NCBI GenBank assembly: GCA_021852265.1
Contig: JAJZNV010000006.1
Coordinates: 1 to 51,270, forward strand
DNA: 51,270 bases
DNA from: Nanobdellota archaeon
GTDB lineage: Archaea > Nanobdellota > Nanobdellia > Parvarchaeales > Parvarchaeaceae
Direction of reading: 5' to 3'
Shown: positions 1 through 51,270 of the stretch, piece by piece
Layout: each line of letters begins with the position of its first letter
Numbering within the stretch: position 1 is the stretch's first letter
The notes under the pieces: generated by a model
Told to the model about the DNA's origin: nothing
What the model saw: only the letters and a program-made list of their open reading frames with translations
Database searches by the model: none
Program-made: the position numbers and the translations under genes

Positions 1-41
1 ATTAAATAGTTGATTTCCAATGATAAAGATAAATAGTTTGC

Positions 42-551
42 TTGAGTAACGATCTTATGGCAAGTAGGGCGCTTAAGAGATACCAATTGGAATATGTAGC
101 TAAGGTACTTGTCATAGTAGGGTTGTTGTTTATTCTTCTTTCTTGGATTGTAGGGGTTTATTATTTTGGAGTTACGGGAAAGATTACGCTGTTTATACCT
201 CCTTTTATATTCACTTGTGTTTTAGCAGTGCTGCTTTTTATGATTAGATACAGATACACATTGTTTGAAAAATATCCTTATCTTATGAACCTGCCATCAT
301 TGTTCTATCGTATCAGAGACCGAAAAGGTTCAAAAAATCAGAGCATTGCATTCAGCATGATCTTCACCGTGCATGCATTGATAATCGCCTTTCTAGGCAT
401 CTTGAGCATGGTTTTGACGTTCAGCGTAGGTTCCGGCATTCAAAGCAAAGGAGTTTCGCCATTTTTATATGGGTATCTTGCAATAATTGTGATTCTGATC
501 GTATCCGTGATATTACAGTACCGCAGGATCTATATTAAGTTTTTGAGATAA
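42..551 (+). CDS. Multi-pass membrane protein (about 4 TM), function unknown
   Basis: Four hydrophobic segments separated by short basic loops; start uncertain (TTG 42 or ATG 57). Confidence 0.6.
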   Translation: MSNDLMASRALKRYQLEYVAKVLVIVGLLFILLSWIVGVYYFGVTGKITLFIPPFIFTCVLAVLLFMIRYRYTLFEKYPYLMNLPSLFYRIRDRKGSKNQSIAFSMIFTVHALIIAFLGILSMVLTFSVGSGIQSKGVSPFLYGYLAIIVILIVSVILQYRRIYIKFLR

Positions 552-810
552 ACTGTATATTAGACAGATAAGTTAAAACAATTCTTTAAATAAGGTAAAG
601 AACTAACTCGAATTTGGATCGAAATCGTTTCTTTATAGAATCTTCATAATTTATCTATTTTTTTCTGTCTTTTTAGCGCACATGGTATAAATGCTTAAAT
701 ACTCGCATATTTCTATACGATTAACATGAGCAAATATATTAAGATACTAACAGGAGTATTTTAGAAAATTTATTATAATGCGATAATTTTTTTATCCTGC
801 CCAGCTAATC

Positions 811-1245
811 CTACCGATTTATACTGGCGATTTTTATCTCGAATTTAAGTGTCTTACCAGATAGTGGAAAGTTAAAGTCAATGATGACATCTTCCCCAAC
901 TACATCAGTTATTAGACCTCTGTGGCCCTGACTGGAAGTGGCAGCCATTCCTATTTTAACCTCATTTTCACCGAACTGTTTCTTTGAAACCTTGATTATC
1001 AACTCTTTTCTAGGCAGTCCATATGCCTTCTCAGGAGAGAGACTTATGCGCTTGGTCTCGCCCGCTTTCATCCCTATAACAGCCTCATCGAAACCACTTA
1101 TTACCTGTCCCGAGCCCACTTCAAATTTTAGAGGTTCTTTTCCTTCATTTGAGTCGAATATAGTGCCATCTTCAAGCGTGCCCTTGTAGAAAACACTGAC
1201 ATTGTCCCCCTTCTTTATAATAAAGTCGTTTGCTTTCTCTACCAT
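811..1245 (-). CDS. FKBP-type peptidyl-prolyl isomerase, SlyD-like (insert-in-flap)
   Basis: GDNVSVFYKGTLEDGTIFDS, GFDEAVIGM, PEKAYG, DFNFPLSGKTLKFEI; first in-frame ATG at 1245 (see finding on frameshifted N-terminus). Confidence 0.92.
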   Translation of the reverse strand: MVEKANDFIIKKGDNVSVFYKGTLEDGTIFDSNEGKEPLKFEVGSGQVISGFDEAVIGMKAGETKRISLSPEKAYGLPRKELIIKVSKKQFGENEVKIGMAATSSQGHRGLITDVVGEDVIIDFNFPLSGKTLKFEIKIASINR

Positions 1246-1496
1246 TAATATCACATATCCCAATAATCAGTATCAGGAATAACACTCTCCTTAAAAGAAA
1301 TTTCAAATTTCTTCTGCAGGCGTCATTATGTAAGAGTATATACTATTATATTAACGTGTTTGGTGGCTCAATCGACTACTTTTTTGCCAACGCAATTATT
1401 TCATAAAGCGATGGAAGATCTTTGCAGCGAAAGAGTAAGCATAGACAAGTGCTCTTTTAATAAACAGGTAAGTTAATGCAGGGCATGTAATTGACG

Positions 1497-2084
1497 TTAG
1501 CTAAGGTACTTTATCAGCTCATCGGTGGTTACAACATCAAAGAGCTTAGCCATATTTAGAAGGGAGCGTTGATGTGCCTCTTTATCCGTACTGGAGGAAG
1601 AATCTGATGCGACTATTGTATAGAACCCGCGGTTCACGGCGTCACGAGCACTGGATTCAACGCCTACTTCAGTTGATATGCCTGCTATGACCAATGTCTC
1701 TATGCCGGCATTTCTGGCCATCAACTCGAAATTCGTACCGATGAACACGCTTGCAGTATTTTTGTTTAGCACAACCTCATTTTCCTTAGGTATTATCGCT
1801 AACTCGAATGCTTCTTTTGGTAGCTGCGAGAGATTGTACTTCATCTTGGAAGAAGCATATTTTCTTGCAGGCGATTCAAACTCATGCGGCAAAGGTGTTA
1901 TCTTTGTGAAAAATATCGGCATATTTTTCTCACGTGCCTTTGCTATCAATCTATTCATATTAGACAGGAATTCGTCCTTATTGTAAATTCTTTCTACAAG
2001 CATCGTCTGCACGTCCCATACTATGAGAGCAGTGTGCTCTGGATTTATTATCTCTTTGATATTTTCGTATGCTTTTCTAGTCAT
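1497..2084 (-). CDS. Isochorismatase-family protein, YecD-like (catalytic Cys replaced by Gly)
   Basis: ALIVWDVQ, NKNTASVF, GISTEVGVESSARDA; ATG 2084 chosen because it lies ~22 nt downstream of a TTTATAAT box. Confidence 0.88.
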   Translation of the reverse strand: MTRKAYENIKEIINPEHTALIVWDVQTMLVERIYNKDEFLSNMNRLIAKAREKNMPIFFTKITPLPHEFESPARKYASSKMKYNLSQLPKEAFELAIIPKENEVVLNKNTASVFIGTNFELMARNAGIETLVIAGISTEVGVESSARDAVNRGFYTIVASDSSSSTDKEAHQRSLLNMAKLFDVVTTDELIKYLS

Positions 2085-2199
2085 TTCATACCATAGCATT
2101 AACAAATTATAAACTTTTAGGTGCCAGATACCAAATAGTCAGGTGAATATTCACTGTCTTAGCGGTGCCTAGATTTTGTCCGTCATAATGAAACAATTT

Positions 2200-2808
2200 T
2201 TATGGTAACTGAAAAGGTGATTCGTGCGGCAATCTGTATCTCGCTTTTTTTAGGGCCCCCCAGACTTCCTCTAGGTTGCCGCCATCATATCTTATTACCT
2301 GCGGATGCCTGAAGTTTTTGTTGCCCTCGCTAGCAGGCATTATGACTAGACCCCTGTGTCTGTGCTTAAGCCAGCTTTCTATATAAGGTGGGAAATCGTC
2401 GACGAGCACTTTCCCGTACACGAGTCCCTTATCTTGTGTAAGTATCACATCAACATCGTAGCCCATGTTCTTGTCGATCCATTTTTTCTTTCCGGAATAG
2501 GCAGAAGGATTTCTTTTTGGTACTTTAGAGAGGATCACAATCCTAAAACCGAGTTTTTTGGCTATTTTTAGTATATCCCACCCAAGTCTAAATTTTGGAA
2601 GGTTAACCCACCAGTCCTCTTCTCTTTTTATGAGGTTAATTCTCTCCCTGAGATATTCAGGCATCTCTTCGCCGTTGGAATGGACACGCGTCTTTGGCTC
2701 TTTAGGAGACCTGAGCCTTTCCAGACTGTTGAACATAGCTTTATCATAATCACACAGTGTTCCGTCCAAATCGAATAATGCTATCGCTTCTTCATCAAAT
2801 ACCACCAT
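2200..2808 (-). CDS. HAD-superfamily 5'(3')-deoxyribonucleotidase-like (NT5C) protein
   Basis: Motif I FDLDGTLCD, K..W (GKKKWI), DKGLVYGKVLVDDFP. Confidence 0.75.
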   Translation of the reverse strand: MVVFDEEAIALFDLDGTLCDYDKAMFNSLERLRSPKEPKTRVHSNGEEMPEYLRERINLIKREEDWWVNLPKFRLGWDILKIAKKLGFRIVILSKVPKRNPSAYSGKKKWIDKNMGYDVDVILTQDKGLVYGKVLVDDFPPYIESWLKHRHRGLVIMPASEGNKNFRHPQVIRYDGGNLEEVWGALKKARYRLPHESPFQLP

Positions 2809-2855
2809 ATGTTAATGATTCGTGCAAATAAATTGTTTTGTACTGGTTAATGAAA

Positions 2856-4004
2856 CTATTGTCCGTTAAGTATGCCTGCAAAACGATTGATTACTGTATC
2901 GTTTACGCTGCCCCAGTCCATGAATCGCCTGCATTCCGTATCCTGGAATGTCGAAAGTTTGCCAAAATCTTTTTTCTGTGAGAGGTATATCTCAGTCCCA
3001 TAATACACGACGGAATTCTTGAATTTTCTCACCTTTCTTATACTATTGTCAATTCTGTTCCTATCGTTTTTCAGTATCCAGGAAATTCTCTGCATATCAT
3101 GGTTATCTGCAAAGGCAAAGTGCTCTGTAGAATAATCTATCTTGTCCTCAGAGTACTGTCGCCTAAGCTTAAAATTCTGCGAGAAGTCGAGGGGCGTCTT
3201 GAATATATTATTTAACGCAGACATCGCAAACTCCTCTGCGTCCGAGTCGCCTATTATATCCCAGTTTTTGCCCTGATTCTTAAAGAGTATAGCACGTAGG
3301 CGCTCTCTCAGTTTCTCTTCGTTTTTTAAAAACCAAAGCGTGTCGAGGTGCTCGGTTTTAATTCCCGTAAGCCATATCTCGGGCATAAACATGAGCCTGT
3401 TGTCAAGTTTAAGGCATTCTGATACAAACTCTGACCAGAACTTTGTAGAGGGGCCTATAGCATGATCCAGTCTGTACCCGTCTATCCCAAATTCTTTTAT
3501 CCAGTAAGAAGCTGCATCAATCAGGTAATTTATCACCTCATCGTTTTCTGTGTTAAGCTTCGGCAGCGTTTTAACATCCAGAAAACACTTATATGTCCCT
3601 GATTTATCAAAAACAAACCATTTTCGATACATGCTACGTTTATCCCTGAAAGCCGAGCGGAAGAAGTTATGCTGATTAGATACATGATTAGCTACGAAAT
3701 CCAATATGACTTTTATTCCAAGTTTATGTGCCTTGTCTACCAGCTGCTTTAAGTCTTTATTGGAACCGAAATGCGGGTCTATCTTATAAAAGTCGAGTAC
3801 AGAGTAGCCGTTGTATTCGGCGGCTTCGGATATAGGCGTAAGCCATATAGCATCGAATCCAAGTTTTTTTATGTATTCAAGTTTATTTTCAACGCCTCTC
3901 AAGTTTCCGCCCATTCTTCTTCTAGAAGTTTTTAAGGCGAGAGCTGCGTCTTTGCGTTTATTGCCCGTCGAAAAGCGATCTACCATTATCTGGTAAACTC
4001 TCAT
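2856..4004 (-). CDS. GH13 alpha-amylase/cyclomaltodextrinase-like glycosidase (short, cytoplasmic)
   Basis: YQIMVDRF, GGNLRG, LDFVANH, GYRLDHA (Asp nucleophile), PEIW (Glu), FADNHD; no signal peptide. Confidence 0.9.
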   Translation of the reverse strand: MRVYQIMVDRFSTGNKRKDAALALKTSRRRMGGNLRGVENKLEYIKKLGFDAIWLTPISEAAEYNGYSVLDFYKIDPHFGSNKDLKQLVDKAHKLGIKVILDFVANHVSNQHNFFRSAFRDKRSMYRKWFVFDKSGTYKCFLDVKTLPKLNTENDEVINYLIDAASYWIKEFGIDGYRLDHAIGPSTKFWSEFVSECLKLDNRLMFMPEIWLTGIKTEHLDTLWFLKNEEKLRERLRAILFKNQGKNWDIIGDSDAEEFAMSALNNIFKTPLDFSQNFKLRRQYSEDKIDYSTEHFAFADNHDMQRISWILKNDRNRIDNSIRKVRKFKNSVVYYGTEIYLSQKKDFGKLSTFQDTECRRFMDWGSVNDTVINRFAGILNGQ

Positions 4005-4057
4005 AAGAATAGTATGCATGGATTATTAATAAAAGATATATAATATGTACAACAAGG

Positions 4058-5143
4058 ATGTATATGGTAAGGGTTACTCTCAGGGATATCTATAAATCAT
4101 TCAAGCACAAAAAACAGGCCGTTAGTGTACTGTCTGGTGTTAACCTGGAAATAAACGAGGGGCAATTCACGGTAATACTCGCTCCATCCGGTGAAGGGAA
4201 AACAACTCTCCTTAGAGTTATAGCCGGACTCGAAAGACCGGATAAAGGCGATGTGCTTATTGATGGTAAGAACGTAAATGATTACCCTCCGAAAGACAGG
4301 AATCTGGCCATGGTTTTCCAAAACTATGCAGTATATCCTTTTCTTACGGTTTATGGAAACATAGCATTTCCACTGAAAGTCATGCATGTAGCAAAGGATG
4401 AGATAGACCGGCGTGTAAAAACTGTTGCAAAGATGCTGCAAGTGGACGGGCTTCTAGACAGGAAACCAACGCAGTTATCCGGGGGCCAGAGGCAGAGAGT
4501 AGCTATCGCGAGAGCGCTTGTAAAAGGAACAAAACTGCTTCTTATGGACGAGCCGCTATCAAATTTGGACGCACAGCTGAGGACTTTGGCAAGGGCTGAA
4601 CTTAAGCAGCTTCAAAAAAAACTTGGTATAACAGTTGTATACGTGACACATGACCAGAGTGAAGCTATGGTATTGGCGGATAGAGTCGCGATACTTCACG
4701 CAGGGAAGATAGAAGAGGTAGATGATCCATTAAGTATCTACAGACAGCCGTTAAATACCTGGGTAGCAGGTTTTATAGGGAATCCACCGATGAATCTTAT
4801 AGAAGGAAAACTGGTAAAAAAGCGGACATTCGCATTTAATAAATCAAAGATAAAGATCCCTACAACCGTCGCAAAAAGAATTCTGGGAAATATGGAGACT
4901 GCTATAGTCGGTATAAGACCAGAGGATATAAAACTCGGCAGTGGCGATATCAAAGGAACGGTCACTCTAGTTGAACCGCTGGGATCACAGACTCTTCTGC
5001 ATGTAGCTGTTGGAGATACACAGATAAAAGTTATCGCATTTCATACACACATGATTGAACTTAATAGAAAGGTGTCACTTGATCTGTCCAGTAATAGCAT
5101 GGTTTTCTTCGATAAAAGGACTGGAAAGACTGTAATGGGATGA
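4058..5143 (+). CDS. malK: Sugar ABC transporter ATP-binding subunit (CUT1, MalK-like)
   Basis: Walker A variant APSGEGKTT, MVFQNYA, LSGGQRQR, LLMDEPLSNLD, VTHDQ, C-terminal TOBE/OB region. Confidence 0.95.
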   Translation: MYMVRVTLRDIYKSFKHKKQAVSVLSGVNLEINEGQFTVILAPSGEGKTTLLRVIAGLERPDKGDVLIDGKNVNDYPPKDRNLAMVFQNYAVYPFLTVYGNIAFPLKVMHVAKDEIDRRVKTVAKMLQVDGLLDRKPTQLSGGQRQRVAIARALVKGTKLLLMDEPLSNLDAQLRTLARAELKQLQKKLGITVVYVTHDQSEAMVLADRVAILHAGKIEEVDDPLSIYRQPLNTWVAGFIGNPPMNLIEGKLVKKRTFAFNKSKIKIPTTVAKRILGNMETAIVGIRPEDIKLGSGDIKGTVTLVEPLGSQTLLHVAVGDTQIKVIAFHTHMIELNRKVSLDLSSNSMVFFDKRTGKTVMG

Positions 5144-5183
5144 CATTACCTTAGATAGGTGTGCACTATTTTCAAATAGGTTT

Positions 5184-6053
5184 TTATCTTATACCGCTTA
5201 CTGAATACATCTGTGTAAGATACTTCTGGAAAACAATGTATAATGTCACTATCGGCAGCCCCATAAGAATCGAAAAAGCAGCGAATATATTCAGATTCAC
5301 CGCAGCGGTCTGACTACCGGATGCAGTCGCTGAAACATGGTAAAGTCCAAGCATGAGCGTATACAAACTGCCTTTACTTACAAGAACATTTATAACCGCA
5401 TAATCTGTGTACGCCGCTATAAATGCCAGTAGCGTCAGAAATATTACTATAGGCCGCGCTATCCTGAATAACACAGTCAGGAACGCCATGAACCTGCTTT
5501 GCCCATCAACCATAGCAGCTTCTTCATAATCTTTTGGCACGCTGTCTATGAAGATTTTTGACATGTATGCGCCGAATATAGCCGTACCGCTGGCGTAGAT
5601 GAGTATCAAGCCGAGGTAATTATTCAACAACCCGAGATGTGAATAGCTCAGGTATATCGGTATCACGATAGCAGTGAATGGGAAAAACGTCAGAATATAT
5701 AAGAAAACTATAAGCGCCTTCTTTCCAGGGATATTGAGACGTGACAGAGCTATACCTGCTAAAAATGCAGTTGATAAAGCAACGGCTACAGTGCCTGCTG
5801 CGAGTACGAGGCTGTTAATGAGCCATGTAAAGAACGGGCTTGCCATCACTGCTTCGTAAGCTGAAAGTGTAAAATCGGAAAAATTCGGTATAAGTGAGCT
5901 CAGTGAAAGTGTGGCTATAGAGGGTATCTTGCTGAAAGATAAGAGGACTATATAATAAAGTGGGAATAAAGCAAAGATTAGCACCATTCCAATCACTATG
6001 TAAGATAGAGTCCATTTGATGAAATTCAAAACAGTGTATTTATTCACATCCAT
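5184..6053 (-). CDS. malG: Sugar ABC transporter permease (MalG-like)
   Basis: EAA loop DYEEAAMVDG, 6 TM, FQKYL near C-terminus. Confidence 0.9.
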   Translation of the reverse strand: MDVNKYTVLNFIKWTLSYIVIGMVLIFALFPLYYIVLLSFSKIPSIATLSLSSLIPNFSDFTLSAYEAVMASPFFTWLINSLVLAAGTVAVALSTAFLAGIALSRLNIPGKKALIVFLYILTFFPFTAIVIPIYLSYSHLGLLNNYLGLILIYASGTAIFGAYMSKIFIDSVPKDYEEAAMVDGQSRFMAFLTVLFRIARPIVIFLTLLAFIAAYTDYAVINVLVSKGSLYTLMLGLYHVSATASGSQTAAVNLNIFAAFSILMGLPIVTLYIVFQKYLTQMYSVSGIR

Positions 6054-6061
6054 TATTTACC

Positions 6062-6973
6062 TCAACTTATCATGTCCAATACCTTCGTGTATTTTAACAT
6101 GAAAATTGCCATTATCGCAAGTATCACCACAGAAATTACTGAGAATGCTGCACCGAGGGAATAGTTATAATAAGAAAATGCCTGCGAATACGCGTACACT
6201 GTAAGGGAATAAGTGCTTGTTCCAGGACCACCAGATGTCAACAAATATATCGGATAGAAATTATTCCATGTAAATATAAAACCGCTTATGGATGCAAAGG
6301 CAACTGCACCCTTTATGGAGGGCCAGGTCACGCGCGAAAAACGCTGTAACATATTTGCACCGTCCACCTTTGCCGACTCATGGAATTCATCAGGAACACT
6401 TTGCATTGATGAAAGGAAAAATGCGGTATAATACGGAAATGAAAGCCACAGGTTGGTTATTATAAGCACACTCCATGCAGGGATAACAGAATAAAGCCAA
6501 TTTATTTGTGAGAGTCCAAATAGACTTAGGAACTGATTTATTATACCGAAGTGCGTATTCCACATCCCAGACCATACAAGAAGAGATATAAATGCGGGAA
6601 ACGCCCACGGCAGCAGTATAAGCGTGAATATGGGGAGTTTGAGTTTAAAGCCCTTTTGGTTGAGTATTACTGCCACTAACATCCCCATCAGCACCATCGG
6701 CACTATACTCCCAACAGTCCAGATAAGTGTCTGTAGTATTATTGGATATATCAATCCGCTCTGGAACAGCAGATAATAATTCTGAAAGCCAACGATCGTG
6801 GCGTTGAACAGATGTTGAAGACTAAAGTTAGTGAATGAGATATAAATTCCATAAGCAATGGGGTAAAGGAATATAAATAGAATAAGCCCGATTATTGGTA
6901 AAAGGTACACATAGTTTGTAAGAGCTTTCCCAAAAGTCTTTTCTAATCCAATTTTAAAGGCGTTGGGAAACAT
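6062..6973 (-). CDS. malF: Sugar ABC transporter permease (MalF-like)
   Basis: GFQNY, LLPWAFP, EFHESAKVDGA, GGPG. Confidence 0.9.
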   Translation of the reverse strand: MFPNAFKIGLEKTFGKALTNYVYLLPIIGLILFIFLYPIAYGIYISFTNFSLQHLFNATIVGFQNYYLLFQSGLIYPIILQTLIWTVGSIVPMVLMGMLVAVILNQKGFKLKLPIFTLILLPWAFPAFISLLVWSGMWNTHFGIINQFLSLFGLSQINWLYSVIPAWSVLIITNLWLSFPYYTAFFLSSMQSVPDEFHESAKVDGANMLQRFSRVTWPSIKGAVAFASISGFIFTWNNFYPIYLLTSGGPGTSTYSLTVYAYSQAFSYYNYSLGAAFSVISVVILAIMAIFMLKYTKVLDMIS

Positions 6974-7026
6974 ATGGAGTATATCTCATTTATTAGGTAT
7001 AAAACCATCCCAGTCTTTGTGACATC

Positions 7027-8424
7027 TTAGCTACAGGCTGGCAAAGTTATTGTGCCATTACTGGCAACGAATGCCTGTACACAACTAGCTACATCTTGTG
7101 CAGTTATAGTCTTATTTGTGTAATACAATCCCAGCTCAGGGTGCATACCAGATACGCCACTGTAATAATAGTTCATCTGTGGTGTACTTGGTTGAGGAAT
7201 AGTGTGTCCTTGTTCTTGTGCAAGAATGCCCTGTTCCACGCCACTAAATTCTGCAGCTGTTAAATTCTCAGCAGCAGCAAATGGGGGAAGAAGTGTGCCT
7301 GCCTGTGCACTAGAAATCAATTGGGATAATACTACGTTATTTGATGGGAGGTCTCCACTCCCATTATACATCCACGCTTGTGCCTGTGAAGAAGCAAGGA
7401 ATTCTGCAAATGTTATAGAAGCATTAATCTGTGCTGCTGAAGCACCGCTGGCCTGCGGGACCGTTACGGCTATCGCATTTGATCCTAGTATTGGAGCGAA
7501 ATATTGTCCAGTCGATGACACCTTCGGAAGTGGCGCCGCGCCTAGATTAGTACCTAAAGCATTGACAAGTGGTACGAGATCCCAAGGTCCATCAAACATT
7601 ATTGCTGCTTTACCGGTCTCAAATAATTGGCCTTCAAGTCCACTTGCAAAGCTGACACCCGAGCCTGAACCAAGATCAGGGTTTATGTGATTTATAAATG
7701 TTTGATTATACCAAAACTCCAGTGCATTCACCATTGCAGAACTATTTAGTGTCGGTGCACCGTATGTCCCATATTTGAACAGTCCTCCACCAAATCCTGC
7801 TAACCAAGCGGCTTCAACGTACCCATAAGTTGCACCCATCCCATAAGCGAATCCCCAGATTCCTTTGGTGTTATTCAAGTTCGTAAGATATGGTAGCAAT
7901 GCGCCGGTATTTGAAAGCACACTAGAATTAGTGATGTAAGCCTTGTTATAGTACATAAGTATAGAATTTTCATTTAGAGGCAAACCAAATACAACTGTGC
8001 CATTCTGTACTGAAACAGAATTCAGAGGTCCGGTTGCAAACTGTGAGAAGTAAGAAGAACCCAAGTAAGGGTTAAGATTCAGTAGTAATCCTGCGGAATA
8101 AAGCAGACCTTCATCGTTATTCGAGTCTACGTAAACATTCGGGGCCGAGGCCGCTACTGCAGCGGTCTCAAAGTTGGATGTTGAGAGACTGACATTAGTT
8201 ATTAAAACATGTATGTTTGGATGCTGTGCCTCAAATGCAGGCAATATCTTTGAAGCAAATGCATTATACTCAGAAGGAGAGAACGCTTCCCAGAAAGTTA
8301 TACTCACGCCCGTTGAAGGAACTGAAGAAGGTTTATAATAGTAATAGGCAGCGACACCGACTATAGCCACCACAACAACTACAAGAACCGCAACCCACAA
8401 ATTCATCGAGACCTTGTTGGTCAT
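7027..8424 (-). CDS. malE: Sugar ABC transporter substrate-binding protein (MalE-like), N-terminally membrane anchored
   Basis: N-terminal TM, ITFW, FEAQHPNIHV, GLPL, YYNK, GKAAIMFDGPW; many N-x-S/T sequons; first gene of the permease operon. Confidence 0.85.
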   Translation of the reverse strand: MTNKVSMNLWVAVLVVVVVAIVGVAAYYYYKPSSVPSTGVSITFWEAFSPSEYNAFASKILPAFEAQHPNIHVLITNVSLSTSNFETAAVAASAPNVYVDSNNDEGLLYSAGLLLNLNPYLGSSYFSQFATGPLNSVSVQNGTVVFGLPLNENSILMYYNKAYITNSSVLSNTGALLPYLTNLNNTKGIWGFAYGMGATYGYVEAAWLAGFGGGLFKYGTYGAPTLNSSAMVNALEFWYNQTFINHINPDLGSGSGVSFASGLEGQLFETGKAAIMFDGPWDLVPLVNALGTNLGAAPLPKVSSTGQYFAPILGSNAIAVTVPQASGASAAQINASITFAEFLASSQAQAWMYNGSGDLPSNNVVLSQLISSAQAGTLLPPFAAAENLTAAEFSGVEQGILAQEQGHTIPQPSTPQMNYYYSGVSGMHPELGLYYTNKTITAQDVASCVQAFVASNGTITLPACS

Positions 8425-8564
8425 GTTAAAATAAGCAAATTATTATATTTAAGTCTTTTTTGGGCCACTCTTACTGTTTAGGGTTGTCCTTTAAGTTTGT
8501 AGCATTCACCTTATATATGGTGTTCCAAGATAAATGATTAAAACTGCTAGCGCAATAGATTTAT

Positions 8565-9077
8565 ATGCTTGAGAACTTCAAAGACAAAAAACCAGAGATA
8601 CCCGCAGGTGTGTATATAGCAAAAACGGCAGAAATAATCGGAGACGTCAGCTTAGGTGAAAACTCCAGTGTATGGAATGGTGCAGTGCTTAGAGGAGACA
8701 TGCACTACATAAAACTCGGGAAGAATGTGAACGTCCAAGATAACGCTATTATCCACGGGACTAGTCCAAATTATCCTACTACTGTAGGGGATAATGTGTC
8801 AATAGGACATGCAGCGATAGTACATGGATGTAAAATTGGAAATAACTGTATAATCGGAATGGGCGCAATAGTATTGGAGGGTGTTGAAGTAGGCGATTGG
8901 TGTATAATCGGCGCTGGTTCAGTCATAACAGAAGGTGCAAAGATTCCAGGTGGAAGCCTTGTGGTAGGGGTGCCTGGACAAATCATCAAGAATCTTACAA
9001 CTGAGCAAAAAGAACGGATAACCCGGAATTGGAAGAATTATATAAGTCTAAAAAATGATTATATAGAAACCAGTTAG
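8565..9077 (+). CDS. Gamma-carbonic anhydrase family protein (hexapeptide repeat)
   Basis: LRGD, NVQDNAIIH, IGHAAIVHG (three His ligands), left-handed beta-helix repeats. Confidence 0.92.
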   Translation: MLENFKDKKPEIPAGVYIAKTAEIIGDVSLGENSSVWNGAVLRGDMHYIKLGKNVNVQDNAIIHGTSPNYPTTVGDNVSIGHAAIVHGCKIGNNCIIGMGAIVLEGVEVGDWCIIGAGSVITEGAKIPGGSLVVGVPGQIIKNLTTEQKERITRNWKNYISLKNDYIETS

Positions 9078-9088
9078 ATATAACTTAT

Positions 9089-9355
9089 TCAGACTAGCAT
9101 CGAAGCGTATTCTTTGTGCACTTCTATGAAGTGCAGTATGTAAGGGCAGTCTGGCTTTACTTTAAGATTATGTTTTTTTGCATATGCGAACGCCTCCAGA
9201 GCTATCTCAGCAGCAACGCCATGACCTCTATCTTTTACGGGAGTAAACGTGTGATAAATTATCATTACATTTCCATCTATTCTATAAAGAAGGTCGGCTT
9301 CGCCATGCTCCGTAGTCTTCCACATTCTTCCAGACTGATTATTTACTATTGCCAT
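9089..9355 (-). CDS. Small GNAT acetyltransferase (YjdJ-like)
   Basis: HTFTP, RGHGVA, PDCPY; 88 aa. Confidence 0.85.
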   Translation of the reverse strand: MAIVNNQSGRMWKTTEHGEADLLYRIDGNVMIIYHTFTPVKDRGHGVAAEIALEAFAYAKKHNLKVKPDCPYILHFIEVHKEYASMLV

Positions 9356-9959
9356 TTTTGTGTGCCACTCTGCGGTTAAGCCCCGCAGACGACAATAATG
9401 AACCGGAGAACAACACTGCCCATAAGAGAGTCGGATAGACTATCAGTCTCTCCATACCTCCCGGACCCAGTCCAAAATAGATATTTGTCTCGAGTAGGAT
9501 TGTTGCAGCAAGGCTTACTGCTCCAAGTATTATAGAGGGGTAACGTGCTGCAGTCTTCCAGACAGCTCCATAGTATATAGCGGCGACAGATCCGAAAATA
9601 AATACTGCTGCGGAAAATAGTACATGAACTACACCGAAATTTTCATTGAATGCTCCTACTCCTATCGCACTAACTCCAGCAATAAGCACAAGTGCAGTAA
9701 ATATTCTGCTGTGCATGCCTTTGTACAGGAAATAAGAGCCAATGGCTATCATAAGTCCGAGCAGGATTATTGATGAATTAAAAAGCCATGCAGAGCTGCC
9801 GACGCCAAGGTCGCTTATATAATTATTTGATATGCTGTACCCTGCATAAAGCGCTTCGGATACAAACATCGCTATAATAAAATATATCGCACCGAGTCCA
9901 ATGAGAAGCCCCGCGATTTGAAGGTCGGATAAGTCCGATTTCATATAACTTTCTATCAT
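9339..9959 (-). CDS. DUF998-family membrane protein
   Basis: YSISNNYISDLG, FNSS, VGAFNE, GLGPGGMERL. Confidence 0.8.
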   Translation of the reverse strand: MIESYMKSDLSDLQIAGLLIGLGAIYFIIAMFVSEALYAGYSISNNYISDLGVGSSAWLFNSSIILLGLMIAIGSYFLYKGMHSRIFTALVLIAGVSAIGVGAFNENFGVVHVLFSAAVFIFGSVAAIYYGAVWKTAARYPSIILGAVSLAATILLETNIYFGLGPGGMERLIVYPTLLWAVLFSGSLLSSAGLNRRVAHKNGNSK

Positions 9960-10020
9960 TTCATTATTTAATACTTTAGTTTCTGAGATCGTTTATTAAC
10001 GTGAAGATACATTTATTTGA

Positions 10021-10425
10021 ATGGATAACAAAGCTATACGGCAGGTGATTGAATCAGATCCTTTTCTTAAGTACGTGGGCGTGAAAGTACTCGTGCTCAA
10101 GGAAGGCTATTGTAAGATATCGGTCGATTTCAGAGAGGAACTAACTAGATTCGGAGGCTTGCTAAATGGAGGTGCGATAGCAACACTTGCGGATGCTGCG
10201 GGTGGCTGTTCAGTTCTGACACTAAATGACGGTAGCAATCAGGTGACTGCACAGTTGGATATCTCTTTTCTAAAACCGATAAGGAGCGGGCCGGTAATAG
10301 CAGAGGCAAATGTGATCAAGAAAGGTAAGAGCCTCTCTTTTGCGGATGTCCAGGTATATGATGGAGATGGTGACAAATGCGCAGTCGCAAAGGGAATATG
10401 GTTCTTTGTCGGAGTGAGGACTTAA
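10021..10425 (+). CDS. PaaI-family acyl-CoA thioesterase (hotdog fold)
   Basis: DPFLKYVG, NGGAIATLADAAGG, ISFLKP. Confidence 0.9.
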   Translation: MDNKAIRQVIESDPFLKYVGVKVLVLKEGYCKISVDFREELTRFGGLLNGGAIATLADAAGGCSVLTLNDGSNQVTAQLDISFLKPIRSGPVIAEANVIKKGKSLSFADVQVYDGDGDKCAVAKGIWFFVGVRT

Positions 10426-10485
10426 GCGGCTGATTTTTATCTCTTTATCCCATACAGTTAAATAATAAGAACGAGTACATCTCAA

Positions 10486-11703
10486 GTGGAAAAGTCATTT
10501 TCTGAATCAATAGAACTCGTTAAGAACATTTATAAGTTTTCTTCGGAAGAACTGGAAATCCTTGAAAAGGTTGATGCTGCAGCGGGAGAGCTCGTTGCTT
10601 CTGAGTTCGACCATTACCTGAAGAGAGAAGTGAACACAGACGCCCTTGCTATAGCAAAGAAGCATGGTATCTTAGGGCTTCCCATTGATAAAAAATATGG
10701 AGGTTTGGGTGTAAATCCAATGATAAGTGTGCTTGCCGGTGAAAGATTTGGACAAGTAGGACTGGGCTTTTCCACATTTTTTGGCGCTAATGTAATGCTG
10801 GCAGGCATGGCCGTGCAAAACTGGGGCAGTGACGAGCAGAAAGAGCGCTACCTTAGGCGCCTTGCGGCAGGAGATATTATCATGGCATTCGGATTAACTG
10901 AACCCGACATAGGTAGTGATCCAATGTCACTGAAGACCAGCTACGAAAAGAAAGGCAGTAACTATATACTGAATGGTTCTAAATATTACATCTCCAACGG
11001 CGGAATTGCAAATGCAGTGGTTGTATTCGCACGTTCAAAAACAAATCCCGCTGAAATATCCGCATTCATAGTCGACACCGATAAACCAGGTTTTAAGGTG
11101 GAGATGGAACTAAAAGAAAAGATAGGACTTTTCACCTCCGACACCGGGATGTTAGGATTTCATGACCTGGAGATACCTGAGCAAAATATCCTCGGCAGTC
11201 TCGGAAATGGCATGTTAGTTGCATACTCCTCAATATTATACGGTAGGTTAGGGATATCTTCTGCATGTACCGGCGTGATGGAAGACTGCCTTAACTCAAC
11301 TGTAGCACGGGCTAAGGAGCGTATCCAGTTCGGAAAAGAGATAGGCAAACACCAGCTCGTACAAGAACATATAGCAGAGATTGCACTAAACATCGAGCGG
11401 GCGAGATGGCCTACTTATATCACAGCATTAAGAGCAATAGAATACCTTAAGAGCCCAAGTGAAGATCTAGTTAGGGAGCTAGACCAGAGAAGTGCGATCG
11501 CAAAAAGAATTGCATCGCGGGCAGCCTGGGAATCAGCAGATCATGCGGTGCAGGTATTCGGTGGCTTTGGGTATTCGCTTTTGTCCCCTGTAGGAAGACA
11601 TTATTGTGACACTCGTGTCACAAGAATATTTGAGGGAACGGATGAGATAATGAACCTAAAAATAGCCAGTCATATATTGGGTAAAGGGTTCAGGGCGTTC
11701 TAA
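10486..11703 (+). CDS. Acyl-CoA dehydrogenase
   Basis: YGGLG, AFGLTEPDIGSD, LNGSKYYISNG, RIQFGKEI, QVFGGFGY, IFEGTDEI; GTG start. Confidence 0.95.
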   Translation: MEKSFSESIELVKNIYKFSSEELEILEKVDAAAGELVASEFDHYLKREVNTDALAIAKKHGILGLPIDKKYGGLGVNPMISVLAGERFGQVGLGFSTFFGANVMLAGMAVQNWGSDEQKERYLRRLAAGDIIMAFGLTEPDIGSDPMSLKTSYEKKGSNYILNGSKYYISNGGIANAVVVFARSKTNPAEISAFIVDTDKPGFKVEMELKEKIGLFTSDTGMLGFHDLEIPEQNILGSLGNGMLVAYSSILYGRLGISSACTGVMEDCLNSTVARAKERIQFGKEIGKHQLVQEHIAEIALNIERARWPTYITALRAIEYLKSPSEDLVRELDQRSAIAKRIASRAAWESADHAVQVFGGFGYSLLSPVGRHYCDTRVTRIFEGTDEIMNLKIASHILGKGFRAF

Positions 11704-11707
11704 GCAT

Positions 11708-12151
11708 ATGCAGATAAATCTAAACGGGACTTTCGATTTAAACGCAGATCTAACAAAAACTTTCGCTTTTCTTACGGATCCTAAAAAATTGAGTACGTGT
11801 ATACAGGAGCTTAAGGAAACTAAATTTATCGACGATCGCAATTTTGAGACCGTCCTTACAATAAGGATAGGTCCCATCCCAGGTAATTTCAGTGCCAAAT
11901 GTAACATAGACCCGACGCCTCCCGACACAATAAAGCTGACAATCGAGGGCTCTGGCACAGGAAGCTCGATGCATCTTGCTTTATCTTTAAAATTAACCAA
12001 AAAGACAGAAAAAATTACCAGCGTTGCATGGAGCGCAAGTACTGAAATTGGAGGTATTGTAAGTGGATTAGGAGAAACTGTGCTACGTGAGTTAAGCAGT
12101 TCTAAGATAGAAGAGATAATAAGTGCAGTGAGAACGAAAGTGCCACAATGA
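11708..12151 (+). CDS. CoxG/SRPBCC (START-like) ligand-binding protein
   Basis: FAFLTDP..L..CI, IRIGPI, GG...GLG pattern; 147 aa. Confidence 0.8.
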   Translation: MQINLNGTFDLNADLTKTFAFLTDPKKLSTCIQELKETKFIDDRNFETVLTIRIGPIPGNFSAKCNIDPTPPDTIKLTIEGSGTGSSMHLALSLKLTKKTEKITSVAWSASTEIGGIVSGLGETVLRELSSSKIEEIISAVRTKVPQ

Positions 12152-12159
12152 AGATAATG

Positions 12160-13359
12160 TCAGATATAATCTGATTTAACGTTCTCAAGAACTATAGCGA
12201 AACCTTGTCCACCTCCAACACAGAGAGTTGCTACTCCTATTTTTTTGTTTTCATTACTTAGTGTCCTTGCAAGTGTTCCTACGAGTCTCGCTCCGCTCGC
12301 ACCGAGAGGGTGTCCTATTGATATAGCACCGCCGTGGATGTTCACTTTATTAGGGTCCAGTTTAAGCTCTCTCATCGCATACAAAACAACAACTGCAAAA
12401 GCCTCGTTTATCTCCCAATAATCAACGTCTTCGACTCTCAATCCTGCATTTTTTAGGGCTTTTATAGAAGCTGGGACTGGCCCTTTACCCATAACAGATG
12501 GGTCCACTCCTGCCCAGCCCATTGACCTTATCTTTGCCAGCGGAGTCAGCCCATATTTTTTAACCGCATTTCCCGAAGCAAGCATAACCAATGAAGCGCC
12601 GGCGTTTAGCGGAGAAGAATTCCCCACAGTTATTGTGCCGTTCGTCTTAAATGCAGACGGAAGTGCCTTTATCTGTTCTAATGTCGTGTCTTGCCTTATA
12701 CTCTGATCTTTATCTACCACGGTTCTTTTACCCTGAAAATCGACTTCTACCGGCATTATCTCATCATTGAACCATCCAGACTGCTGAGCTTTTGAAGCTA
12801 ACATATGGCTTCTTAATGACAGTTCATCCATCGCATCCTTTGTTATGCTACTCTCCTCTGCTAATTTCTCTGCAGTAAGTCCCATGTTGTACCCTACACC
12901 CATCTGGTATTTTGTATATTCGGGCATTGTGAGAAGTTTGTAATTTGGAATTATAAACGGATTATCGCCTATTGGAAGATGAGTCATATGTTCCATCCCG
13001 CCGGCCAGAACGATCTCGGAATTGCCGCTCATTATTTCCATGGCACCTGTGCTTATGGACATCATTGAGGAAGAACATGCCCTATCGATGCCCATCCCAG
13101 GCACTTCCACAGGTAATCCTGCCAAAAGAACAGGATGCCTTCCACCATACAACCAGTTTTCGCCAGCCTGGAAAGCACAGCCAGTTATTACATCACCTAT
13201 CTCAATCGGATTTATTTTCGTTCTCTGAACCACTTTTTTTATAAGCATAGCGAGGGCTTCATCCATTCTTAATGAATTAAAGACGTCTCTTTCCGGCTCT
13301 TTGGGTCTAGATCTAGAAAAGGCTGTCCTGAGATAATCAACTATGTATGCATTTGCCAT
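12160..13359 (-). CDS. Acetyl-CoA C-acyltransferase (thiolase)
   Basis: RACSSS (Cys), NEAF, GHPLGASG, CVGGGQG; true start MANAY at 13359, immediately after the upstream stop. Confidence 0.95.
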   Translation of the reverse strand: MANAYIVDYLRTAFSRSRPKEPERDVFNSLRMDEALAMLIKKVVQRTKINPIEIGDVITGCAFQAGENWLYGGRHPVLLAGLPVEVPGMGIDRACSSSMMSISTGAMEIMSGNSEIVLAGGMEHMTHLPIGDNPFIIPNYKLLTMPEYTKYQMGVGYNMGLTAEKLAEESSITKDAMDELSLRSHMLASKAQQSGWFNDEIMPVEVDFQGKRTVVDKDQSIRQDTTLEQIKALPSAFKTNGTITVGNSSPLNAGASLVMLASGNAVKKYGLTPLAKIRSMGWAGVDPSVMGKGPVPASIKALKNAGLRVEDVDYWEINEAFAVVVLYAMRELKLDPNKVNIHGGAISIGHPLGASGARLVGTLARTLSNENKKIGVATLCVGGGQGFAIVLENVKSDYI

Positions 13360-13360
13360 A

Positions 13361-15337
13361 TCATTTCCCCTTGAACTCCGGTTTTCTTTTTGAAAGGAAT
13401 GATGAAAGACCCTCCTTAAGATCATCTGTACCGAAGATTATCCCTCCAGCTGTAGACTCAAGATCAAATCCTGCCTCAAGTGGGGTTTCAATTCCTTTGT
13501 TTATCAGGACCTTCGCCAGCATTGCGGATACAGGCGCAGAATTCTCAGAGATCTCCTTGGCGTATTCCAGAGCTGCGGCATCTATATCACTGTCTATTAC
13601 TTTTGAGACTAATCCCTTCTCAAACGCCTCCTTCCCGCTCATCTTCTCTCCGGTAAGTATCAGTCTGGAAGCAATAGACGTCCCGACTAATTTAGAGATG
13701 CGTTGTGAACCTCCCCACAAGGGTATAAGCCCGCGATTTATTTCCGGCAGCCCAAGAAGGGCTCCGCTGGTTGCTAAGCGAATATCACAGGCGAGGGCCA
13801 GCTCAAATCCACCGCCGAGCGCGTAGCCTTCGATTACGGCAATGGTTATCTTTGGAGTCCCAGAAAATTTTTCCATAGTCTCCTGTCCTTTCTTTGAAAA
13901 TTCTATGAATTGCAGTTCATTTTGAAAAAACATTGAAAGATCTGCGCCGGCAGATAAAATTCCACCCGCTCCTCTTATTAGAATAACTCTTGTTTCAGTG
14001 TCAGCTCTAAGAACGGTCATGGCTCGATTTAATTCATCCAAAGTATCTCCATTTATAAGATTTAGCTTTGGCCGGTTTAGCGTTATGCGCATGACTTTTG
14101 GTGCCACCTTCTCGACTAATATAGTTTTAAATTCGGACTTAGTCCCTGCTGTATACTGCCCTGCATCAGTAACAGATAGTCTGCCGTCTACAGCATCACG
14201 CATTTTATTGGCTTTTATGCTAGCGGCGGGCTCAAATACATTTACGTCGAATTTCTTTGCCAGGTTTTCCAGTCTCACCTTCACGTCGGAATTATCAAGT
14301 CCTTTTGCCACAGATATTGGTCCGAATGGCCTGTTTAAGCCAAGCTTTACGGCAGTCTCTATATCATCCGGGCTCGCTACTCCGTTTTCTATCAATTTTA
14401 CAGCCTCATTTATTTCCAGAGCGAATATATCTACTAACTCCAATTTATCGCTCGGCCTTGCCGAATCCAGGATTTTCGGTCTGCCATTCTTCCAATCATA
14501 AAAACCGGCACCGTTCTTTTTGCCGAGGCGGTTATCCTTCACAAGTTCGGCGTATACTTTCGCTTTTGAGTAATCTGGCGACAGCTTATCTGCAAAGTAG
14601 AGCAGCGAGTCATTGACGATGTCTATACCTACAAAATCAAATAACTCATACGGTCCCATCGGCAGTCCCTGTGCCCTTACAAATGCGTCTATCTCCTCTG
14701 GTTTCGCAATTCCTTTATCTACAAAAAGACCGAAGAGAAGGATCTCCGGTGCACTTATCCTATTCACAATGAAACCGGGCGTGTCTTTATTCACTTTTAT
14801 TGGGGTCTTTCCTATTGATTTTATTAATTGCACAACGGAATCAAAAACCTGATCACTAGTCTTCTCCCCCTTTATTACCTCTACAAGCTTAAGTACAACC
14901 GGAGGATTGAAGAAGTGGGTCCCTATAACCCTCTCTGGGTTCTTGGTTTGTGCGGCGATGTCCGTTATTCTTATGTTGGATGTGTTTGAACAGAGTATTG
15001 TATTTTCTCCCGTTAGTTCTCCGAGTTGCTTGAATATTCTTGCTTTCAGGTCAAGTTTTTCTGGTACAGCTTCTATAACAAAACCGACGCCGTCTATTCC
15101 TGCAGACATGTCTGTGTAAGTCTTTATCTTATTAAGGGCATCTTTAGCCTGCTGCGCAGTTATTACATTTTTTGTTGACAATCGCGCCAGACTATCTGAT
15201 ATCTTCTCAACAGCCGCGGTCAGGGCATCCTTGTTTATGTCAATTAGTCCAACCGTGAATCCAGAAAGTGCGAATACTTCGGTTATCTCATGCCCCATTT
15301 CGCCGGCGCCGATTACGGCAATCTTCTTGGTATCCAT
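13361..15337 (-). CDS. Bifunctional 3-hydroxyacyl-CoA dehydrogenase / enoyl-CoA hydratase (archaeal HCDH-ECH order)
   Basis: GAGEMG Rossmann, EAVPE, SNTS, HFFNP, PGFIVNR, PMGP; C-terminal crotonase AGADL, GGGFELALACD, LPEI. Confidence 0.95.
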   Translation of the reverse strand: MDTKKIAVIGAGEMGHEITEVFALSGFTVGLIDINKDALTAAVEKISDSLARLSTKNVITAQQAKDALNKIKTYTDMSAGIDGVGFVIEAVPEKLDLKARIFKQLGELTGENTILCSNTSNIRITDIAAQTKNPERVIGTHFFNPPVVLKLVEVIKGEKTSDQVFDSVVQLIKSIGKTPIKVNKDTPGFIVNRISAPEILLFGLFVDKGIAKPEEIDAFVRAQGLPMGPYELFDFVGIDIVNDSLLYFADKLSPDYSKAKVYAELVKDNRLGKKNGAGFYDWKNGRPKILDSARPSDKLELVDIFALEINEAVKLIENGVASPDDIETAVKLGLNRPFGPISVAKGLDNSDVKVRLENLAKKFDVNVFEPAASIKANKMRDAVDGRLSVTDAGQYTAGTKSEFKTILVEKVAPKVMRITLNRPKLNLINGDTLDELNRAMTVLRADTETRVILIRGAGGILSAGADLSMFFQNELQFIEFSKKGQETMEKFSGTPKITIAVIEGYALGGGFELALACDIRLATSGALLGLPEINRGLIPLWGGSQRISKLVGTSIASRLILTGEKMSGKEAFEKGLVSKVIDSDIDAAALEYAKEISENSAPVSAMLAKVLINKGIETPLEAGFDLESTAGGIIFGTDDLKEGLSSFLSKRKPEFKGK

Positions 15338-15346
15338 AAAGTAACC

Positions 15347-15685
15347 CTAGCCAGCTCTTTTCAGCAATGCGACAAGTTTTTGCGCAGAAGAAAGATCTCC
15401 GGAAACCTTTAGTTTGCCGAATAAAAATGCCTTTACGCCATCAAGCTTTCCATTTATTATATCTTCTAAAACCTGATCTGCCCCCGTAAATACATTTTTG
15501 GCATCCGTTATTTCTCCATCGGTCATCGACAGCGTACCATCTTCGCTGAACTGTATACAAAAAGCTGCGGTGTCGGATGGCTTAAACTGAAACTTCGAGC
15601 CGCTCCAGGCTTTTGCATCATTTTTAAGGTCTGGCTTTACATTGAACTTGTCGATCAATGCCTTCATTGCGTCGTGCGATGTCAT
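15347..15685 (-). CDS. SCP2 sterol/lipid carrier domain protein
   Basis: IINGKLDGVKAFLFGKLKVSGD signature. Confidence 0.9.
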   Translation of the reverse strand: MTSHDAMKALIDKFNVKPDLKNDAKAWSGSKFQFKPSDTAAFCIQFSEDGTLSMTDGEITDAKNVFTGADQVLEDIINGKLDGVKAFLFGKLKVSGDLSSAQKLVALLKRAG

Positions 15686-15724
15686 AATTATGATTGTGAT
15701 TTTGTGGTAATAAATGTTACGTTA

Positions 15725-17347
15725 TTAGGGAGATTTTAAATATGTCTGCAGATGCTCGCGTAATACCTTCTTATCTGCCTTTTCTGTACTAGTTTTCGGA
15801 AGTGAATCAACAAAAATAACTTTGTCGGGTATCCACCATTTTTCTATCCTGTGGCTGTCAACGTATTTCTGTAGATGCGCTTTTATCTCTTCCTCAGTTA
15901 TGTCTCCCTTTTTGACTACAAAAGCCACCGGTCGTTCGCCCCATTTATCGCTTGGCATCGCAACTACTGCGACCTCACCGACCCTCTCATTATCACTTAT
16001 TGCGTCCTCAAGGACTAGCGTTGGTATATACTCACCACCACTCTTTACAACATCTTTCTCTCTATCGCTTATATGCAGGTATCCATGTTCATCTATAAAG
16101 CCTAGATCGCCAGTGTGCAGCCATCCGCCACGCCACAGTTCCGCGGTTTTCTCCGCGTCTTTGAAATATTCTTTAGTGACCCAAGGTGCCCTGGCAACTA
16201 TCTCTCCCGCAGTTTTACCATCTCTCGGAACTTCTTTCATATTCTTATCAACAATTTTTATTTCTGCCATAGGAATAGGCAGACCTGCACTCAGCGATAA
16301 TTCAAACTTTTCATCTTCTGACAGGGAAGCCGCTGCGTCGTTCTCTGAGAATATTGAAAGTACCGGACATGTTTCAGATAGTCCATATCCTCCTATTGTT
16401 ATTATCCCCAGCTCCTTGGCCCTGAGGGCCAATCCCTTAGGCAGGGAAGAACCACCAATTATTACTTTCCAGCCTCTTAGATATTCTCTGTATTCGTTGA
16501 TTTTTGGGGAATTAAGTATCATATAGAGTATCGCTGGCACCATTGCAGAGAACGTAACTTTCTCCTTTTTTATAAGTTCCAGTATGGTATCTACCTCATA
16601 CCTGCCAGCCAGAACATACTTGTTTCCACCAAGGAGTCCAGCATATGGCATGCCCCACTGGTGCACATGGAATAAAGGAACGGCAGTCATAAAAACATCC
16701 TTATCGGTTAGGTTTAGCGGAGGAGCCCGCACGGCCGATGAAACCGCAAGAGTATGCAGGACAAGATCGCGATGCGTGAAGAGCACTCCTTTCGGCATTC
16801 CCGTGGTTGCCGATGTATAAAAGATAGTTGCGATCGTATCCTCCTCAAGATCTGGAAATTCATACTCCGCGTCTTTTATGATATCATCATAGTTATAGAA
16901 CGGTGATAGAGTAGTCTCTATCTTACTATGGTCCTCTTTATAAATTATCCAGCCCTTGATAAAATTGAAAAGTTCTTTATTCTGTTCAAGGATAGGTACA
17001 AAGTCCTCCCTTACGATAACATATTTGTCTTCAGCATGGTTCATCGTGTAATATATCAATTCTGGAGTGTAGCGGATATTAACCGTGTGTAGTATCGCCC
17101 CCATCATTGGAACTGCAAAGTAGGCTTCCATATACCTGTTCGTGTCCCAGTCAAGCACGCTCACGATGTCACCCTTCTTTACACCGATTTTTTCGAGCCC
17201 GGCTGCAAAGTTTCTTACGCGTTTAAAGAATTCTTTGAAGGTGTATTTTTCTCTATCTGCGTACAGTATCTCTCTATCTGGAAAATTTAAAGCAGTATTT
17301 ATAAAAAGATTTTTTAGGATAAGTTTAGAAGTATGATAGCCATCCAT
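15725..17347 (-). CDS. Fatty-acid--CoA ligase (AlkK-like AMP-forming)
   Basis: YTSATTGMPKG, PLFHVHQWG, YGLSE, WLHTGD, DREKDVVKSGGE, KWGERP. Confidence 0.93.
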   Translation of the reverse strand: MDGYHTSKLILKNLFINTALNFPDREILYADREKYTFKEFFKRVRNFAAGLEKIGVKKGDIVSVLDWDTNRYMEAYFAVPMMGAILHTVNIRYTPELIYYTMNHAEDKYVIVREDFVPILEQNKELFNFIKGWIIYKEDHSKIETTLSPFYNYDDIIKDAEYEFPDLEEDTIATIFYTSATTGMPKGVLFTHRDLVLHTLAVSSAVRAPPLNLTDKDVFMTAVPLFHVHQWGMPYAGLLGGNKYVLAGRYEVDTILELIKKEKVTFSAMVPAILYMILNSPKINEYREYLRGWKVIIGGSSLPKGLALRAKELGIITIGGYGLSETCPVLSIFSENDAAASLSEDEKFELSLSAGLPIPMAEIKIVDKNMKEVPRDGKTAGEIVARAPWVTKEYFKDAEKTAELWRGGWLHTGDLGFIDEHGYLHISDREKDVVKSGGEYIPTLVLEDAISDNERVGEVAVVAMPSDKWGERPVAFVVKKGDITEEEIKAHLQKYVDSHRIEKWWIPDKVIFVDSLPKTSTEKADKKVLREHLQTYLKSP

Positions 17348-17418
17348 TTAATTTTGTTACGCCCATGTTATATAAGCATTAAAGAAGAATGCAGACTGCA
17401 GTACCAGAATCTGATGCC

Positions 17419-18384
17419 CTACAAGAAATGAACTTTTTCAAAAGAACGTTTTAGTCTCAAAGCGCCATTGTTCCTGTTTACATGCACCGTCACGCCAAAT
17501 GTTCTTTCACCCACTATAAATTCTGGTGAAAACCAATACACGCGATATTCTTTCCCTTCTAAAGTTGCTTGAGCAAACTTGTAAGCATCGCGCATAAACG
17601 GCATATGCTTAACTGCAGTATCGTAACTTCTGTTTATCGCTTCCTGTGTAGTTTTAACTGGTCCGGTAATCCTGTTTGGATTAACATGCAACATGGATGT
17701 TTTGCCACTTAATTTATGGCCCACATGGTATTTCCAATATTTTATTGTGTAAGATTTGCCAGCACGTATTTCTTTTACAATCAGCCAGATCAAAGGATTT
17801 ATGGTTGGAATTACGCCATTTGCATGCAGGGTCTTTACCCGTATATTAACTCTTAATCTCATAATCCCTCGGACTGAAAAGTAACATATATATGCGGCAA
17901 AAATTGTCCAAACGGTATAAGTCCAAACTGCCATCGGCACGCTTCCTTTTTCAAACAAAAGGATAAAGAAAGCACTTATTGACCCTGCAGTAACCACGAG
18001 ATTCACGGCTACGTCCGCATCTGCATGCAGCTGTCGTTCAGATAGCGGGGAAAATGGTGGAATAGAAAAATTTGTAAATCCGTCAAGTGCAAGGTGGGTC
18101 AGCCCGCCTATTTCAAATGCAACAAAAAACAAAAAATAGTCTCCTACCGATATGCATACTGCGAGAAACGCCATTATCAGAGAAAAAACGGTTACTCCTA
18201 TAATAGAGTGCGTTATCCCATGATGCTTAAAGCGTGGAAATATTTTCGTAAGTGGGTAGAGGAGGATATCCGCATCTGGTAAGCCACCTCCAAGTGCAGC
18301 AGCGGCGATATAATTAGTGGCAGATTGACCAAATAGTCCAAATGCGATTGTATATGGAAATAATATATGGGTAAACAAGTCCAT
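17419..18384 (-). CDS. Membrane-bound metal-dependent hydrolase (YdjM/DUF457-like)
   Basis: MDLFTH, LPDAD, HHGITHS, THLALD; multiple TM. Confidence 0.85.
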   Translation of the reverse strand: MDLFTHILFPYTIAFGLFGQSATNYIAAAALGGGLPDADILLYPLTKIFPRFKHHGITHSIIGVTVFSLIMAFLAVCISVGDYFLFFVAFEIGGLTHLALDGFTNFSIPPFSPLSERQLHADADVAVNLVVTAGSISAFFILLFEKGSVPMAVWTYTVWTIFAAYICYFSVRGIMRLRVNIRVKTLHANGVIPTINPLIWLIVKEIRAGKSYTIKYWKYHVGHKLSGKTSMLHVNPNRITGPVKTTQEAINRSYDTAVKHMPFMRDAYKFAQATLEGKEYRVYWFSPEFIVGERTFGVTVHVNRNNGALRLKRSFEKVHFL

Positions 18385-18388
18385 AAAC

Positions 18389-19819
18389 TTATTTACCGCC
18401 TTCTATATCGCGTCCTCGTGTGAATGATAGTATTCCTGCGATTGCTAATATCACAAGTGCAACATACAAGGCAACATATATACCGGACATGAATTCTGCA
18501 GAAACTTTTCCTATGAGTGTACTTGTGCCGACAAATATCTCAAATGCAGTGCTTTTTGGGATAGAGTGCGCAGCGACAGAGATAACAAGCACAAAGCTGA
18601 ACATTATACCCAGTGAGCTCATAGTTCTCAGGAGTCCATTTGTGGCCCCATACGCGCCAGGCTGTGCATTTGCCATAACGGCCCGGTTATTCGATGGGAA
18701 AAACATTGCTGAACCGATGCCAGATACAATTGATGCAGCAAGTATAAGTGAAATGTAATATGACAGTGTCGCACTGAGATTCAAATAGAGGAGTATGGCT
18801 ACACACATAAGTGCAATCCCTGCAGTTGCTATATTTCTTGCACCATATCTATCTGCGAGGCCCCCCATAAAAGGGGCTAGCAGTCCGCTAAGTATATACC
18901 CTGGCACCAAAACTAGTGCCGCATCAAGGGGGGATAACCCCCTAATCCCCTGCATATACATTATTATAAGAAAAGCTATAGCGAGGTATCCTAAACTCTG
19001 AAACAGCGCCGCCAATATACTGGAACGAAGAATGCGATTCTTAAACTGGCGAAGGTCAAGCATCGGACTATGCGTTTTTAATTCCCATAATACAAAGGCG
19101 GGGAGTAATGCTGCCCCCATAAGCATCATAACTACATCCGAAATTGATAATGAAGTAGCAATAGAATTTATAGCACTATAAGAGAGCAAAAATACTGCTG
19201 CACCAAATGTGAGCATCCCTGGTATATCCATCCCGCTCTTTATTATTGGGTTATCACGTATATACTTCAATCCGTAGAAGAATGCCACAATACCTATCGG
19301 AACGTTTATGAAAAAGATATAACGCCATCCTAAGAATGTAGTTATTACTCCCCCTATAACTATTCCAAGCATCGCTCCCACATTCCAGCCCATAGCTGTA
19401 AATCCGAATGCATGGCCACGCTCTTTCGGCTCAAAGGTATCCGCGATTATTGCGCCGCTGTTTGCAGTCATCATCGCACCTCCTATCGCTTGGAAAACTC
19501 TGGACCCTATCAAAAACGTATCTGAGAGGGCCAAACCGCATGCAAATGAACTCGCCGTAAATATTATAAAACCGAAATTAAATATCCTTGCTCTTCCGAA
19601 TATGTCGCCGATTCTGCCAAGTTGTGTCGTGCAAACCGTAACGATTAGGAGATATGCTAATATAACCCAGATTATACTAAGAAAATTTGAGTTAAGCTCG
19701 TTTACAATTGTAGGAAAAGCCAGTAATACAACCGTGCTGTCTACGCCAACCATCATAGTGGCGAGCACGAGTATTCCCAACACGACGTTTTTATTCGAGG
19801 GGCTCTTGCGGGCTGTCAT
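18389..19819 (-). CDS. MFS transporter, DHA2/EmrB-like (14 TM)
   Basis: DSTVV, WVILAY, GRIGDIFGR, GWRYIFFINVPIG. Confidence 0.92.
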   Translation of the reverse strand: MTARKSPSNKNVVLGILVLATMMVGVDSTVVLLAFPTIVNELNSNFLSIIWVILAYLLIVTVCTTQLGRIGDIFGRARIFNFGFIIFTASSFACGLALSDTFLIGSRVFQAIGGAMMTANSGAIIADTFEPKERGHAFGFTAMGWNVGAMLGIVIGGVITTFLGWRYIFFINVPIGIVAFFYGLKYIRDNPIIKSGMDIPGMLTFGAAVFLLSYSAINSIATSLSISDVVMMLMGAALLPAFVLWELKTHSPMLDLRQFKNRILRSSILAALFQSLGYLAIAFLIIMYMQGIRGLSPLDAALVLVPGYILSGLLAPFMGGLADRYGARNIATAGIALMCVAILLYLNLSATLSYYISLILAASIVSGIGSAMFFPSNNRAVMANAQPGAYGATNGLLRTMSSLGIMFSFVLVISVAAHSIPKSTAFEIFVGTSTLIGKVSAEFMSGIYVALYVALVILAIAGILSFTRGRDIEGGK

Positions 19820-19902
19820 ACAGATTTTATCTGTGGAACAAATAAAAACTTAACTATGTATTTTAGAATAGTATTTAATTTAATACCCCTATAAATCGTA
19901 TT

Positions 19903-21450
19903 ATGGATAAGGACAGTATAAACCTCTCTAAAAATGTGAATATCCCTGCACAAAACATGATAACCGGGAGGGGATGTATATTTGGCCAGAGCGGTTCTGG
20001 AAAATCTTATCTCACGGGTGTTATTCTTGAGGAACTGTGCAAGCGAAAGCTTCCGTTCTGTGTGATAGATCCTGAAGGTGAATATTATCCGCTAAGGAGC
20101 ACCTTTCAGGTAATAATCATTGGCGGAAACCATGGTGATTTGGGGGTTGAAGTGGATTTCCACAGTTTATTTAGAATGAGCATACAGAATAATATTCCAG
20201 TCATACTTGATTTATCTGATACGTTACAGAAGGAATACCTTGTTAATAGAGTACTGTCGGAGTTATATTTATTGGAGAACGAGTTAAAATCCCCTTACCT
20301 TGTTGTTGTAGAAGAAGCAGACAAATTTGTACCACAGGTTCGCCACAATCTAGGGATGATAGAGGAATTGGCAGTGAGGGGACGCAAGCGTGGAATAGGA
20401 TTATTATTGGTCTCGCAAAGACCTGCAAATGTGGATAAGAATGTACTATCTCAATGTTCATATGGATTTATAGGTAAACTTACGATAGAGAATGACATCA
20501 AGGCGGTAAACATATTTTTCACAAGGACAATTCTAAGAGGCATTGCTACTCACAATCCAGGTGACTTTTCATCGTTTGGACTCGGTATAACCAGAACTAT
20601 ACACGTTAAACAGATGTTGACTGCCAACGCGGGGGCCACACCTAAATTAAAACGCACTGCTGCCGGCGAAAGGCTATCGAAGGTTATAAGTGAACTGAAA
20701 AAGGCAGTTAGCCCCTCACAACCTCCTGCAATAATACCTAAGAAAGTGATTAGCGTGAAAGCACTCCGTGAAGGAGTCGATGAATCCTATATAATGCAGT
20801 TTGCGATGAAAAATGAAAGAAAACGATTTGGGATATTTGGAGAAAAAATCGAGGATATAGAATCAATAAACAAAAAATTTATAAGCCTGGTTCTGGCCGG
20901 CATCCGGTTCCCACTAAAACACTGGAGGGAGTATAAGGAAGAGTTTCTGCTATTGGATGATAAACTGCAGTTTGCTGTATTAAATGGTAAACTATCCCTG
21001 TTTAAAGGTCCACTCAGCGGAGAGAACCGACTCCTGCCAGAGGACCACGATGTTCTTTTAGTTTTGGCGAAAGACGGTAAAAGGACTCCTGCTGAGATAA
21101 GCAAAGAATTAGGCATGGGGAATAGAGCAGTGCATAATTCGCTTAGCAGGTTAAAGCTTAGAAACCTTATCCATTCGGATAGAAAAGGGGCTTCGCTTAT
21201 CGATTATAAAAAATTTCTTATGTTAGAAAGGCCGGCAACATCCACTTTGGGTGCAGATGCTTCACTAATAATAAATCACCGTGTTGATGAACGCATAGAG
21301 AAAGAGTGGATAAGGACGCTGTTTCCATCAGCGACTATATTTGAGTGCGAGCGAGTACTTCTGCCAATATACGAAGTAAAGCTAAAACACAAAGATAAGG
21401 TGCGTATCTTACTCATAGATGCCGTATACGGCAGATTGTTAAGAGATTAG
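19903..21450 (+). CDS. HerA/DUF87-like P-loop ATPase fused to a winged-HTH-containing C-terminal region
   Basis: GQSGSGKS, IDPEGEY, VVEEAD, RGRKRG, SQRPA, VLSQC; later TPAEISKELGM..RAVHNSLSRL wHTH. Confidence 0.85.
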   Translation: MDKDSINLSKNVNIPAQNMITGRGCIFGQSGSGKSYLTGVILEELCKRKLPFCVIDPEGEYYPLRSTFQVIIIGGNHGDLGVEVDFHSLFRMSIQNNIPVILDLSDTLQKEYLVNRVLSELYLLENELKSPYLVVVEEADKFVPQVRHNLGMIEELAVRGRKRGIGLLLVSQRPANVDKNVLSQCSYGFIGKLTIENDIKAVNIFFTRTILRGIATHNPGDFSSFGLGITRTIHVKQMLTANAGATPKLKRTAAGERLSKVISELKKAVSPSQPPAIIPKKVISVKALREGVDESYIMQFAMKNERKRFGIFGEKIEDIESINKKFISLVLAGIRFPLKHWREYKEEFLLLDDKLQFAVLNGKLSLFKGPLSGENRLLPEDHDVLLVLAKDGKRTPAEISKELGMGNRAVHNSLSRLKLRNLIHSDRKGASLIDYKKFLMLERPATSTLGADASLIINHRVDERIEKEWIRTLFPSATIFECERVLLPIYEVKLKHKDKVRILLIDAVYGRLLRD

Positions 21451-21454
21451 CCAG

Positions 21455-22036
21455 CTAATATGGCGTAAAAGTTATGTGCACTGATTCCATTTTTTTATAG
21501 AACGCTTCTTCCGCAACCTCTTCTTTTGGCTGATAAATCAGATGCTCAAGGCCGGTCCATATGCTAAACCAGCTAGCTGGCGTAAGAACTATGCCTATTG
21601 CGTCGGTCAGTATAGCATTTAAGTCGAATGTCACGGGCGTGGATAAAGTAAGAGCATCCACGAGACCTAAGATTATGCCAATAAGGATAAGCAGTAATGC
21701 CTGTTGTTTATATGCTAAAATGGCCTTTTTTGCGCTTTTATAATGCCTCCTGAAATGCTCTTTTAAGCGCTGCTTTATTAGTTCCTCATGTGACAAGCTT
21801 CTAGTTACTTTCGGTATCAAAAACCTTAGCTCAACTCCCTCCCCTTTATCCCGAGTCGCACGCTTAGCTTCGGATAAAAAGTCTTCAGATAATGAGCGCT
21901 CACTGTATGGTCTGGGATCAAAATCCGAAAAGATGTCATCATAAGTGTCTAGGATAAGGCTTACCTCCATCTTATTAAGAATGCTTTTTATGCCTACCGC
22001 ATTATCCTCTTCCACTATTAATACTCTCTCTATCAC
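21455..22036 (-). CDS. Hypothetical protein with two C-terminal TM helices
   Basis: Ordered-looking N-domain (YDDIFSDFDPRP..ERSLSEDF) followed by two hydrophobic segments; start uncertain. Confidence 0.7.
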   Translation of the reverse strand: MIERVLIVEEDNAVGIKSILNKMEVSLILDTYDDIFSDFDPRPYSERSLSEDFLSEAKRATRDKGEGVELRFLIPKVTRSLSHEELIKQRLKEHFRRHYKSAKKAILAYKQQALLLILIGIILGLVDALTLSTPVTFDLNAILTDAIGIVLTPASWFSIWTGLEHLIYQPKEEVAEEAFYKKMESVHITFTPY

Positions 22037-22173
22037 ATTTTAAACATTCACATAATCCATACTAAAAACAGAATCAAAATGGTCGACACACTTACATTTA
22101 AATTTTTGGCATTGCATGCCATATACCATAAATCAGACACTGACCAAATTGGTATACTGCAAGTAAAATTCTG

Positions 22174-23952
22174 CTATTTGTATTGATTCAGAGCCAGTAT
22201 CGCTGACACCAATCCGACGTGAGATAATGCCTGTGGATAATTTCCAAGGTATTTCTTGTCCTTTAAATCTAACTCTTCCGGTAGTAGGTGAAGATCATTG
22301 AAGTATGTCAACAATTTTCCCAAACCTTCTCTTGCCCGTTCTACCTGGCCCATAAGCGCAAGGTCCTCAATATACCAAAATGATATTAACAAGAATCCGT
22401 TATCTGAAAAAGGCTTGCCGTCTTCGACTTCGTATCTCTTGAACAAAAAATCAGTAGGCATTAGGCGTTTCTCTATTTCCTTAAAAGTGTTAACAAATAG
22501 TTCGTCGTGCGGGCTGCAGAAACCCACTAAAGGCAACCTTAACAATGCCGCGTCTACATTATTTGAGCCGAAGGACTGAACATAAAAATGGCGAGTCTTG
22601 TCCAGTCCTTTTTCCTGTACAGTCTTCTTTATCTCATCGGCTATTGCATGAATCTTATTTATTTCTTCGGGAGATTCTATGTTTGAAAGGAGTGTAGCAG
22701 CGTTATTCAGAGCCTCCCATGCAACTATTTTGGAATATACATATTGACGATCCTCGCTTCTCATTTCCCATATAGACCTATCCGGCTCCATCCAACGTTC
22801 CATGAGTTTATGTGCGGTAGTCTTTACCATCTCTAGCATCTCTGTAGTTATAGTCCCACCATGTTTCTGCGCTACGTTTATTGCGTTTATCAAAGAGCCA
22901 TATTGATCTAATTGGAACTGTTCTATCGCTTTATTCCCGAATCTTACCGGTTTTGAGTCCAGATACCCGTTAAGTGGCACTTCCCTCTCAACAACTGCAT
23001 TCGAATTAGAGATAGGGTACATGGACTTTATTACGCCTTTATCTGCCTGTATTTGATTCACGAGACTATAGAAGAACTTCATTGCCTCATCTATATGTCC
23101 AAGGTTAGCAAGAGCATCTATGACATAGGCGGTATCACGTATCCACATAAATCTATAATCCCAATTTTCTCCGCCACCCACAACCTCGGGTAGGGAAGCT
23201 GTAGGCGCCGCAACCATAAAATATTTCGGGTCAAAGAACATCCCCTTAAGAGCTAACACGGACCGGTTTATCCACTCCGAGAACTCTCCGGAGTACCTTG
23301 ATTTAGATATAAGGGTCTTCCAGAAGAGTTCTGTCTCGTCTAGACGGTGCTCGCTATTGAAGCTTTTTATGTGGTGGCTTTCCTTAACAGAATTCGCGGT
23401 TACAAACCATGTTACTTCGCCGGCTGACATCTTAAAAACCCCACTAATACCATTTGTTTTCTTATCGAGTTTTATGTCCGTAGACAGGGCCTGTGTCCTG
23501 TCCCCCATTTTGATTATATACCCATTATCAGCAAATTCCACAGCCTCTAGTTTCTCCTTCTGATTGAACGGAAAGAAATCTATTTTAACATCAATCGCCT
23601 CTTTAAAGCACTCTACGCGCCTATGTATTTCGGGAAGGAGCGCCTGCGGCTGGTCCAACATGGGCAGGAAATCCGATAATCTTAAAGCTAACTTATCGTT
23701 ATAAAAAAATTCTGTCAGAAGTACATTTGTATCTTCCTTGTATCTTTGAGAAGATTTATAATCTGAATCTACCGGAGATATTGCGAAATAACCTCCGCTG
23801 CTCCTGTCAAGTATAGAGAAAAACACCGGATCTGAATCAAAATTTGGAAAACATGCCCAATCTATCTCTCCATCTTTAGAAACCAAGGCCGCGCTTCTAT
23901 TATTGAACAAAACTCCATGATCTTCTATACGTGGAAAATCCGAAAGTGCCAT
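22174..23952 (-). CDS. GH15 glycoside hydrolase (trehalase/glucoamylase-like)
   Basis: AALVSKDGEIDWAC, AAPTASLPE, WDYRFMWIRD, QLDQYG, IWEMR, GNYPQALSH. Confidence 0.92.
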   Translation of the reverse strand: MALSDFPRIEDHGVLFNNRSAALVSKDGEIDWACFPNFDSDPVFFSILDRSSGGYFAISPVDSDYKSSQRYKEDTNVLLTEFFYNDKLALRLSDFLPMLDQPQALLPEIHRRVECFKEAIDVKIDFFPFNQKEKLEAVEFADNGYIIKMGDRTQALSTDIKLDKKTNGISGVFKMSAGEVTWFVTANSVKESHHIKSFNSEHRLDETELFWKTLISKSRYSGEFSEWINRSVLALKGMFFDPKYFMVAAPTASLPEVVGGGENWDYRFMWIRDTAYVIDALANLGHIDEAMKFFYSLVNQIQADKGVIKSMYPISNSNAVVEREVPLNGYLDSKPVRFGNKAIEQFQLDQYGSLINAINVAQKHGGTITTEMLEMVKTTAHKLMERWMEPDRSIWEMRSEDRQYVYSKIVAWEALNNAATLLSNIESPEEINKIHAIADEIKKTVQEKGLDKTRHFYVQSFGSNNVDAALLRLPLVGFCSPHDELFVNTFKEIEKRLMPTDFLFKRYEVEDGKPFSDNGFLLISFWYIEDLALMGQVERAREGLGKLLTYFNDLHLLPEELDLKDKKYLGNYPQALSHVGLVSAILALNQYK

Positions 23953-24019
23953 TTATAACCTAGGTATTTTGAGAATATATTTGTTATAAGAGAAGGCTGT
24001 TATTTATAGAAACAAACAT

Positions 24020-24568
24020 TCAACCCTTAATCCCCACGACCTTTATACTGAATATCAGAGTGTCTCCTGCCAGAGGAGGATTAAAATTAATGGTTGCATT
24101 TGTGCGGTTTAATGAGATTATCCTGCCCTGCTGATATGCATTACCAACAGTTTCTCCTAAGTATACGGTCTGATTTTGAAATACTGAGATCGGCACTGTT
24201 ATTATCAGTGATTTGTTAACATCACCGTACGCCTCTGAAGGTGGCAGGGTAATATTTTTAGTCTCTCCAAGTGACATACCTATCACAGCGTTATTGAAGC
24301 CGGTAATTATATGACTTGAACCAACTACAAAATTAAGCGGATTCTGACCTACATTCGAGCCGAATACGGTACCATTGGTTAGATATCCGGTGTAGTAGAC
24401 GCTAACATTGTCTCCCGGTGACACTGTTCCTATAGATGCAGGGCTTCCTGCATGGGCAGTTAGTGCATAGTAAACAAAAAGAATTGTGACTATTGATATC
24501 AGTGCGACGATCAGGTAAATAAATTTGAAATGCAATTTTGCTTTGTTAACCGGTTCGACAGTGTCCAT
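24020..24568 (-). CDS. Membrane-anchored FKBP-type peptidyl-prolyl isomerase
   Basis: N-terminal TM then GDNVSVYYTG, GFNNAVIGM, PSEAYG, NFNPPLAG; many N-x-S/T sequons. Confidence 0.88.
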   Translation of the reverse strand: MDTVEPVNKAKLHFKFIYLIVALISIVTILFVYYALTAHAGSPASIGTVSPGDNVSVYYTGYLTNGTVFGSNVGQNPLNFVVGSSHIITGFNNAVIGMSLGETKNITLPPSEAYGDVNKSLIITVPISVFQNQTVYLGETVGNAYQQGRIISLNRTNATINFNPPLAGDTLIFSIKVVGIKG

Positions 24569-24672
24569 ACTAAGATAATTTAGCATAGTTCTTTGTATTT
24601 AAATCTAATTCATTGAATTAAATAAAGCAGTGTACTTCTACTGCAGTTTTGAGCTTCTGCCACTATGATAAT

Positions 24673-25539
24673 CTAGAGAGTGGGGATATCCATATAAGCC
24701 TGTAGTGTCCTGCTAGGCTTAATACTCTGCAGAGCATTATCTATCCCGCGTGTGAGTTTATTCGCTCCTGCGGACAAGCGTGCATAGGCACTTTTGCATC
24801 TGTTAGTAAGGTAGGTGTAGCCATTTTCAATTTTTGTCTTGTAGAATTTCCATGATTTATCAAGGCTACTGTACAGATTTGCGCTGGTCTTTTTCATCCA
24901 CGCCTTTACACGTGGTGCATTCTTATACAACCAAAATGCTGTCTTTAAAACTGCATAAGCAGCTAGGGAATATACTCCAAGAACGTACCCAGTAAGCAGC
25001 CCTGGAATAAAAGAGGGTGTATTTACAAGTTTTGCCAGGCTTCCATACATTGTGTGTTTGAACGCGTTTATTCTCCAACCATAATCTGCCTTAGGCAGGG
25101 GGTATACAGGTTTACCGGCGGCTATCGAAGCTGATGAATAATCCATTCCGACTGCATTTGCAGGACCAGTGATTAGATTTGCAAGATTCTCCTTTTTTGA
25201 TGCTTTTTTATCGTACAGTGTTGCTACGCCAGCGCCGAAATCTGTGCTCATCAGTCCAAGCTGGTAAAGCTGTGTCGACACTGGAAAAATAAATTGCAGT
25301 GCGCCCGGTATGTATTTGCCGAGCCATTTACCTGCTCTTGTTGCAAGTGAATCTATACTTTTTGGGTGAAGTGCATCAAACGCACCCAGTCCAAGGCAAG
25401 AAAGACCGAATTTTGAAGCTTTTTTCAGTCCTTTTTTAAATGCAGTACCATCCGAGCTGTTCTGGTATTTGGATGGCGCACCCATTACATGCTTTAGCAA
25501 AAGTGTTTCTATACCCTTCTTAGATGCCATACGCTGCAA
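24673..25539 (-). CDS. Orphan basic protein with hydrophobic/amphipathic segments
   Basis: 288-codon ORF filling the gap between FKBP and EEP genes; no recognised motif. Confidence 0.6.
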   Translation of the reverse strand: MQRMASKKGIETLLLKHVMGAPSKYQNSSDGTAFKKGLKKASKFGLSCLGLGAFDALHPKSIDSLATRAGKWLGKYIPGALQFIFPVSTQLYQLGLMSTDFGAGVATLYDKKASKKENLANLITGPANAVGMDYSSASIAAGKPVYPLPKADYGWRINAFKHTMYGSLAKLVNTPSFIPGLLTGYVLGVYSLAAYAVLKTAFWLYKNAPRVKAWMKKTSANLYSSLDKSWKFYKTKIENGYTYLTNRCKSAYARLSAGANKLTRGIDNALQSIKPSRTLQAYMDIPTL

Positions 25540-25592
25540 TATTATTAAATATGAATACCAGTCATATATAAATATTCAAATGGTGGTATCCT

Positions 25593-26366
25593 GTGAAATT
25601 AATATCTCTGAACATAGAACACGGCGCAAACATTAGAAAGCTGGTAGACTTCATAAAAAAACAATCTGAAACAACTGACATTTTCGTGTTCCAAGAGATG
25701 GATGAGCCAACCAGCAGCGGGCCAACGAAGGCACCCGGGGGTGTCTTGGGAAATAACATAACCCTGCCAGCAGCATACTCTACAATAAGCAATGTGCTCA
25801 GTGATTTTGTTCCTTACCGGTCAAAACCATACGTCTCGCTCGGTAGCTTCCTTGCGATATTTGTAAAACGTGGTTTAGAAATTGACGGGCGCAGGGAAAG
25901 GGTGTTGACTAAAACGGTAGAACTTTTCGGCTTGAATTCGAGATCTAGATTATTATGTATACGGGTGCACAAGGGTGATAAATCCTTTTGGGTGTGTAAT
26001 ACACATGGTGTGCTTATACCGGGTAAATGGAGAGAAGATACAGCAGAGAGGCTGCTTCAATCTAGAATGATTCTGAATACACTCTCAGAGTTTGAAGAGC
26101 CTAAGTTACTCTGTGGAGATTTCAACTTACCACCTCATACAAAGACAATGGAATTACTGGAGAAAAACATGGATAACTTAATAGTTAGATATAAAATAAA
26201 GAATACCCGCAGCAGGCTGTACCTAAAAAATGCCAAGTATGCAAACGGTGCGGAAATAACTGACCATATCCTTATATCTCGGGATGTAAAAGCCACTGGT
26301 TTCAAGGTCCTGGATACCAACGTCTCAGATCATCTACCGCTGGTATTAAATTTTTCTGTTGTTTGA
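25593..26366 (+). CDS. Endonuclease/exonuclease/phosphatase (EEP) family protein
   Basis: SLNI, FQE, NTH, CGDFN, DHILI, SDHLP. Confidence 0.9.
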   Translation: MKLISLNIEHGANIRKLVDFIKKQSETTDIFVFQEMDEPTSSGPTKAPGGVLGNNITLPAAYSTISNVLSDFVPYRSKPYVSLGSFLAIFVKRGLEIDGRRERVLTKTVELFGLNSRSRLLCIRVHKGDKSFWVCNTHGVLIPGKWREDTAERLLQSRMILNTLSEFEEPKLLCGDFNLPPHTKTMELLEKNMDNLIVRYKIKNTRSRLYLKNAKYANGAEITDHILISRDVKATGFKVLDTNVSDHLPLVLNFSVV

Positions 26367-26467
26367 GCTTTTCTGGCACAGGTTATGGTGTGTAATAATT
26401 TTTAGTAAAAATTACAATTTATACTAAGAAAGTTAAGTATTTGTACAAGTTTGTTTCTATAAAATAG

Positions 26468-27202
26468 ATGAAAATTGCAGACTTAGAAAAGATAGTATCG
26501 GAAAGCTCTACGAGCCCTGCCTTATCGGTTGTGCAGTCGGAGCAAAAATTTAACTGGCGTTCTGGCCTTGGCACATATATAAACACAATATCCGACGTCC
26601 AAACAAAGACTAAATATACAAGGCATAATAGTGAGTATAACATTCACGCATTAAATCAAGCGGATCTAATAAACTTAAGCGCTGAATGTCTAACATACGA
26701 AGTATACGGTGAACTAAACCAAGGCCATAACTGCGTTGATATAACACTTGAAACGGGTGACGAGAACAGTATAGACGGAAAACCTGGTAATGGGATAAGT
26801 GACAAGTATACTCTACAGGACAGCGTATATATGGATACACTTGAAGGAAATGTTTCATTAGGAGGCTACGAACTAATTTCTTCAAATAAACTTTGTTCCT
26901 TTTCTAAAGGGGATAAAAATAATGAATCAAAAAGCTTGCTTGCATTATTTATTAACCGAAAGTGGAATGATACGCTGATTGTAAGGTACACTGAAAAAAA
27001 GAGCGAAGGTGGTGTTGTTGAACAAGAGCTCTACTTCTCGGAAGGTGAACGTGACATGTCGCGTTTAGACACCGGGAAAAACACTGGACTTATTGAGATA
27101 TTAAAAAGGATAGATTTTATGCATGAACACAGGTTAAAGCAGATTAGTTCTCACTTTATCGGATATTCCGATGAGTTACTAAATCAAATAGGTCTAAAAT
27201 AG
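26468..27202 (+). CDS. Hypothetical soluble protein (orphan)
   Basis: 244-codon ORF with a TTAAGTA box upstream; no recognised motif. Confidence 0.6.
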   Translation: MKIADLEKIVSESSTSPALSVVQSEQKFNWRSGLGTYINTISDVQTKTKYTRHNSEYNIHALNQADLINLSAECLTYEVYGELNQGHNCVDITLETGDENSIDGKPGNGISDKYTLQDSVYMDTLEGNVSLGGYELISSNKLCSFSKGDKNNESKSLLALFINRKWNDTLIVRYTEKKSEGGVVEQELYFSEGERDMSRLDTGKNTGLIEILKRIDFMHEHRLKQISSHFIGYSDELLNQIGLK

Positions 27203-27294
27203 ACCTGTTGAATTGAAATCAGAAATGCCATTTAGAGCATAGCTTTATTTTAAATTCGACAGCTTAAATATTTACAGTAATTATTATAAATTTG

Positions 27295-29187
27295 ATGGCG
27301 ATGTCCACACTTACGAAAAACAGAAATAAAGTTAGGTCATTTTATGAATGGACATTTGGCGTTATAAGCGTATATCCTTTACCTTCATTTGCATTCATAG
27401 GTCTTCTTTTTGGTGTACTATTCTTTTTCTTCATAAACGGAGAATTCGCGGATATAATCTGGTTCTTGACGCTTATAATAGGAGGTATTCCAATAGTTTT
27501 TCAAACTTTAAAAAAGATGCTGGCGGGCAAATTTGCTTCGGACATAGTTGCGATGCTGGCCATAATAGTATCAATAATACTGCATCAGTCATTTGCTGGA
27601 GCAATAATAGTACTTATGCAATCTAGCGGGGAAGGAATTGAGAGATACGGATTTAGAAGAGCTTCCTCTTCTATAGAGGCTCTTTTGGCAAGGGCACCTA
27701 AGCTAGCTAGAAAAAAGGTAGGTTCACACCTAGAAAATATAGATGCAACGCGAGTAGTTGTAGGAGATATTCTAATTGTGGCCCGTGGCGATCTTATACC
27801 GGTAGATGGTACGATAATATCTGGAGAATCATATGTTGATGAGTCTGCGTTGACAGGTGAGCCTATACCAATTAAAAAAAGAACTGGCGATACCGTGATG
27901 AGCGGGAGCGTGAATGTATCGGACACATTTGAGATAAGGACCGATAGAATAAGTAAAGAAAGTGCTTATGCACGTATTGTCGAACTCGTAAAGGATGCAC
28001 AAAAACACAAACCACCCGTACAGAGACTAGCAGACCAGTATGCTGTCTGGTTTACTCCGCTTACATTGGCTATGGGTGCGTTTGGTTTTTTTGTTACGTT
28101 TAAGGTGTCGACAATACTTGCTGTCTTAGTGGTTGCTACACCTTGTCCATTAATAATAGCGGTGCCGATAGCAGTGTTATCCGCAATAAATAAGGCATCT
28201 AGGGATGGCATAGTTGTCAAGAGTGGCGCAGCAATGGAACAGATAAGCGGTGTCAAAGCAGTCTTCTTTGATAAAACAGGAACAATAACATTCGGTGCTC
28301 CTGTAATGGAGGATATTTTATCCATCGGAGTATATAGCAAGAGAGATCTTCTATACAAGAGCGGCTGCCTTGAACAGCTTTCATCTCATCCTCTAGCAAT
28401 AGAAGTGACTAAACGCGCGAAGGCTGAGTTCAAAAGACTTGAAGTCCCGAAAAAATTCAGAGAGACCCCTTCCTTTGGAGTCGAAGGGTATCTCGGAGGA
28501 AAGCGTATAGTGATTGGTTCGAGAAAACTTTATGAGCGCGAGGCATCTCAGAAGCTAGCTCAAAAATATATCAACCTTGTAGATAAAGCGAATGCGAACG
28601 GGAAACTCTGCTCATTCATAACAATTAATGGCAAATTAGAGGGGATAATAGTATTAACCGATCAGATAAGACCCGGTGTGCAGACCACTGTCCAGAAATT
28701 TAAAGACATAGGCGTAAACGAAGTTATAATGCTTACGGGGGATAACCAGACAAATGCAAGAGTTATAGCGGATCAGGCAGGTATCTCCCATTTTGAAGCA
28801 GGTCTGATGCCAAATGATAAAGTAAAGTTCATAAAAACGGCGACAGAAAAAGAGGGAGCTACCGCAATGGTAGGCGACGGAATAAACGATGCGCCAGCCT
28901 TGGCAACGGCAACGGTTGGTATAGCAATGGGTGCACATGGTACTGGAATAACTGCTGAGGCAGCAGATATGGTCTTATTGGTTGATGACATAACAAAGGT
29001 CGCCGATGTAATTACGATAGGTAAACGCATGCTTCAAATCGCCAAGCAAAGCATCTACATAGGTGTAGGGATGAGTATAGTTCTTATGGTGATTGCGAGC
29101 TTCGGCGTTATACCTCCTCCAATCGGGGCTGTTGTACAGGAAGGCCTAGACATAACAGTTATACTTAATGCGCTAAGAGTCAGGTAG
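27295..29187 (+). CDS. Heavy-metal P1B-type ATPase, P1B-5 subclass signature, without hemerythrin
   Basis: LTGE, ATPCPL, DKTGT, SHP, TGD, GDGINDAP, last TM QEGLD (QExxD). Confidence 0.9.
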   Translation: MAMSTLTKNRNKVRSFYEWTFGVISVYPLPSFAFIGLLFGVLFFFFINGEFADIIWFLTLIIGGIPIVFQTLKKMLAGKFASDIVAMLAIIVSIILHQSFAGAIIVLMQSSGEGIERYGFRRASSSIEALLARAPKLARKKVGSHLENIDATRVVVGDILIVARGDLIPVDGTIISGESYVDESALTGEPIPIKKRTGDTVMSGSVNVSDTFEIRTDRISKESAYARIVELVKDAQKHKPPVQRLADQYAVWFTPLTLAMGAFGFFVTFKVSTILAVLVVATPCPLIIAVPIAVLSAINKASRDGIVVKSGAAMEQISGVKAVFFDKTGTITFGAPVMEDILSIGVYSKRDLLYKSGCLEQLSSHPLAIEVTKRAKAEFKRLEVPKKFRETPSFGVEGYLGGKRIVIGSRKLYEREASQKLAQKYINLVDKANANGKLCSFITINGKLEGIIVLTDQIRPGVQTTVQKFKDIGVNEVIMLTGDNQTNARVIADQAGISHFEAGLMPNDKVKFIKTATEKEGATAMVGDGINDAPALATATVGIAMGAHGTGITAEAADMVLLVDDITKVADVITIGKRMLQIAKQSIYIGVGMSIVLMVIASFGVIPPPIGAVVQEGLDITVILNALRVR

Positions 29188-29244
29188 TTGACTTTGTAAT
29201 TAGAGAATAAAAAGCAATTAAGAAGCACCCTTGTATATTGTACT

Positions 29245-29484
29245 TTAGTTTTTAGGAGGCAATTGATCGGTGCTTTCAGTTGTATGTGTTTTTAAATGGG
29301 AGTCAAGTTCCTCTTTTGTGTTGAATACTGCACTGCATTTATCACATTTGAAGGACTGACTCTGTAGTTGTGGAGGTGTTGTCGGTTGTGCAGCATGTGT
29401 ACTCATGTGTGAATCTAGTTCTTGCTGTGTTTTAAATTTAGACCCACATACTTTGCACTTAAACGATTTCCAAAACAGATGCAT
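29245..29484 (-). CDS. Tandem classical C2H2 zinc-finger protein
   Basis: FKCKVCGSKFKTQQELDSHMSTH and FKCDKCSAVFNTKEELDSHLKTH. Confidence 0.85.
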   Translation of the reverse strand: MHLFWKSFKCKVCGSKFKTQQELDSHMSTHAAQPTTPPQLQSQSFKCDKCSAVFNTKEELDSHLKTHTTESTDQLPPKN

Positions 29485-29537
29485 TTTATTTGTATGCACT
29501 TTAGATATAAAAACTTTAAGTCACGATAGATTCTGGT

Positions 29538-30329
29538 TTACACTTTTATATTTTTTGGTTTCCAACTTCCAGTACCATCAGGAAGCTCTGTTCTCTCAAA
29601 GTCCTGATAAATAAGAGGGTAACGCACTTTCATCTTATTGGCTACCTCGTCGAAAACTTTTCTTATCTCGATTTCGGCGTAAGGAGATGTTCTCATAGTT
29701 ATAACGTGTCTTATAGTTCTATGGTTTGCAGTCCATATAACATTGGTTGCTATTCCATCAGGTAGTATACGCCTAAGGGCGGAAGTAAGAATTTTTTTCA
29801 GACTGAAATCCATGCTATCCCAGTTATATTTTTTCTCGAGTTTTTTGTACCCGTTTTCTATGGTTTCTACTGCCTCAACAAAGTCTTTATCATTTTCCAT
29901 CTCTGGTGGGACCCATAGTTTTATTTCTTTGGGCCGCACGTACCTCAGAGATTCCTGACTTATAGCAGTCCCAACTCTATGCCTTGCAAGTTCATGGGTA
30001 AATACTCTAGAGACATTAAGAAATGCAAAAGTGACCGTCGAATGCTCAAGTATTGAACCATCTCCTTTTAATAGAATATTCTCAAGATACTCTTTAGATG
30101 TGCCCCTTATTTTCGTAACATTAGGGTTCATCCCCACACCATAACTTTCATAACACATCCTTCCAGCAACCTCGATTAGATACTCTCCGTTGCTCGATGC
30201 TGCCGCCTGCGTTGAATCATACCACATTTTTGCAATGTCTCCGCCGTGATCAGAAAGCATTTTCTCCAGATTTTCTTTTACCAGCGAAGTCTCCGCAATG
30301 AGATAAACTTTAGGCACTATCTTTTTCAT
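29538..30329 (-). CDS. thyX: FAD-dependent thymidylate synthase
   Basis: AGRMCY, SILEH, SRVFTHELARHR, SQESLRYV, EIR. Confidence 0.95.
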   Translation of the reverse strand: MKKIVPKVYLIAETSLVKENLEKMLSDHGGDIAKMWYDSTQAAASSNGEYLIEVAGRMCYESYGVGMNPNVTKIRGTSKEYLENILLKGDGSILEHSTVTFAFLNVSRVFTHELARHRVGTAISQESLRYVRPKEIKLWVPPEMENDKDFVEAVETIENGYKKLEKKYNWDSMDFSLKKILTSALRRILPDGIATNVIWTANHRTIRHVITMRTSPYAEIEIRKVFDEVANKMKVRYPLIYQDFERTELPDGTGSWKPKNIKV

Positions 30330-30370
30330 ATTCTCTTATGAGTTAAGAAACGTCAAATTTAAATACTTGC

Positions 30371-30502
30371 CTATTGCGACACTGTTATCAAAAGTATGCC
30401 TATTATAGTTAGAGTAAGTCCAGCTATCCAAAATGGATAATACACTGTGAGGAAACTTTGAAGCGCTTCAGCATGCGTAACGAGAATTCCTCCGCTAACC
30501 CA
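30371..30502 (-). pseudogene. Startless reading frame encoding a TM helix (gene remnant or microprotein)
   Basis: Manual translation WVSGGILVTHAEALQSFLTVYYPFWIAGLTLTIIGILLITVSQ*; no ATG in frame. Confidence 0.3.
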
Positions 30503-30899
30503 GATTCTTTGTGGAGAGCAGTTTACTAGGATTAACTGTGTAATCTTCCTGATTAAAATTAAACATGTGCCGGGTGGTCTTTATCGGAAAACGTTTTCCA
30601 CTAAGTGCTGCCAGTATTACATCTTGTCTTTTAACATAGTTGTATTCTGATCTCCAGTAAGATAGTTCAACCTCCTCATAATTCACGACTATGCAAGGGG
30701 CTTTTTTAGCACCGAGCTTTTTTAGGGCATTAAACCGGTGGTGCCCATCTAATATCACATATTTATTTTTCCCCGCGTTTGTAACCACTATCGGTACAAA
30801 CCTTTGGGATAGGAGTGTACTTTTTATTTTTTCAACGGCCTTCGAGTCTATCTCTTCATGTTCAAGCAGATTTTTAATTTCGATTTCTTTTGTTTTCAT
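30495..30899 (-). CDS. ParB/Srx-fold protein, SerK/SbnI-like (putative ADP-dependent free-serine kinase family)
   Basis: LLEHEE, PIVV, ILDGHHRF, GKRFPIKTTRH. Confidence 0.75.
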   Translation of the reverse strand: MKTKEIEIKNLLEHEEIDSKAVEKIKSTLLSQRFVPIVVTNAGKNKYVILDGHHRFNALKKLGAKKAPCIVVNYEEVELSYWRSEYNYVKRQDVILAALSGKRFPIKTTRHMFNFNQEDYTVNPSKLLSTKNLG

Positions 30900-31023
30900 A
30901 TCTGTGCTTATGTATAGTAGACCCGACTGTATTGGGCAGTTTCTTTACCGTCATATCATATTTTAACAGGGCAATGATTATTTAAACCTGGGCCAGCAAT
31001 ACTGAATTTTCTTTGTAAACGAT

Positions 31024-31374
31024 TTAGATAGTCTTTGCTATATCTGCAACTATAGGTATCTCGATATTAACGCCATTTACTGCTTGATATCCAACATACA
31101 TTCCAAAGAGCCATGCTAACACCCACAAAAGAGACAATAAACCCAATAGTGAGAATGCCCACGTCGCAATAAGAATAACACTTAAAATGTAATAAATTAT
31201 AATAACGCTTATCCAGTATATTATTGACTGAATCGAATGAAATCTAAGATTTCTATATCGAGCACCATACTGTATATAGACAAAAACCGCTGAGAGTATA
31301 GGTATTATGTATGCTACAAGGTACATTATTTTATCTCCAGATGGTAAAGATGAATTTGGAGTGCTGTTTTTCAT
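31024..31374 (-). CDS. DUF4870/Tic20-like small membrane protein
   Basis: VAYII, RFHSIQS, IPIVAD; 3 TM. Confidence 0.75.
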   Translation of the reverse strand: MKNSTPNSSLPSGDKIMYLVAYIIPILSAVFVYIQYGARYRNLRFHSIQSIIYWISVIIIYYILSVILIATWAFSLLGLLSLLWVLAWLFGMYVGYQAVNGVNIEIPIVADIAKTI

Positions 31375-31398
31375 AAAATCATGTTCGTATTGAAGTAC

Positions 31399-32544
31399 TT
31401 AACTTGCAGTTACATTAGCAGTTGCACGGGCACCTTCCTGTCCCTGAATAACTACTCTATATGTAGAACCAGATACTAGATTAACTGAAACATGATTTTC
31501 ACCTAAACTTATCCTGCCATTGAAGTTAAATGTAAAGGATTGCCCTGCCGCTAGTGTATAGCCCTCACCTTCAAAGTTGCTGCCCAAAGCCGGTAAAAAT
31601 AATGTTCCGTTCTGCGCTACAAGGAAGTTGATAGTCTTGAATGATGCCTGCAAGATCCCCTGGTGATCTATTTCACTTTCATATTCACCGGAAGTGTAAG
31701 TATTGTTGTACCCCGAATCATATCCAGAACTATTGGCTGTGCCGAAGCCACCTCTATCCTCCCTAGATATATTCCCAGAAGGCCCAACGGAGATGTTATC
31801 AACGGATATCAGTTGGTTACCAAACAGTGTTATATGCCTTATGATAATGCTCTGATTTGAATTGTCTTTTACAGTGACAGACAGATGTGTTATATTTGAC
31901 ACTGAAGAAAGTGAAGTATTTGAAATACTTATGTTGGCAATATTATTCCTCAAAGCATGCAGTTCTTTGATATCTAATCCGTGTTCGGACCCTATAGTCG
32001 CGCCTCTTAATTTCGAATTACCTACGGATACCGCACGTACAGACGGAACCATAATAAATACTGTAGAATTAGCAGTAAACACAGTTATAACTGTTGGTGA
32101 AAGCTCTGTTATTAGATTAGTAGTTCCATTAACCGAAGTATTTGTCGTGACCTTGGCAGTTATTTGCGCGTTTGGTAACGTCACTGGATAGACGGTATTA
32201 TTTAATTCAATGCTTGCAGAAGTAACGTTAAAGCGGATCATGTTTATTTTTGAGCCATTCGGGACGTATAAGCTCCCAAGTACTACACTTACATTGATAA
32301 GAGAAAGAAGATTTAGAGTTCCACTGCCTGGAGCACTTACCCACGCACTGCTATTGCCCGAAATAGTGTGCACCATCACAGAAGAATACGTTATGTTCAA
32401 GCTCTGCGTTCCATGTGGCACATTAGGAGGGTCTATTAAACTTATAAAAACATTATTCTGAGTTTGAGGGTATGCGAGATAAAAATAGATTACGCCCACC
32501 ACTGCAAGAACAATCAGCACCACTGCAATTAGCGAATATCGCAT
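31399..32544 (-). CDS. DUF4382-like secreted/surface glycoprotein
   Basis: N-terminal TM, ISLIDPP, LNITYSSVMVH; beta-rich, many N-x-S/T sequons. Confidence 0.7.
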   Translation of the reverse strand: MRYSLIAVVLIVLAVVGVIYFYLAYPQTQNNVFISLIDPPNVPHGTQSLNITYSSVMVHTISGNSSAWVSAPGSGTLNLLSLINVSVVLGSLYVPNGSKINMIRFNVTSASIELNNTVYPVTLPNAQITAKVTTNTSVNGTTNLITELSPTVITVFTANSTVFIMVPSVRAVSVGNSKLRGATIGSEHGLDIKELHALRNNIANISISNTSLSSVSNITHLSVTVKDNSNQSIIIRHITLFGNQLISVDNISVGPSGNISREDRGGFGTANSSGYDSGYNNTYTSGEYESEIDHQGILQASFKTINFLVAQNGTLFLPALGSNFEGEGYTLAAGQSFTFNFNGRISLGENHVSVNLVSGSTYRVVIQGQEGARATANVTAS

Positions 32545-32597
32545 TGTAAATCATTGCCTTCAGCGTTTATAAGTCTTTCGACAAGTACGTGAGCTGA

Positions 32598-33164
32598 CTA
32601 TGCAGATAATTTTTGTGTTAGAATTACAAGTGCACTTACTATATCGCGTATATGTTTTTTTGTTTCTTCATCTTTTATTTTGCCATCTTGCCCTAACTTA
32701 TCCTGTATAAACGGTATCATAACTTCCGGCTTTTGCACAGCCTGCAATCCAAGAAAAGTCATTATCTGTCTAAGATGATATTGCGCTCTGGAACCGCCCA
32801 GCATTCCTATGGAGCTGCTTACTATAGCGGCGGTTTTTCCATCAAATGAATTGTCACCATAAGGCCGTGAACCCCATTCTATTGCGTTTTTTATCAGGCT
32901 CGGAACTGAATAATTGTATTCAGGCGTAACTATAATTATTGCATCCGCAGCCTTCACTCTCTCCTTAAAGTTCTTAACACTTTCCGGTTGAGACATGTCA
33001 TCATCTTGATTAAAGTGCGGGAGCTTGCCCAGATCCGATGGTTCAAACGTATCTAGCACTGCGTCATTTGGGATAAACTCCGCAAGGCCTTTCAGGATAT
33101 GCGCGGTGTACGAGTCTTTTCTGAGGCTTCCTCCGAATGCAAATATTTTAACTTTCTTTTCCAC
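32598..33164 (-). CDS. NADPH-dependent FMN reductase (ChrR-like)
   Basis: GSLRKDSY, TPEYNYSVP, LIKNAIEW, GGSRAQYHLR; GTG start. Confidence 0.92.
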   Translation of the reverse strand: MEKKVKIFAFGGSLRKDSYTAHILKGLAEFIPNDAVLDTFEPSDLGKLPHFNQDDDMSQPESVKNFKERVKAADAIIIVTPEYNYSVPSLIKNAIEWGSRPYGDNSFDGKTAAIVSSSIGMLGGSRAQYHLRQIMTFLGLQAVQKPEVMIPFIQDKLGQDGKIKDEETKKHIRDIVSALVILTQKLSA

Positions 33165-33263
33165 CAGAGATAGTCTCCGCCCTCATTTATATTGGTTTCT
33201 CTAAAGAGGTTGTAACGGATAAAAAAATATAAAATTAATAAATGAGGGCTCCCCTCCTTATAC

Positions 33264-33728
33264 ATGAGATTCAGCTATTATGTAATACTATTGATAATCC
33301 TCTTTGTTGGAACCGGCTGGTATATACTGTCTTTCTCGACCTTTTTCCCGACCAATATAACAAATATAACTGGCTTTAGCGGAGTTATTGTCACACAGGG
33401 TTCTGTTTCCTCAAACAGCGGCGTGGTGGACTTGACGCTGCTGAACAGAGAACCTTTCTCTATTGTTCTGAATGGATCGTATGCAAGTGTCACTCTTACC
33501 AGCCCTAGGGACATTACAGATCCGGTTATGAAGCTTAATTGCACCAGCGATGATCTTTCACCGAATTCAAGCACGACCTGTGTTGGAAAAGGGATACCAG
33601 ACGGTTCTGCGATTGTAAATATGACTATAGATTATACACATTATAAGAATACAAACCTAATTATAAATGAGTCATATGGTAAGTTTGATTATGCATTATG
33701 CACAAAGTTCTCCGCGGTTTGCGAATAA
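33264..33728 (+). CDS. Membrane-anchored extracellular hypothetical protein
   Basis: N-terminal hydrophobic helix, sequons, paired cysteines. Confidence 0.65.
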   Translation: MRFSYYVILLIILFVGTGWYILSFSTFFPTNITNITGFSGVIVTQGSVSSNSGVVDLTLLNREPFSIVLNGSYASVTLTSPRDITDPVMKLNCTSDDLSPNSSTTCVGKGIPDGSAIVNMTIDYTHYKNTNLIINESYGKFDYALCTKFSAVCE

Positions 33729-33742
33729 ACAATAGAAGAACA

Positions 33743-34057
33743 TTATTTCTCACGTACGTCTTTGTTAAACTTTCTTTTTAATAAGGCAACTGCCTCCTTC
33801 TCCGTCTTTGCCTTTCCACTCGTTATAAGATTCTGAAGTGCATTTTTTATCGCTACCTCAAATTCCTTATTCCCAGGAGGCTTGTGCTCAATGTATTTTA
33901 TCTTTGAACGTGCTATAGTAACATCTGAGCCTTCTGTGCGCAGGAGTATGGAGTTTTTATCTACTGAACTCAATATTCCGCTGGCGTGACCTTTAGAAAG
34001 GAATCTAACGGTGACTTCTGAACCGATATAGGATGAAAGTATTTCGTCCGATAGCAT
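33743..34057 (-). CDS. Sm/Hfq-like fold protein with basic C-terminal helical extension
   Basis: YIGSEVTVRFL....GILSSVD..SILL.....IARSKIKYIE matches the Sm1/Sm2 pattern. Confidence 0.55.
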   Translation of the reverse strand: MLSDEILSSYIGSEVTVRFLSKGHASGILSSVDKNSILLRTEGSDVTIARSKIKYIEHKPPGNKEFEVAIKNALQNLITSGKAKTEKEAVALLKRKFNKDVREK

Positions 34058-34135
34058 AGTAAGTTCTGTAAAGGGATATATTTAACTCTTTATTCATTAT
34101 TCAAATGCGTATATAATCTACTGTAAATTAATCAA

Positions 34136-34354
34136 ATGGAAAACCTAGAAAAAATTATCCTTGATGTCAAGAAATTAGGTTTTAACTTTCACAAAACTAT
34201 TTACAAAACAAGAGTCGGGTACATCTCCTCAAATATCGCGGCAATCACCTCTGCCGCAGGATTATATATAGGAAGCTATTCACTTGGTATAGCATCATTA
34301 CTGATTACATCGGCAATGTTATATTTTACTCTGGAAAAACCAGAAGATAAGTAA
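34136..34354 (+). CDS. Small membrane protein
   Basis: 72 aa, two short hydrophobic segments, TATATAAT box upstream. Confidence 0.55.
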   Translation: MENLEKIILDVKKLGFNFHKTIYKTRVGYISSNIAAITSAAGLYIGSYSLGIASLLITSAMLYFTLEKPEDK

Positions 34355-34459
34355 AGACTAAACTTATACTTAGCAGTCCGTGTGCTGAAAAGTATATACC
34401 TGGCCCAAAAAGCTCCTCAAGGGATAAAAGTATAAGAACAATTGAGATTATATCAAATT

Positions 34460-34873
34460 ATGGACTGCATTTTTTGTGAAGTCGCCGCTCATTCTGTGGA
34501 CTCCAAGATAGTCTATGAAGATGATAGCATTATGGCTTTCTTGGATATCAATCCGGTCAGCGAAGGACACACACTAATAATCCCAAAAAAGCATTATGAA
34601 AATATTTTTGATATAGAAAACCTCGCACTCGATAAGATTGTCCGAGCAGCCAAGAGACTCGCATCGGCATACAAGGATGCATTCAATGTAAATGCGGTGA
34701 ATTTATTAAATGCGTCTGGGGCCGCAGCACAACAGAGTGTTTCTCACTTCCATCTACATTTGGTTCCAAGGCAGGAGAATGACGGTTTGGACTTCTGGTT
34801 CCATGGAAAAGGAGAATCCAAGGAAGCGTTAGCCAAAACACTAGAAAAAATAAGAAAATTTGTCAAATATTAG
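34460..34873 (+). CDS. HIT-family nucleotide hydrolase (Hint-like)
   Basis: DCIFC, AFLDINP, GHTLIIPK, HFHLHLVPR. Confidence 0.93.
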   Translation: MDCIFCEVAAHSVDSKIVYEDDSIMAFLDINPVSEGHTLIIPKKHYENIFDIENLALDKIVRAAKRLASAYKDAFNVNAVNLLNASGAAAQQSVSHFHLHLVPRQENDGLDFWFHGKGESKEALAKTLEKIRKFVKY

Positions 34874-37444
34874 ATGGCACTGTATATGGCAATGAATGAA
34901 GGATTATCGAATAATGTTATCCCGGAGAGTTATAAACTGTTCTTTGAACCGGATTTAAGGACTTTTAAGTCGAAAGGTGAAGAGGAGATAACCGTCTCCC
35001 TGACAGAAAAGACAAAAAAGATACGGATAAACTCTAAAGAGATAGAAATCTTACATGCACGTGCAGAATTCGACAGTAGAGAAATAACTGCTTCTGTAAA
35101 CACCATACCTGAACGCGAGGAAATAGAGTTTTCTTTTGAAGAAGAACTTAAAGACAAAGTAAAATTAAAAATCGAATTTGTGACGCAAAACAATGATAGA
35201 ATGTATGGGTTTTATAGGAGTAAATATCTTATGAACGGGAAAGAAGAATTTATGCTGTCAACGGACTTTGAGCCGACAAATGCCAGGGCAGCGTTTCCGT
35301 GTTTTGATGAACCTGCATTTAAATCAACGTTTAGTCTATCTATAAAAATAGATAAAGCCCTAGAAGCGGTGTCAAATACTCCTGCAAAAAGAGAGTATCT
35401 CGATAATGACAAGAAAGTAATAGAGTTCGAAACGACGCCTAGGATGTCAACTTATCTATTTTATGTTGGTGTTGGAAAATTCGATAGAGAGAGCGAGGAT
35501 CTGGATGGACGTAAAATAAGCGTGCTTACAACTCCAGGAAAGGGCATGCTGGCGAGAACGGCACTTGGTTACACCAAAAAATTCCTTGCGTATTTTGAAG
35601 AATATTTCGGCGTTAGGTATCCCCTTCCAAAACTGGACCTTATAGCTATACCGGACTTTTCAGTAGGTGCTATGGAGAATTGGGGCGCTATAACTTTCAG
35701 GGAGAGTAGGCTTCTGGTGGATAAGAAGAGCTCTTTAAGAGATAAAATGTCAGTAGCGGAAACGGTGGCTCATGAATTGGCACACCAATGGTTTGGTGAT
35801 CTTGTTACAATGACCTGGTGGGATGACCTCTGGCTAAACGAAAGTTTCGCGACACTGATGAGCTATAAAGCGATGGAAAATGTTTTTCCCGAATGGGAGA
35901 AGGACCTCGAATACCTGTTATACGCATTTGACAGCGCGCTCATGGCAGATGGGCTTAACTCTACTCATCCAATAAGCGTAAATGTTAGAAACACGACAGA
36001 GATAGAGGATATTTTTGATGTTATAAGTTACAGGAAAGGGGGCAGCGTGCTCAGAATGCTTGATTATTATGCGGGCGTGGAAAATTTCCGTAAAGGCCTA
36101 AAGACATACCTTATCACACATGCATATGGTAATGCAACAAAAGCCGACTTATGGAAAGCTGTAGGGGAAGCGTCGCATATTTCGGGGACAGAGCTTCCAA
36201 TAGAGTCCATTATGGATAGATGGTTAAACAAACCCGGCTATCCGATTATAAACGTGTATGAAGAAAACAAAGGATTCAGACTGTGCCAAAAGCGCTTTTT
36301 ATTTTCTGGAGAAACTAAAGATGAATGGCCAGTGCCAGTGCACTATGCACTTGGTGACAAAAAGGGGATCCTGCGTGATTCCGATGATAAAATTCTGATG
36401 CTGACCGAAGAGTATAAACTACATGATCTCCCGATTAACTCGAATGGGGGTGGCTGGATAAAACTAAATTATGGACAGCACGGCTTTTACAGAGTAAATT
36501 ACAGTGAAGGGCTGCTGGAAAAGCTTGGGAACCTTATAAAAAGTAAGAAACTCCCGATAGAAGATGCTTGGGGAGTAGAAAATGACATTTTTGCGCTGGT
36601 AAGAGGAGGCATGATAAAAACTGGGCGTTATCTTGATTTTATTATCCGATTTTGTGGAAACTGTCAATATCCTTTAAGCGCAAGCACACTCGAACACTTG
36701 GTGTGGTTATGTGTTATTAATCAGGGTAACCCCTCTTATGAAAAAATAGCGTCTATAACCGGATTAATTGCTGGAAGACTGCTTAAAAAATTAGGGTGGA
36801 AAGAAAAACGCGCGGAAAGCACAACAGATCGCATAATGCGGATAACTGCAATAAACGTGCTCGGATTTTTAGGAGACAAGACAGTAACTAAAAGATTATT
36901 GTCGATTTTCTATGCATATCTCAAGAAGAAAAAGGTTATACGCGCCGATTTGCTGCAAAGCGTTTATTCTACCGCGGCTATAAATGGAGATGTTGGGGTC
37001 TTTGAATCTCTGCTTAACCTATATGAGACTACCAATTCCGCTACGGAAACCATTTTAATATTGTCTGCTCTTGGAAAATTCCGAAACAGGGATCTACTAA
37101 TAAAGGCACTTGAATTCTCAAAATCAGAAAAGATAAGACTTCAAGATTCATGGATCATAGCCAGTGCCGCGACATATAATCCCCTTGCTTCAAAAACGTT
37201 ATGGCCTTGGATTAAAGATAATTGGAAATTACTGTCACAAAAATTTGCGCCGGGAACCAAAATCTTGCGCAAATATGTAGAGAGCTTAGAGATGACAAAA
37301 GACAGAGAAATTTTAGAGGAGATAAGTGTTTTTTTCTCACAGAAGGATAATTTCCGTGATGAACTTAGATATCCTTTGAATCAGACCCTTGAAAAGATTA
37401 ATTTGAATATAAGGTACTTAAGACACGCAGGTACTAGCGTATAA
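34874..37444 (+). CDS. M1 family zinc aminopeptidase (tricorn-interacting factor F2/F3-like, ERAP1-C domain)
   Basis: FPCFDEP, GAMENWG, HELAHQW-x-NESFA, SYRKG. Confidence 0.95.
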   Translation: MALYMAMNEGLSNNVIPESYKLFFEPDLRTFKSKGEEEITVSLTEKTKKIRINSKEIEILHARAEFDSREITASVNTIPEREEIEFSFEEELKDKVKLKIEFVTQNNDRMYGFYRSKYLMNGKEEFMLSTDFEPTNARAAFPCFDEPAFKSTFSLSIKIDKALEAVSNTPAKREYLDNDKKVIEFETTPRMSTYLFYVGVGKFDRESEDLDGRKISVLTTPGKGMLARTALGYTKKFLAYFEEYFGVRYPLPKLDLIAIPDFSVGAMENWGAITFRESRLLVDKKSSLRDKMSVAETVAHELAHQWFGDLVTMTWWDDLWLNESFATLMSYKAMENVFPEWEKDLEYLLYAFDSALMADGLNSTHPISVNVRNTTEIEDIFDVISYRKGGSVLRMLDYYAGVENFRKGLKTYLITHAYGNATKADLWKAVGEASHISGTELPIESIMDRWLNKPGYPIINVYEENKGFRLCQKRFLFSGETKDEWPVPVHYALGDKKGILRDSDDKILMLTEEYKLHDLPINSNGGGWIKLNYGQHGFYRVNYSEGLLEKLGNLIKSKKLPIEDAWGVENDIFALVRGGMIKTGRYLDFIIRFCGNCQYPLSASTLEHLVWLCVINQGNPSYEKIASITGLIAGRLLKKLGWKEKRAESTTDRIMRITAINVLGFLGDKTVTKRLLSIFYAYLKKKKVIRADLLQSVYSTAAINGDVGVFESLLNLYETTNSATETILILSALGKFRNRDLLIKALEFSKSEKIRLQDSWIIASAATYNPLASKTLWPWIKDNWKLLSQKFAPGTKILRKYVESLEMTKDREILEEISVFFSQKDNFRDELRYPLNQTLEKINLNIRYLRHAGTSV

Positions 37445-37463
37445 AAAACACTCAAAGAAAAGC

Positions 37464-38273
37464 TTAGCCTAGCAACGATAAGAATTTATCAAGAATCGAG
37501 GCTGGGACGCTAGTTCCTATCTCATTAAAAGTACATTGCAGGCTCTGGGCTGCACGATTGAAGGCCTGGTCGACGGTCCCAATCTGATTTTTCGACTCCG
37601 AGATACCTAAAACAAAGCATACACTTCCATTAACTTCTGCAATAGAAAGTTCTGCATAAGTAACACTTACGTTCAAGATTTTCTGATTCGAGAATTTCAC
37701 ATATATCCCACTATAGCCACCTACGGACGTGGCAGTTATATTTGCATTCGGAATCGCCGCCAATATACTGTTCGAAGTGGAAAAGTTTCTATCTAAGATT
37801 GTTATCGCCCCTGCTGCAACAAAGCTTAAATTTGAGGGTACAATAAAGTTCTCCGGACTGGTTAGATACTCTGATAAAAGACTTGGTGCACTTGCGGCAA
37901 ATGACAGGACTTCAGAAGCAGGGATAATTATCGCAACTTGGCTCTTGTTCCCAAATTTTGAAGGTTGTGTAGTGTTCTGTGGTGAGATCAAATTTGCGAA
38001 CTGAGAAGTATTAACTGAAACCCAATTGGCAGGATAAGCAAATGTCACTCCGGGGGCGGAGAAAGTTTTACTTTGGGAGGGGCTGTTAAAAGTCGACCCG
38101 AGTGCATTAAAAAACAAACCTAATTCAGCTGGATAAAGTAGATATAGAACTGCAACCAGCACTGCCGCGGCTATCGCAGTTATTCCAAGTGCTTTCAGTA
38201 TATTCTTGGATATTCTTTTTCTCCTATCAACCTGTGTATAATCGAACTGTTGCGGGTTTTGGGAAGTCATCAT
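37464..38273 (-). CDS. Membrane-anchored hypothetical protein (possible PsbP-like fold)
   Basis: Single N-terminal TM; TF...GVTFAYPANW resembles the PsbP-like first strand. Confidence 0.55.
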   Translation of the reverse strand: MMTSQNPQQFDYTQVDRRKRISKNILKALGITAIAAAVLVAVLYLLYPAELGLFFNALGSTFNSPSQSKTFSAPGVTFAYPANWVSVNTSQFANLISPQNTTQPSKFGNKSQVAIIIPASEVLSFAASAPSLLSEYLTSPENFIVPSNLSFVAAGAITILDRNFSTSNSILAAIPNANITATSVGGYSGIYVKFSNQKILNVSVTYAELSIAEVNGSVCFVLGISESKNQIGTVDQAFNRAAQSLQCTFNEIGTSVPASILDKFLSLLG

Positions 38274-38400
38274 ACGATTATGTTCAATTTTTAAGATATA
38301 TACCTAACCGTCCCATACATTGCTCCTGTGCTAATCATGTTTTAGCAGGGTATGCAACGTTAAAATAATAAAATTGGAACAAAAAGTAGGAGTACTAGCG

Positions 38401-38877
38401 TTATCCCCAGCGGTCATATGCGGGGTGTCCTTTCCTAACGGCCACGAAAATGCCCTTTGCAGTGGCAGTAATCTTGCCATTCGCTTCCAATAGTGTTTCT
38501 ACTTCCGCTTTGTTTTCATGGATTTCTATGGCATGCGTTTTCAGGTGAAGTACCGTGTCGAGAGGAGTGGGCTTTAGGAAGGTGACTGTATACTGCGCAG
38601 TAACCGTGGCAGGCAGCTTATCATACCCGCCTTTCTTCATTATATAGTAAGCTGCTGACCAGTTGCTATGACAGTCCAGAATAACGGATAACACGCCTCC
38701 ACTTACGTAACCTTCAAAGACATGGTGATACTTCTTTGGTTTAAAATCCAGCTCTACATTCTCACCATTAACCTTGCTTTTTATCCTAAAGCCTTTCTTG
38801 TTCGCTGGACCGCAGCCAAAACATACACTATGAGGGGCGTATTTTTCCTGCAAACTCAGCTCCAGTTTTTTCTTCAT
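38401..38877 (-). CDS. PaaI-like thioesterase (CFGCG type)
   Basis: CFGCGPAN, GGVLSVILDCHSNW, FLKPTP; start reassigned to ATG 38877. Confidence 0.88.
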   Translation of the reverse strand: MKKKLELSLQEKYAPHSVCFGCGPANKKGFRIKSKVNGENVELDFKPKKYHHVFEGYVSGGVLSVILDCHSNWSAAYYIMKKGGYDKLPATVTAQYTVTFLKPTPLDTVLHLKTHAIEIHENKAEVETLLEANGKITATAKGIFVAVRKGHPAYDRWG

Positions 38878-38971
38878 AAACTCTATCAGTATAATCAAAG
38901 ATTTAAATTTTACTATGTGTAATATAAGGATACCCACAAAGAATATAAATAGTGATTTTCTGATGTATAGA

Positions 38972-39286
38972 ATGGAATACAACGGATTGTTAAAGTTAGA
39001 AGATATACTGAAAGGACGCGAGGCACTTATCACCTCTCAAAAAAAGGATGTACGTATATACGGCATAGTTCTTATTGGTGAACGTGTTGAGCTATCTGGT
39101 TACGTAAATAGTGGCTCCAGAGAAGGTTATGCACACCCTGTAAAAGCGGTATACGAGGAACTATCAAGACGACTTTTGTACAGCGACTGCACATGCGAAT
39201 CACGCAGATATAATGGTGATCCATGCAAACATGCAACAAAACTTTGGGATGTTTATATAAGAAACGCCAGAAAAACCAAATTTTAA
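38972..39286 (+). CDS. SWIM zinc-finger protein
   Basis: CTCES......PCKHA (CxC-xn-CxH); ATG ~21 nt after a TATAAATA box. Confidence 0.75.
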   Translation: MEYNGLLKLEDILKGREALITSQKKDVRIYGIVLIGERVELSGYVNSGSREGYAHPVKAVYEELSRRLLYSDCTCESRRYNGDPCKHATKLWDVYIRNARKTKF

Positions 39287-39801
39287 TGGAAACTGGGAAT
39301 AGAATACCAAAAAATTATTTTGTAACGTCTGGTAAGGGGGAAAGTGACGTAACTGTACATGCGGGTTCATTTGATATGGCATTGATGGAAGCAGGGATAC
39401 ATAATCTCAACATAATAACATACTCTTCAATAATGCCACCGTCCGCAAAGGAGGTCGAAAAACGAGAACTTCCGTTCGGTGCCGTAGCCGAAACTATCAT
39501 GGGCGTTGAGAGCGGTAAGGAAGGGGAACAAGTCACTGCGGGGCTGATTTTCGGATGGGTTTATAAAGATGGCAAAAAACTAGGCGGCCTTGTTGCAGAG
39601 TGCCATGGGAACATGTCGAAGGGAGAAGCAGAGGTAACACTAAAGGAGAGCCTCAATGGAATGTTCACTTCTAGGTTTGGTAATACTGGCGAGGTGCTCA
39701 AGGATACTAGACTCAAAATTGAGAGCTTTGTACCGAAAAAACGCTTCGGTACTGCACTGGTAGCTATAGTTTTTACGACCTATGAACACCCTTTGGTTTA
39801 A
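39286..39801 (+). CDS. pdaD: Pyruvoyl-dependent arginine decarboxylase
   Basis: SFDMAL.EAGI..LNII.YSSIMP (Ser-Ser autocleavage site); ATG overlaps the upstream TAA. Confidence 0.9.
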   Translation: METGNRIPKNYFVTSGKGESDVTVHAGSFDMALMEAGIHNLNIITYSSIMPPSAKEVEKRELPFGAVAETIMGVESGKEGEQVTAGLIFGWVYKDGKKLGGLVAECHGNMSKGEAEVTLKESLNGMFTSRFGNTGEVLKDTRLKIESFVPKKRFGTALVAIVFTTYEHPLV

Positions 39802-39804
39802 GGC

Positions 39805-41706
39805 TCACATTCTTTCTATAGGTATAAGCCCTAACAGTATCATTGCATTGTAAAGAACTATTCTACACGAATCTATAAGCCAAAGCCTAAATGCCACTTT
39901 TTCTTTCTCTGCTTTCAGAACGGGCGTATTAACGTAGAATGAATTGAACTCCAATGCGAAATCAGATATATAATTGGCCATGCCTGCAAGATCCAGAGAC
40001 TTCGCTGAACGTTCCAGCACATCCGGGAACCCTGCTATACCGAGCAGAATCTTTTTCTCCGGTTCAGTTAAATCACCTACTTCAGATGCTTCTTTAGCCA
40101 GGTTCGTCTCAGCAGCCTTTTTTAGTATGCTGCTTATCCTTGCATACGTATATATCAGATACGCTGCACTTTTTTCCTCGAGTTTAAGAGCTTTGTCTAT
40201 ATCAAACACTATTACGTTCTTTGGATCTGCCCTAACCATCTCATAACGCAGTGTCGAAACGGCAAGTTTTTCGGCTATATCATGGCATTCCTTTTCGTCC
40301 AACTTGGCGTTTTTGTTCTTAGTCTGCTCAAACAGTATCCTATGAAGCTGATCCAAAAAATCATCCGCATTTATGTATATCCCTTTCCTTCCACTCATCT
40401 GAAAGACTTCCTTGTCTTCCTGCTCTTCGATGCCTAGTTTTTGCGCTGTATTCTTTGATAGGGCGACGACCTCGTAACCGTAGTGCACATATCTCAGGTC
40501 CTTACCTTTACCAAGTTTCGCTATCGCTTCGGTTACCACATTCTGCTCATAGCTCTGCCGTATATCTATGACGTTTATAGAAGTCTTGACGCCATTGAAA
40601 ATAGGGTGTTTAGATTCCCCCTCCTTGTCTAGCGTAGTGGTCCACAGATCCTGTCCATTTTTTTGTACTTCGAATTTCTTGTACCTAAAGTCGCTGTCTA
40701 ACAGTCCATGTTTCCACATTGCATACGCAATGTCCTTTCCGGCGTATACCACAGTCCCATCAGAACGCACGAGTATCTTATCATCATTATTGTTTGACGA
40801 GTTAAGTCCGAACGTCCAGCAGCCCTTTTTTTTACCATCGGTTTCGAGGCGCACTGCCCCTATCTCTTTTAACTGCCTAAATGCTGTGGCCCAAAACTTA
40901 TACGCAAGAATGTGTGATTCGTAGTTTACAAGGTTATAAAACACGTTTAGCCTATCAAGAGTCTGAAGCTGCGCCTTGAGCACCTCAAGGACCATCTTTC
41001 TTGCATAATGAGCGATATCATTTTCTCCATGTTCTATTGCTTTAAGGACTTCACTCCGTTTCTCCAGCAGTGTAGGATCTTCCTTGTACAGGCTATTTAC
41101 CTTCACATACACTTCATCACCGAGATAATGATCAAACTTTACACCATCCTTTCTCTCCGGGAACCCTAAATATTTCACACCGACGATATTGTCCGCCACC
41201 TGCGCACCCGTATCATCTATGTAATTAGTAACGGTAACATCATAGCCGACGAACCTCAAAAGGCGGGCAAGTGCATCTCCTATAGACGAATTTCTGACGT
41301 GCCCGATGTGCAAAGCTTTGTTTGGGTTTACGCTGGTGTGCTCGATCATTATTCTCTCTCCATTTCCTACCAAGGTTCTGCCATACTCTTTGTCGAGCAT
41401 AGAGCCCAGCTCTTTTGCTATATACTCATAATTATACCAACAATTCACATAGCCGTTTAAGACGCTTGCCTTCTTAATGAAAGGACATTTTTCCAGCTTA
41501 TTTTTTATCTCATTGGCAACCGTTTCTAGGTTTTTACCGCTCTTTTTGCTTTCCCTTAATGCAAGAGTTATTGCGAAATCTCCTTCATAGCCAGGCAGCT
41601 GTTTCTTAAAATTTAATTTTACGTCCTCTACGCTTTGAAGGGACAGCCTCTCCATTATATCTTCAAAAATCCTGCGCATTGGGTTTTTATTGAATCCTAC
41701 TTGCAT
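39805..41706 (-). CDS. argS: Arginine--tRNA ligase
   Basis: EHTSVNPNKALHIGHVRN, RSDGT, MSGRKG, YTYAR, DALR-type C-terminus ending ERM. Confidence 0.96.
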   Translation of the reverse strand: MQVGFNKNPMRRIFEDIMERLSLQSVEDVKLNFKKQLPGYEGDFAITLALRESKKSGKNLETVANEIKNKLEKCPFIKKASVLNGYVNCWYNYEYIAKELGSMLDKEYGRTLVGNGERIMIEHTSVNPNKALHIGHVRNSSIGDALARLLRFVGYDVTVTNYIDDTGAQVADNIVGVKYLGFPERKDGVKFDHYLGDEVYVKVNSLYKEDPTLLEKRSEVLKAIEHGENDIAHYARKMVLEVLKAQLQTLDRLNVFYNLVNYESHILAYKFWATAFRQLKEIGAVRLETDGKKKGCWTFGLNSSNNNDDKILVRSDGTVVYAGKDIAYAMWKHGLLDSDFRYKKFEVQKNGQDLWTTTLDKEGESKHPIFNGVKTSINVIDIRQSYEQNVVTEAIAKLGKGKDLRYVHYGYEVVALSKNTAQKLGIEEQEDKEVFQMSGRKGIYINADDFLDQLHRILFEQTKNKNAKLDEKECHDIAEKLAVSTLRYEMVRADPKNVIVFDIDKALKLEEKSAAYLIYTYARISSILKKAAETNLAKEASEVGDLTEPEKKILLGIAGFPDVLERSAKSLDLAGMANYISDFALEFNSFYVNTPVLKAEKEKVAFRLWLIDSCRIVLYNAMILLGLIPIERM

Positions 41707-41712
41707 AAATCA

Positions 41713-42849
41713 TCATTCCCTGCGCAGTGCACCTGTCATACAGTGCACGCCTCCGTATCCCGCGAGTAATTCATTCACTTCTATCGAAAGCACTTCTACG
41801 CCTGCCGCTTCGTATCTTTTTGCCGCGACGCCGAGTTTATCATTTGTAGGCATTAATATCTTGTTCTCTTTCAGGGCAAGAAAATTTGTTGAAAACCTTT
41901 CCTTCTCTAAGTCTACCTCAAGCACATCAAAACCATTTGCTTTTAGGAAATCAAAAAACTTTGTACTAGTCGTCTTTCTGTATGATTTACCGCCATTGAC
42001 ATAAACAGTGCATTCAGCAGTCCTTAATATCTTCTTATCTCCAACCACAAGATTCGGACCGAGTATATTAAAGTAAGTATCGAGATGCATCGTTTCCTGG
42101 TTTGCGGGCTGAGTTACAACTGCGATTGTTTCGTAGCCGAGCGCTCCGCTTTCCAATAGTTCACTCACACTCTCTTGAGTGTTCCTATAACCGTGACCCA
42201 GAAATGCGATATTGCCGGCTGGAAGAAAGTCTCCTCCTTCCATCGGATTTTTCATGATATGAACCGGTTTAATCCCGAGCGTTGAAAACCCCATTTCTGT
42301 TAATTCTGTTTCACCCATCCTAGCCGGCATTTTCAGGCTTCCTAGCACCAGCCCCTTGTCAGTTACAAACTGCTGGTCCCGCATATAAAACAGGTTTCCG
42401 AAGGGATGCACGTGCAGGAGAGCACTTCTCGCCCTAAAATCCTTCTCTTCTGTTATGCTTAAGAATTCTGGTCTTAACACTGCCATCATCCAAAGGGTAT
42501 CCAGAGGATAGCCGCTTATGACAGTACGTATATTTTTAGACCACTTTGGGTCTGCGGCATATCGTGATTTTTTGTATAAGGATTCTATTTTGTCTTGGAT
42601 ATAATTTCTAAATCCTGTATTTTCTTTTACAAGATCGCTTAATTCATACACTTTAACTCCCTCCTTTCGCAGAGTGTCTTTTAGTAGTAGGTGTTCTTCT
42701 TGGGCTTTGCTTAATTTTATAACGTCATCATAAAGATTTTCTATGGGAGATATCTGAGCGTATGCAACCTCTGATGAGGGAGTATAGAGAACTGCATGCG
42801 TAAGCCGGGCCCATTCAGCAACCTGCTGGGCTATCACTTTTTCTGCCAT
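41713..42849 (-). CDS. arcA: Arginine deiminase
   Basis: NLFYMRD, EGGD, MHLDT, GGVHCMT (Cys-His-Asp triad). Confidence 0.88.
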   Translation of the reverse strand: MAEKVIAQQVAEWARLTHAVLYTPSSEVAYAQISPIENLYDDVIKLSKAQEEHLLLKDTLRKEGVKVYELSDLVKENTGFRNYIQDKIESLYKKSRYAADPKWSKNIRTVISGYPLDTLWMMAVLRPEFLSITEEKDFRARSALLHVHPFGNLFYMRDQQFVTDKGLVLGSLKMPARMGETELTEMGFSTLGIKPVHIMKNPMEGGDFLPAGNIAFLGHGYRNTQESVSELLESGALGYETIAVVTQPANQETMHLDTYFNILGPNLVVGDKKILRTAECTVYVNGGKSYRKTTSTKFFDFLKANGFDVLEVDLEKERFSTNFLALKENKILMPTNDKLGVAAKRYEAAGVEVLSIEVNELLAGYGGVHCMTGALRRE

Positions 42850-42972
42850 TATTAAGCTTAGTTATCAACAATTTAATACTTTTCGTCAGTTTAGGCGCCG
42901 ATTTCCTAGCCACGCTGTCGGCTTTAGGTTACTATAAGCATAAATAGTAGTTCGTGGTAATTTCACTGTGAT

Positions 42973-44307
42973 ATGAAAGAATTTGAATCTTTTGGTCTGA
43001 AACCAGAGCTTTTGCTTTCCCTAAAGAAGATGGGTTTTGTTAACTCAACGGATGTACAAGAAGCAGCGATACCGTTAGCATTAACCGGCAAAGATATAGT
43101 TGTAAGGGCAAAGACGGGCACCGGAAAAACGGGTGCCTTCCTTATCCCAATCATAAATAGAGTAAGTAAGGCAGATTACGATGCAGCGTTAATAATAACC
43201 CCGACCCGTGAGCTTGCACTGCAGGTAACAGACGTCGCCAAGCAGATGTGCAAGGATTCTGACCTCCGTATAGTCACTGTGTACGGCGGTGCATCAATGA
43301 ATGTGCAGATAAATGAACTTAGGCGCAGGGTAAACATAATAGTTGGTACTCCCGGTAGGCTGATAGATCTTATGAAGCAACGCGAGCTTAGAACAGAGGG
43401 CATAAAATTTCTTGTGCTTGATGAGGCAGATACTATGTTTGATATGGGTTTTATTGAGGATATAGAATACATAATTTCACAACTCCCGAAAAACAGGCAG
43501 ACGATGCTGTTCTCCGCGACTATGCCTTCGATGATAGTTTCGATAGCAAAAAAACACATGAAAGATGCAACAAGAATCAATGTTGGTAAAGAAGAGGAAA
43601 TAACAGTAAATACAATAACACACTCTTATGCATTCGCCTCCGGCCGCCAGAAATTCTCAGTTTTATTGGCGTACATAAACCAATATCACCCGAAAAAGGC
43701 GATAATATTCTCTGCAACGCAACGTGGCGCAGATATGCTATACAGATTATTAAAGAACAACAATTTCGATGCGACGATAATGCATGGAGGGCTAAGCCAG
43801 GCACGGCGAGAGTATTCATTATCAGACTTTAGGAAAGGAACACAATTCCTTATAGCCACGAATGTGGCTGCACGCGGGCTAGATATAACTGATGTTTCGG
43901 ATGTAATAAATTTCGATGTAAGCGAGGATCCAGCGGTCTATGTACACCGTGTTGGTAGATCTGCACGTATGGGTGCTGAGGGAAGAGCATTTAGTATATT
44001 CCCCTCTAGGGATAGATACCTCATAGAAGAGATAGAGAACGCTGCTAAAGTTAAAATGAACCTGCTTGAACTTGATACCTCTGCATATAAGGAAGCAGAG
44101 AACCTTCCAGAGCCGTCATATGAGAATAGAGGAGGGTTTAGGAGAGGTGGCGGTCAGAAATTTTATGGGCACGGTCCAAGACGATTCGGTGAAGGAGATC
44201 GACGAAACCAACACAATAGATTTGAAAAAGGTGGATTTTCAAGACATCACCCGAAAAAACGATTCGGACAGTCTCAGTCTCGTGGATTTTTTAATTCTAA
44301 CAACTAA
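42973..44307 (+). CDS. DEAD-box RNA helicase with Arg/Gly-rich tail
   Basis: Q motif, AKTGTGKT, PTRELA, TPGR, DEAD, SAT, ARGLD, HRVGRSAR. Confidence 0.96.
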   Translation: MKEFESFGLKPELLLSLKKMGFVNSTDVQEAAIPLALTGKDIVVRAKTGTGKTGAFLIPIINRVSKADYDAALIITPTRELALQVTDVAKQMCKDSDLRIVTVYGGASMNVQINELRRRVNIIVGTPGRLIDLMKQRELRTEGIKFLVLDEADTMFDMGFIEDIEYIISQLPKNRQTMLFSATMPSMIVSIAKKHMKDATRINVGKEEEITVNTITHSYAFASGRQKFSVLLAYINQYHPKKAIIFSATQRGADMLYRLLKNNNFDATIMHGGLSQARREYSLSDFRKGTQFLIATNVAARGLDITDVSDVINFDVSEDPAVYVHRVGRSARMGAEGRAFSIFPSRDRYLIEEIENAAKVKMNLLELDTSAYKEAENLPEPSYENRGGFRRGGGQKFYGHGPRRFGEGDRRNQHNRFEKGGFSRHHPKKRFGQSQSRGFFNSNN

Positions 44308-44354
44308 ATAGATACTATGGCCAACGTAGCATATCAAAAGGGTTCTATCTAACT

Positions 44355-45080
44355 ATGAGAACCAGCTTTTTACTAGTCGCGGTCGTAGTGATTTCTGCAC
44401 TGTTGGCACTGGACCCAATAAAACTGCTGTCGCTTTCTGATGCTAGTATGTTTTTCATGGTGATAGGTGTTACATACGGTGTAGTGTCTGCATTCGCAAT
44501 AAATGACGTTGATAAATCTTTAGACCAGTTGCGTGATTCTTTTGGTAGAGAGGCAAGTGCACTAAAATCAATATACCTGCTGGCCAAGCGAATTTCGGAC
44601 AACGCCGCGTTCAGGAAGATACAGCTCGCTATGCTCGACTACTGCAGAGAAACGATTGACCTCGACCTCAGTGCATATGAGAAAGATTCCAGTGCGCATC
44701 TAAAATTCCATTCGCTTCTTGGGCAGATATCCTCGATAAAAATAAAAAACCGTAGGGACGATGCATTTTTTAGTTCAATAATCGAAGAAGCAAAAATAGC
44801 ATCAAACTCCAGAGATGAGCAGATAATACTTACAAAAGACAGGCTGCCAAAAATACAGTGGGTCTTGGAGGTATTCCTCTCAATGATACTAATCATCATA
44901 CTCACTATTGTAGTGCTTCCTGATGGGGCGGTATCAACTGTTGTAGAGTTTTTAATGCTGTCTGCGATACTTCTTACGCTTGTAGTCATCTATGAACTCG
45001 ATTCAATGAACGATTTTGAGGATGAGATATCCAACGAACCGTACAGAAAATTAATTGCTCTCATCGAAAAAGGGGTTTAA
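44355..45080 (+). CDS. DUF4239/bestrophin-like membrane protein
   Basis: IGVTYGVVSAF, EASAL, second TM hairpin, ISNEPY. Confidence 0.65.
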   Translation: MRTSFLLVAVVVISALLALDPIKLLSLSDASMFFMVIGVTYGVVSAFAINDVDKSLDQLRDSFGREASALKSIYLLAKRISDNAAFRKIQLAMLDYCRETIDLDLSAYEKDSSAHLKFHSLLGQISSIKIKNRRDDAFFSSIIEEAKIASNSRDEQIILTKDRLPKIQWVLEVFLSMILIIILTIVVLPDGAVSTVVEFLMLSAILLTLVVIYELDSMNDFEDEISNEPYRKLIALIEKGV

Positions 45081-45095
45081 CAAATTTTAGATTAT

Positions 45096-45554
45096 TCAGT
45101 TTAAAAACTCCCATCCTGCATTGACAAGCGTAACAATAAGAAGATTTATCGCCAGTCCCAATACGCTTAATATTATGAATGCAGAGGGAATTATTGCAAA
45201 ATTAAGCACGAGAAACGGAAGTAATCCAAGTCCGATCACCAGCATTGCAAGATTACAAACCATCGTTACCGTGACCAGCAGGACGGCTAGGAATCCACCA
45301 TAAAGTTTGCCATCCCAAATCATAATTGCATCAACTATGTAAAATACGGATATTATAATGGCGAACACTGCAACTACCTGACTAGCTATAGTGAGGCTAT
45401 CATTATTTAGCATACCCCCTGCGAATATGAGAGTTATAGTTGAAAGCACTATCCAGAACACTCCATACCCGAACAGCGCGATGCCGGCAAATTCAAGCCT
45501 TTTATCAATGTGCTTAAAAACGCCCTTCCTCGACATACCTAATAGTATCCTCAT
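45096..45554 (-). CDS. Four-TM hypothetical membrane protein
   Basis: Four hydrophobic segments. Confidence 0.6.
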   Translation of the reverse strand: MRILLGMSRKGVFKHIDKRLEFAGIALFGYGVFWIVLSTITLIFAGGMLNNDSLTIASQVVAVFAIIISVFYIVDAIMIWDGKLYGGFLAVLLVTVTMVCNLAMLVIGLGLLPFLVLNFAIIPSAFIILSVLGLAINLLIVTLVNAGWEFLN

Positions 45555-45618
45555 ATCATTAATAACCTTAACTTGTCTTTTGTGGTATCTTGTATTAACG
45601 GGGGTTGGCAGAGAATGA

Positions 45619-46251
45619 TCAGGTATTTACTTTGATTATCTCCAATAATTCTTCAAGGTTGCTTATTGTATAATCTGATCCACAGTCAAGGTCTCCTTCT
45701 CTCCGTATCAGGACACTCTTTATTTTTGCCGCTTTCGCCGCTGTTATATCGTGCCTACTGTCACCAACAGCAAGCCCCTCCTCGACTTTTACGCCCATCA
45801 ACTCAAATGCCTTCAAAAATACGTCGGGTGCAGGTTTACCCGCCTTTACACTGTCAGAACTGACCCATTCATCTATAAGATCCGAAAGGCCTGTCTTTTG
45901 AAGAAATGCCGGTAACAGCTCTCCTCCGAGCCCGGTTGCTATGCTTAGTTTTATACCCAAAGATCTTAATTTTTTTAAGACGGATTTTGTTTCCGGAAAA
46001 GGCGTTATGGTGTGGAGATTCTTGAGGACCGCATCCTTTCGTATTCGTCTTATATCAATTACATCCTGTTCCGTTGGAGACTTTAGGAAAGCTTTTACCA
46101 TGTCTTTAACGGAGATCCCTCCGAACTTCTTGAGTTCCTCTGCCGTTATTTTTACCTTTTTTTCAGCGAATGCAGCTATTTCTCCAGCTATTAGGCTATC
46201 CTGACTGTCAATCAGCGTTCCATCCATATCAAACGCTATTCCTTTTATCAT
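45619..46251 (-). CDS. HAD-superfamily phosphatase (beta-PGM/Gph-like)
   Basis: FDMDGTLIDS, IAT, KPAPD, VGDSRHD. Confidence 0.92.
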   Translation of the reverse strand: MIKGIAFDMDGTLIDSQDSLIAGEIAAFAEKKVKITAEELKKFGGISVKDMVKAFLKSPTEQDVIDIRRIRKDAVLKNLHTITPFPETKSVLKKLRSLGIKLSIATGLGGELLPAFLQKTGLSDLIDEWVSSDSVKAGKPAPDVFLKAFELMGVKVEEGLAVGDSRHDITAAKAAKIKSVLIRREGDLDCGSDYTISNLEELLEIIKVNT

Positions 46252-46460
46252 AGTCTTTTTTAATACCGTTGCGGTGACTGAAGATTCGCTTTTCCAGCCA
46301 TTTGTATTCCTTATTTTGCTTTACTGTCCAAATTTATTTGCAGCCAGCATATTATTTATTCCAACCCAAGTATTTATTATTTCGCGGTTCGCTTTCATCT
46401 CCTACCCAAAGGATAGGGTTTTCTGCTCACATTTATAAAAACATAACTCCAAGTAATAAG

Positions 46461-47477
46461 ATGCAGGATTTATCAAGATTCGAATTGGTAAAAAGGAACA
46501 CGGCAGAAGTGATAACTGATGAGGAGCTCAAATCTCTCTTATTAATCAAAAAAACGCCAGCTGCATACATCGGCAGGGCGACCACCGGTCCGCTTCATCT
46601 AGGACACCTGATAGCACTTGGAAAAATATTCGATTTCCAGAGGGCAGGAATAGACGTAAAAATACTGCTTGCAGATATACATGCTGCACTTGATGATCTA
46701 AAAGCAAAATGGGAAGACCTTGACAAACGGGCCGAATACACTCAAAAATGTATAGAATTGTCATTTGACTGGCCTTCAAAAATAACATTTATAAGAGGCT
46801 CGGATTTCCAGTTAAAACATGATTATGTCCTGGATATGCTTAAGGCTTCCACAGGTACAACAGTTGAGAGGGCTACGCGAGCCGCTTCTGAGGTAACAAG
46901 GATGAAGAATCCAAAGGTCAGTGAGCTTATTTATCCGCTCATGCAATCCTTGGATGAGCAATACCTCGATGTAGACATCCAACTCGGCGGCTTAGACCAG
47001 AGGCACATACTCGCATTCGCAAGGGAAATCCTCCCGCGTTTGGGATACGCAAAGCGCGTAGAGATCATGACACCATTAGTATCCTCCCTTAATGGACCGG
47101 GAACCAAAATGAGCTCTTCAATCCCCTCAAGTCATATAAAGGTCTACGAATCGCGTGAATCCATAAAGAAGAAAATAGACGCTGCTTATTGCCCTGCAGG
47201 AGTGGTAGAGGACAATACTGTGCTCCAGATAGCCAAATTCCTGATATTTCCTGCAGAGAATAAAATGATAATAGAACGAGAACCAAAGTTCGGCGGAGAC
47301 GTAGAAATCGACTCCCCCGAGCACTTGGAAAGTCTATTCAAGGATAAGAAACTGCACCCAACCGACCTGAAGAATGCTGTGGCAGATTACCTCGGAAGCA
47401 GATTCACAAAAGCCAGAGAATACTTTGAAAAGCATAAGGACATGCTAGAGGCGCTTGGACCTGAATTTTCGGCTTAG
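46461..47477 (+). CDS. tyrS: Tyrosine--tRNA ligase (archaeal type)
   Basis: HLGH, ADIHA, YPLMQ, GGLDQR, KMSSS, AYCP, LHPTDLK; start reassigned to ATG 46461. Confidence 0.96.
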   Translation: MQDLSRFELVKRNTAEVITDEELKSLLLIKKTPAAYIGRATTGPLHLGHLIALGKIFDFQRAGIDVKILLADIHAALDDLKAKWEDLDKRAEYTQKCIELSFDWPSKITFIRGSDFQLKHDYVLDMLKASTGTTVERATRAASEVTRMKNPKVSELIYPLMQSLDEQYLDVDIQLGGLDQRHILAFAREILPRLGYAKRVEIMTPLVSSLNGPGTKMSSSIPSSHIKVYESRESIKKKIDAAYCPAGVVEDNTVLQIAKFLIFPAENKMIIEREPKFGGDVEIDSPEHLESLFKDKKLHPTDLKNAVADYLGSRFTKAREYFEKHKDMLEALGPEFSA

Positions 47478-47535
47478 ATAATAGTAAAAAATGCTTCGAT
47501 TAAGCTATTTATTCTAAAATAATATTAAGACAAAT

Positions 47536-47730
47536 ATGAAAAAGAAACAGCCAAAAGCGGTTAAAAAGAAGAAAACTGCCCCCAATGGCTTCGAAGCAGA
47601 AGAAGACATTGAAGAGAAAGGGGAGATTAAGGATTTAACACACGAAGCAGAAGAAGAGGAAAAAGAAGAGAGTGAATTCGAAGAAGATGAAGATGAATCT
47701 CAGCAAAGTACTGAGGAAGACGAATTCTAG
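47536..47730 (+). CDS. Small bipolar protein: Lys-rich N-terminus, Glu/Asp-rich remainder
   Basis: 64 aa; MKKKQPKAVKKKK followed by an acidic tract. Confidence 0.6.
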   Translation: MKKKQPKAVKKKKTAPNGFEAEEDIEEKGEIKDLTHEAEEEEKEESEFEEDEDESQQSTEEDEF

Positions 47731-47776
47731 AACGCCTCGTAATCTGATTTGATGCGGTTCCGATATAGTTCTGGGT

Positions 47777-48436
47777 ATGAATAAATTTATTTTATTGCAG
47801 CCGGAAAAAGCGAAGGCGGCTATCAAGATCCTGGAGGATACCTATCCAAATCAAAAATATTATCTTGATTTTTCAACGCCCCTGGAGCTGCTTGTGGCAG
47901 CTATTCTGTCAGCACAGACGCGTGATGTTGTCGTTAATTCAATAACACCCGCACTTTTCAATGATTATAAGACTGCAAAGGATTACGCCGGTGCCGGTGA
48001 ATCCGATTTGCTGAAGTATATCTCCAAAGTCACATTCGCAGGTAATAAAGTCAAAAATATAATAAAAGCTTGTTCTATGATAGAGGATGATTATGACGGT
48101 AAGGTACCAAACAGCATCGAATCTTTAGTTAAACTTCCCGGTGTTGGCAGAAAAACTGCCAATACTGTTCTGATAAACGCTTATGGGATAGTCGAAGGAA
48201 TCCCGGTGGATACGTGGGTAATAAAGCTAGCTAGCAGGATAGGTCTAAGCAAGAGCCAAAAACCAGACGAAATAGAGCGGGACCTTATGGGTCTAGTAGC
48301 TAAGCCGTATTGGAAAACGATTGCATACGTACTGAAAGCCCACGGCCACAAAATATGCCATTCTGCGCGCCCTCTCTGTAGCATCTGCGTGCTTAATAAA
48401 CTATGCCCAAAAAATGGTGTCTCAAAATCACTGTAG
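47777..48436 (+). CDS. nth: Endonuclease III
   Basis: LSAQ, HhH LPGVGRKTA, VDT, C-x6-C-x2-C-x5-C 4Fe-4S motif. Confidence 0.95.
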   Translation: MNKFILLQPEKAKAAIKILEDTYPNQKYYLDFSTPLELLVAAILSAQTRDVVVNSITPALFNDYKTAKDYAGAGESDLLKYISKVTFAGNKVKNIIKACSMIEDDYDGKVPNSIESLVKLPGVGRKTANTVLINAYGIVEGIPVDTWVIKLASRIGLSKSQKPDEIERDLMGLVAKPYWKTIAYVLKAHGHKICHSARPLCSICVLNKLCPKNGVSKSL

Positions 48437-48499
48437 TTTCTATGTGATTGGCAATCGGTGAACTCTTCAAACCGGAAAAGTGGTGTAGGTAGTATATGC

Positions 48500-48811
48500 T
48501 TATTGCAGGTTTACCAGCAAGTCTTCCCCTTCTACTTTGACTTCAAAGGTCTTGAGAGGTGTTTTTGCAGGGCCCTCAACAACACTTCCTGTTTTAATAT
48601 CGAATTTTGAACCATGCCAAGGACATGTAATGATATTGTCACTAAGCTTACCATTTGAAAGCGGACCGCCGACATGCGTGCATTTCTCATCTGTCGCATA
48701 GAACTTGCCCCCGAAACGAGATATCAAAATTGTCTTTCCAGAGATCTGAAAACTCTTCATTTGCTTATCTTTAATATCCGATACTTTTCCAACCTTTACA
48801 AAATTTGCCAT
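48500..48811 (-). CDS. Rieske-type [2Fe-2S] ferredoxin
   Basis: CTH...CPWHGSKFD, GPA. Confidence 0.93.
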   Translation of the reverse strand: MANFVKVGKVSDIKDKQMKSFQISGKTILISRFGGKFYATDEKCTHVGGPLSNGKLSDNIITCPWHGSKFDIKTGSVVEGPAKTPLKTFEVKVEGEDLLVNLQ

Positions 48812-48890
48812 GTCATTTGAAATCGGGTGATAAATTTAAAGTTATCCAGAGATTCGCACTTTATTTATATAAAATGTGCGTAATCTGCAT

Positions 48891-49511
48891 ATGACAAGGC
48901 AGGTTTCAGCGTTATATAAAACTCTTGATGAACATAAGCCCGAGGACATCATCAAATCACTATTCGAGTCCTCTTACAATGAGCTTCTAAGTATAAAACC
49001 CAAGTCCAGCCTGCTGAAGGCTCTGAATAAGAGAATAACAGCGTTGATTGAACCAATAAATAAAAATCTTGAACCACCAAAGTTGGTGATGGAGCTGGAA
49101 CGTATTATCTCAGATAAACTGAGGATTGGAGAGGACGTTAATTTTGGCGTCGACTTTGCGCTTGGTGGAGAAGGAGACTGCGTCGTATTTGCGGATATCT
49201 TCTTTTCGGCGCTCTATGTCATGAAACGCTATGATGTGCTCGATAAACTTAGGGTACATTACAATCATAATGGCACCCATGTATGGCTTTCATACAGAGA
49301 CATAAAAGGGACAATTAAAATAAACGATGCATATTTTTCTCCTAAGCGAACAGGAAGGCTTCCGCTTTTATTATCATACAATCTTAATAATCTGGGTGTA
49401 ACGCTTGAGAATATGGGAAAGCTTAGAGCTGCACGTTCGGCTTATAAGACAGCTATAGAACTGGCTCCTTACTCTGAGCTCCCAAGGTTGAACCTGGAGG
49501 ACTCGTATTAG
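48891..49511 (+). CDS. Transglutaminase-like domain + single TPR protein
   Basis: GEGDC..FA, HVW, downstream Asp; C-terminal NNLG......G....A...Y..A.ELAP TPR. Confidence 0.6.
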   Translation: MTRQVSALYKTLDEHKPEDIIKSLFESSYNELLSIKPKSSLLKALNKRITALIEPINKNLEPPKLVMELERIISDKLRIGEDVNFGVDFALGGEGDCVVFADIFFSALYVMKRYDVLDKLRVHYNHNGTHVWLSYRDIKGTIKINDAYFSPKRTGRLPLLLSYNLNNLGVTLENMGKLRAARSAYKTAIELAPYSELPRLNLEDSY

Positions 49512-49513
49512 CT

Positions 49514-49936
49514 ATGGCAAAAGAATATAAAAATCCTTCCGTTGCTGCAGACGGAATAATAATAAAAGACAAGAAGATTCTGTTAGTAAGGAGGGGACAC
49601 GACCCCTATGCAGGCAGCTGGGCATTACCAGGCGGTTTTGTCAACTACGGAGAAAGAACGGAGGATGCCGTCGTAAGAGAAGTCAGGGAAGAAACCACGC
49701 TTGAAACTGTGGTTGATGATCTGGTCGGCGTTTATTCAGATCCCCACAGAGACCCCAGAGGACATGTCATATCCATAACTTATCTATTAAAGAACCCAAT
49801 TGGAGAACCACACGGCTCCGATGATGCCAAGGAAGCGCGATGGTGGGATATAGACTCGCTGCCGTCACTTGCATTCGACCACGCTAAAATAATAGCAGAG
49901 GGCCTTCGGCTGTATAAGCAAAAAAAATTAGCGTAA
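49514..49936 (+). CDS. Nudix hydrolase (ADP-ribose pyrophosphatase/MutT-like)
   Basis: GGFVNYGERTEDAVVREVREET Nudix box, RDPR, LAFDH. Confidence 0.93.
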   Translation: MAKEYKNPSVAADGIIIKDKKILLVRRGHDPYAGSWALPGGFVNYGERTEDAVVREVREETTLETVVDDLVGVYSDPHRDPRGHVISITYLLKNPIGEPHGSDDAKEARWWDIDSLPSLAFDHAKIIAEGLRLYKQKKLA

Positions 49937-49940
49937 TGGT

Positions 49941-50258
49941 ATGCTCCTAGCCAGATTTAAGGTGGCTGAGAGAAGCATGGAACCTTCCCTTAGTGCAGGG
50001 GATTTTGTCATAGTCAGCGGCCTGCCATATCTCTTTAAGGAGCCCAAAAAAGGCGATATCATTGTTGCACTCGTAGACGACAGGTACCTAATTAAACGAA
50101 TAAAAAAGACCGTTGGTGGCCGTTATTTTATTATGGGTGACAACAAAAAATACAGTGTTGACAGCAGAAGTTTCGGACCGGTATCACGCAAACAGCTCGT
50201 CGGAAAGGTCATAAAATGTATAAAAAAGGCACAGAAGGTAGTTCGAGAGAGAAGATAA
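49941..50258 (+). CDS. sodX: S26-family peptidase, NiSOD maturation protease
   Basis: SMEPSL (Ser), IKR (Lys), GDN...S.DSR.FG; no TM anchor; adjacent to sodN. Confidence 0.85.
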   Translation: MLLARFKVAERSMEPSLSAGDFVIVSGLPYLFKEPKKGDIIVALVDDRYLIKRIKKTVGGRYFIMGDNKKYSVDSRSFGPVSRKQLVGKVIKCIKKAQKVVRERR

Positions 50259-50291
50259 TGCTCGGAATACAATTTCGGCCATTAGCCGTTC

Positions 50292-50387
50292 TTAACTATG
50301 GGCTGCTAACCAATTGTTTCTCAAAACGAAGGCTAGCAACACGACCAGATAAGCTATTACCGCTCCCGCGATAATTGTTGTGTCCAT
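50292..50387 (-). CDS. Unannotated 31-aa single-TM microprotein
   Basis: MDTTIIAGAVIAYLVVLLAFVLRNNWLAAHS*; GGAGGAGG (50391-50398) upstream and a TTTATATT box further upstream. Confidence 0.55.
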   Translation of the reverse strand: MDTTIIAGAVIAYLVVLLAFVLRNNWLAAHS

Positions 50388-50607
50388 ATTCCTCCTCCAT
50401 CATAGTATTATATAGGACGAACTTGAATATAAATTTTTCTAAAGCGGTTATATCTGTATTGAGGGGCTTTCTACAGGCTTTACGTCGCCATAAATGGAAA
50501 TTCAATAAAATAGCATTTTGATATTAGTAGTGTTCTTTTCTCTATAAAATTCCCATTATGGTTAGTATGAGAGGATAAAATCATTTTTGGTTCTAAAATC
50601 CCACCAA

Positions 50608-51126
50608 TTAAGCTTTTGGCACCACTGTATCATGTTCTGTTGGGTATGGTGCTTTAACGTGCGAAGTCTCTATTCCTTTCGTTTTCCAGAATATTTCCGC
50701 AAATTTATTGACGTTCTCTAAGAGTTCTTCTGCAGATTTAATATCTGTATCCTGTTTGGACTTTGATCCCGCCTTCATTATTTTCCAGACAATATCATGC
50801 AGCTCCGGAAACTTCTGTAAATGATCTGGCTTAAAATAGTCGCCCCAAATTATCCTGATCTCATGTTTGCACAGTTCGGCGTGCTTTTCCTTTACATCCG
50901 TATATCTTGCCATCTTATGGTGATAATCATTTTTATCTTCTGGTTTCATACTTTCTGAAGGGACCTTCAACTGGCTTATAAGCATATCCATACGAATCAC
51001 GGTATGAGCCGACAACTGCGCAAGATGTGGATCGTATATGCCGCAAGGTATATCACAATGAGCATAAACTATCTTTGCAGGAAATATTTTATCCAAAATT
51101 TGGAAAACTGACTTTAAAACTAACAT
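50608..51126 (-). CDS. sodN: Nickel superoxide dismutase precursor
   Basis: 22-aa leader then Ni-hook HCDIPCGIYDP; KEKHAE, IWGDYFK, FAEIFWKTK. Confidence 0.95.
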   Translation of the reverse strand: MLVLKSVFQILDKIFPAKIVYAHCDIPCGIYDPHLAQLSAHTVIRMDMLISQLKVPSESMKPEDKNDYHHKMARYTDVKEKHAELCKHEIRIIWGDYFKPDHLQKFPELHDIVWKIMKAGSKSKQDTDIKSAEELLENVNKFAEIFWKTKGIETSHVKAPYPTEHDTVVPKA

Positions 51127-51146
51127 AATTTCAATAGAAGCTTTAG

Positions 51147-51154
51147 ATTTATAA
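51147..51154 (-). promoter_or_regulatory. Archaeal TATA box of sodN (leaderless transcript)
   Basis: TTTATAAA preceded by A-rich BRE-like CGCAAAA, ending ~21 nt before ATG 51126. Confidence 0.55.
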
Positions 51155-51171
51155 ATTTTGCGCTTTTTGCA

Positions 51172-51270
51172 TCAATGTGCAATGCCATCAGGTGCCTTGA
51201 ATTTTGCGGTATTAATCTTGCCATAAACCTGCTTATGAGAACAGACTTTCAGCAGATATATCTCTGAACT
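51172..51270 (-). CDS. Partial gene at window edge (C-terminus), possibly RelE/YafQ-like
   Basis: Open frame ...SEIYLLKVCSHKQVYGKINTAKFKAPDGIAH*; IYLLKVCSH..VY resembles the RelE/YafQ C-terminal motif. Confidence 0.3.
   Translation of the reverse strand, partial: SSEIYLLKVCSHKQVYGKINTAKFKAPDGIAH

Follow-up and report, generated by a model that had tools for sequence, protein, structure and literature searches.

A nickel superoxide dismutase gene and a predicted SodX-type maturase gene in a DPANN archaeon, with an either-or distribution of superoxide dismutases in two DPANN families

Analysis of a 51,270-nucleotide stretch of archaeal DNA (the window) revealed that it carries an intact precursor gene of nickel superoxide dismutase (NiSOD), sodN, together with the gene of a predicted S26-type maturase, that this cassette was probably inherited from the ancestor of the host's subclade and that it likely provides the only superoxide-removing enzyme of the organism, replacing the Fe/Mn-SOD of its relatives. 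The preliminary description of this DNA had called a sodN/sodX pair and contrasted it with the Fe/Mn-type SODs characterised from archaea. The call was right but ordinary, and the pair is no rarity: related archaea often have it, and NiSOD in archaea including DPANN, along with interdomain transfer, was already published in 2021 and 2023; the gene pair is one more archaeal NiSOD in a published pattern. What is new here amounts to small additions, namely an either-or split of the two SOD types in two DPANN families and a local inversion at the present locus.

The NiSOD precursor and its predicted maturase

The sodN gene (50608..51126, minus strand) encodes a precursor of 172 aa, comprising a 22-aa leader ending ...KIVYA (51061..51126, minus strand) and a 150-aa mature chain, with the Ni-hook HCDIPCGIYDP (His1, Cys2, Asp3, Pro5, Cys6 and Tyr9; 51028..51060, minus strand) located directly after the leader and the His1 codon at 51058-51060. 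The leader ending VYA and the exact hook had been called in the preliminary description, and both were confirmed with exact coordinates. Straight after the leader, HCDIPCGIY conforms to the pattern H-C-x-x-P-C-G-x-Y, with the hook residues being invariant in 50/50 rows of SodN alignment A1; in addition, the leaders of SodN relatives span approximately 9-34 aa, nearly all with an alanine directly before the hook. From this sequence context, we infer that the leader is removed before His1. A profile search, which had been proposed as a check, placed SodN within TIGR02753 (174.7 bits, well over the cut-off of 90) and PF09055 (153.8 bits vs. a cut-off of 25, E 4e-45), and SodN also matched six solved NiSOD sequences in the PDB (E 3e-25 to 5e-24), with its Ni-hook aligning with the Streptomyces hook. 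The predicted model of the mature chain (mean pLDDT 93.7, with residues 1-3 below 50) displayed four long helices forming a four-helix bundle plus a C-terminal hairpin, and its best Foldseek matches were all NiSOD, with TM of 0.90-0.94 over the target and 34-38% identity to the Streptomyces chains, which we take to be those of PDB 1T6U, 1T6I, 1Q0D and 3G4X. Codon adaptation of sodN ranks at the 92nd percentile among 671 genes of the genome.

Compared with Streptomyces NiSOD and SodX, the present system shares the Ni-hook residues, a cleavable leader (predicted here), the four-helix fold and a linked S26 peptidase. The mature chain is longer (150 aa vs. 117 aa in Streptomyces), with some 13 additional residues following helix 1 and, at the C-terminus, an extension of about 22 residues, predicted to form a two-strand hairpin; unlike its Streptomyces counterpart, sodN here has an archaeal TATA promoter. 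S. coelicolor is described, in the accessible part of the source, as having sodN and sodF under Nur (PMC3919588), whereas no second SOD was found here.

The gene facing sodN encodes a peptidase of 105 aa (49941..50258, plus strand) that belongs to the S26 family by PF10502 (74 bits, cut-off 22.9) and harbors a Ser12/Lys52 dyad as well as GDN66 and DSR74 of the G-D-N...S-x-D-S-R box, in agreement with the earlier reading of a soluble S26 peptidase with these motifs. Both catalytic residues are conserved (Ser in 100/101 and Lys in 100/101 relatives), and the protein has no membrane segment, as judged by a best 19-residue hydropathy of 0.89. Within the 40 genomes of the host family, strong SodX matches (E <= 1e-16) were present in 8/8 NiSOD genomes and 0/32 Fe/Mn-SOD genomes, the latter yielding two weak hits (E about 1e-5), so this short, soluble peptidase is found only with sodN; an S26 partner was likewise found in 101 of the 106 sodN loci examined, and is adjacent to sodN here. 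Scores against TIGR02754 (SodX) were 63.2 and 62.8 bits, missing the curated cut-off of 63.25 by under 1 bit, while all 7 orthologues from the related genomes with sodN (kin) exceeded it (64.2-86.4); owing to this narrow miss, we file the peptidase as SodX-like in role, a predicted SodX by orthology and context and not a formal member. The earlier sodX assignment is thus upheld by orthology, context and co-occurrence but not by the family cut-off.

Might this peptidase be no maturase at all, being either a stray signal-peptidase-like protein or a sodX decaying after an inversion, with SodN processed otherwise or not at all? In keeping with such a view are the sub-threshold TIGR02754 result, a higher score against the TIGR02227 signal peptidase I model (74.8 bits), codon adaptation in the lowest percentile of the genome and the fact that the gene is no longer co-transcribed with sodN. 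Nevertheless, the reading frame is unbroken, retains every conserved residue and shows no frameshift in the four runs compared, and the peptidase lacks a membrane anchor; considering also that 7/7 kin orthologues pass the cut-off and that the occurrence of the gene matches that of sodN without exception in 40 genomes, we find this view very hard to sustain. Even less credible, with a likelihood close to nil, is an assembly or binning artefact in which a bacterial fragment was joined to the end of an archaeal contig. Suspicion could arise from the location of sodN, 144 bases from the contig end, and from the branching of assembly graphs at 51241. However, a single contig of 7,674 bases, assembled from sequencing that belongs to a different study and year, covers 44000-51270 with 14 differences and joins TyrRS to sodN (being near-identical to the window, it could still be near the source), with the other three runs examined covering this stretch in pieces. 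In addition, contig C19 (G000:C19) overlaps the end of the window by 127 identical bases and carries an ABC transporter, an exonuclease, a dCTP deaminase and a hydrolase, which is the order preceding sodN in G020, G021, G031 and G032; seven kin genomes also carry sodN. A chimeric locus, the possibility for which read mapping had been advised, is therefore ruled out.

The gene pair is intact and probably constitutes a working NiSOD system. NiSOD is a hexameric enzyme in which His1, Cys2 and Cys6 have established roles; here, these three residues would fold round one nickel ion in each subunit with its predicted four-helix fold, and Ni(II)/Ni(III) cycling, as in the chemistry of Streptomyces NiSOD, would dismutate superoxide. 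Cleavage behind V-Y-A by the Ser/Lys peptidase, expected from what is known of the family, would first free the His1 amine. Activation of NiSOD through preprotein cleavage by a maturation protease is described in the accessible part of PMC8346466, and the Ni(II/III) cycle and reversible inhibition by peroxide in that of bioRxiv 10.1101/2021.01.12.426412.

The host genome (776,532 bases in 26 contigs, 88% complete) contains archaeal SSU rRNA. Fifteen sequencing runs contain the stretch wholly or partly, four of which may be its source, and those with a stated organism are from mine drainage, mine tailings or sediment; the runs listed include none of RNA, which has no bearing on expression. Of the SodN loci with a name, the nearest two (74-76%) bear the labels Nanoarchaeota and Ca. 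Parvarchaeota, one of them with the same neighbours; from these labels and common neighbours, the host appears to be a Parvarchaeota-type DPANN archaeon, in line with the acidophilic DPANN host proposed earlier, which we uphold as probable.

Promoters and gene order

The TATA box of sodN, TTTATAAA (51148-51155, minus strand), begins 29 bases upstream of the ATG and has a purine-rich stretch just upstream (the two together spanning 51148..51163), presumably a BRE-like element by its consensus. Genome-wide, TTTAWA peaks at exactly -29 (35/664 genes, compared with 0-7 at positions outside -31..-27) and is found at -34..-26 in 111/664 genes vs. 1.6% of random 14-base windows. The leaderless archaeal spacing noted in the preliminary description was thus borne out, -29 being the modal position of the genome, and sodN would be expressed from this box as a leaderless message. 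The same position recurs in 5/7 kin orthologues, with the remaining 2/7 having a TATA further up plus a ribosome-site-like stretch; this sharing speaks against acquisition from bacteria by the present genome or its near lineage.

No TATA match was detected within 60 bases upstream of either sodX or the adjoining gene for a Nudix hydrolase (49514..49936, plus strand; PF00293, E 1e-22), which separates sodN from sodX in sister genomes. The next gene upstream, encoding a TPR-containing protein of 206 aa (48864..49511 including its TATA, plus strand; ATG at 48891), has TTTATA at -27 (48864-48869), and the intergenic gaps in TPR-nudix-sodX are 2 and 4 bases. These short gaps and a TATA solely at the TPR gene suggest that the three genes probably form one transcript headed by the TPR gene. 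The TPR protein itself (48891-49511, plus strand) contains one weak C-terminal TPR (a TPR_1 hit below cut-off), with a spacing of Cys, His and Asp that resembles, by eye, what we take to be a transglutaminase-type triad; no homologue was found among the sister and relative loci compared.

As described earlier, sodN and the peptidase gene face each other, being 349 bases apart, but the gap contains a conserved 31-codon gene (50292..50387, minus strand) that the preliminary description had missed. This gene has a GGAGG ribosome site and encodes a hydrophobic, genus-conserved microprotein of 31 aa ending ...LRNNWLAAHS, which is present once in 32/33 genomes of the genus and in 0/7 genomes of the other two genera; it matched no Pfam family and gave unnamed clusters only in the protein atlas. 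The microprotein is not specific to NiSOD.

Among 101 loci with both genes, sodX is downstream of sodN on the same strand in 88, upstream on the same strand in 3, divergent in 9 and convergent in 1, the sole convergent locus being that of the window. The nudix gene follows sodN in G020, G021, G031 and G032; in G021 and G032 the order is sodN>nudix>sodX and then, on the opposite strand, a small gene, and G031 has the same order and then the small gene, with a broken nudix frame. Past the small gene, the G032 locus continues with Rieske and endonuclease III genes, while the order in G012 is sodN>sodX, small gene, Rieske, endonuclease III and TyrRS, with Rieske following sodX in G012, G016 and G032. 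The window contains the same genes as its sisters, including a Rieske ferredoxin (48500..48811, minus strand; PF00355) on the far side of the inversion, with the nudix-sodX-microprotein block reversed and the TPR gene added. Because the sister order is sodN>nudix>sodX, we infer that the facing order derives from a local inversion of this block in the present species; the proposal that sodX had been appended to a resident operon was not borne out, as sister genomes carry sodN>nudix>sodX as a co-directional unit. The inversion would have broken this unit and left sodX behind the TPR promoter, assuming this direction of change. At the ends of the inversion, we found no inverted repeat, only short pairs at chance level.

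Several further features of the neighbourhood were noted. Upstream of sodN, the frame of a serine hydrolase (L381:7006-8246 into window positions 51172-51270, minus strand) is 164 aa long vs. about 194 aa in kin, and the sequence at its end looks unrelated; next comes a ParE-like gene of 101 aa (PF15781, marginally below cut-off), which sister loci lack at the corresponding position. A very acidic ORF of 64 aa (47536-47730, plus strand), without a Pfam match, is located between TyrRS and endonuclease III. Over 47777-51126 and L381, the SOD genes reside among genes for DNA repair and nucleotide cleaning, comprising endonuclease III, Nudix, an exonuclease III type and dCTP deaminase.

Relatives of SodN and distribution of SOD types

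A protein search with SodN returned 3,855 hits, with taxon names in the best 120 being all archaeal and several of these already annotated as Ni superoxide dismutase. Among the best 80 GTDB loci, 47 were labelled archaeal (22 of them Micrarchaeota), including all of the first 32, and a SodX-like gene was nearby in 73. Identity to SodN was 64-79% for six of the seven kin, up to 69% for Micrarchaeota and about 60% for the best bacterial protein. For a joint SodN+SodX tree, we used 106 of 122 loci, i.e. those with a readable hook, excluding 18 near-duplicate Sulfurovum-type loci, 2 family-row duplicates, 8 further near-duplicates, L047 and metagenome loci. In this weakly supported tree, the window was found within an all-archaeal group of 32 rows (SH-aLRT 87, unstarred) made up of 7 kin, 20 Micrarchaeota, 4 Thermoplasmata-type and 1 Nanobdellota sequences, and around this group are further archaeal sequences mixed with those of Chloroflexota and Patescibacteria type. 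A tree of SodN only was set aside, being mostly unresolved and with three forced changes that stemmed from duplicate rows.

These relationships bear on the possibility of a recent direct transfer from bacteria into this lineage, followed by local domestication with a new promoter and placement of sodX into a resident operon. Such a scenario would be compatible with a family that is mainly bacterial and has moved into archaea several times, as stated in the accessible part of bioRxiv 10.1101/2021.01.12.426412, with Patescibacteria-type and Chloroflexota SodN reaching 54-61% identity and with a match, by sampling, in only 15/401 genomes of the phylum to which the host belongs (sampling gave 27/401 for the phylum that includes a Curtissbacteria locus and 47/251 for that of a Chloroflexota locus). 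However, the nearest proteins are archaeal (Parvarchaeota, Micrarchaeota and Thermoplasmata), in disagreement with the bacterial acquisition by this genome or a near lineage that had been put forward; moreover, the locus, the promoter position and the nudix-sodX link are common to sister species, and GC3 of sodN is at the 40th percentile of the genome. We consider the scenario quite improbable, with the "recent" part largely refuted. Since the nearest SodN are archaeal and sisters have an orthologous locus with the same promoter, any bacterial origin would be old and shared; an ancient bacterial origin of the cassette is plausible, and the SodN+SodX tree seems to fit an old origin and not a recent one. 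The cassette probably falls in a mostly archaeal branch along with those of Micrarchaeota and Thermoplasmata.

The 40 genomes of the host family comprise 8 with NiSOD and 32 with Fe/Mn-SOD, with both in 0 and neither in 0. Inspection of 13 Fe/Mn loci showed 12 to be full-length with a D-x-W/Y/F-E-H-A-Y/F box, the other one being cut by a contig end. The host genome yielded no Fe/Mn-SOD and no superoxide reductase in an assembly that is 88% complete, so that a second SOD could be unassembled. A similar picture emerged for the family of a Micrarchaeota locus (129 genomes), with NiSOD in 30, Fe/Mn-SOD in 82 (counting one unpublished genome, G170), neither in 17 and both in 0, vs. about 19 expected with both if the two were independent; as kin are not independent, Fisher tests on the split overstate it and were set aside, and the split is to be read as a pattern and not as a test. 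In 17 of the 25 genomes of the genus that have Fe/Mn-SOD, its gene is situated <=18 kb from the homologue of the microprotein gene that adjoins sodX in the window, indicating that both SOD types use one broad neighbourhood, which is probably a result of shared ancestry. The Fe/Mn-SODs of the family (L089-L094, L295-L302) are of several types, those of G008, G028 and G038/G039 differing from the common type; this diversity points to more than one exchange of the Fe/Mn enzyme as well.

Inheritance of the cassette from the subclade ancestor has to be weighed against repeated exchange among cohabiting acidophilic archaea (the genus, Micrarchaeota and Thermoplasmata), whereby the 8 kin copies would represent several acquisitions or in-place replacements. 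In a species tree of RpoA'+EF-2 (a quick tree with SH-aLRT support only), 7/8 NiSOD genomes are in a starred 9-genome clade along with two Fe/Mn genomes flanking G013, and the SOD type has to change 4 times, 2 of these being forced by starred branches. G013, which has NiSOD, branches amid the Fe/Mn-SOD genomes G023 and G036, and its SodN shares no more than 50-60% identity with kin; in G032, the sodN-nudix-sodX cassette is 64-69% identical to that of G021 vs. 79-94% for flanking genes, and the nearest proteins to its SodN are from Micrarchaeota (68%). On the other hand, an AU test on 47 of the 106 SodN+SodX rows did not reject a single origin of all 8 kin cassettes (p-AU 0.775), with the tree constrained to one clade scoring higher, and a single gain followed by returns to Fe/Mn-SOD, or variation in rates, fits equally well. 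Repeated exchange is therefore possible but doubtful, and we favor inheritance from the subclade ancestor.

Two other observations were made in these comparisons. At L292 (G032:C6) and L087, the cassette is less conserved than its flanks, making in-place replacement of the cassette possible. ArgRS was rejected as a species marker because the genus has two types of it (44-69% or 36-39% identical to that of the window), hence the use of RpoA' and EF-2; across the family, the two types of ArgRS (39805-41706, minus strand, in the window) cut across the species tree, which suggests replacement of the synthetase.

Published archaeal NiSODs, nickel supply and selection

Sutherland et al. reported NiSOD in 26 archaea, naming Woesearchaea and Poseidoniales, and several interdomain transfers, two of them into Woesearchaea (accessible part of bioRxiv 10.1101/2021.01.12.426412). 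Their account resembles ours in that DPANN are among the archaea with sodN, the sequences being placed in the Chloroflexota/Patescibacteria part of the family and attributed to interdomain transfer; it differs in that its main text, as far as accessible, is without Parvarchaeota or an acid-mine lineage and without treatment of sodX. In marine group II (Poseidoniales), each clade has one SOD type and not both, and NiSOD is listed also in DPANN, TACK, Asgard and Thermoplasmatota, with Nanoarchaeota entries in tables (accessible part of PMC10783094). The same source calls the wide presence of both SOD types unique to MGII; the NiSOD of MGII is marine and sister to cyanobacterial proteins, unlike the one described here. 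The either-or pattern of marine group II thus extends to the two DPANN families examined here, which come from largely acidic settings and show the same strict split (8/32 and 30/82). NiSOD (K00518) has been listed as stress equipment of the Lutacidiplasmatales (PMC9287336, in part), which are likewise acidophilic archaea, but with a Thermoplasmatota host and by annotation only. In the accessible portions of two further papers, only sodA is mentioned, for some genomes of a Parvarchaeota family (PMC7779479), and sodN is reported from a metagenome without a host (PMC10378326). Our literature search, which covered few subscription journals, retrieved no paper on NiSOD in Parvarchaeota, although supplements may list such genomes.

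With respect to selection, the main argument of Sutherland et al. is iron limitation, a poor fit for iron-rich mine drainage, and peroxide tolerance is also offered (accessible part of bioRxiv 10.1101/2021.01.12.426412). Cyanobacteria are described as keeping sodT beside sodN and sodX (PMC4284471, in part). As for nickel uptake, NicO was not found in the present genome, and CorA and SBP_bac_5 were found in 0/5 genomes. One may speculate that acid-mine DPANN (the host genus and the Micrarchaeota family) repeatedly trade NiSOD and Fe/Mn-SOD one-for-one, from archaeon to archaeon and within the same neighbourhood, with nickel loading accomplished without a recognisable importer; since the iron-rich habitat rules out iron sparing, such trading would be driven by the need to withstand peroxide and Fenton damage. 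We regard this reading as tentative and, on balance, unlikely. The literature search, with its few subscription journals, also retrieved no paper in which an archaeal NiSOD, or the extended 150-aa form, was characterised biochemically; this small two-gene system would be an easy test case. In addition, close genome pairs (G013 vs. G023 and G036) allow one to ask what selects nickel over plentiful iron.
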